Shown here in pieces: positions 1 to 31,615 of a stretch of DNA of 31,615 nucleotides. Made by a program: the position numbers and the translations under genes. The notes beneath the pieces were generated by a model. The model was not told the DNA's origin. It made no database searches and saw nothing but the letters and a program-made list of their open reading frames with translations. Every line of letters begins with the position of its first letter. Position 1 is the stretch's first letter. Source of the stretch: a virus (taxonomy: Duplodnaviria > Caudoviricetes); IMG/VR virus record IMGVR_UViG_3300027697_000053, positions 1 to 31,615 of that record; one strand, 5' to 3'.

Positions 1-1
1 C

Positions 2-163
2 AAACAGGTCGTACAGGCCTGCATCGATGGAGGAATACCATTTGACCAGATCATTGAAGAGTTTGGCTCCTGGACGCATATCAGCGTGCCAAACACCAAG
101 GACACCGCGCCCCGTAAGCAGGCGCTTATTATCGACAAAACAGGCACGAGAGCCTTTTCTTAG
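2..163 (+). CDS. C-terminal fragment of peptidase M15A-type endolysin (5' truncated by window)
   Basis: Frame 2 reads KQVVQACIDGGIPFDQIIEEFGSWTHISVP...RAFS*. FDQ.I.E...W.HIS is the typical C-terminal motif of phage M15 peptidases. Not in the ORF track. Confidence 0.75.
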   Translation, partial: KQVVQACIDGGIPFDQIIEEFGSWTHISVPNTKDTAPRKQALIIDKTGTRAFS

Positions 164-169
164 CATAAA

Positions 170-181
170 TTTGCATTAGTA
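170..181 (+). promoter_or_regulatory. Conserved phage promoter/regulatory motif TTTGCATTAGTA, copy 1
   Basis: Exact 12-mer, 25 nt upstream of the ATG at 207; GAGGAG RBS in between. Confidence 0.8.
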
Positions 182-206
182 TATAGCAAACTAACGAGGA
201 GACTCT

Positions 207-740
207 ATGTTACGACATCACCTGGCGGTGTACGCCTGCGCGATTGCGCTTGTCTGGGGCGTGTGTTTTCACGACCCCCTAGCTAAATGGGCCATGGCCA
301 GCACCCCATTCCAGTGGGTTGCCGACTCAACCGTTGAGCTAATTGAACACTTTGAGGGAAAGCGCTACCGCGCCTACCAAGACTACGGCGGCAACTGGAC
401 GACCGGCATTGGCCACCTAATACGCCAAAAGGATGCCCATTTGCTCCATAGGGAGCTTTCTGAGGCCGAGGTGGTGGGTATCCTACACCGGGACTTAGAA
501 AAGTGCTCTACGGCCCTAGAATCGGCTTTAAACAGCATTCCCAAGCGGCACCAGATAGACGCCCTGATGAGCCTGTGCCACAACATTGGACCGGACAACA
601 TGGCCCGATCTGAGGTAGTTAAGCACTTTAACGACGGCAACGTACACAAGGCCGGGGACGCGTTCCTTAACTGGAGCACCCCGCCGGTACTTAAAAAGCG
701 CAGACAAATAGAGCGCTCGTTGTTTTTAGCTGGGGCGTAA
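207..740 (+). CDS. Phage lysozyme (GH24) with N-terminal hydrophobic segment (possible SAR endolysin)
   Basis: FEG-x7-D-x5-T catalytic triad (HFEGKRYRAYQDYGGNWTTGIGH), DAL.S...NIG, C-terminal L..RR..ER.LF; N-terminal LAVYACAIALVWGVCF. Confidence 0.9.
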   Translation: MLRHHLAVYACAIALVWGVCFHDPLAKWAMASTPFQWVADSTVELIEHFEGKRYRAYQDYGGNWTTGIGHLIRQKDAHLLHRELSEAEVVGILHRDLEKCSTALESALNSIPKRHQIDALMSLCHNIGPDNMARSEVVKHFNDGNVHKAGDAFLNWSTPPVLKKRRQIERSLFLAGA

Positions 741-751
741 ACGCCCACTAT

Positions 752-763
752 TTTGCATTAGTA
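752..763 (+). promoter_or_regulatory. TTTGCATTAGTA motif, copy 2 (preceded by GGGCG-TAAA-CGCCC hairpin at 733-746)
   Basis: Exact 12-mer, 31 nt upstream of the ATG at 795. Confidence 0.8.
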
Positions 764-794
764 GATATAGAACCACTAACCTGAAGGAACCACC

Positions 795-1616
795 ATGGAC
801 GGCTTTAAATCATCACCAAAGATGCAGTGCTTCAAAGAAGGCGGCGCTGTTAAATATAAGTCACGCCACTCTGAGAAATCAGAGATGAGCGAAGACATTG
901 CACAAGACAAGAAGGTCGTCAAGAAGGCGTTTGCCATGCACGACAAGCAGTCACACGAGGGCGAGAAGACTAACCTGTCCAAGCTCAAAAAAGGTGGCCG
1001 CATGAAGAAAGAGGGCGGTTGCGTTGGTCGCTATAAGGACGGCGGTAAAGTAAAAAAATATAACATGGGCGGCATGGCATCTTATGACCAAGCAATGCAA
1101 GACCCAAAAGCTAAAAAAATGATGCGCGATGCAAGTTTAGCTAGAACATTAAAAGCCAACCCTATCAGCGAAACAGAACTTTCAAGTATTAGCGACAGCG
1201 GCGCAGCAAAAGGTTTGCGCAACTACGGCCGCATGTATAAGCAGGGATTGGGAATGAAACCTGATACCACCTACGAATACAAGAAGGGTGGTAAAGTAAA
1301 AAAGTGTGCTGAGGGTGGCTCGTTAAAATCTGTCGACGCAGAAGAGAACCCTGGCCTGGCCAAACTCCCAACCAACGTCCGTAACAAGATGGGCTACGCT
1401 AAAAAAGGCGGTAAAGTAAAAAAGTGTGCTGACGGCGGTATTGTAGACAATATTAAAGCCGTCGGTAAAAAATTGTACGAAAACGTGATGGGTACACCAG
1501 AACAAAACAAGGCAGCCGCCGAGCAAGAGAAGGCGATTGCAGAAAAAGATCCATCTAGCTACGAGGCAAAGTACCGTAAACTAACTGGTAAAAAACGCGG
1601 CGGAAAGGCTTGCTAA
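795..1616 (+). CDS. Lys-rich basic protein with about 10 Gly-Gly repeats (putative virion core polyprotein)
   Basis: 273 aa ORF with AAGGA RBS; repeats FKEGG, LKKGG, KKEGG, YKDGG, YNMGG, YKKGG, CAEGG, AKKGG, CADGG, KKRGG. Confidence 0.8.
1290..1432 (+). repeat. 23-bp direct repeat GGTAAAGTAAAAAAGTGTGCTGA at 1290-1312 and 1410-1432 (partial third copy 1044-1057)
   Basis: Read directly; 120-bp period; encodes GKVKKCA(E/D). Confidence 0.9.
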
Positions 1617-1617
1617 T

Positions 1618-1785
1618 ATGCCAATAGAGTCTAAACAACAGCAGAAGGCGATGTACGCCGCCGCGGCCGGTAAGTCAACCCTTGGTATCCCCAAGAAGGT
1701 TGGCAAAGAGTTTGTTAAGGCCGGCAAGGCAAAACCAAACCTTCCACAAAAAGTAACTAAACGCGCATCCGGCAGGGGACGTTAA
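1618..1785 (+). CDS. Small basic phage protein, 55 aa ([36 protein letters not shown]...)
   Basis: Translated by hand; fills the gap between 1616 and 1789; below the ORF-track cutoff. Confidence 0.8.
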
Positions 1786-1788
1786 TTT

Positions 1789-2856
1789 ATGGCCTACTCT
1801 GGTACAACTAACCAGACCAAGATCAACGTAGATCAGTTGATATCGTACGCATACCGCGATGCCGGCAAGACGGCAGAAGAGATTACGCCCGAGTATATCG
1901 ACGCCGGCAAACAGGCACTATTTTACATTTTACAAAATCTATCTAATCGCGGCGTTAACCTGTGGCTATTAGAAAACTATCTGTGCGGCGCGGTAACTGC
2001 CCAGCAGCAATTAGTTTTGCCACCAGGCACTATTGACGTGCGTGAGTCAAACTGGGTATACATTATTAACTCAGAGGCTGCCGAGTATTTGCCCACGGCT
2101 AACGTAGACTCTCCCGCCGTGTTTGACCAAAATTTAGACTTAGTGTCTACATCCACTTCTGGCCAGAATTGGTTTGGTTTAGAGTACCAGACAGCACAAC
2201 CCGTGTTTTACGTTGGCTTTAATGGCTACGCCTCTGGCGGTGGCACGACAACGTACAACTTTGCGTACGAAGTCAGCGACGATGGGATAACCTGGACAAC
2301 GGTCGAGCAGTTCCCAGCGACCACGCTATCAGATCGTGAGTGGGCATATTACAATATCAGCACCACACCAAACCATTCGTTTTATCGGTTACGTGAAACC
2401 GTGGCTACCACGTTCTCAATCCGTCAGATTGTATTCTCAACCAGCCAGCAAGTCATTCCATTGGCGCGCCTAAACCGTAACGACTACTGGAACCTCCCAA
2501 ACAAACAGTTTCCATCGGTTCGCTCGTTGCAGTATTGGTTTGATCGCACCATCGTGCCGTCAATGTACCTATGGCCAGTGCCGAACAACGACTTCCAAAT
2601 GTTTCAATTAATCATTGAAAAAGAAATGCAAGACGTTGGTTCGTTAACTAACGAACTATATGTACCAAACCGTTGGATTGGTTCTGTACAAGCAAGTTTG
2701 TCACACAAACTGGCATTGCAATTACCACAAATTGATTTAAACCGTGTGCAGTATTTAGAGACACAGGCCACTAAATTAGAATACGACGCGGCACAAGAAG
2801 AGCGTGACAAGTCACCAATCTACTTCCAACCTAACATAAGCTACTATACACGATGA
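1789..2856 (+). CDS. Putative head-tail adaptor/tail tubular protein with internal discoidin-like beta-sandwich insertion
   Basis: 355 aa. Helical N- and C-terminal parts typical of podoviral adaptors (NRGVNLW, Y..LPNK, LWPVP, LSHKLA); middle has VFDQN...W...EVSDDGITWTTV...FYRLR. Confidence 0.6.
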   Translation: MAYSGTTNQTKINVDQLISYAYRDAGKTAEEITPEYIDAGKQALFYILQNLSNRGVNLWLLENYLCGAVTAQQQLVLPPGTIDVRESNWVYIINSEAAEYLPTANVDSPAVFDQNLDLVSTSTSGQNWFGLEYQTAQPVFYVGFNGYASGGGTTTYNFAYEVSDDGITWTTVEQFPATTLSDREWAYYNISTTPNHSFYRLRETVATTFSIRQIVFSTSQQVIPLARLNRNDYWNLPNKQFPSVRSLQYWFDRTIVPSMYLWPVPNNDFQMFQLIIEKEMQDVGSLTNELYVPNRWIGSVQASLSHKLALQLPQIDLNRVQYLETQATKLEYDAAQEERDKSPIYFQPNISYYTR

Positions 2857-3473
2857 GCGGCGCATATCAAATGACCTACAGCAACCTGGTGGAGGACGTC
2901 CAGCGTTATATGGAACGTGACGACGCCGGATTTGTTGCGCAGATCCCCAGCTTAATTGGACTGGCTGAGTCGGCGATCGCCGCCGAATTAAAGTCTTTAT
3001 TACAATTAACTGTAGTAGAAACTCAACTGGCCACCAATCAAGACGTGTTAGATAAACCGGCGCGTTGGCGTAAGACGGTGTCAATGAAAATTAATGGCTC
3101 ACCAATACTATTGCGTTCACAAGATTACATAGCACAGTATCAGTCTGAATCCGCTAACGGGCAGCCAAAGTACTACGGCGAATATGACTACAACAACTGG
3201 AACTTTGCGCCAAAGCCAGACCAAGAATACGATGTAGAAATTATTTACTACAGCCTAATACAGCCGCTGGACTCATCTAATCAACAAAACTTATTTACCC
3301 GCGAGTGCCCCCAGGCGATGTTGTTTGGTACACTGTTGCAGGCGCAGGGCTACCTAAAGGCCCTAGACAAACTGCCTGTGTGGAAGGGGTACTACACTGA
3401 GGCACTGGCGGCGTTGAAGAAGGAAGACAACTCGCGTCGTATCGATAGAAATACTACGGTCCAGGAACCATAA
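2853..3473 (+). CDS. Putative phage head-tail adaptor (tail tubular protein A-like)
   Basis: 206 aa; MTYSNL..., I.LAE..I, GQPKYY, FAPKPD..Y.VEI.YY, LFGTLLQA pattern; ATGA overlap with upstream gene. Confidence 0.65.
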   Translation: MSGAYQMTYSNLVEDVQRYMERDDAGFVAQIPSLIGLAESAIAAELKSLLQLTVVETQLATNQDVLDKPARWRKTVSMKINGSPILLRSQDYIAQYQSESANGQPKYYGEYDYNNWNFAPKPDQEYDVEIIYYSLIQPLDSSNQQNLFTRECPQAMLFGTLLQAQGYLKALDKLPVWKGYYTEALAALKKEDNSRRIDRNTTVQEP

Positions 3474-3476
3474 ACT

Positions 3477-4739
3477 ATGCCAATTTACACATCACCGTTT
3501 ACCGGAACAGTCGTACAACCAACTGACGTATCGTACTACGAGCTTAACTTTAGCGCCAACGTAGAGCTTTTCTGGCCCGCCGTTGTAAATCCACAGCAGG
3601 TACCCGCCGCGCGTATTATCGACGCCACTCCGTCCACCTCCAATTTAGTTATCTCGTTACCTGCCGCAAACCAAGGCGCATTGGGCACCGACATCCTTAT
3701 CCGCAATCTAGGTGCAGATGATTTTACTGTAGAAGACTTTGACGGCACCGGATCTGTTTTAGTTGAGGTTGGTAAGTCAAAGTACTTTTACCTATCAGAT
3801 AACACCACAACCGCTGGTGTCTGGCAAAACGTAGAGTTTGGCGCCGGCACATCATCGGCAGATGCCGCCTCATTGGCTGGCGCTGGTTTGGTTGCCCTCG
3901 CAGGCAAACTAAACACCACACAAAACATTGTCGAGGTATCATCTCCCCCAACAATTACTGATGCCAGCCGCGCCAGTACATTTTTGTGGACCTCTGGCAA
4001 CGACACTGTTAACCTGCCAACGTCCACCAGTTTAACGGCCGGTTGGTTTATTGCGTTTAGGAACGCCGGAAACGGTACGCTAATATTTACGCCGCAGGGC
4101 ACGTCATTAATTAATGGTAACGCAGAGTTAAGTGTTAACCCATCTGAGTCTGGCTTTATTATATTCCAGCAATCGACTGGTGATTTCTTTACGGTTGGCT
4201 TGGCGATACCATCCAACGTAACGTTCACGTCGGCAACGTATGATGTGGACTCAATCGTTGGCAATACATTTAGTTTAGTGTCGTATGCCCCAATTATTCA
4301 AACATACGTGGCCTTGTCTGGCACACGCGCAACGCAATTAGATGTGGTATTGCCGGCGACAACACAATTGTATGTCTTGGTTAACAGCACGGGCCAGCCA
4401 TCATATACTATCACATTCCAAGTATCTGGCAGCTTACAGACGCCAATTAGTTTAGCGGACGGCGGAGTTGCCTTGGTGTTAAGTGACGGTAACTTTTTGT
4501 ATGTCATTAGCCAGACAACTACAACAACATTTTTAGCCATCAATGGATCTGCCGCCGCACCATCTTTTTCTTTTATTAGTGACAGTAATACTGGTATGTA
4601 TTTAGTTGGTACAAGCGTATTGGGACTATCTGCCAATTCAACGCAAATGCTAGAACTTGATAACAGTAACGTATTAAGTCCACAGGTATCAACACCGGCA
4701 ACATTTAACGCAGGATTAATTGGTGGCGGGACGTTCTAA
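3477..4739 (+). CDS. Beta-rich structural (tail/tail fibre-associated) protein
   Basis: 420 aa, Thr/Ser/Gly-rich, repeated LP...G...I.N units, C-terminal GSAAAPSFSF..D.NTGMY motif typical of tail fibre proteins. Confidence 0.6.
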   Translation: MPIYTSPFTGTVVQPTDVSYYELNFSANVELFWPAVVNPQQVPAARIIDATPSTSNLVISLPAANQGALGTDILIRNLGADDFTVEDFDGTGSVLVEVGKSKYFYLSDNTTTAGVWQNVEFGAGTSSADAASLAGAGLVALAGKLNTTQNIVEVSSPPTITDASRASTFLWTSGNDTVNLPTSTSLTAGWFIAFRNAGNGTLIFTPQGTSLINGNAELSVNPSESGFIIFQQSTGDFFTVGLAIPSNVTFTSATYDVDSIVGNTFSLVSYAPIIQTYVALSGTRATQLDVVLPATTQLYVLVNSTGQPSYTITFQVSGSLQTPISLADGGVALVLSDGNFLYVISQTTTTTFLAINGSAAAPSFSFISDSNTGMYLVGTSVLGLSANSTQMLELDNSNVLSPQVSTPATFNAGLIGGGTF

Positions 4740-6874
4740 TGGCTGGAGAAAACAAGCTACCAGATCAATATAATCTGGTCTACACGCTTGCCGTTCAACC
4801 CGGCATAAAACGAGACGGCACTGTATTTGAGTCACGTGAGTTTAGTGACGGAGAGTGGTGCCGTTTTCAGCGTGGCGTGCCCAAAAAAATTGGCGGTTAC
4901 CGTGAGTTGTTTGCCACACTTACCGGCATCCCACGCGGCATGGTCTCCAACTCATTTAACGGCGTTAACTATGTATTCGTTGGCAACCAATATGGATTAG
5001 AAGTATTTACAACAGGCACTACGTTTGGCGTTGGTAGTGGTCCGCTTACTGTAAATATTTTACCTGGCTACTCACCGTTTACTTTGGTGTCAAACACAAC
5101 CAGCCAGTTTGTTATCGCCGGTGACGTGACCGATGCGTTCCCCGCTAACATGGAGGTTATATTTGATGATGACCCCACTACGTCAACTACAGTCATTAGC
5201 TCATCATATTCGTCACCAAACACTACGGTAATTGTTACAACATCTAGCATTGCGGGATCGCCCACAACGGTGTCGTTATATGACGTAACGTTTACACCCA
5301 ATTCAAATCTATTGTGGCAGTTTGACTTACAGTACTCCCCAGCGGGTGGGTCACTACAAGTATTAGCACACCCGGGCCGTAATCTAGCAAACATTGACAG
5401 CGCGATACAGACCCAAGTATTAACCGGCGGACTACTACCCAACTCGTCAAACGAATGGAACTTCCAAGGTCTGGCTGATACTGGGGGACAAAACCCAACC
5501 TATCGTCCAATTGTAGTGGACGGTGGCGTGTGCGTACTGTACCCATACACCTTTGTGTACGGTTCGGATGGGTTTATCGCCAACAATAACGTCGACACAA
5601 ACACGACGCTAACAGATTATAATTTACAGACAATTACCGACTGGAACGGCCCAACGGCCAACCAGGTCAACATGGCCTCGTCTAAAATTATTAAGGGCAT
5701 CCCAGTGCGTGGTGGTACTAACTCACCGTCTGGATTGTTCTGGGCTACCGACAGTTTGATCCGTGTATCGTTTACCGGAACATCTCCGTTGTACTGGCGC
5801 TATGATATTATTTCTAGCCAGATCTCTACAATATCATCCTCATGCTTTGTTGAGATGGATGCTATTTTTTACTGGATGGGTGTCGACCGTTTCTACCAAT
5901 ACAATGGTGCGGTCTCTGTACTGCCAAATGATAAAAACGTAAACTGGCTATTTGACAACCTCAACTTTGTACAGCGCCAAAAGGTATGGGCCACTAAAGT
6001 ACCTCGGTATAACGAGATCTGGTTCTTTTATCCACGTGGCGACGCGACGGAATGTACCGACGCCATTATCTATAACGTTAAAGACAAGATCTGGTACGAC
6101 GCCGGAAGTGCTCCAGGTTCACGTAGATCGTGTGGATACACCACCGAGGTATTCCCAACACCGATCTGGGCCGGCTGGGAAAACATTAGCACATTTAGTG
6201 CACCGTTTACCGTGATTGACAACCCACCCAGCGAACCGGCACCAAATTTAGATCAGTTCTATTTGAATGGTAACGCAAGCATTACCTTTGGGGCGGGAGA
6301 TTATGTCGCCACGTCAAACGGAGAAAATCCAGAGGTATATAAAGTACTGACCAGTGAGTTTATATTCACATCCGCCGTGACGGCAACGAACCCCGAAGGT
6401 GTGACATTGATTACCGTGGCCGATGATTTTAATCCGGCGCTTGTCCCCGACGATCTGGTGTATTACATTGAGGGCGGATATCCGCTGTGGCAACAAGAGT
6501 TCGGTACAAACGCAATTACATTCAACCAAGAGTTTGCGGTTACGTCTAGCATCACGACCTGTGACATTAGTTGGGTTGGCGGAATACCATCACAAGACAG
6601 CGGAACCGGCGTAAACCGCAGGATGCACTTACGCCGCATTGAGCCAGACTTTGTGCAGTCCGGCACGATGGGCATGACTGTTTTAGGGCGTAAGTTTGCC
6701 AGGGGTGCCGTAGAAAATTCTGGACCATTTTACTTTGACCCAGACACCGGCAAAATTGATTTGCGTGTAGAGCACCGCGAAGTACGCCTTAAGTTTGAGT
6801 CCAACGTGTTAGACGGTAACTTTGAGATGGGCCGCCTGTTAATTACGGCAGAGTACGGCGACGAGAGGCCATGA
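4739..6874 (+). CDS. Putative tail nozzle / tail tubular protein B (beta-propeller)
   Basis: 711 aa; PGIKRDGT, RF.RG.PKKIGG at the N-terminus, YWMG..FY.YNG.V..LP, NEIWFFYP, IYN...WY; position in the tail module. Confidence 0.7.
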   Translation: MAGENKLPDQYNLVYTLAVQPGIKRDGTVFESREFSDGEWCRFQRGVPKKIGGYRELFATLTGIPRGMVSNSFNGVNYVFVGNQYGLEVFTTGTTFGVGSGPLTVNILPGYSPFTLVSNTTSQFVIAGDVTDAFPANMEVIFDDDPTTSTTVISSSYSSPNTTVIVTTSSIAGSPTTVSLYDVTFTPNSNLLWQFDLQYSPAGGSLQVLAHPGRNLANIDSAIQTQVLTGGLLPNSSNEWNFQGLADTGGQNPTYRPIVVDGGVCVLYPYTFVYGSDGFIANNNVDTNTTLTDYNLQTITDWNGPTANQVNMASSKIIKGIPVRGGTNSPSGLFWATDSLIRVSFTGTSPLYWRYDIISSQISTISSSCFVEMDAIFYWMGVDRFYQYNGAVSVLPNDKNVNWLFDNLNFVQRQKVWATKVPRYNEIWFFYPRGDATECTDAIIYNVKDKIWYDAGSAPGSRRSCGYTTEVFPTPIWAGWENISTFSAPFTVIDNPPSEPAPNLDQFYLNGNASITFGAGDYVATSNGENPEVYKVLTSEFIFTSAVTATNPEGVTLITVADDFNPALVPDDLVYYIEGGYPLWQQEFGTNAITFNQEFAVTSSITTCDISWVGGIPSQDSGTGVNRRMHLRRIEPDFVQSGTMGMTVLGRKFARGAVENSGPFYFDPDTGKIDLRVEHREVRLKFESNVLDGNFEMGRLLITAEYGDERP

Positions 6875-7122
6875 GTATCCAGAGCTTTTTTCCGATCAAC
6901 CCAGAGTATATGACATGGGAAAATTGGAACGGCAACTTCTTACATTACTTTAGCGAAGAGCCGATCATGTACGACACCGAGGATAACTGGAAACAGGTCG
7001 CCAAAAACATCAGCCAACTCACCACATTTGAGAGCTACCCGGTCCCAGACCCCGAGGCATTTAAGACGTGGCAAGAGTGGGCCTCGGCCCTTAGCTTTAT
7101 TTTAAACGGCCCAAGCACTTGA
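6871..7122 (+). CDS. Hypothetical tail-module protein, Trp-rich, 83 aa
   Basis: ATGA overlap with upstream gene; clean ORF. Confidence 0.7.
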   Translation: MSIQSFFPINPEYMTWENWNGNFLHYFSEEPIMYDTEDNWKQVAKNISQLTTFESYPVPDPEAFKTWQEWASALSFILNGPST

Positions 7123-7145
7123 TTTAGGGCGACAAATGTAGTATT

Positions 7146-7157
7146 TTTGCATTAGTA
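7146..7157 (+). promoter_or_regulatory. TTTGCATTAGTA motif, copy 3
   Basis: Exact 12-mer, 31 nt upstream of the ATG at 7189. Confidence 0.8.
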
Positions 7158-7188
7158 TAAGTAGAAGCATTTAACCAAAGGAGGCGAT

Positions 7189-7338
7189 ATGCACGGCCAA
7201 CCGACATTAAAATATCTAAACGATAAAGCATTCGCCGACGCTATCCTGGCTAAACACGCAAAAGATTCCGACCCCATAAACCGCGAATTTGCAAAGGTTG
7301 TGCAAGACACCTTAGCACGACTATCTAAAAACAAATGA
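7189..7338 (+). CDS. Small hypothetical protein, 49 aa (MHGQPTLKYLNDKAFADAILAKH...)
   Basis: Strong AAGGAGG RBS; ATGA overlap with 7335; missed by the ORF track. Confidence 0.75.
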   Translation: MHGQPTLKYLNDKAFADAILAKHAKDSDPINREFAKVVQDTLARLSKNK

Positions 7339-7697
7339 CACCGACAGAGATTATTACAGCTGACGCCATAGAGCGCAACATTGATCCCAATCAAATTCTT
7401 GTTTCTTTGAGAAAACATCTCGAAGCAAATGTGGCTGTCATGCTTAAAAAAAATGATTCCGTGCTTGTCCTAAAAGAACTCGAGGGCCACGCGATGGAGC
7501 TGCATTTATTTACAGAAGACGCGCCTTTAACCTTGGCTCGCTCCATTAAGTATTTCGTAGATAAGATTAAAGCGTCAGACATTGAAGCAGTTTACGGGAA
7601 AGCCGATAACGCCGAAATCATAGAGATGCTTAGGCGGTTGGGTATCCCCGTTGAAAACTCTGACCGTCCAGAATTTAATTGGATGGCGCGGGTATGA
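7335..7697 (+). CDS. Hypothetical protein, possibly GNAT-like fold as found before ejection-protein genes
   Basis: 120 aa; ELHLF and terminal MLRRLG pattern; gene position. The fold call is tentative. Confidence 0.5.
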   Translation: MTPTEIITADAIERNIDPNQILVSLRKHLEANVAVMLKKNDSVLVLKELEGHAMELHLFTEDAPLTLARSIKYFVDKIKASDIEAVYGKADNAEIIEMLRRLGIPVENSDRPEFNWMARV

Positions 7698-9151
7698 GAT
7701 ATAACCTCGAGACAATGCTCCCGCTCGGTGCCTTTGAGCACTGCGGCAATCGCCACATAAAACTTTATGGCGGCGGTGGTTCTTGGAATCCCGTAACCAT
7801 TGTTGAAAACGCTGTTAGTTCCGTAGGTGATGTGGTAAGCGATGTGGTTCAAGGCGCTGGCGATGTACTAGCAGACGTCGATGAATTTGTAGGCGACACA
7901 ATTCCTGGTGGTTGGACAACCGTTGCCTCTGTTGCCGTTCCTTATGCAGCTCCGTATGTAACAGGAGCGGCATTAACCGCTGGGCAAGCCGCCGCATTAG
8001 CCGCCGCAACAAGCGCAACCTCTGGGGCCGTACAAGGCAGAGACCCGGAAGATATTTTAAAGAATGCGGCTTTGGCTGCTGCCGGCTCTTATATTGGCAA
8101 GGGCGGGTTATCTGATAGTGGTGTCCCAAATTGGGACGCCGACATTACCGCCGGCGCTGAGGGTTACGCAAACGCCGCCGGTGCTGCTGGTGCAGGCGCT
8201 GGCTCTGGTTTAAGTGCTGACATGAACCTTGACGCTCCGTATGTGGACATGCCAGATGGTGAATACCTATTAAATGATGTAATAGATGAGGGTGGATTAG
8301 CACAGTACCCTGGCGATTCACAATACGAAGTACAAGATGTCCAAGAGCAGGCCAGAAATACTGACGTACCATCTGGTAGCTCAACGTCGTGGGATCGTGG
8401 CGACACATCGCTACCAAGCGCACAAGAAGCACTAAAGGCGGCCAATAGGGCGCGCCAGTTATACGGCATGCTAAGTGGTATTGGTGGGACAATGGTTGCA
8501 AGAAACGCGCCGGGGTTGAGCCAGTACACGACACCAACAACCACATCAGACCAGGGCGGCTTATCAAATTTTGGTATACCAAACCTAACCGCCGGGGTTG
8601 TTCGTGGCCAGCCCATTGACCTAAACATAGACCAATTTAATTCACCACTGTCACCGGTTAACGCCGCCGAGGGTGGTTACATACAGCACTACGCTGCGGG
8701 AAGTGATGTAGATTCATATACCGACACTAACTACCAAGACACCGTAACAGGATTAACAAAACTAAAACCAAATCTAATCCGGGGTAAGTCAGACTTTGGC
8801 TTGCAAAAATATTGGAACCCGCCCGCCGCATACGCCGACGGTGGATCTATTGAGGGGCATAACCCAGAGTTTTTTAGTGAGGGTGGGTTACAAAACCGCT
8901 ACGTAAAGGGCGCAGGTGACGGCACCAGCGATGACGTGCCGGCCATGTTAGCCAACGGTGAGTTTGTGATACCCGCCGATGTGGTATCTAAGCTAGGCAA
9001 CGGAAGTAACGACGCGGGCGCTAACATCCTCGATGAATTTTTACAGGTAATTAGAGAGCACGCACAGAACCACAGCCCAAAAGAATTACCGCCCGACTCA
9101 AAGGGTCCATTGGTGTATTTAACAGAAGCATCGCAAAGAGCAGAGGGATAA
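7694..9151 (+). CDS. Internal virion/ejection protein with Gly-Gly motifs and C-terminal GxGDGxSDxxPAMLxNGEFV domain
   Basis: Start moved to ATG 7694 (ATGA overlap). N-terminal ...LYGGGG leader, Ala/Gly-rich hydrophobic stretch, AAEGG/YADGG/FSEGG motifs. Confidence 0.7.
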   Translation: MRYNLETMLPLGAFEHCGNRHIKLYGGGGSWNPVTIVENAVSSVGDVVSDVVQGAGDVLADVDEFVGDTIPGGWTTVASVAVPYAAPYVTGAALTAGQAAALAAATSATSGAVQGRDPEDILKNAALAAAGSYIGKGGLSDSGVPNWDADITAGAEGYANAAGAAGAGAGSGLSADMNLDAPYVDMPDGEYLLNDVIDEGGLAQYPGDSQYEVQDVQEQARNTDVPSGSSTSWDRGDTSLPSAQEALKAANRARQLYGMLSGIGGTMVARNAPGLSQYTTPTTTSDQGGLSNFGIPNLTAGVVRGQPIDLNIDQFNSPLSPVNAAEGGYIQHYAAGSDVDSYTDTNYQDTVTGLTKLKPNLIRGKSDFGLQKYWNPPAAYADGGSIEGHNPEFFSEGGLQNRYVKGAGDGTSDDVPAMLANGEFVIPADVVSKLGNGSNDAGANILDEFLQVIREHAQNHSPKELPPDSKGPLVYLTEASQRAEG

Positions 9152-9152
9152 C

Positions 9153-10145
9153 ATGGCAGGACTTTCCAATTTTATAGCCAACAAAGGCGTGCAACAGACC
9201 ACGATGCCATCGTGGTATGACACCGCCCAACAGAACCTAGTCAACCAGGCATCTACTGCCTTTCAAAATGCGCCCCAGTTAAGCGGCACGGTGGCTCAGG
9301 GCGCCATCAACACACTACAACCCGGCGCGTCTAATCCATTTACTCAGGCACAAAACACCCTCCAAAGCATTTCATCTGGCGCGGCTAACCCTTGGATTAC
9401 TTCCCCAACAGGTCAAGTAACTCCTAACACACAAACTGCAATGGGTGGTTTATTTCAAGCGCAAAACCAACAGCTTGAGCAATTGCTGCCTAACATTACC
9501 GCCGCACCAACCGCGCAATCGATTGCCTCTGGTAACTTTGGTAGCCTGCGCGGCGAGACCGCGGTTAATAAGGCAAAGGCAGACGCACAGGCGCAATTGT
9601 TTGCTAACCAGATGGACGCGTTTTTAAAGAACCAGGCAACCGGAGTTACTGGCGCGTCGTCGTTAGGTAATGTGGCACAGCAGGGAATCACCAACGCGAT
9701 GAACGTTGGACAATCCCAGCAGCTAGCGCCGTTCACTAACGTCGCTAATTTAGGTAAAATATTGTCCGGCGTGACTGTACCAACCACGGTAACCAGCGAC
9801 GTGCAGATGTCACCACTAAGCCAGATCACCGCAATCGCCAGTGCGTTAGGTGGCGGCGCGGCTGGTGCTAACAAGCTACTACAAAACCTAGGCGTTAAGG
9901 GCGGTTTAAGTGACGCATTCAAAAGTGTTGGTAACATTTTAGGTAGCAATAACACATTTACACCTGAGCAACTAAATCAAATTGCAGCGGCTCAAGGTGT
10001 TGATCCAGGTGATGTTGATGTAGACGGCATAACAGAACAACAACTGTACGACATATTTAATTATGGTGGGGGCGTTCCTGCCGTTGATACATTTGTGCCC
10101 CCAACAGATTATCCTGATTGGTCTGATTACTTTTCATTTGATTGA
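9153..10145 (+). CDS. Internal virion/ejection protein (Gln/Ala/Gly-rich)
   Basis: 330 aa; composition, GNFGSLR motif and position typical of DNA-transfer proteins. Confidence 0.65.
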   Translation: MAGLSNFIANKGVQQTTMPSWYDTAQQNLVNQASTAFQNAPQLSGTVAQGAINTLQPGASNPFTQAQNTLQSISSGAANPWITSPTGQVTPNTQTAMGGLFQAQNQQLEQLLPNITAAPTAQSIASGNFGSLRGETAVNKAKADAQAQLFANQMDAFLKNQATGVTGASSLGNVAQQGITNAMNVGQSQQLAPFTNVANLGKILSGVTVPTTVTSDVQMSPLSQITAIASALGGGAAGANKLLQNLGVKGGLSDAFKSVGNILGSNNTFTPEQLNQIAAAQGVDPGDVDVDGITEQQLYDIFNYGGGVPAVDTFVPPTDYPDWSDYFSFD

Positions 10146-10153
10146 TAAAAAAC

Positions 10154-11995
10154 ATGGCTGAAGAAACTCAAGTTCAAGGCGGTTTAGGCCCGGTAGTAAC
10201 CCCACCAAAGAGCAAGGGTGGGTTTTCTATTCCTGGTAACATTGCGTTAGATCCAACGCAAACGGAAAGCATTTTGGCTAACATGCAGCGCATCATCGAC
10301 GAGCGCGAGAGCCCATTAAATTTATTTACCAGCGGATTAAAAGACGCGCTGGCGTACGCCGCCCTTGACCCAACACGAAATGTTTTGGCACGCGACGAAC
10401 AAAAGATGCGCGAGGCGCAAGAGCTGCTTAATATGCGCAGCCAAATAGCTAGCGTTAGGGCGGCCCAAGAACAACAAAAAGCATTTGAGGCCAGGAAGGC
10501 AAAAGAATTAGGCGGCACACCTGACGTTGGTGGGACAGGTGGAGGCATTAACATGCCCGACGAAATAAAGCTGGCACTATCTAACGCAAGAACTCGTGAA
10601 GAGTACGATAAGATATTTAACGCCTGGGCACAAAAACAGGCAGAGGTATCTGCCAACCCTGAGATGGATGTTCCCAAGGTGCCGGTTGTTGTTGAAAATC
10701 CAGATGGCTCATTTACCCGCAAAGTTATTTCAGTGCGTGAGTATCGTGCCAATCCAAACCTATACAAAGATGCTCCCGAAACTCAGCAGGCATTAAAGAG
10801 CGCGCCAGCAGATAAATCTGGCCAGCCGGTGAGCGTGCGCAATAACAACCCGGGCAATTTAAAAGATCCTAAGACCGGCGAGTTCTTAAAGTTTGACACC
10901 TTAGAGGCCGGACAAAAGGCGCTCGACGAAGACACTAAGGTAAAGCTAAGTGGTCAGAGCCCGGCGGTTAAGCAGCGCTTTGGTGACGTCAATATTATCA
11001 CCCCGGCCATGTTAGCTGAGACTTGGTCGCCGGCAACTGCTCCGGGTAATAGCCCAGAGTCTACCGCCAACTACGCCAAGTTTATTGCCGGTAAGTTAGG
11101 CATCGACCCAACCGCGCCAATTCCAAACACAGAAGAGGCACGTAAGCGTGTAAACGAGGCAATCACCGAGTTTGAGTCTGGTCAGAAGACACTAGCCGCA
11201 CCGGCGGCTGTAACGCCCACCACGACGGCAGCAAAGGGCCCAAGACCCACGCCAGAGCAAATGGAAGCCGAGAGCAAAGTAAAATCTACCTTCCGTGAAC
11301 AACAAGCTAGGGGCGCGGCAGAGAACGTTCAAAAGTCACAGCTTTCATTTGAGACGGTTACAGAGCCATCCTCTGTCTCGGAGCGCAAGACATCCGCAGA
11401 GCGCGTGGAGAAACTAGTGTTAGATAACCCAACGGCGGCTGGTATTATAGCCAAGCCTGGGGTCGCCAACGCGCTGTTAACAATTATACGTGACGGATTA
11501 AACACACCATCTGGCGCGATTGGTATTAAGACAATCGAAGATGCGTTGGTGTTAACCATGCCCGGCACAGACCAAAAAACAATCAACGCACGTCGTGAGA
11601 TTGCGCAGAACTTGGCAAAGGGTGCGCTCGAGGCATCTAAGCTATCGCAGGGCCAGGGCTCCGTCTCTGACTTTGAGCGTTCAATGTTTGAGCGTATCGC
11701 CGGATCGTTGGCAGACACCCCCGAGCTATTAGTTAAACGTCAGCGCATGTTAATCGCCAGGGCAAATCTAGATAGTGAACTAGGCAAGATGTACCGCGGC
11801 ACTAAGAAGCCTGGCGAGCCATTAGACTTTGACGCGTTTAGGACATCGAAAGAATACGAAAATAAAGTCGCAGCATACGAAAAAGAACTGCGCGCAATTT
11901 TAGATTCCGAAGTTCAGATCAAGGGTGCCGCAGCGGCTCCTAAACATCCCGGCGCTTCATTGTTGAATAAATATCCTCCTAGGACAAACCCATAA
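10154..11995 (+). CDS. Internal virion protein with NNPGN lysozyme-like domain
   Basis: ATG 10154 preferred over TTG 10142. RNNNPGNL...F.T.EAG..AL...W.P...N....Y...AI..FESG motif at about 10831-11185. Confidence 0.7.
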   Translation: MAEETQVQGGLGPVVTPPKSKGGFSIPGNIALDPTQTESILANMQRIIDERESPLNLFTSGLKDALAYAALDPTRNVLARDEQKMREAQELLNMRSQIASVRAAQEQQKAFEARKAKELGGTPDVGGTGGGINMPDEIKLALSNARTREEYDKIFNAWAQKQAEVSANPEMDVPKVPVVVENPDGSFTRKVISVREYRANPNLYKDAPETQQALKSAPADKSGQPVSVRNNNPGNLKDPKTGEFLKFDTLEAGQKALDEDTKVKLSGQSPAVKQRFGDVNIITPAMLAETWSPATAPGNSPESTANYAKFIAGKLGIDPTAPIPNTEEARKRVNEAITEFESGQKTLAAPAAVTPTTTAAKGPRPTPEQMEAESKVKSTFREQQARGAAENVQKSQLSFETVTEPSSVSERKTSAERVEKLVLDNPTAAGIIAKPGVANALLTIIRDGLNTPSGAIGIKTIEDALVLTMPGTDQKTINARREIAQNLAKGALEASKLSQGQGSVSDFERSMFERIAGSLADTPELLVKRQRMLIARANLDSELGKMYRGTKKPGEPLDFDAFRTSKEYENKVAAYEKELRAILDSEVQIKGAAAAPKHPGASLLNKYPPRTNP

Positions 11996-14361
11996 TGGAT
12001 AAAGAATTAGAGCGAGCCTATGATGCGTTAATGCAGGCCGATGCGGCCGGCAACAAAGAAGACGCACAACAAATTGCTGACTACATTCGCACACTGGAAG
12101 CCCAACAAAACGTTCCTAGTGGTGAGACGTCAGTAAAACAAGTGAGCGACGCAGACCTTATTAACGTGTTAACCCCAACCATTGGTGGAGCAATTGCTGG
12201 CGAAATAGTTGGCCCGATAGTAAACAAGGGCGTTGAGGCCGTCCAGTCTGGCAAGGCCCCAACAACTACAGCCCCAGCCGCTAGGGCAGCCGGCACGCCA
12301 TTTAACCCACGCGGCGTTACCATCGAGCAAAGCGTTCAAAACTGGGAAAACTATGGCCAGGCTCAAAACGAGGCCGCCAAACGTGTCCGCAGGGAGGCCG
12401 AACTACATAAAAAATATCCTGGGTTCACCCGCGCACAACCTCCAACACCCGCGGCAACACCATCTGCAATGTCACAACTGCGCCAAGCTATTCCTGGCCC
12501 TGTTAAAACTGCGGGCCAATTCTTAGGTGGCGCTACACAGTCTGGCGTCGTGCCATGGCTTGGCCGTGCATTGGCTGGTGGCGCCGCTGGATACCAGGGC
12601 GCTGACGCATACAACCGCCTAAGACAGGGCGACGTTGTTGGTGGCGGATTAAGCGCAATTGGCACGCTCGGTGCTGGTGCGTCATTTTTCCCACACCCTG
12701 CCGCTCGGTACGGTGGCGCGGCAATTAGCGCCGGCGCCGAGGGATTAAACCAATACCTTGACTATTTAAAACGCAAGTCACAACAACCCGCCGCGGCACA
12801 GCCACAGCAACAAGAACAAATGCCGGTCCCCATGAAAGAGGGAGGACTGGTCCATTTGGCCGGGGGAAAACGTGCGCTTGTTGAAGAAGGCGGCTCTAAA
12901 ATAATGGAGATTCTTAAAGATAAGATGGCTCCGTTATATGCAAAATCAGAAGGTGTTCCAGCACGATTGCCAAGAGCAACCCCAAAGACTGATGCAGAAT
13001 TATTTGAGTTTGCTCAACGCATGTCACCACAAGTTCGTGGTGATTTTGTACCAGCACCTGGAGCGACAACTAGCGTAGCTGGCAAAACACGCGCCCAATT
13101 TGAACGCGAAAAAAATTTACAACACGACATTCGTAATGTGCGGGGTTTAACATTAAAACCTTCAAACTATGATGAAGCCGCACATCAAGGTAAAGTAAAA
13201 GTTGGAATTGCCGGTGATCAAACACGAACCGGAAAAGATGTTTACAGTATTGCTGGTAACAAATTAAGTTCACCTTCCAGACAATACGGTGGATCTTTGT
13301 ATCCAGCTGCACATCCTCTTGGATGGGCATCTGAAAAAGAAGCTGCTCAAGGTGTTCAAAATGTAGTAGATACTGCCGCAAAACAATACGGCGATGTTGA
13401 TGTTTTGGGTGAGTTTATGAAAATGGGCCCGGAAGCTAATAATTATGCAATGCACAACGCAGACGCAATTATTAAATCAATTAACCCATCTCAAGTAAAA
13501 CAACTTGATAATCTTAATAAAATGATTCGTGCAAAATTTCCAGATTTTGCTGGCATTGAAAATCAAGCAGACATATTAAAACAAGCTGAACAAAATCCAG
13601 AGTTGCGTAAGTTTTTAGACTATTTAGTAATGACTAAAAAGCACGCAGAAACTTATGGTTTGCCTTCCGGTGCAGACATTCGGCATGCTTTATCTGAGCC
13701 AGACCTTAGAAATTTAGAAATAGGTGCCTCTGGTAAATCAGTTATTGAAATGGTTCCGGGCGGTAAAATATCACCATCGTCAAGAAAAACAACCACAACA
13801 TATTCTCACGACATTCCTGGAGAGTATTTAGGTGGAACAAAATATCCTCGCCCTTATCAGTTAGAATTTGCTGATTCATATTTAGCGTTACAAAATAAAA
13901 TTGGCACTGTTCAAGATTTAGCCAAGCAGGCGGTGTTAGAAAATCCAAACTTAGATCCACAAGCAGCGGTTCAATATGCTAAAAAATATGCCAACCAAGG
14001 GTTTGGTGGATTTAGATTAGCACAGCCACGTCAAATCATGGATCAACAGTACATGGACGAAACTGGCAAATACGAAGACTACATGAAGCAATTGCTTGGT
14101 TTTAAACAAGGCGGCTCTACAACGCCAGCATGGCAGCGCTCTGAGGGTAAGAGCCCATCGGGCGGCTTGAATGCTGTTGGTCGTGCGTCGTATAAGCGCG
14201 AGACTGGTGGCGAGCTAAAGGCACCACAGCCAGAGGGTGGCTCACGTAAGAAGTCGTTCTGCGCCAGGATGGGTGGGATGAAGAAGAAGCTAACCTCTAG
14301 TGAGACAGCAAACGATCCAGATTCACGTATCAACAAAGCGTTACGTAAGTGGAAGTGCTAA
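11995..14361 (+). CDS. Modular internal virion protein: Gly/Ala-rich N-terminal part, central AT-rich domain, C-terminal basic SFCARM module
   Basis: 788 aa; domains bounded by MKEGGLVHLAGG (12832-12867) and FKQGG (14101-14115). Confidence 0.7.
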   Translation: MDKELERAYDALMQADAAGNKEDAQQIADYIRTLEAQQNVPSGETSVKQVSDADLINVLTPTIGGAIAGEIVGPIVNKGVEAVQSGKAPTTTAPAARAAGTPFNPRGVTIEQSVQNWENYGQAQNEAAKRVRREAELHKKYPGFTRAQPPTPAATPSAMSQLRQAIPGPVKTAGQFLGGATQSGVVPWLGRALAGGAAGYQGADAYNRLRQGDVVGGGLSAIGTLGAGASFFPHPAARYGGAAISAGAEGLNQYLDYLKRKSQQPAAAQPQQQEQMPVPMKEGGLVHLAGGKRALVEEGGSKIMEILKDKMAPLYAKSEGVPARLPRATPKTDAELFEFAQRMSPQVRGDFVPAPGATTSVAGKTRAQFEREKNLQHDIRNVRGLTLKPSNYDEAAHQGKVKVGIAGDQTRTGKDVYSIAGNKLSSPSRQYGGSLYPAAHPLGWASEKEAAQGVQNVVDTAAKQYGDVDVLGEFMKMGPEANNYAMHNADAIIKSINPSQVKQLDNLNKMIRAKFPDFAGIENQADILKQAEQNPELRKFLDYLVMTKKHAETYGLPSGADIRHALSEPDLRNLEIGASGKSVIEMVPGGKISPSSRKTTTTYSHDIPGEYLGGTKYPRPYQLEFADSYLALQNKIGTVQDLAKQAVLENPNLDPQAAVQYAKKYANQGFGGFRLAQPRQIMDQQYMDETGKYEDYMKQLLGFKQGGSTTPAWQRSEGKSPSGGLNAVGRASYKRETGGELKAPQPEGGSRKKSFCARMGGMKKKLTSSETANDPDSRINKALRKWKC

Positions 14362-15855
14362 ATGCCAAAGCTAACACCTGCACAAATGAAGGCGGCTGTT
14401 GAGGAGTTTAAGAAAAAATTTACTCCTGGGTTTTACCATGGCAGCCCAAACCCAAACATCAAAGCATTTGACCCACTAAAGTCAACCGTGCGCGACGTTG
14501 ATTTTGTTACGCCCGGTGTTACGTTTGTAACAAAAAGTCCTAAGTTTGCCGATAGCTTTACCGCAGGTAAGGGACCATACATTAGTTTAAAGACTGGCGA
14601 GGCTATACCACTAGGTAGCTATAACAAGGGCTCTACCATGTACCCAGTTAGCGTAGACATGTCAAATCATTTTGATCCAATGTCACCGGAAGGGCGCGCA
14701 TTAGTTGAAGCATACGTTGCTAAGAAATATGCTGAAGATCCCAAGATGGCGCGTCAGTTTAAATCCAGAATTGAAGACCCACACTCTAACTGGACGACGA
14801 TGGAGTCTCCAGCATTTTTGCAGCACCTACGAGATAGTGGTGTTAAAACATTTGACGTTAACGAGTCTGGATACCAAAACGTTGGTGTATTGGACCCATC
14901 AAAGATCCGCGGCAAGTTTGCCAAGTACAACCCCGAAGACGCCGAGTCGCCAGACTTTATGAAGGCCGAGGGTGGCCTAGTGCATTTGGCTGCTGGTGGC
15001 GTTCCTAAAAACGTTGTCAAGGCATACAAACTATTTAGAACAAAAAAGAACGACCCGGAGACGCTGTATCCATTGTTTGTTAACGCAAACAAACCCGTAC
15101 CTATGAATGAGTGGGTAACCGCCGAGGTCGGCCCTGTCGCGGCCTCTGGTAAAGTTAAATCTAAATTAGGCGAGCTTGCGTATCGTCCGGGCTGGCACGC
15201 TGGTGATCTACCAATCGCTACTCACATTGGCGGCAAATCACAACCTGGATTAAAGGCACCAGACTACCGTAGGCCAGGTGAGGTATGGGCCGAGGTAGAA
15301 ATGCCAGCCGATGTTAATTGGCAAGATATCGCCAACCAACGCGCTCGGTTAAATAAGGCCGGTAAAATAATTCCAAGCACTGCGCACATTACCGACGAGA
15401 TCCCATTAGGCGGTCACTATCGTTATAAGACAAGCCCTAACATGGAAGGTAATTGGTTGATTGGCGGCGAGATGAAAGTTAATCGCGTCTTGACCGATGA
15501 GGAAGTCCAAGCAATTAACGAAGCCGCCGGTCGGGCAGATTTGCCACGGTTTGTTCCATTTGATGAAAAGGCCGAGGGTGGTAGTGTGTTTAGCCCAGAG
15601 GGTGCCGGCTATGATTACCGGACAGCCATGGCGTACGGCATGGGCCCGACTGGTACCGGAGAAGATCTGGGTCACTGGGGATCTGTCGCGCCGACATCGG
15701 ACGATGAGCGCATGCTAAGAGATTTGCCAAGGGATGCCTACGTAATGCTAAAGGGCAAGACACACGAGACATTTGACAAGGCCGAACAGGCTGAGAAAGA
15801 GCGCGGCTCCAAGATTGTAAAAATTGGAGACCGCTACTATTCCATACCTAAGTAA
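14362..15855 (+). CDS. Three-domain protein with N-terminal ADP-ribosyltransferase-like (ART-PolyVal-type) domain
   Basis: FYHGS...F...FVT.SP.FA..F...MYPV...V.DPS.IRGKFA.YNP pattern; domains separated by MKAEGGLVHLAAGG (14959-15000) and KAEGG (15568-15582). Confidence 0.65.
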   Translation: MPKLTPAQMKAAVEEFKKKFTPGFYHGSPNPNIKAFDPLKSTVRDVDFVTPGVTFVTKSPKFADSFTAGKGPYISLKTGEAIPLGSYNKGSTMYPVSVDMSNHFDPMSPEGRALVEAYVAKKYAEDPKMARQFKSRIEDPHSNWTTMESPAFLQHLRDSGVKTFDVNESGYQNVGVLDPSKIRGKFAKYNPEDAESPDFMKAEGGLVHLAAGGVPKNVVKAYKLFRTKKNDPETLYPLFVNANKPVPMNEWVTAEVGPVAASGKVKSKLGELAYRPGWHAGDLPIATHIGGKSQPGLKAPDYRRPGEVWAEVEMPADVNWQDIANQRARLNKAGKIIPSTAHITDEIPLGGHYRYKTSPNMEGNWLIGGEMKVNRVLTDEEVQAINEAAGRADLPRFVPFDEKAEGGSVFSPEGAGYDYRTAMAYGMGPTGTGEDLGHWGSVAPTSDDERMLRDLPRDAYVMLKGKTHETFDKAEQAEKERGSKIVKIGDRYYSIPK

Positions 15856-17769
15856 TTACTTACGGTAGCGCTTGCCGTGCCAGCCCTCCGCTGCGAGAGG
15901 AAAATCGGGAGCCCACGACGGTGGCGTAGTCATCATCTTGATTACGTCGGCCATTGCGGACTCCCCGTTTTGTTCTTCAACGAGGAGTAAGACTTCATCA
16001 TGCACGCTGTTAATCACTTCGTAACCGGCTTTATCAAGGTTAAGCATAGCCACGGCAAGAAAGTCCCGAGCGGTACCCTGTACCGCGGATTGGAAGATGC
16101 TACTGCCGATGATGGCGTTCCTAGTCCACTGCCGGCTGTAGGTGTTCTGGCTGTGGACCGTGACGCCGAGCTTTTCACTACCCCAGGGTGTGGTGAGCAA
16201 CTCGAGCTGTGGCCTCTGCCAACAGATCAACCTGCCACTCGGTAGGCGCATCCATAGCGCACCCTTCGCGCACTTCAATATAATCTTAGCGCCCGCCGCG
16301 AACGGCGACCCTGGGTTCTCCACGGCCTGGATCGCCGCGCTCTCGCACGCCCCCCATAGCTCCTTGACCATTACGTACGAGCCACGGTAGTTATCTACCG
16401 CGTTCTTTGCCTGCGCCTCCGTGAGCTTAACCCCCATCCCATCCGCGTATTTGACTAGGCCCTTAGCGCCCTGACCAAACATCGCGCCCAAAACTGCCGA
16501 CTTAGCAACTTGTCTTTGATCCTTCGTAACCGCATCATACGGGACTCGGTATAGGGAGGTGGAGGCGAATGTCTTGTACTCATCTAATCCCTTTCTAAAC
16601 ATCTCGATCTTATCTTTTTGTCCGGCTAGCCAGACACCTACTCGGTTCTCAATAGACGAGAAATCAACGTCCACAAAGGTTTTTCCATCCGGCGCCTTGA
16701 TTCCACTTCGAACAAGAGAGGATAGCTCTCCCATGCTACCAGTCGCTTGATCAAAAACTCGAGGTATACATCTCTCAATTTCTTCATCGGATAGATTAGG
16801 CCGAGCGATATTCTGTAGGTTAAGTCCACCACGAGAAGCCCAACGCCCAGTGCTAGCCCCATGGTAGACAAGCGTATTTCTGATCCTGCCATCTCTTTGT
16901 ACCTCCAACATTTTAGCGTACTTAGCCACGCTAGTTTGGCTACCATCCTGTCTTAGCTCCAGCGCTTTTTTTACGCGCGTGTGAATGCTGCACTGCAGCA
17001 TTTTTGAAACGGTCTCGGCGGTCAGATCCTCCAACCCGGCGCCCTGGGCGTTGAGCCAATCTAAGAGCTTTTGACGCTCACTTGGCTTACAGCCGGTCAA
17101 CTCAAGACATTCCTGGTCTATGGCTGCCTGCGCCCTTTGGACTGCCAGGACGGCATTTTGGAGCTCTCTAGGGTCCACAGGAACGCCTCTTGTATTGATC
17201 CGCTGGGTGAGGGTCCAGACTGCCTGTTCGACGTCTTCTAGGGGCCTTAAAACGGCTCCTAGGGCCATCTCCGTGCGTACGTCTTGGGCACAGTAATCAA
17301 AGAGCTGCTTTAATAGCTCTGGGTCGTCATTAAAGCCGCCTTTGCTATTGGGTTTACAGAGCTTTTGAATAAGCCTCTTGCCAATAGGGTCTTTCTGATA
17401 CTGGGCATCCATAAAGGCGCCGGCGTCATCCAAGCCCTGTGGTATGTTATTGGCCGCGGCTACGGCCATGGTGTCAATACACTGCTCGAGCTTTAGTCGT
17501 GGCCAATGGTACTTTGGCACACAAACACAGTTCCAGATCGCGTACTCAAACATGGCGTTCCATGCGGCGATCTTGCCGCCATTTCTAACGTGGTTTAATA
17601 GCCTCAGTAAACCAAATCCTCCATCTGGTTTAAAGACTTGTACGTTCTCGGGTGCGGTGCCAAACGCAATACACAGGACTTCTGTGGTTTCATGGTTGGC
17701 GTAGTTGTCAAGGCCCACCTCTGGCAGGTCTGCCTTACTGCGTGTCTCAAAGTCAATCGAATATATCAT
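15856..17769 (-). CDS. polA: Family A DNA polymerase with 3'-5' exonuclease domain
   Basis: DFET exonuclease motif, TGRWAS, NLQN, motif A DFSSIENRV, motif B RQVAKSAVLGAMFG, motif C VHDE. Start moved to ATG 17769 (AAGGAG RBS), 637 aa. Confidence 0.95.
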   Translation of the reverse strand: MIYSIDFETRSKADLPEVGLDNYANHETTEVLCIAFGTAPENVQVFKPDGGFGLLRLLNHVRNGGKIAAWNAMFEYAIWNCVCVPKYHWPRLKLEQCIDTMAVAAANNIPQGLDDAGAFMDAQYQKDPIGKRLIQKLCKPNSKGGFNDDPELLKQLFDYCAQDVRTEMALGAVLRPLEDVEQAVWTLTQRINTRGVPVDPRELQNAVLAVQRAQAAIDQECLELTGCKPSERQKLLDWLNAQGAGLEDLTAETVSKMLQCSIHTRVKKALELRQDGSQTSVAKYAKMLEVQRDGRIRNTLVYHGASTGRWASRGGLNLQNIARPNLSDEEIERCIPRVFDQATGSMGELSSLVRSGIKAPDGKTFVDVDFSSIENRVGVWLAGQKDKIEMFRKGLDEYKTFASTSLYRVPYDAVTKDQRQVAKSAVLGAMFGQGAKGLVKYADGMGVKLTEAQAKNAVDNYRGSYVMVKELWGACESAAIQAVENPGSPFAAGAKIILKCAKGALWMRLPSGRLICWQRPQLELLTTPWGSEKLGVTVHSQNTYSRQWTRNAIIGSSIFQSAVQGTARDFLAVAMLNLDKAGYEVINSVHDEVLLLVEEQNGESAMADVIKMMTTPPSWAPDFPLAAEGWHGKRYRK

Positions 17770-17804
17770 AGCGCTCCTTAGGCTGTCCGACGTATCGGCA
17801 ATTA

Positions 17805-17816
17805 TACTAATGCAAA
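17805..17816 (-). promoter_or_regulatory. TTTGCATTAGTA motif, copy 4
   Basis: Exact 12-mer on the - strand, 35 nt upstream of the polA ATG. Confidence 0.8.
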
Positions 17817-17839
17817 AAAGAGGGGAGCCGAAGCTCCCC
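17814..17839 (-). terminator. Intrinsic terminator after RNR
   Basis: GGGGAGC-TTCG-GCTCCCC followed by TCTTTTTT on the - strand. Confidence 0.85.
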
Positions 17840-17922
17840 AAATCACCACCATGTGAAATTATCTACGCCACCGCCAGGCAATGCTCCAGTTAAACAAATT
17901 GAGCGGTGGGCACTTCCAAGGA

Positions 17923-19797
17923 TCAGATCTCACACGATCCCGCGCTACATGCTAGCTGTTGCGCGCCCTCGACGTTGTCTGTGACTTCTTTGAACTCGTT
18001 CCAGTTGATCGTTGGGACCTTGGCTTTGAGCTCGTTGTACTCTTCTTCGGTGCACTCTTCGTACGGGGCTTGGCGGTAGGTGCCGCCGTCGTACGGGAGG
18101 TACGAGACCCCTGAGATTTCGCTGAAGTTTTCCCAGGTCCACGCGCCGACTGTTGGCCAGTCTTTTTCTTCGACGGAGATCGTGACGCTAGGTTTATGCT
18201 CACACCAGTGTCGTTGGAATGTAAGCCAAAGGGCGAGATGATCCATTGGTGTGACGTCGGATCTTGTAATTCCTGCTGGGGCTTTTTGTGGAAAACTGAA
18301 CACAATCGTCTGATCAGGTTTGTAAACACATGGCTCATTGGGGATCCCTTGTTGAATTAAGAACTGTGTAAGAGGGTCTTTTTTATCGCCTCTAACTCTG
18401 CGGATATAGAACTTACTATGTCTTGGGTGTATTCCAGATGCGCTATCAACAAGCTGGCTGACGGTTCCGGATGGTTTAACGCAAGTGATCGCAGCACTCT
18501 TAGGTATTCCGAGCAGAGCTGCGTATTCCTCATTGGCTCTTCGAGCCTCCTCTCGAAGTCGTGATAGTAACTCATTTAATTTATCTCCCTGTGTTGTTAG
18601 TAGAGGGTTGTCGTAAATGCCTGTAAGCGACACTCCCAACAATCTCTCTTCCTCGGTGTTACGTTGCCACACTTTGCGCAGATACGGAAACTTTGTAAAA
18701 GTGGCCTGGATTGTGCCAAGAATCGAAGCGATTCGTACCTTTCTAAGAAGCGTTTCCTCAGTGTCGTCATGTCTTACCACTGCCTCCGTAAGGTTACAAA
18801 ATTGGTAGGGCCGAAGAATAATTTCTGAGCAGGGGTTAGTTCCGAACTCAAAGTTAGGATCACGGTGTCCATACTTAGCAACGGTATTCTTGGCAGCCTC
18901 ACGGTTAAATATGCCACGCTCTCCGCTGTGTGAATTGTATAGAGATAGCCACTCTTCCATAAACTTTCCAACGGTAGGAGTCTCATTATACACCGCGCTA
19001 TTATTGGCGAGCGCACGGTGAGGTGCAGTCTCCCACCAGGGTCCAGCTTTAGCATGACGGATCCTTTCATCGTCAAGGTCAGATAACGAGATCATTGCCG
19101 AGCGACGCACGCCACCCACGACAACTACCTCACCAATTTTACACATCAGGTCGTGGCACTCTAACGAATGTAGACGACGTCCGGCTGCGTGCTTAAACGT
19201 GTTGACCGCAAACTTAAACAGGTCGACTAATGGTTCCGGCCCTGAAGCTCTTCCGCCAAATGTTTTGAGTCTTGCTCCGGCAGGTCGGATGGAAGAGACG
19301 TCCCACTTAGGGATCTCGCCTGCGTAGAGATGTGCAATGAGCAGGCGGAGTGATTTTGCCCATCCTTCTTTGGAGTCGTGGACGACGATGGTGTGCTCGG
19401 AGTCAAATAGTTTTTCAGGCACTTCTGGCAGATTGGATATGTACTTAGCCTCCACCGAAAATCCGACTCCTGTACCGCAGAGCAATATGAACATTGCCTC
19501 ATCGAACGACTTGGGGTCATCCACCGGGAGATACGAGCAATTATAGACACAGGTGTTATCACGATCAGCACTCTTTCCTGCCGTCATCATGGCGCGCATG
19601 GACGGCATCAAATCTAGGTTATGGATAGCATCAAAAATTTCATTTCGTAATTCTGTCTTATCTTTTATCGCCGGTGTTCTACTAAAAATATAGTCTACGT
19701 AGCGATCTACTGTCTCCGCCCAGGTCTCTCGGCGTTGCTTGTCATCTTGAAAGCGGGCGTATCTACTGGCGGCAATGTATTCTTGGTACTGATCCAT
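17923..19797 (-). CDS. nrdJ: Class II (adenosylcobalamin-dependent) ribonucleotide reductase, monomeric RTPR type
   Basis: MPSMR, YNCSY, GTGVGF, GGVRRSA, TNPCSEI, TCVKPSGTVS, C-terminal CSAGSC; no beta-subunit gene adjacent. Confidence 0.92.
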   Translation of the reverse strand: MDQYQEYIAASRYARFQDDKQRRETWAETVDRYVDYIFSRTPAIKDKTELRNEIFDAIHNLDLMPSMRAMMTAGKSADRDNTCVYNCSYLPVDDPKSFDEAMFILLCGTGVGFSVEAKYISNLPEVPEKLFDSEHTIVVHDSKEGWAKSLRLLIAHLYAGEIPKWDVSSIRPAGARLKTFGGRASGPEPLVDLFKFAVNTFKHAAGRRLHSLECHDLMCKIGEVVVVGGVRRSAMISLSDLDDERIRHAKAGPWWETAPHRALANNSAVYNETPTVGKFMEEWLSLYNSHSGERGIFNREAAKNTVAKYGHRDPNFEFGTNPCSEIILRPYQFCNLTEAVVRHDDTEETLLRKVRIASILGTIQATFTKFPYLRKVWQRNTEEERLLGVSLTGIYDNPLLTTQGDKLNELLSRLREEARRANEEYAALLGIPKSAAITCVKPSGTVSQLVDSASGIHPRHSKFYIRRVRGDKKDPLTQFLIQQGIPNEPCVYKPDQTIVFSFPQKAPAGITRSDVTPMDHLALWLTFQRHWCEHKPSVTISVEEKDWPTVGAWTWENFSEISGVSYLPYDGGTYRQAPYEECTEEEYNELKAKVPTINWNEFKEVTDNVEGAQQLACSAGSCEI

Positions 19798-19827
19798 TTA
19801 TTGTTCTCTATGTTGTATGGGTTGATG

Positions 19828-19863
19828 AAAAAGGGAGGCCGCAGTTTCTACGGGCACTCCCTT
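19828..19863 (-). terminator. Terminator-like hairpin between SSB and RNR
   Basis: AAGGGAG..CCGTAG-AAA-CTGCGG.CTCCCTT followed by TTT on the - strand. Confidence 0.6.
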
Positions 19864-19878
19864 GCACTACTAAACTAC

Positions 19879-20400
19879 TTAAACTGCGAAGTCGGCTGCT
19901 GCTGTTGTGCTGCCACCTAACTTCTCGCCGTCCTCTAACTTCTGGACGTTGTTCAAGCCACATGCGATGCCCTTAGATCCCTGAGCATTGTATGGGTAGA
20001 ACGTGATTGATGCGCGACCATAGCACCCGCTATAGAACTCACTTGTGTCAATGATCGGGTTAAGATCTTGATCTACAACGCCCGGCTTTTGTGCCGAGTT
20101 TGCATTGATAAAGTAGCTGTTAGCGTATGCTGGGTCGTCTTTCTCCGCGTCGCCATCACGCAGGCCACCCTTTAAGTTCTTGGGTACCGCGCCACCGAAG
20201 TATGCAGACGCCGCGGCCTTGGTCTCTTCAAATGCTTTTTGGAGACGTGCGATGGTGTCCTTGTCAGACTTGGGGATGATGATTGATACGGAGTACTTCG
20301 GTGTGCCACCCTCGATTGAGGAGGCGGGTTGGAATACGTTCGCATAAGAAAAACGAACTTTACCGGTTACAACTTTTACTTTAGTAGTGGCTTGTGCCAT
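19879..20400 (-). CDS. DUF2815-family single-stranded DNA-binding protein
   Basis: VRFSYANVF.P, KYSVSIIIPK.D, LRDGD, YSGCYGRAS, GIACGLNNVQK..DGE.LGG, terminal DF. Confidence 0.9.
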   Translation of the reverse strand: MAQATTKVKVVTGKVRFSYANVFQPASSIEGGTPKYSVSIIIPKSDKDTIARLQKAFEETKAAASAYFGGAVPKNLKGGLRDGDAEKDDPAYANSYFINANSAQKPGVVDQDLNPIIDTSEFYSGCYGRASITFYPYNAQGSKGIACGLNNVQKLEDGEKLGGSTTAAADFAV

Positions 20401-20467
20401 GTTGATTCCTTTATAACTGTAGAACTGGACTTCAATAGGGGCCAGTTCGTCTACCCTCTGCTAAATA

Positions 20468-20479
20468 TACTAATGCAAA
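20468..20479 (-). promoter_or_regulatory. TTTGCATTAGTA motif, copy 5
   Basis: Exact 12-mer, 67 nt upstream of the SSB ATG. Confidence 0.8.
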
Positions 20480-20604
20480 CTTATTCACTTATGTTTTTCA
20501 CAATACGATAATCCCAATATTGCAACCGTCTTTTATAATAATCCGCAAGTGTTTGCTCTTGGGTCTCTTGTATTTTTGACAGCTCTTCTTGTGATAACTT
20601 CTCT

Positions 20605-20862
20605 TCATGCGTCGTAGAATATCCCATGTTTCTCCATCGCCTTCTTCATTGCCATTGCCTGGATAAAATCAACTAAGTACTCTGGCTCGTGTAGCATCTC
20701 GGGATCTTCTGCCACCACGTCAAATATATTACCGATTGAGTCGCGGAGCATATTGACCTCATGCCTAAGACCACGTCCAGATAATCCATCAAAGTCTTTA
20801 ATGTACTTATCAATCATTAGGTCCGGGATATCAAACTCCGCACCGTAAAATTTTTCCTTCAT
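20605..20862 (-). CDS. Hypothetical protein, 85 aa (MKEKFYGAEF...)
   Basis: Start moved to ATG 20862, directly after the upstream stop. Confidence 0.65.
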   Translation of the reverse strand: MKEKFYGAEFDIPDLMIDKYIKDFDGLSGRGLRHEVNMLRDSIGNIFDVVAEDPEMLHEPEYLVDFIQAMAMKKAMEKHGIFYDA

Positions 20863-20863
20863 A

Positions 20864-21007
20864 TTATTTTGCGACCAATACGAGCCCCGCGTTGCCAATT
20901 GCGTAACCTATAAACATGATGCCCGTACCAACGCCGCCCTTCATAAATTGATCAATTGCCACGATAAAATACACGAGGCCCATCGCTGCTATTAGCCAGG
21001 TGCTCAT
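20864..21007 (-). CDS. Small two-TM membrane protein, 47 aa (MSTWLIAAMGLVYFIVAIDQF...)
   Basis: Hand-translated; ATGA overlap with the DUF2800 stop; two hydrophobic segments. Confidence 0.7.
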   Translation of the reverse strand: MSTWLIAAMGLVYFIVAIDQFMKGGVGTGIMFIGYAIGNAGLVLVAK

Positions 21008-22137
21008 TTAAAGTCCTCCGTCGCGGTCTCTTGGACGCGGACCAGTTTGGGTGAGCCCTCTGGTCGCTGGACTAGCTCCCCCAACCACGCCACAACCTGG
21101 CCCTTTGGTCTTAGCTTCTCTAGTGTCGCGATTGACTTGAGCTTTGGTGACTCCCAGAGCTGTTCTTCTGGCACGCCCTTTTCTTTTAATACCTCAACCG
21201 CTAGTAGCTGGTCGGTGATTTTGCGGTGCGTTACCGTGGTCGATAACTTAAAGCCAGTCGGTAGCTTGTTCTCGTTGACTGCCTTATCGAGCGCGTACTC
21301 TTCAACGTCCGCTACCCAGGTCCGTAGGTCCTGCGCCTTGGCTAGCACGTTGGCTAGTTCCTCGTCATCTAGCAGTGGCGGATCTTTAAACTCCTGCTTG
21401 GCTAGCTCTGTATTGAAATCAGAGCGGGCGCGGCACTGTGCCTTTGCACGACAGAATTGACAGTGGTCGCCTGGAATAAACTCACCAGACCCGCTCCATG
21501 CCTTCTTAGCCTTGGGCTTTACAAAGTAATTTGCCCAGTCTACGAGTTTATTAACGGTGGTGCCGTCAGTACTGATACTGTCCAGGCGAGGCTGGTGGAT
21601 CGTGTAGGATACCTCTTTGATGTCCGGATACTCTTCTTTAAACTTGGCATAAGCACCCAGCGCATATAGTCGTAGCTGGGTGTTATCGATCGCTGAGACA
21701 GGCACACCCTTTCCAAACTTGAGGTCGATGACGCGAATGGTGTGCTTAGAAAGTATAACCACATCGGCCGTGCCAAATCCATCAGGCACCCAGTCGCTAA
21801 AGTCCACACGTTGCTCAAAGAGCGGGGTATCACCCTCACCGATCTGGCTACGCACATATAGAACGTAATTATCGACGTTAGCCTCGAAATCGTCGTTGTA
21901 GTAGGGTGTGCTTTTAACTGCGCTGTATTCTGTTTCATATTCCTCGGTTCCAATTTGTTGAAAATGCTGGCGTAGCTTTATCTCAGCTAGTGTGTGGGCA
22001 GTGGTGCCCTCCTGGCTAAAGTCAAATGCGTCTGAGTTTTTCTTTGGTTCGGGGAGTGTTGCCTCTAGCCTTGCGCTTGGCGTACATGTTAGCCATCGCT
22101 TAGATCCCGAGGCGCTTAAAAGAGCGTGTGCGGTCAT
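21004..22137 (-). CDS. DUF2800-family PD-(D/E)XK (Cas4-like) exonuclease
   Basis: HALLSAS..RWL.C, EGT.AH, GFGTAD, IDLKFGKG, QLRLYALG, HCQFCRAK..C. Confidence 0.9.
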   Translation of the reverse strand: MTAHALLSASGSKRWLTCTPSARLEATLPEPKKNSDAFDFSQEGTTAHTLAEIKLRQHFQQIGTEEYETEYSAVKSTPYYNDDFEANVDNYVLYVRSQIGEGDTPLFEQRVDFSDWVPDGFGTADVVILSKHTIRVIDLKFGKGVPVSAIDNTQLRLYALGAYAKFKEEYPDIKEVSYTIHQPRLDSISTDGTTVNKLVDWANYFVKPKAKKAWSGSGEFIPGDHCQFCRAKAQCRARSDFNTELAKQEFKDPPLLDDEELANVLAKAQDLRTWVADVEEYALDKAVNENKLPTGFKLSTTVTHRKITDQLLAVEVLKEKGVPEEQLWESPKLKSIATLEKLRPKGQVVAWLGELVQRPEGSPKLVRVQETATEDFK

Positions 22138-22168
22138 CTTATTCTTTCAATTCTGTTTTGGGTATATA

Positions 22169-22180
22169 TACTAATGCAAA
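22169..22180 (-). promoter_or_regulatory. TTTGCATTAGTA motif, copy 6
   Basis: Exact 12-mer, 31 nt upstream of the DUF2800 ATG. Confidence 0.8.
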
Positions 22181-22206
22181 AATAAAGGCCCCGTAGGGCC
22201 TTTTTT
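22178..22206 (-). terminator. Intrinsic terminator (probably bidirectional)
   Basis: AAAGGCCC-TACG-GGGCCTTT followed by ATTTTT on the - strand; T6 on the + strand. Confidence 0.8.
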
Positions 22207-22231
22207 GGTAAAAACTGGAACTTTATTTTTC

Positions 22232-22621
22232 TTAGGACTTTAGGGCGGAAATCAAATCTGCTATCTCTTTATTAAAGTCGATCTTTGCCTCGATCTTCGC
22301 CTCTATTTTAGTGTCCCGCGTCTCTCGGTAGTCCTGCTGGAACTGGCCACGTAAGGCAATCTCGGCCAGCCGGCTGTTGTATGCCTTGTTGTCAACGTTT
22401 GCCAGTAGCTCACGCTCCCAGTACGCCTGTGCGTGGACCAGGGATAGGTCCAGGGCCTCGGCAAACTCTGGGTACTTCTTCTTCCAAGTCTCCGCGGTGC
22501 CCTTTGAAATGCTTAGGTCGGACCAGATCATTTTTTGGGACGCGCCCAGCTTACCCAGCTCGATCATGCGATCGCACATAGCCGGATCGTATTTGGACGG
22601 GTTTGCTTTTTTAGTTGCCAT
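22232..22621 (-). CDS. Terminase small subunit-like HTH DNA-binding protein
   Basis: PSKYDP..C..MIE...G.S...I...L.IS..T...W...YPEF.EA pattern of TerS-like proteins. Confidence 0.6.
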   Translation of the reverse strand: MATKKANPSKYDPAMCDRMIELGKLGASQKMIWSDLSISKGTAETWKKKYPEFAEALDLSLVHAQAYWERELLANVDNKAYNSRLAEIALRGQFQQDYRETRDTKIEAKIEAKIDFNKEIADLISALKS

Positions 22622-22770
22622 TATTTTTTAGCTGTCTTTGCAGAATCTTTAAATGCCTTGGATGTGGGCGCGCCAGGATCACCAGGCTTGCGCATCTTCT
22701 CGCCGCTTCCAGCCTTGATACGTTCACGCTTTTTTTGGATGTTGGCATAGAGGCCAGGTTTAGCTGCCAT
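22621..22770 (-). CDS. Small basic phage protein, 49 aa (MAAKPGLYANIQKKRERIKAGSGEKMRKPGDPGAPT...)
   Basis: Hand-translated; TAATG coupling to the next gene; resembles a recurrent small basic protein of aquatic phages (from recall). Confidence 0.8.
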   Translation of the reverse strand: MAAKPGLYANIQKKRERIKAGSGEKMRKPGDPGAPTSKAFKDSAKTAKK

Positions 22771-22873
22771 AAAATATCCCATAAGTTATGCACCACAGCT
22801 CCAAACATAACTTATAGGTTATGAATATTGCCACTGGCACGGTTGTGAAATAGAAAATGTCTTTTGTTGTCAT
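22760..22873 (-). CDS. Possible 37-aa hydrophobic peptide (MTTKDIFYFTTVPVAIFITYKLCLELWCITYGIFYGS)
   Basis: ATG 5 nt after the CCA of the ncRNA; overlaps the next start; no clear RBS. Confidence 0.45.
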   Translation of the reverse strand: MTTKDIFYFTTVPVAIFITYKLCLELWCITYGIFYGS

Positions 22874-22878
22874 GTGTT

Positions 22879-22959
22879 TGGTGGAGTAGCACGGTACTGC
22901 CCCGTGGTCCGCTGGGTTGCATATTAGCCTTGGCCCCTCGTCGAAACTATACCTACCCC
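22879..22959 (-). ncRNA. Minimal tmRNA-like RNA (tRNA-like domain only, 81 nt)
   Basis: GGGGUAG GUAUAGUUUCGA CGAGGG GCCAAGGCUAAUAUGCAA CCCAGCG GAC CACGG GGCAGUA CCGUG CUACUCC ACCA. 7-bp acceptor stem with G3:U70, A73, encoded CCA, 5-bp T stem with 7-nt loop, stemless D-loop ending in UUCGAC. Confidence 0.8.
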
Positions 22960-22964
22960 ATTGT

Positions 22965-23010
22965 AAAAAAGTCGCGACTTTTTTGTAAACTGGTTCAAAA
23001 AAGTCGCAAC
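22965..23010. repeat. 20-bp perfect palindrome AAAAAAGTCGCGACTTTTTT (22965-22984) plus extra half copy (22997-23007); 15-bp hairpin + U6 on the - strand
   Basis: Read directly from the sequence. Confidence 0.85.
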
Positions 23011-23015
23011 CGATA

Positions 23016-23273
23016 CTAAAATACTGCCGTGATGCGGTTAAAGCGCTTAACGCCGTCAACCAATTGCGACTCGATCGTGGTGCTGATGAACTTGTTCATC
23101 TCGATCGCGTTGTCAATGATCTCGTGCATGCTGGGGAATTGTGGCGCCTTCTCGAGCAGTTTTTTACCTGCCTCGTCTGCCACTTCCCATGCCTTTAACT
23201 GGGCGTTGTACTGCTCGGTTAAAAACTCCTTGGAGGTCTTGAGTAAGTCATAGCGTAATTCAAATGGATTCAT
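23016..23273 (-). CDS. Conserved-looking phage hypothetical protein, 85 aa
   Basis: CAGGAG RBS; NPFELR.DLLK...P.FP...EII..A.....F pattern. Confidence 0.8.
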   Translation of the reverse strand: MNPFELRYDLLKTSKEFLTEQYNAQLKAWEVADEAGKKLLEKAPQFPSMHEIIDNAIEMNKFISTTIESQLVDGVKRFNRITAVF

Positions 23274-23346
23274 TGTAAATCTCCTGTGTTTGTGTATGTA
23301 AAATAAGGCGTTCGGGTGTCTCCCGACAGCTTACTAGCCCTATATC

Positions 23347-23358
23347 TACTAATGCAAA
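23347..23358 (-). promoter_or_regulatory. TTTGCATTAGTA motif, copy 7
   Basis: Exact 12-mer, 73 nt upstream of the ATG at 23273; extended identity (ATTTTGCATTAGTAGATATAG) with copy 2. Confidence 0.8.
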
Positions 23359-23360
23359 AT

Positions 23361-23573
23361 CTACTTCTTTTCCGCCCCATCTGGGTTAATTAATAGCCTG
23401 TCACGCTCTGCAGCGCGAGCTTTGGCCTCCTTAATTGACTCGTTGATGATTAGGCGGGTCACTGCCCCGGCCATCTCCTGGATCTGCTTCTCCTTGGCCG
23501 CTTCTTTGTCCTCCAGTGCCTTGTCTATATCGTTACGGATACCGGCACGGTCCAACAAATCTTTAAGTTTCAT
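23361..23573 (-). CDS. Hypothetical coiled-coil protein, 70 aa (MKLKDLLDRAG...)
   Basis: Start moved to ATG 23573; tight packing with the upstream ORF. Confidence 0.6.
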   Translation of the reverse strand: MKLKDLLDRAGIRNDIDKALEDKEAAKEKQIQEMAGAVTRLIINESIKEAKARAAERDRLLINPDGAEKK

Positions 23574-23769
23574 CTTTTTGCGCCTTCTCAACGGCCTCGA
23601 GACTTGCCTTTGCGTGCTCAACCTGCGGGCCCGCCTGTGCCTGGATCTCGTTAATAAAACCCACCACCTGGATAAATGGCGACTGCGCTAACACATTTAA
23701 CAGCGCGTTAATATCTTTTACAGAAAACTCAAGCGTTACGTTAAAGTCATCTAATAGTTCCTTCTTCAC
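23563..23769 (-). CDS. Hypothetical protein, 68 aa
   Basis: GTGA overlap with the upstream ORF; AAGG RBS. Confidence 0.7.
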   Translation of the reverse strand: MKKELLDDFNVTLEFSVKDINALLNVLAQSPFIQVVGFINEIQAQAGPQVEHAKASLEAVEKAQKDET

Positions 23770-24059
23770 TTTTTACCTTTCTTTATTTTAAGTTCTACGT
23801 CTACATCCGGCTTATATTTAGCTAGCTGTACAAAGTGCCCGTTGTGTACCATCTGCTCGAATCCATCCCACAGCCGTTGGTTCTGAAGTTTTGCGGCGTA
23901 CTTGATCCCGCTGATATAGTTATATACTTCGTCTTCGGTCATATATTCGGGTTTATCTAAATACTGCCGTAAGAACTCGTCTAGGTAGTCCTCTACCTGG
24001 GCGCACTTAATGATGTCTTGCTCCAACTCAAACCGATCATACTCGCTCCATAGGTTCAT
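23766..24059 (-). CDS. Hypothetical protein, 97 aa
   Basis: ATGA overlap; DRFELEQDI motif. Confidence 0.7.
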   Translation of the reverse strand: MNLWSEYDRFELEQDIIKCAQVEDYLDEFLRQYLDKPEYMTEDEVYNYISGIKYAAKLQNQRLWDGFEQMVHNGHFVQLAKYKPDVDVELKIKKGKK

Positions 24060-24298
24060 TTCTTTTTCTTCCGTTTCTTTTTGTCAAAGTCATATACATA
24101 CCACTCGCCGACGGCCTCAATGCTTTCTAACACGCGCTCAAAATGTTCTAGGTCTTCTTTTTCAAAATCTTTTAGTTTCTTCTTAGACTTTAAAACCTTT
24201 ATGTTGTCAGTTAGCGAGTGATACGTGTCTAGTAGGTGTGCCTCCATAATTGCGTCGGCGGTTTCCCAGTCTACCGTAATAGTTAATCCTTGGATCAT
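24056..24298 (-). CDS. Hypothetical protein, 80 aa (MIQGLTITVDWETAD...)
   Basis: Start moved to ATG 24298 (ATGA overlap). Confidence 0.65.
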   Translation of the reverse strand: MIQGLTITVDWETADAIMEAHLLDTYHSLTDNIKVLKSKKKLKDFEKEDLEHFERVLESIEAVGEWYVYDFDKKKRKKKK

Positions 24299-24453
24299 AA
24301 AAAGGTCCCCATCAATGTTAGTGTCGCGCCAAGTGTGATAATGCAATTGATAACTAATCGTTTCCAGGGTGCGCAGTCTGGCTTAAAACTATCCGCCACG
24401 CTGTATGCCAATATGCCCGTAATCATTAGTGCCACGCCAATACCTGTCATCAT
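24295..24453 (-). CDS. Small two-TM membrane protein, 52 aa (MMTGIGVALMITGILAYSV...)
   Basis: Hand-translated; ATGA overlaps on both sides. Confidence 0.6.
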   Translation of the reverse strand: MMTGIGVALMITGILAYSVADSFKPDCAPWKRLVINCIITLGATLTLMGTFL

Positions 24454-24653
24454 TTCATTCTCCGTTCAATTTCTCTGTCAATGTACCACCGTGCCTTACG
24501 TAGATCCTCAACTGCGTCATTCTTAAGGTCGGCGCGCCAAATGTATTTCACTGCGTTACCCAAACAAAAGCCCATGTGCTCGGTGATCTGTATACACTCT
24601 ACACCACTGGGATGCGCTGTGTAGTGCTTAGGCTTGTTTACTGGATCGTTCAC
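24450..24653 (-). CDS. DUF3310 (T7 gp1.7-like nucleotide kinase family) protein
   Basis: DPVN.P.HY...G.ECI, FCLGNAVKYIWRA..K...EDL.KA.WY. Confidence 0.85.
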   Translation of the reverse strand: MNDPVNKPKHYTAHPSGVECIQITEHMGFCLGNAVKYIWRADLKNDAVEDLRKARWYIDREIERRMK

Positions 24654-24828
24654 GTCTCATCTCCCTTAGGTGTGTTTGCATCGTAGTTACCTCGTCCATT
24701 GTCTCGCACTGCCAGACTCCCATCAACTTCTCAAATCTGCTGTGGCTCAGGTCAATGTCTTCGACGCCCATTAGCGTCTCCATCATGTACTTGTCCTTGT
24801 ATAAATACTCTACAATAAAGTGGCTCAT
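24628..24828 (-). CDS. Hypothetical protein, 66 aa
   Basis: ATGA overlap with the upstream ORF; AAGGA RBS. Confidence 0.6.
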   Translation of the reverse strand: MSHFIVEYLYKDKYMMETLMGVEDIDLSHSRFEKLMGVWQCETMDEVTTMQTHLREMRRERSSKQA

Positions 24829-25136
24829 AGCTTTAGTTCCTTCCTGATAAGTTCGATGCCCTTAGCAAAATGATAGCGCCAGTATTTCTCTGTCACACAT
24901 ACGTCTGTGTAACTTAGCCCATCTAAAAATGACTCGATAATAAACTGTTGCTTGGGTGGCAACTTATCTGAGATCAGTCGACGTATGTCTGAGATATCCT
25001 CGGGGTCCCAGGGTAGCCACCCCTCGATGATGTTTGAGGAAATGCCTTCGCTCTCGTCTTGCTCGATTGGGTCCGGGTCCTCATCGCTGAGTCGCGGGGC
25101 TGTTGCGCTAATTTTGTATATTGTGATTTTCTTCAT
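24825..25136 (-). CDS. Putative transcription factor with sigma-70 region 4-like C-terminal HTH
   Basis: LPPKQQFIIESFLDGLSYTDV..TEKYWRYHFAKGIELIRKEL resembles the LP.rqr.v......GLSY.EI....v......a...LR..L pattern, but shortened. Confidence 0.55.
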   Translation of the reverse strand: MKKITIYKISATAPRLSDEDPDPIEQDESEGISSNIIEGWLPWDPEDISDIRRLISDKLPPKQQFIIESFLDGLSYTDVCVTEKYWRYHFAKGIELIRKELKL

Positions 25137-25142
25137 ACGTAA

Positions 25143-26483
25143 TTATACTAATGCAAAATTTAGGGCGTTTAACAGGGCATCCTGCAAATTTATTTTTCCG
25201 TCCAATACCTTAATTACCTGCTCGTCGATGCTGTTAGATACGGCTAGGTGGTGGATAATGACGGGTTTATCTTGGCCTTGGCGGTAGATTCGTGCGTTTG
25301 CCTGGATGTAGTTCTCACTGCTCCAGGGTAGGTCATACCAGACGGTCTGCGCCGTCTCACCTACGTTGCACTGTAAGTTCAGGCCAATGCCACCAGACTG
25401 CGGGTGGGCTAATAGCATACGGATCTTACCATCGCGCCATGCTTGGATGTTGTTATCGTCTAGTACCACTGCGTGGGGGAACTGATCTTGGATCCGTTGC
25501 AGTGAGTGCTTGAAGTGATAGAACACCAGCGTGGGCGCCGATGACTCCTCCATAATCGACTCGAGGTACTCCAGCTTGGCGCGGTGGACTTCCTGCCACG
25601 ATCCATCCTCTGCGTAGACTGCGCCGGATGTGAACTGCAATAGCTTACCGGCCAGTGCTGCGGCTGTTGGCGCGGTGATTGTCTCCGATCCAATATCTGC
25701 CACCATATCCTTTTTAAGTGTGTCGTATTGTTTACGCTCTGCCGTGGTTATGTCTACCTTGTGATACAGTTCGGTTAATTTTGGCAGTGTCAAATAATCC
25801 TCGGCCTTTAGGCTAAAACAAATATCCGCGATCTTGTCCTGGATAACCTTGTCCATGCCCTGCTTTATCCTCCAACTATATACCACGCGTGTATGGCGGT
25901 TAAATTGGTCCGGCTCCATGTACTTATCTCTGAACCGGGTCAGGGACGTCTCTAAACGGCTCCCTAAGTCTAATATACCCACCTGGGACCAGAGATCTCC
26001 GATGCCCTGGGGGGTGGGTGTACCTGTGAGGATTAAACGCCTCTGGAAGCCCTTTAAATGCTTTTTAAGTGCCTTAAATCGCTTGGTGCTGGGGTCCTTA
26101 AACCGGCTGGACTCGTCAATCACTAGGTTTTGAAATACTGCCTCGGGCTGTTCCAGTAGCCAAATCAAGTTCTCGAGATTGACTACGTACACGTTCGAAG
26201 AACTCCTCAACGCTGTTAACCGTTGAGCCGGTGTCCCCAGGATCTTGGCTATCTTTAGGTGTTGCAGGTGATTCCATTTCTTTGCCTCCGCGTCCCATAC
26301 TGTCTCCGCTACCCTCTTTGGCGCTACGATAAGAGTTTTCCCCTTGAGTTGCTCCGCGATAATCGTTAGCGTCGTTGCTGTTTTCCCAAGTCCAGGGGGA
26401 AGAAACAGACCCAAGTTCGGCACCAACTGCGCCTGCGATATGAGTTCCTGTTGGTACTGGTGTAGGTTTGATCTTAAAAGCAT
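25143..26483 (-). CDS. SNF2-like (SF2) helicase
   Basis: PGLGKT Walker A, DESS, LTGTP, HPQSGGIGLNLQ, QANARIYRQGQ. Confidence 0.92.
   Translation of the reverse strand: MLLRSNLHQYQQELISQAQLVPNLGLFLPPGLGKTATTLTIIAEQLKGKTLIVAPKRVAETVWDAEAKKWNHLQHLKIAKILGTPAQRLTALRSSSNVYVVNLENLIWLLEQPEAVFQNLVIDESSRFKDPSTKRFKALKKHLKGFQRRLILTGTPTPQGIGDLWSQVGILDLGSRLETSLTRFRDKYMEPDQFNRHTRVVYSWRIKQGMDKVIQDKIADICFSLKAEDYLTLPKLTELYHKVDITTAERKQYDTLKKDMVADIGSETITAPTAAALAGKLLQFTSGAVYAEDGSWQEVHRAKLEYLESIMEESSAPTLVFYHFKHSLQRIQDQFPHAVVLDDNNIQAWRDGKIRMLLAHPQSGGIGLNLQCNVGETAQTVWYDLPWSSENYIQANARIYRQGQDKPVIIHHLAVSNSIDEQVIKVLDGKINLQDALLNALNFALV
25146..25157 (-). promoter_or_regulatory. TTTGCATTAGTA motif, copy 8 (inside the last codons of the helicase)
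   Basis: Exact 12-mer, 9 nt upstream of ATG 25136. Confidence 0.8.
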
Positions 26484-26955
26484 TTAGCACTTCCTTACGT
26501 TTGTCATGTAACCAATCTGCTACTGCGTACAGTTCTACTTCGGTTGCGTCTGATTTTATTCTATTGGCTATGTCTGATATCCAAACAACATTGCCCTCAA
26601 CGTATCCTAGTTCGGGAATTATTCTATCCAGCGTGGGTGAGTCTTTTGTTTTGTTACCTAAACCAAACCGTTGCCATTCAAATGGTGTTTTAAATACTGG
26701 ACATACATCTGTTTTTATGCTTTCTAAATATTTAACAGTTAGATTAAACGGAACTTTTTGAATTGCTGCCGTTCGTTTGTACCCACCAAGGCGAACTTGC
26801 ATTGCAGTTTTATTTAAATCTACGACCCATCTTTCTTCTAAGTATCCTGTTTTTTTAACCATTATTTTGTTACTGTAGCCGGTAAAAAACATTCCGTCTT
26901 CTCTTCTGTCACCCCGTTTAAAAGGTTTTCCAGTTTTAGGATTTAGTCGTTTCAC
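26116..26955 (-). CDS. HNH-like (His-Me finger) endonuclease, probable homing endonuclease; 3' part overlaps the helicase
   Basis: GTG 26955 with GAGGAG RBS; FNLT, CPVF, SPTLDRIIPELGYVEGNVVWIS..ANRIK; visibly AT-rich over 26490-26950. Confidence 0.75.
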   Translation of the reverse strand: MKRLNPKTGKPFKRGDRREDGMFFTGYSNKIMVKKTGYLEERWVVDLNKTAMQVRLGGYKRTAAIQKVPFNLTVKYLESIKTDVCPVFKTPFEWQRFGLGNKTKDSPTLDRIIPELGYVEGNVVWISDIANRIKSDATEVELYAVADWLHDKRKEVLNAFKIKPTPVPTGTHIAGAVGAELGSVSSPWTWENSNDANDYRGATQGENSYRSAKEGSGDSMGRGGKEMESPATPKDSQDPGDTGSTVNSVEEFFERVRSQSRELDLATGTARGSISKPSD

Positions 26956-27211
26956 GTATAAACTCCTCAATATCGTCGTATGATCGTAGTATGTGTACCG
27001 GAAAGCCGGCCTCGCCGAGCTGATCAAATACTAAGACCTGCCTAGGCGATAGCTTTCCGTCTGCTGTCTTTAGCTCAACCAAGTGGACCTGATTGTTCAG
27101 AAACACTAGCCGATCCGGCACCCCCGCCACTGTGGATATCCACTTGAACGTTAGTCCCTTGCTTTGTGTTACCTTTTTTACGAGATATTTTTCGATCTGC
27201 TTTTCTAGCAT
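26936..27211 (-). CDS. VRR-NUC domain nuclease
   Basis: EK.IE.YL, GVPDRLV, VELKT..GKLS..Q. Confidence 0.9.
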   Translation of the reverse strand: MLEKQIEKYLVKKVTQSKGLTFKWISTVAGVPDRLVFLNNQVHLVELKTADGKLSPRQVLVFDQLGEAGFPVHILRSYDDIEEFIRETTKS

Positions 27212-27596
27212 TATTATTTTTCTCCGCCATCGTTATCTTAAACAATTGTCGTACCAGTGACTCGCTAAGATAGGCGCGCGTCTCTCCCTTGATGCCATCA
27301 TCCTCGCCGATGTACTCGGCCAAGTGATCAATTGCGTGACTGACCTCGTGCGCAATCGCGCCGACTACCTCGTCGATGCCGTCGGTGAGCGCCTCTAAGT
27401 TAAACACTAGGATAACCAACGCGTCCTGTCCATCACCGATTAGGTGCGTCTCTGCTACGCCAATGTCCAAGGCCTCGGCCTTCATCGTGACCTTGTGGTC
27501 TTTTAGGATCTGTTGGAATACAGTGTTTGAAAAACATACCTTCATCACGTCGGGATAAAACCCAACGTCTAGTTTGTAGTAGTCGTATTTTTTCAT
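27075..27596 (-). CDS. Hypothetical protein with HExxH (zincin-like) motif
   Basis: AIAHEVSHAIDH followed by ETRAY; C-terminal tail overlaps VRR-NUC by 137 nt. Confidence 0.6.
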   Translation of the reverse strand: MKKYDYYKLDVGFYPDVMKVCFSNTVFQQILKDHKVTMKAEALDIGVAETHLIGDGQDALVILVFNLEALTDGIDEVVGAIAHEVSHAIDHLAEYIGEDDGIKGETRAYLSESLVRQLFKITMAEKNNNARKADRKISRKKGNTKQGTNVQVDIHSGGGAGSASVSEQSGPLG

Positions 27597-27844
27597 TCTA
27601 AAAACACTGGCGTGGTCTCGCCCACCCAGGCCCCCTTCATGTTGAACTCCATGTACTCGATGGCCTCTTCCTCTGTCATGCCGTCGTGCTCCATTAACAA
27701 ACGTATTACCTTATCGGTGCTGTAACATACTGCCTCTAATCCAATGCGTGTCACCACGCCCATGATGGCGGAGTCGAGGTAGTCGGGGTCCATCACCAAC
27801 AGGTCTGGGTACTGCTCTGATAATTCTTCGCGTCTTGTGTTCAT
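27593..27844 (-). CDS. Phage hypothetical protein, 83 aa
   Basis: D.AI.G...CYS..K.I..L...GMT.EEA.EY.EFN..GAWVGE.TP pattern; coupled stops and starts. Confidence 0.8.
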   Translation of the reverse strand: MNTRREELSEQYPDLLVMDPDYLDSAIMGVVTRIGLEAVCYSTDKVIRLLMEHDGMTEEEAIEYMEFNMKGAWVGETTPVFLE

Positions 27845-28077
27845 TAATGCCTCGTCTTCTTTTGTTTGTATTCAAGCATGCTGATAATCTCCGCCTGCTC
27901 CTCTTCGGATAACTCCTCGACTGGCGTGGAGTAATCGATTATCTCTCCGCTCTCTGCCAACTCAAAGATGCCGGCGATAAACGCGTCGAGCTCTTCCTGT
28001 GTCAGGTCCGCGTCCTCTGCGAGATCGTCGAACACACCCTCATCAAACACTACTTTAAACGGAGGCTTCTTTTGCAT
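27844..28077 (-). CDS. Acidic hypothetical protein, 77 aa
   Basis: CAGGAG RBS; TAATG coupling. Confidence 0.7.
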   Translation of the reverse strand: MQKKPPFKVVFDEGVFDDLAEDADLTQEELDAFIAGIFELAESGEIIDYSTPVEELSEEEQAEIISMLEYKQKKTRH

Positions 28078-28246
28078 GTTTCATTTTCTCCTGTGCGATG
28101 TGTTCTTTTAAAATCGCTATTACGCCAATTTCGATCAGCTTGCCCTTGGTGTAGTCGTCCATGTCCACCTCACAATTAGCCGAGCCGTCCTCGTTTTCGC
28201 TGAGTGTTTTGATGGTAAATTTAAACTCTTCTTTTTTACGTTTCAT
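28055..28246 (-). CDS. Hypothetical protein, 63 aa
   Basis: ENEDGSA motif; ATGA overlap. Confidence 0.7.
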   Translation of the reverse strand: MKRKKEEFKFTIKTLSENEDGSANCEVDMDDYTKGKLIEIGVIAILKEHIAQEKMKHAKEASV

Positions 28247-28443
28247 TTTATTCCGTGCCTCCGTTCTATCGCGCGGGCAAACGCAATTATGTCGCCCTCG
28301 GTTTGCATTCTAATCCCTGTAATCTCTTCATTTGTAAGAGGTTTTGACTTGTAGATTCCGCATAAAACTGGCCTTGGATCCGCGACTACGGCGTCCTCAT
28401 AGCCTGGTTGCCAGGGTGCCTCTGCTACATAATTTGGTTTCAT
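28243..28443 (-). CDS. Hypothetical protein, 66 aa (PLT.EEI...FARAIE..HGI motif)
   Basis: Start moved to ATG 28443 (GAGGAG RBS). Confidence 0.7.
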   Translation of the reverse strand: MKPNYVAEAPWQPGYEDAVVADPRPVLCGIYKSKPLTNEEITGIRMQTEGDIIAFARAIERRHGIK

Positions 28444-28616
28444 TCTATCTCCTCGTACCATCCACGTACATAAAAACTATCGCCGAAGTCTTCAATTAAC
28501 TTCTCGGGATAACCATTGTCAATTAGCCACTTACAGGTGTCATCGACGTGCTCGGGGATCTCTTTTGGGAATCCGTACTTCCACCCGCTTGGCGGGTCAA
28601 TCATTTTAACTTTCAT
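28440..28616 (-). CDS. Hypothetical protein, 58 aa (IDPPSGWKYGFPK motif)
   Basis: Start moved to ATG 28616. Confidence 0.7.
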   Translation of the reverse strand: MKVKMIDPPSGWKYGFPKEIPEHVDDTCKWLIDNGYPEKLIEDFGDSFYVRGWYEEIE

Positions 28617-28782
28617 TTTTAATCCCGTGATGTTGTTCAACTGTTCGCACAAAGTCGCGCATGTTCCACATCTTGTTTGTTTTGTTTAGTGTGGTGACCA
28701 TTTCGTTGATCTGTGCGTCTGTCATTGGCGTGCGGTTTACTGCGTCTTCGTATTCCTGTACTGTGTGGTAGTGTGTGTCCAT
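28606..28782 (-). CDS. Hypothetical protein, 58 aa (PMTD.QI...FVR.VE..HGI; paralog-like to 28243-28443)
   Basis: Start moved to ATG 28782 (CAGGAG RBS). Confidence 0.65.
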   Translation of the reverse strand: MDTHYHTVQEYEDAVNRTPMTDAQINEMVTTLNKTNKMWNMRDFVRTVEQHHGIKNES

Positions 28783-28783
28783 A

Positions 28784-29032
28784 TTATCTCCTGAATCGTG
28801 TTGCCGGTTTGCGTTTGCCAAATCTTACGTATATCTTTAAAGCACACAGGCGCCCGTAAGTTTGGTTGCGCCACCCCTGCGAGGCCCTGCGGTACATCTG
28901 CATTTTGGTGCGCTTGTAATGACTTGGCTTTCCGTCTTTGTTAATGAATACAGTGCGACGATGGCCCACCCTGCCAAAGATTTCAGTAAAGCCATTGCGC
29001 AGGGTGGTCCTCCTGAAGTTAAACTTTTTCAT
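28784..29032 (-). CDS. Arg/Lys-rich hypothetical protein, 82 aa
   Basis: Fits between its neighbours; no recognised motif. Confidence 0.5.
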   Translation of the reverse strand: MKKFNFRRTTLRNGFTEIFGRVGHRRTVFINKDGKPSHYKRTKMQMYRRASQGWRNQTYGRLCALKIYVRFGKRKPATRFRR

Positions 29033-29165
29033 CGGGCTTGTGGTTTAACATAAACTCGGCGTATTGCCACGCCTGTTGTCCCGCCATTGACGGCGCCTCC
29101 CCGCGCGCAACTAGCCCCATCAACGCCAGACCTGCAAAAAACATCAACTCATCTTTGTTATCCAT
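29019..29165 (-). CDS. Small hypothetical protein, 48 aa (MDNKDELMFFAGLALMGLVARG...)
   Basis: Hand-translated; TAATG coupling to the primase, AAGGA RBS; FAG.A..GL...A..YA..ML pattern. Confidence 0.7.
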   Translation of the reverse strand: MDNKDELMFFAGLALMGLVARGEAPSMAGQQAWQYAEFMLNHKPDEKV

Positions 29166-31477
29166 TAGTATCCTTCCGTTTCAAATGTTTCAACTGTTTT
29201 TAAGTACTCGCCGGCCGATGTGTTAAATCGTAGCCCCAAGTAGATCGGGGTACGACTACCTTCGGACCGGCTTTCGCCTGCCTCGATGCGTTTCTCCTGT
29301 GTCGCGGCCAAGAACCTGCGCTTGAATGACATCTCCGAGCCAGGTGGCAGGCTACGTTTAAGCGCCCACCTCTTCCAACACAGGAACACGTCGTCCTTCT
29401 TAACCTGTGACACTGGGTCAAACACAAACGTGTCCTCCACGAATGAGTTCAGTGGGTTGCCCAACTGCTCCATCAACAGCAACAACTGACGCCCCGACTG
29501 TGGTTGTATGAAGTGCCCGCCACGTGCCAGTCTGCGATCAAGTCCGGCCATCGCCCAGTTAAAGATACCGGCCAACTCGCCGGATAGCTTATTAAACAGG
29601 TCGGTGTCCTCGTTGTCGTAGAATGACTTGGTCATGCGTAGCACCAACATACGGCCGGTGAGCGCATTACTGTTCTCGGTTAATTGCAACGCCTCGTTCG
29701 AGTATACGATGATACGCGTTGGCAGATAGCCCGACCATGCCTCCTTATTTTTGCGATTAACGGTGACAGTATCACCACCCACAATACGCAACAACTGGCT
29801 AACGACAGCGCTACGATTACGCTCAGGTGCACGAGCGTCAGTAAATGAGGCAAGGGGTTTTCCAAGCCATGGTTGTAAGCCAAATGTATCACAGAGCTCC
29901 TCCAATTGTGGTGCGACGGTGTTGTGCTGTCCGAATAACGACACGAGCACCTTGTTGATCGTGCCCTTACCGCTACGTCGTGGACCAATTACGTTAAAAA
30001 ACTTCTGCTGTCTCGTGTCTCCCGACAGAATGTAGCCGAAGATCTCTTGCAGTGCGTCGATCGACTCTTGATCGTCTTCCCATATTGACTGTAAGAATGC
30101 GTCCCACTGTGGGCAGGTCGCGCCTTGGTCGTACTTAAATGGTAGCGAGTGCTGTGTAAAGAACCCAAGCGAGTGTGGCAGTAAGATTTTGTCCTCTAGG
30201 TGAAAGAGGCCATTCTTGACGCTGATCAACTTCGAGGCGTCGGGTTTATTTGCCTGATACTCTTCAAACCAAATCGGTGGCTTGGTGTTTGCGTGATTGG
30301 GTAAATGCACGATCGACTTAATCGCATCCATAGAGGCCGAGACGCTCGCCGGTGACGGGTTAAACGGCACCAAGGCACCGCCCTTGGCAGGTTTCTTACA
30401 CTTATCAAGGAACGCATATAACTTCGAGCGTATCGTTGCCTCCTCGATAATCTCGTAGTGCGTGCCGGCGTGTATAAAAAAGTCTTCCGCGTAGTGCACT
30501 AGCCGGTAGCCCTCCTCGCTGGAGTAGAGCGCATCGAGAAAGGTGCGTGCGTGATTCATCGCGCCCGAGTCGAGTACTATCTCGCCCCGAGCGAGCGCAT
30601 CCGCCCTCTCTTTCTGATTGACCTTAAAGATGATGCTCCGTAGAGTCGCGCCACCACTCTTGAACGTGCGCCACTTACTCTCACAGCTATTCATGCCGGT
30701 TGATGCGTACTTGCCGGATTGCGAGCTCCAACGATCCCACAGTTCACAGGCCTCGACGTCACCGCCAAACTGGTGGAAGAGCGCAAATCCCACGCCCATC
30801 CAGTCTGTGTACCCGCAGTCGGGGTCGAGCTTGGATAGTAGCTCCATCTCGACTCGGTGCAGGTCGTAGCCCTCTACCGGTGGCACGTAGTCCGCGAACG
30901 CGTCGCCTGTCACGTGCAGTGCACGCTCGGGTATGAACGCCGAGAGATCCTGCGCCTCGGTTGGTATCGTACCGCCTAGGTAGTGGCCGGTGACTGTGAA
31001 GAACCTACCCTGTGGGTAGATCTCTAGCCCTTGGCTGTGGTCGACGTGGGCGTGCGCTAGATCGGCGCGGGTAAATATCTTAATGCCAGTGCCCGATGGT
31101 GAGACCTCGTGGTATCCAAGTAGCTCGTCGGATATATGTTGCAGTGCAGCATTTGTGAAACGCGAGGTGGTATGGTCAAAGCAGTCGTCTAAGTCCACGC
31201 CGATTAGGTTGTCGGTTTGGGTGAATACAAACCCGATACCCGCAAACTTCTCGGGGTCTTCCTCGTAGGCGTGTTGGACTGACGGGAAGTCTGTCCACGT
31301 CGTCGGGTTGGTTGACGAGGCGGGTTGTCCACTTACCTGCGTTGGCAGTTTAGACCACCGCTTGTTGCCCTCGTCGCCTACCTCGACAAGGCGCCACAGT
31401 ACCCACCTAGGGATTCGTTTCAATTCCAGTGGTATCGTGGCAAATTGCACGGGTAAACAAATTGGTTTATCTGTCAT
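29165..31477 (-). CDS. Primase-polymerase (NrS-1-like AEP) + PriCT-2 + D5/SF3 helicase
   Basis: GIGFVF, GVDLDDC, EVSPSGTG, EIY..RFFTVTG; W..VG.AL...WD.WS..KY..KW.TF; Walker A GPRRSGKGT; AAGGA RBS. Confidence 0.9.
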   Translation of the reverse strand: MTDKPICLPVQFATIPLELKRIPRWVLWRLVEVGDEGNKRWSKLPTQVSGQPASSTNPTTWTDFPSVQHAYEEDPEKFAGIGFVFTQTDNLIGVDLDDCFDHTTSRFTNAALQHISDELLGYHEVSPSGTGIKIFTRADLAHAHVDHSQGLEIYPQGRFFTVTGHYLGGTIPTEAQDLSAFIPERALHVTGDAFADYVPPVEGYDLHRVEMELLSKLDPDCGYTDWMGVGFALFHQFGGDVEACELWDRWSSQSGKYASTGMNSCESKWRTFKSGGATLRSIIFKVNQKERADALARGEIVLDSGAMNHARTFLDALYSSEEGYRLVHYAEDFFIHAGTHYEIIEEATIRSKLYAFLDKCKKPAKGGALVPFNPSPASVSASMDAIKSIVHLPNHANTKPPIWFEEYQANKPDASKLISVKNGLFHLEDKILLPHSLGFFTQHSLPFKYDQGATCPQWDAFLQSIWEDDQESIDALQEIFGYILSGDTRQQKFFNVIGPRRSGKGTINKVLVSLFGQHNTVAPQLEELCDTFGLQPWLGKPLASFTDARAPERNRSAVVSQLLRIVGGDTVTVNRKNKEAWSGYLPTRIIVYSNEALQLTENSNALTGRMLVLRMTKSFYDNEDTDLFNKLSGELAGIFNWAMAGLDRRLARGGHFIQPQSGRQLLLLMEQLGNPLNSFVEDTFVFDPVSQVKKDDVFLCWKRWALKRSLPPGSEMSFKRRFLAATQEKRIEAGESRSEGSRTPIYLGLRFNTSAGEYLKTVETFETEGY

Positions 31478-31496
31478 AGTTTCCTTTCTTCACACT

Positions 31497-31508
31497 TACT
31501 AATGCAAA
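31497..31508 (-). promoter_or_regulatory. TTTGCATTAGTA motif, copy 9
   Basis: Exact 12-mer, 19 nt upstream of the primase ATG. Confidence 0.8.
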
Positions 31509-31523
31509 TTTTTGGGTGCTGAT

Positions 31524-31540
31524 ATTTCACAATGTGAAAT
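31524..31540. promoter_or_regulatory. Perfect inverted repeat ATTTCACA-A-TGTGAAAT, operator-like
   Basis: Read directly; just upstream of motif copy 9. Confidence 0.5.
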
Positions 31541-31615
31541 GAGTTGCTGTAAGTCCTTGATGTTTGACGGGGATGCGGGGGTTGCGGGGGTTAATTCCAG
31601 TTTACCCTCTATCTT

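Follow-up and report, generated by a model that had tools for sequence, protein, structure and literature searches.

The window analysed here, i.e., the whole stretch of 31,615 nt, corresponds to an entire IMG/VR record (IMGVR_UViG_3300027697_000053, G000), a linear viral contig of about 49% completeness whose gene content includes PolA, RNR, SSB, an exonuclease, the terminase small subunit, a helicase and a primase. The RNA runs that hold the window sequence are of freshwater origin, and tblastn of PolA returned 32-37% matches only, the best of which belong to uncultured freshwater phages and to phages of Ralstonia, Pseudomonas and Achromobacter. Upstream of the terminase small subunit gene (terS), a slot bordered by two small ORFs harbors an RNA gene on the minus strand. 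The features of this region are the following, from the upstream to the downstream side:

23347..23357, minus strand: copy of an intergenic motif, candidate promoter for a transcript presumed to include the element (motif search)
23016..23273, minus strand: 85-aa ORF, upstream border of the RNA-gene slot, conserved in relatives
22970..23011, minus strand: 16-bp hairpin with a trailing U run, terminator-like, 10 nt before G1 (sequence)
22879..22959, minus strand: TLD-only (tag-less) tmRNA gene, 81 nt (sequence; 55.5 bits with the family model R1, the training set of which includes the window sequence)
22953..22959, minus strand: 5' strand of the acceptor stem, G1-G7, with G3 (sequence)
22940..22952, minus strand: stemless D-loop ending in UCGAC (sequence)
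22910..22940, minus strand: truncated P2 arm (fold; P2a pairing in the family)
22907..22909, minus strand: GAC connector (A kept family-wide with the connector left free)
22890..22906, minus strand: T arm of 5 bp with the loop GGCAGUA (sequence; alignment A1)
22879..22889, minus strand: 3' strand of the acceptor stem, including U70, then the discriminator A73 and the encoded CCA (sequence)
22621..22782, minus strand: 53-aa ORF, downstream border of the slot, phrog_16028, function unknown
22232..22621, minus strand: terminase small subunit (terS), phrog_309, E 4.8e-15, anchor for the presence/absence test

The 85-aa ORF has no PHROG or Pfam match. The terminator-like hairpin is kept with an altered sequence in one relative (L018) and a tRNA-Thr occurs in its place in another (L027). 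A perfect 20-bp palindrome, AAAAAAGTCGCGACTTTTTT, located at 22961-22980, overlaps this hairpin, and both together possibly represent two alternative hairpins or an operator. The 11-nt motif TTGCATTAGTA occurs in nine copies in the window, at 171, 753 and 7147 on the plus strand and at 17805, 20468, 22169, 23347, 25146 and 31497 on the minus strand, all of them intergenic and each oriented along the genes behind it; it is also found upstream of terS in many relatives and is regarded as a candidate phage promoter or operator. Three sigma-70-like sites were found versus 1.7 expected, and a sigma-70-like site abutting G1 (10/12) was discarded as a promoter, since transcription from it would begin 5-8 nt further on, within the acceptor stem itself.

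The element consists of a 7-bp acceptor stem (GGGGUAG/CUACUCC) with a G3:U70 wobble, the discriminator A73 and an encoded CCA, together with a T stem and without D stem or anticodon arm, exactly as a sequence-only reading of 22959-22879 on the minus strand had described it. The MFE fold of the 81-mer has this shape, with a 12-nt unpaired D-loop. The D stem and the NGC anticodon arm of a tRNA-Ala are lacking (ARAGORN, fold). The same reading rightly saw that the pseudoknot and tag region of a tmRNA had been replaced, but its clean stem with an 18-nt insert does not hold: the middle comprises 30 nt between UCGAC and GAC and forms, at the place where tmRNA has its pseudoknots and tag frame, a broken P2 arm made, in this order, of 2 bp, a 2x2 A/G internal loop, three G-C pairs, an internal loop rich in A and an apical hairpin of 2 bp. 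With its 2x2 A/G loop, the P2a of the window copy is weaker than in most members of the family described below. According to PMC8363625, SmpB touches G19 and a pocket formed by A15, U17 and A334 in the structure from E. coli; G18 in the D-loop of the element is the counterpart of E. coli G19, and the A of its connector that of A334.

Depending on the tool, the element is either missed or recognized in part. ARAGORN reported no tmRNA or tRNA gene in the window, and the Rfam scan of the whole window gave a DUF2815 RNA motif as the sole match (20398-20457, minus strand, 75 bits, immediately preceding the SSB gene) and none to RF02544. A match to both tmRNA ends had been proposed as supporting evidence; a local Rfam scan of 251 nt yielded instead an alpha_tmRNA match to the 3' half only, at 23.5 bits for a cut-off of 50 bits. 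For the two-piece alpha models (RF01849, RF04321), this match and a second one of 16.4 bits were confined to the 3' half, and RF02544 again gave no match. The search of the whole record with RF00023 returned nothing, and neither an mRNA-like domain nor a tag frame was detected by ARAGORN and RF00023, in cis or as a nearby second piece, in this record of about 49% completeness. Blastn of the element against GenBank phages gave a 30-nt match (E 0.7) and nothing else. Standard tools (ARAGORN, Rfam at the scale of the window) thus miss this form. The folding energy of the 81-mer is ordinary (z = 0.02, 103 of 200 shuffles folding equally well), and a loose geometry scan, which yields 0.11 matches per shuffled window, also picked up 8257-8310 by chance. 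Neither property being distinctive, the proof of the element has to be comparative.

A strict pattern retrieved 27 near-identical copies in IMG/VR, the flanks of which diverge immediately beyond CCA and immediately ahead of G1; L027 has a tRNA-Thr ending 5 nt upstream of the mini gene's G1. Relatives were anchored on TerS (80 of 208 kept) and the mini gene was then sought with the model R1, which matched 25 of the 27 loci with a TerS 82-100% identical. The two negative loci start merely 99 and 293 nt before the TerS match, and all 25 loci reaching the site are positive. No copy of the gene was detected by R1 in the 53 loci with a TerS identity of 65-79%, 46 of which have at least 400 nt upstream; an 18.7-bit match in L723 turned out to be a cut tRNA-Ala. 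Among the 44 distant loci submitted to ARAGORN, nine possess a tRNA-Thr, -His or -Ala gene upstream of terS, and the same place is occupied by a tRNA-Thr followed by a tRNA-Ala in L716, and by a tRNA-Thr followed by the mini gene in L688. A distant relative whose 66-kb genome is complete lacks the mini gene throughout, and a copy is carried by a 97%-complete close relative (G006), one out of five records searched. Because distant relatives lack a copy and tRNA genes occur at the site, the mini gene is, on this comparison of genomes, an accessory gene in an RNA-gene slot shared with tRNA genes; missing from the complete 66-kb relative, it is dispensable for the clade. Within the 25 close copies and the window, only 5 of 81 sites vary, all of them unpaired, versus 156 of 375 in the terS DNA (Fisher p 3.6e-11). 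In L663 (900-2001), about 1 kb separates the mini gene from terS in place of the usual 0.3 kb or so, which corresponds to an insertion in the slot. A 99-aa ORF (22760-23059, minus strand) overlaps the element; its frame is interrupted by internal stops in most relatives, in six of them inside the element, so that the region is not conserved as protein-coding.

A loose pattern extended the search to 119 loci, which corresponds to an estimated total of 460 stretches across IMG/VR; 113 of the loci have perfect acceptor and T stems. As a control for circularity, the family searches were repeated with one feature after another freed. Leaving the 5' strand, U70, A73 and CCA free gave 120 loci (about 630 estimated stretches), comprising 109 with perfect stems and 87 unique sequences. 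Both G3:U70 and A73 occur in 87/87 of these, although the bases were free in the search, whereas the other acceptor-stem pairs vary freely; G1:C72 and G2:C71 also occur in 87/87, C71 and C72 being fixed by the search pattern. Conservation of G3:U70 and A73 with these bases free indicates that alanine identity is under selection. Homologs had been expected to keep both G3:U70 and the encoded CCA: the former is invariant, the latter optional (34/87). Freeing the D-loop gave 114 loci, of which 54 are perfect without an ARAGORN tmRNA call (44 unique), with GAC kept in 43/44; freeing the connector gave 120 loci, 117 of them perfect (93 unique), with the A334 equivalent in 93/93 and GGAC in 77.

Pairing of the stems follows the same trend. 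In 120 dereplicated members, positions 1-6 of P2a pair in 632 of 720 cells, versus 307 after shuffling. In an 86-row alignment, P2a and the T stem together are paired in 93.0% of cells versus 57.8% in shuffled alignments and 38-53% in slid controls, with 392 two-sided changes versus 121; since the rows had been selected beforehand on perfect pairing of the acceptor and T stems, P2a (87.9% paired) is what bears independently on this result. The T arm in alignment A1 is paired in 100% of cells, with two-sided changes at four pairs. The stem covariation anticipated for virome homologs is therefore present. Two length groups, 63-73 and 76-85 nt, prevail in the family, and middles of 43-72 nt occur in merely 28 stretches of the whole collection, which points to a size class rather than to a ladder of decay. 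An A-rich loop and a small hairpin follow P2a in 71 of the 78 members of 79-85 nt. By virtue of this covariation, the invariant G3:U70 and A73, the sharp boundaries and the lack of a conserved overlapping ORF, the element is to be considered an RNA under selection and, as the first reading had proposed, a real tmRNA tRNA-like domain without mRNA-like domain.

The T-loop GGCRGUA does correspond to the alphaproteobacterial consensus, as had been noted, but offers no guide to the host: a GGC-type loop occurs in only 8/120 dereplicated members, and L057 and L083, which share the gene neighbourhood of the window, have other T-loops, so that an alphaproteobacterial origin deduced from this loop was abandoned as uninformative. 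The leader positions -1 and -2 display no strong preference across the 120 members. An ARAGORN tmRNA call in L039 looks spurious, and this locus was kept among the minis. A small class of tag-less forms of 94-123 nt with branched middles was also encountered (L267-L294), one group of which contains a tandem GTGTCAC-type repeat. The genes around the family are less constant than the RNA itself: tRNA genes lie within 1.5 kb at 13 of the 52 loci scanned, and clustering of 479 neighbouring ORFs revealed lineage-specific neighbours and no conserved partner gene. Pfam found no SmpB, RF-1/ArfB or Pth among 117 neighbouring ORFs, picked from the 154 nearest ORFs plus two ORFs of the window, and no SmpB or RF-1-family gene occurs in five records, two of them at least 90% complete. 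The partners of the mini RNA must therefore be those of the host.

Contigs from RNA libraries (8 of the 24 listed runs), which by nature cannot show RNA ends, were compared with the site of the element. They span the whole gene in X1, X3, X5 and X20, nearly so in X13 and partly in X6 and X9, and do not cover it in X4. All covering contigs run past at least one end of the gene, with no pile-up of ends and no discrete 81-nt species among them; that of X13 breaks off 5 nt within the gene at its 5' side, an isolated and weak observation. These contigs fit a precursor transcript, and DNA carry-over may account for them as well.

The mini RNA would likely be cut from a longer phage transcript, by RNase P at G1 and by 3' trimming to CCA. 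AlaRS would charge it with alanine, and host SmpB and EF-Tu, borrowed by the phage, would deliver it to non-stop ribosomes instead of the host tmRNA. The stalled chain would then move to the alanine of the mini RNA without receiving an ssrA tag, and host tagging would fall; release of the ribosome could involve ArfA/ArfB, drop-off and Pth, or a second tmRNA. Published work on the TLD-only tmRNA of Mycobacterium phage DS6A is relevant here: a DS6A-like molecule, chargeable or not, is reported to strongly inhibit tmRNA in E. coli, "perhaps acting by titrating SmpB" (PMC4131195), an inhibition of endogenous tmRNA cited again in PMC11915505. Joining the comparative signal to this one experiment, we give about an even chance to the reading that an alanylated mini RNA enters non-stop ribosomes with host SmpB and EF-Tu and, on balance, competes with host tagging. 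As the host tmRNA could still tag the chain at the empty A site after translocation, entry by itself need not lower tagging.

The same entry could also serve the host machinery. A message-free helper, which together with host SmpB clears non-stop ribosomes, adding at least one alanine to the chain as has been proposed for tag-less mitochondrial tmRNA, and acting in addition to normal rescue rather than in competition with it, would expose no mRNA-like region to nucleases. Such a helper accounts for the invariant alanine identity and for a slot common to tRNA-Thr, -His and -Ala genes; moreover, tag-less organellar tmRNAs persist together with SmpB and Ala-Ala tags exist (PMC11915505), and alanine tails are described as ClpXP signals (PMC8012679). 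However, the DS6A form inhibited and did not help in E. coli, host SsrA is reported to be stable during T4 infection (PMC9697503), so that its replacement may be unneeded, and no release factor travels with the mini gene in the neighbouring ORFs and records searched. We regard this helper as possible yet rather unlikely. An extension of it, in which phage minis are a widespread means of adding alanine tails on intact 70S ribosomes without any message, acting by repeated entry with host SmpB and template-free addition of alanines, is put forward as a speculation that would probably fail. If true, it would provide a nuclease-proof rescue route and phage control over the tagging of stalled products, and the minis would be to free-living cells what the unexplained tmRNA is to mitochondria.

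A mini RNA which only titrates SmpB off the host tmRNA, and never acts on the ribosome, agrees with an E. coli inhibition reported regardless of chargeability (PMC4131195) and with the conservation of the SmpB-contact bases. A pure sponge needs neither G3:U70 nor A73, both of which are nevertheless exceptionless while the other stem pairs vary, even though charging could still be retained for protection by EF-Tu. Inhibition in E. coli being independent of charging and G3:U70 being without exception in the sample, the natural role would extend beyond that of a sponge, an account we consider distinctly unlikely. A decoy or inhibitor of defence proteins that cut or sense tRNA or tmRNA would suit an accessory gene of patchy distribution, and precedents can be found in the t(m)RNA fragments of a phage anti-CRISPR complex (PMC11662646) and in the SmpB-like domains predicted in CoCoNuT defence systems (PMC10542128). 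The element, however, has no anticodon loop to absorb anticodon nucleases, the joint conservation of AlaRS and SmpB determinants better fits the translation machinery, and no anti-defence neighbour was found among the 117 ORFs, which leaves the decoy improbable. The invariant alanine identity favours ribosome entry over both the pure sponge and the decoy. Finally, a non-working element, whether a remnant of attP/ssrA, the acceptor piece belonging to a two-piece tmRNA or a mere by-product of the overlapping ORF, may be suspected from the use of tmRNA genes as integration sites, the occurrence of 3' fragments in phages, the match of the 3' half to the permuted alpha model, the 99-aa frame and the integrase of one family carrier (G010), but is already largely refuted and very nearly excluded by the presence and pairing of both ends, the lack of any tmRNA call in the window, the swap of the downstream flank right after CCA in relatives, the absence of a tyrosine integrase from the 97%-complete G006, the breakage of the overlapping frame in most relatives (in six, inside the gene) and the strong covariation.

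Returning to ribosome entry in competition with host tagging, minis that dampen trans-translation would be RNA inhibitors, of natural origin, acting on a pathway in which targets for antibiotics are sought. In addition, the family renders the role of tag-less tmRNAs, including those of mitochondria and plastids, testable in cultured carriers that infect harmless hosts: the Streptomyces phages LuckySocke, Shaeky and BRock contain unannotated copies among tRNA genes, with 71.6-76 bits on R1. A match in Pseudomonas phage SM1 is not a mini according to its R1 alignment.

Bacterial genomes contain comparable elements. A pattern scan of GTDB gave 121 loci, about 40 of which are mini candidates; 72 failed the perfect-stem filter, many of them being 3' ends of ordinary or permuted tmRNAs, eight more are permuted acceptor pieces and one is a standard gene. 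A full-length tmRNA is also present in all five tested bacterial genomes with a mini. The eight permuted genes (L352, L357, L378, L392, L397-L399, L402) are alphaproteobacterial, their acceptor piece starts with GGGG...UCGAC and is able to form all seven pairs (7/7) with the 3' strand of the piece itself, resembling a stand-alone mini of 86-89 nt, which may reflect either an effect of selection by the pattern or a route of origin. Minis of 76-81 nt with AUCGUUA-like T loops, several of them adjoining VWA-domain genes, occur in Victivallales/Lentisphaeria MAGs (L301, L326-L329, L336, L346, L360, L369, L370, L389, L391, L413, L414) and look like a repeated bacterial form, possibly linked to TerY-P, rather than a prophage gene; genome G003 has five mini copies (45-58 bits) plus a full tmRNA. 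Saccharibacteria MAGs (L307, L339, L321) contain minis of 65-73 nt, with a full-length tmRNA in both genomes tested. An 80-nt element between MFS and acyltransferase genes of an Achromobacter MAG (L361:3001-3080) looks like the host ssrA minus its middle, as a result of a fresh deletion or of an assembly collapse.

Compared to known systems, the element shares its acceptor, D-loop, connector and T-arm signatures with the standard (RF00023) and alphaproteobacterial (RF01849) tmRNAs, but differs by the lack of pseudoknots, tag frame and stop codon, is not permuted and scores below the Rfam cut-off. The permuted order of a two-piece alpha tmRNA, with a coding piece downstream of CCA, is not found, the downstream flank not being conserved. 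The full-length tmRNAs of phages, e.g., those of the mycobacteriophage Bxz1 group, Bacillus phage G and Melnitz, are likewise phage RNAs used with host SmpB (PMC4131195, PMC9004378); in contrast to the element, they include a tag sequence and ARAGORN detects them. The tag-less tmRNAs of organelles, i.e., those of jakobid and oomycete mitochondria (RF02544) and of the Mallomonadaceae plastid, the genes of which measure about 65 bp, also consist of a TLD without tag frame and, according to PMC11915505, persist together with SmpB, two-residue Ala-Ala tags being known as well. They represent, however, the only tmRNA of the organelle and are mostly permuted, whereas the phage mini is an extra copy in a host presumably equipped with a full tmRNA. 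As regards SmpB binding, a TLD fragment of 59 nt plus a loop binds SmpB in a crystal (PMC3985003).

The closest relative is the DS6A tmRNA, listed as "TLD only" (tmID 11587, PMC4131195) and as Phage__Mycobacterium.9 in PMC11915505, which overturns the initial statement that no phage example had been described. Its gene (JN698994.1, 28478-28560), unannotated in its record, scores 54.5 bits (E 3.9e-13) with R1, built without DS6A, versus 55.5 for the window copy. Both are phage-borne, of one-piece order and of similar size (83 and 81 nt), and both possess G3:U70, a stemless D-loop ending in UCGAC, a short P2a, an A-rich loop and a small apical hairpin. DS6A differs by its GCAC connector, its UUCGAUU T-loop and the lack of a full encoded CCA, whereas the window copy exhibits GGAC, GGCAGUA, an encoded CCA and a P2a broken by the 2x2 A/G loop, and belongs to a freshwater phage with no integrase detected and with a slot shared with tRNA genes. 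By every testable feature of its sequence, the element is a DS6A-type TLD-only tmRNA and is not new in kind. The literature searched contained no paper on a phage-wide family, and the supplements of PMC10690425, as well as a 97,179-sequence tmRNA database, may hold members without naming them. Absent from that literature are the breadth of the family, the strict constancy of its alanine mark and the exchange with tRNA genes within a single slot. The published form, a one-phage curiosity, is joined here by a family of hundreds of viral contigs.
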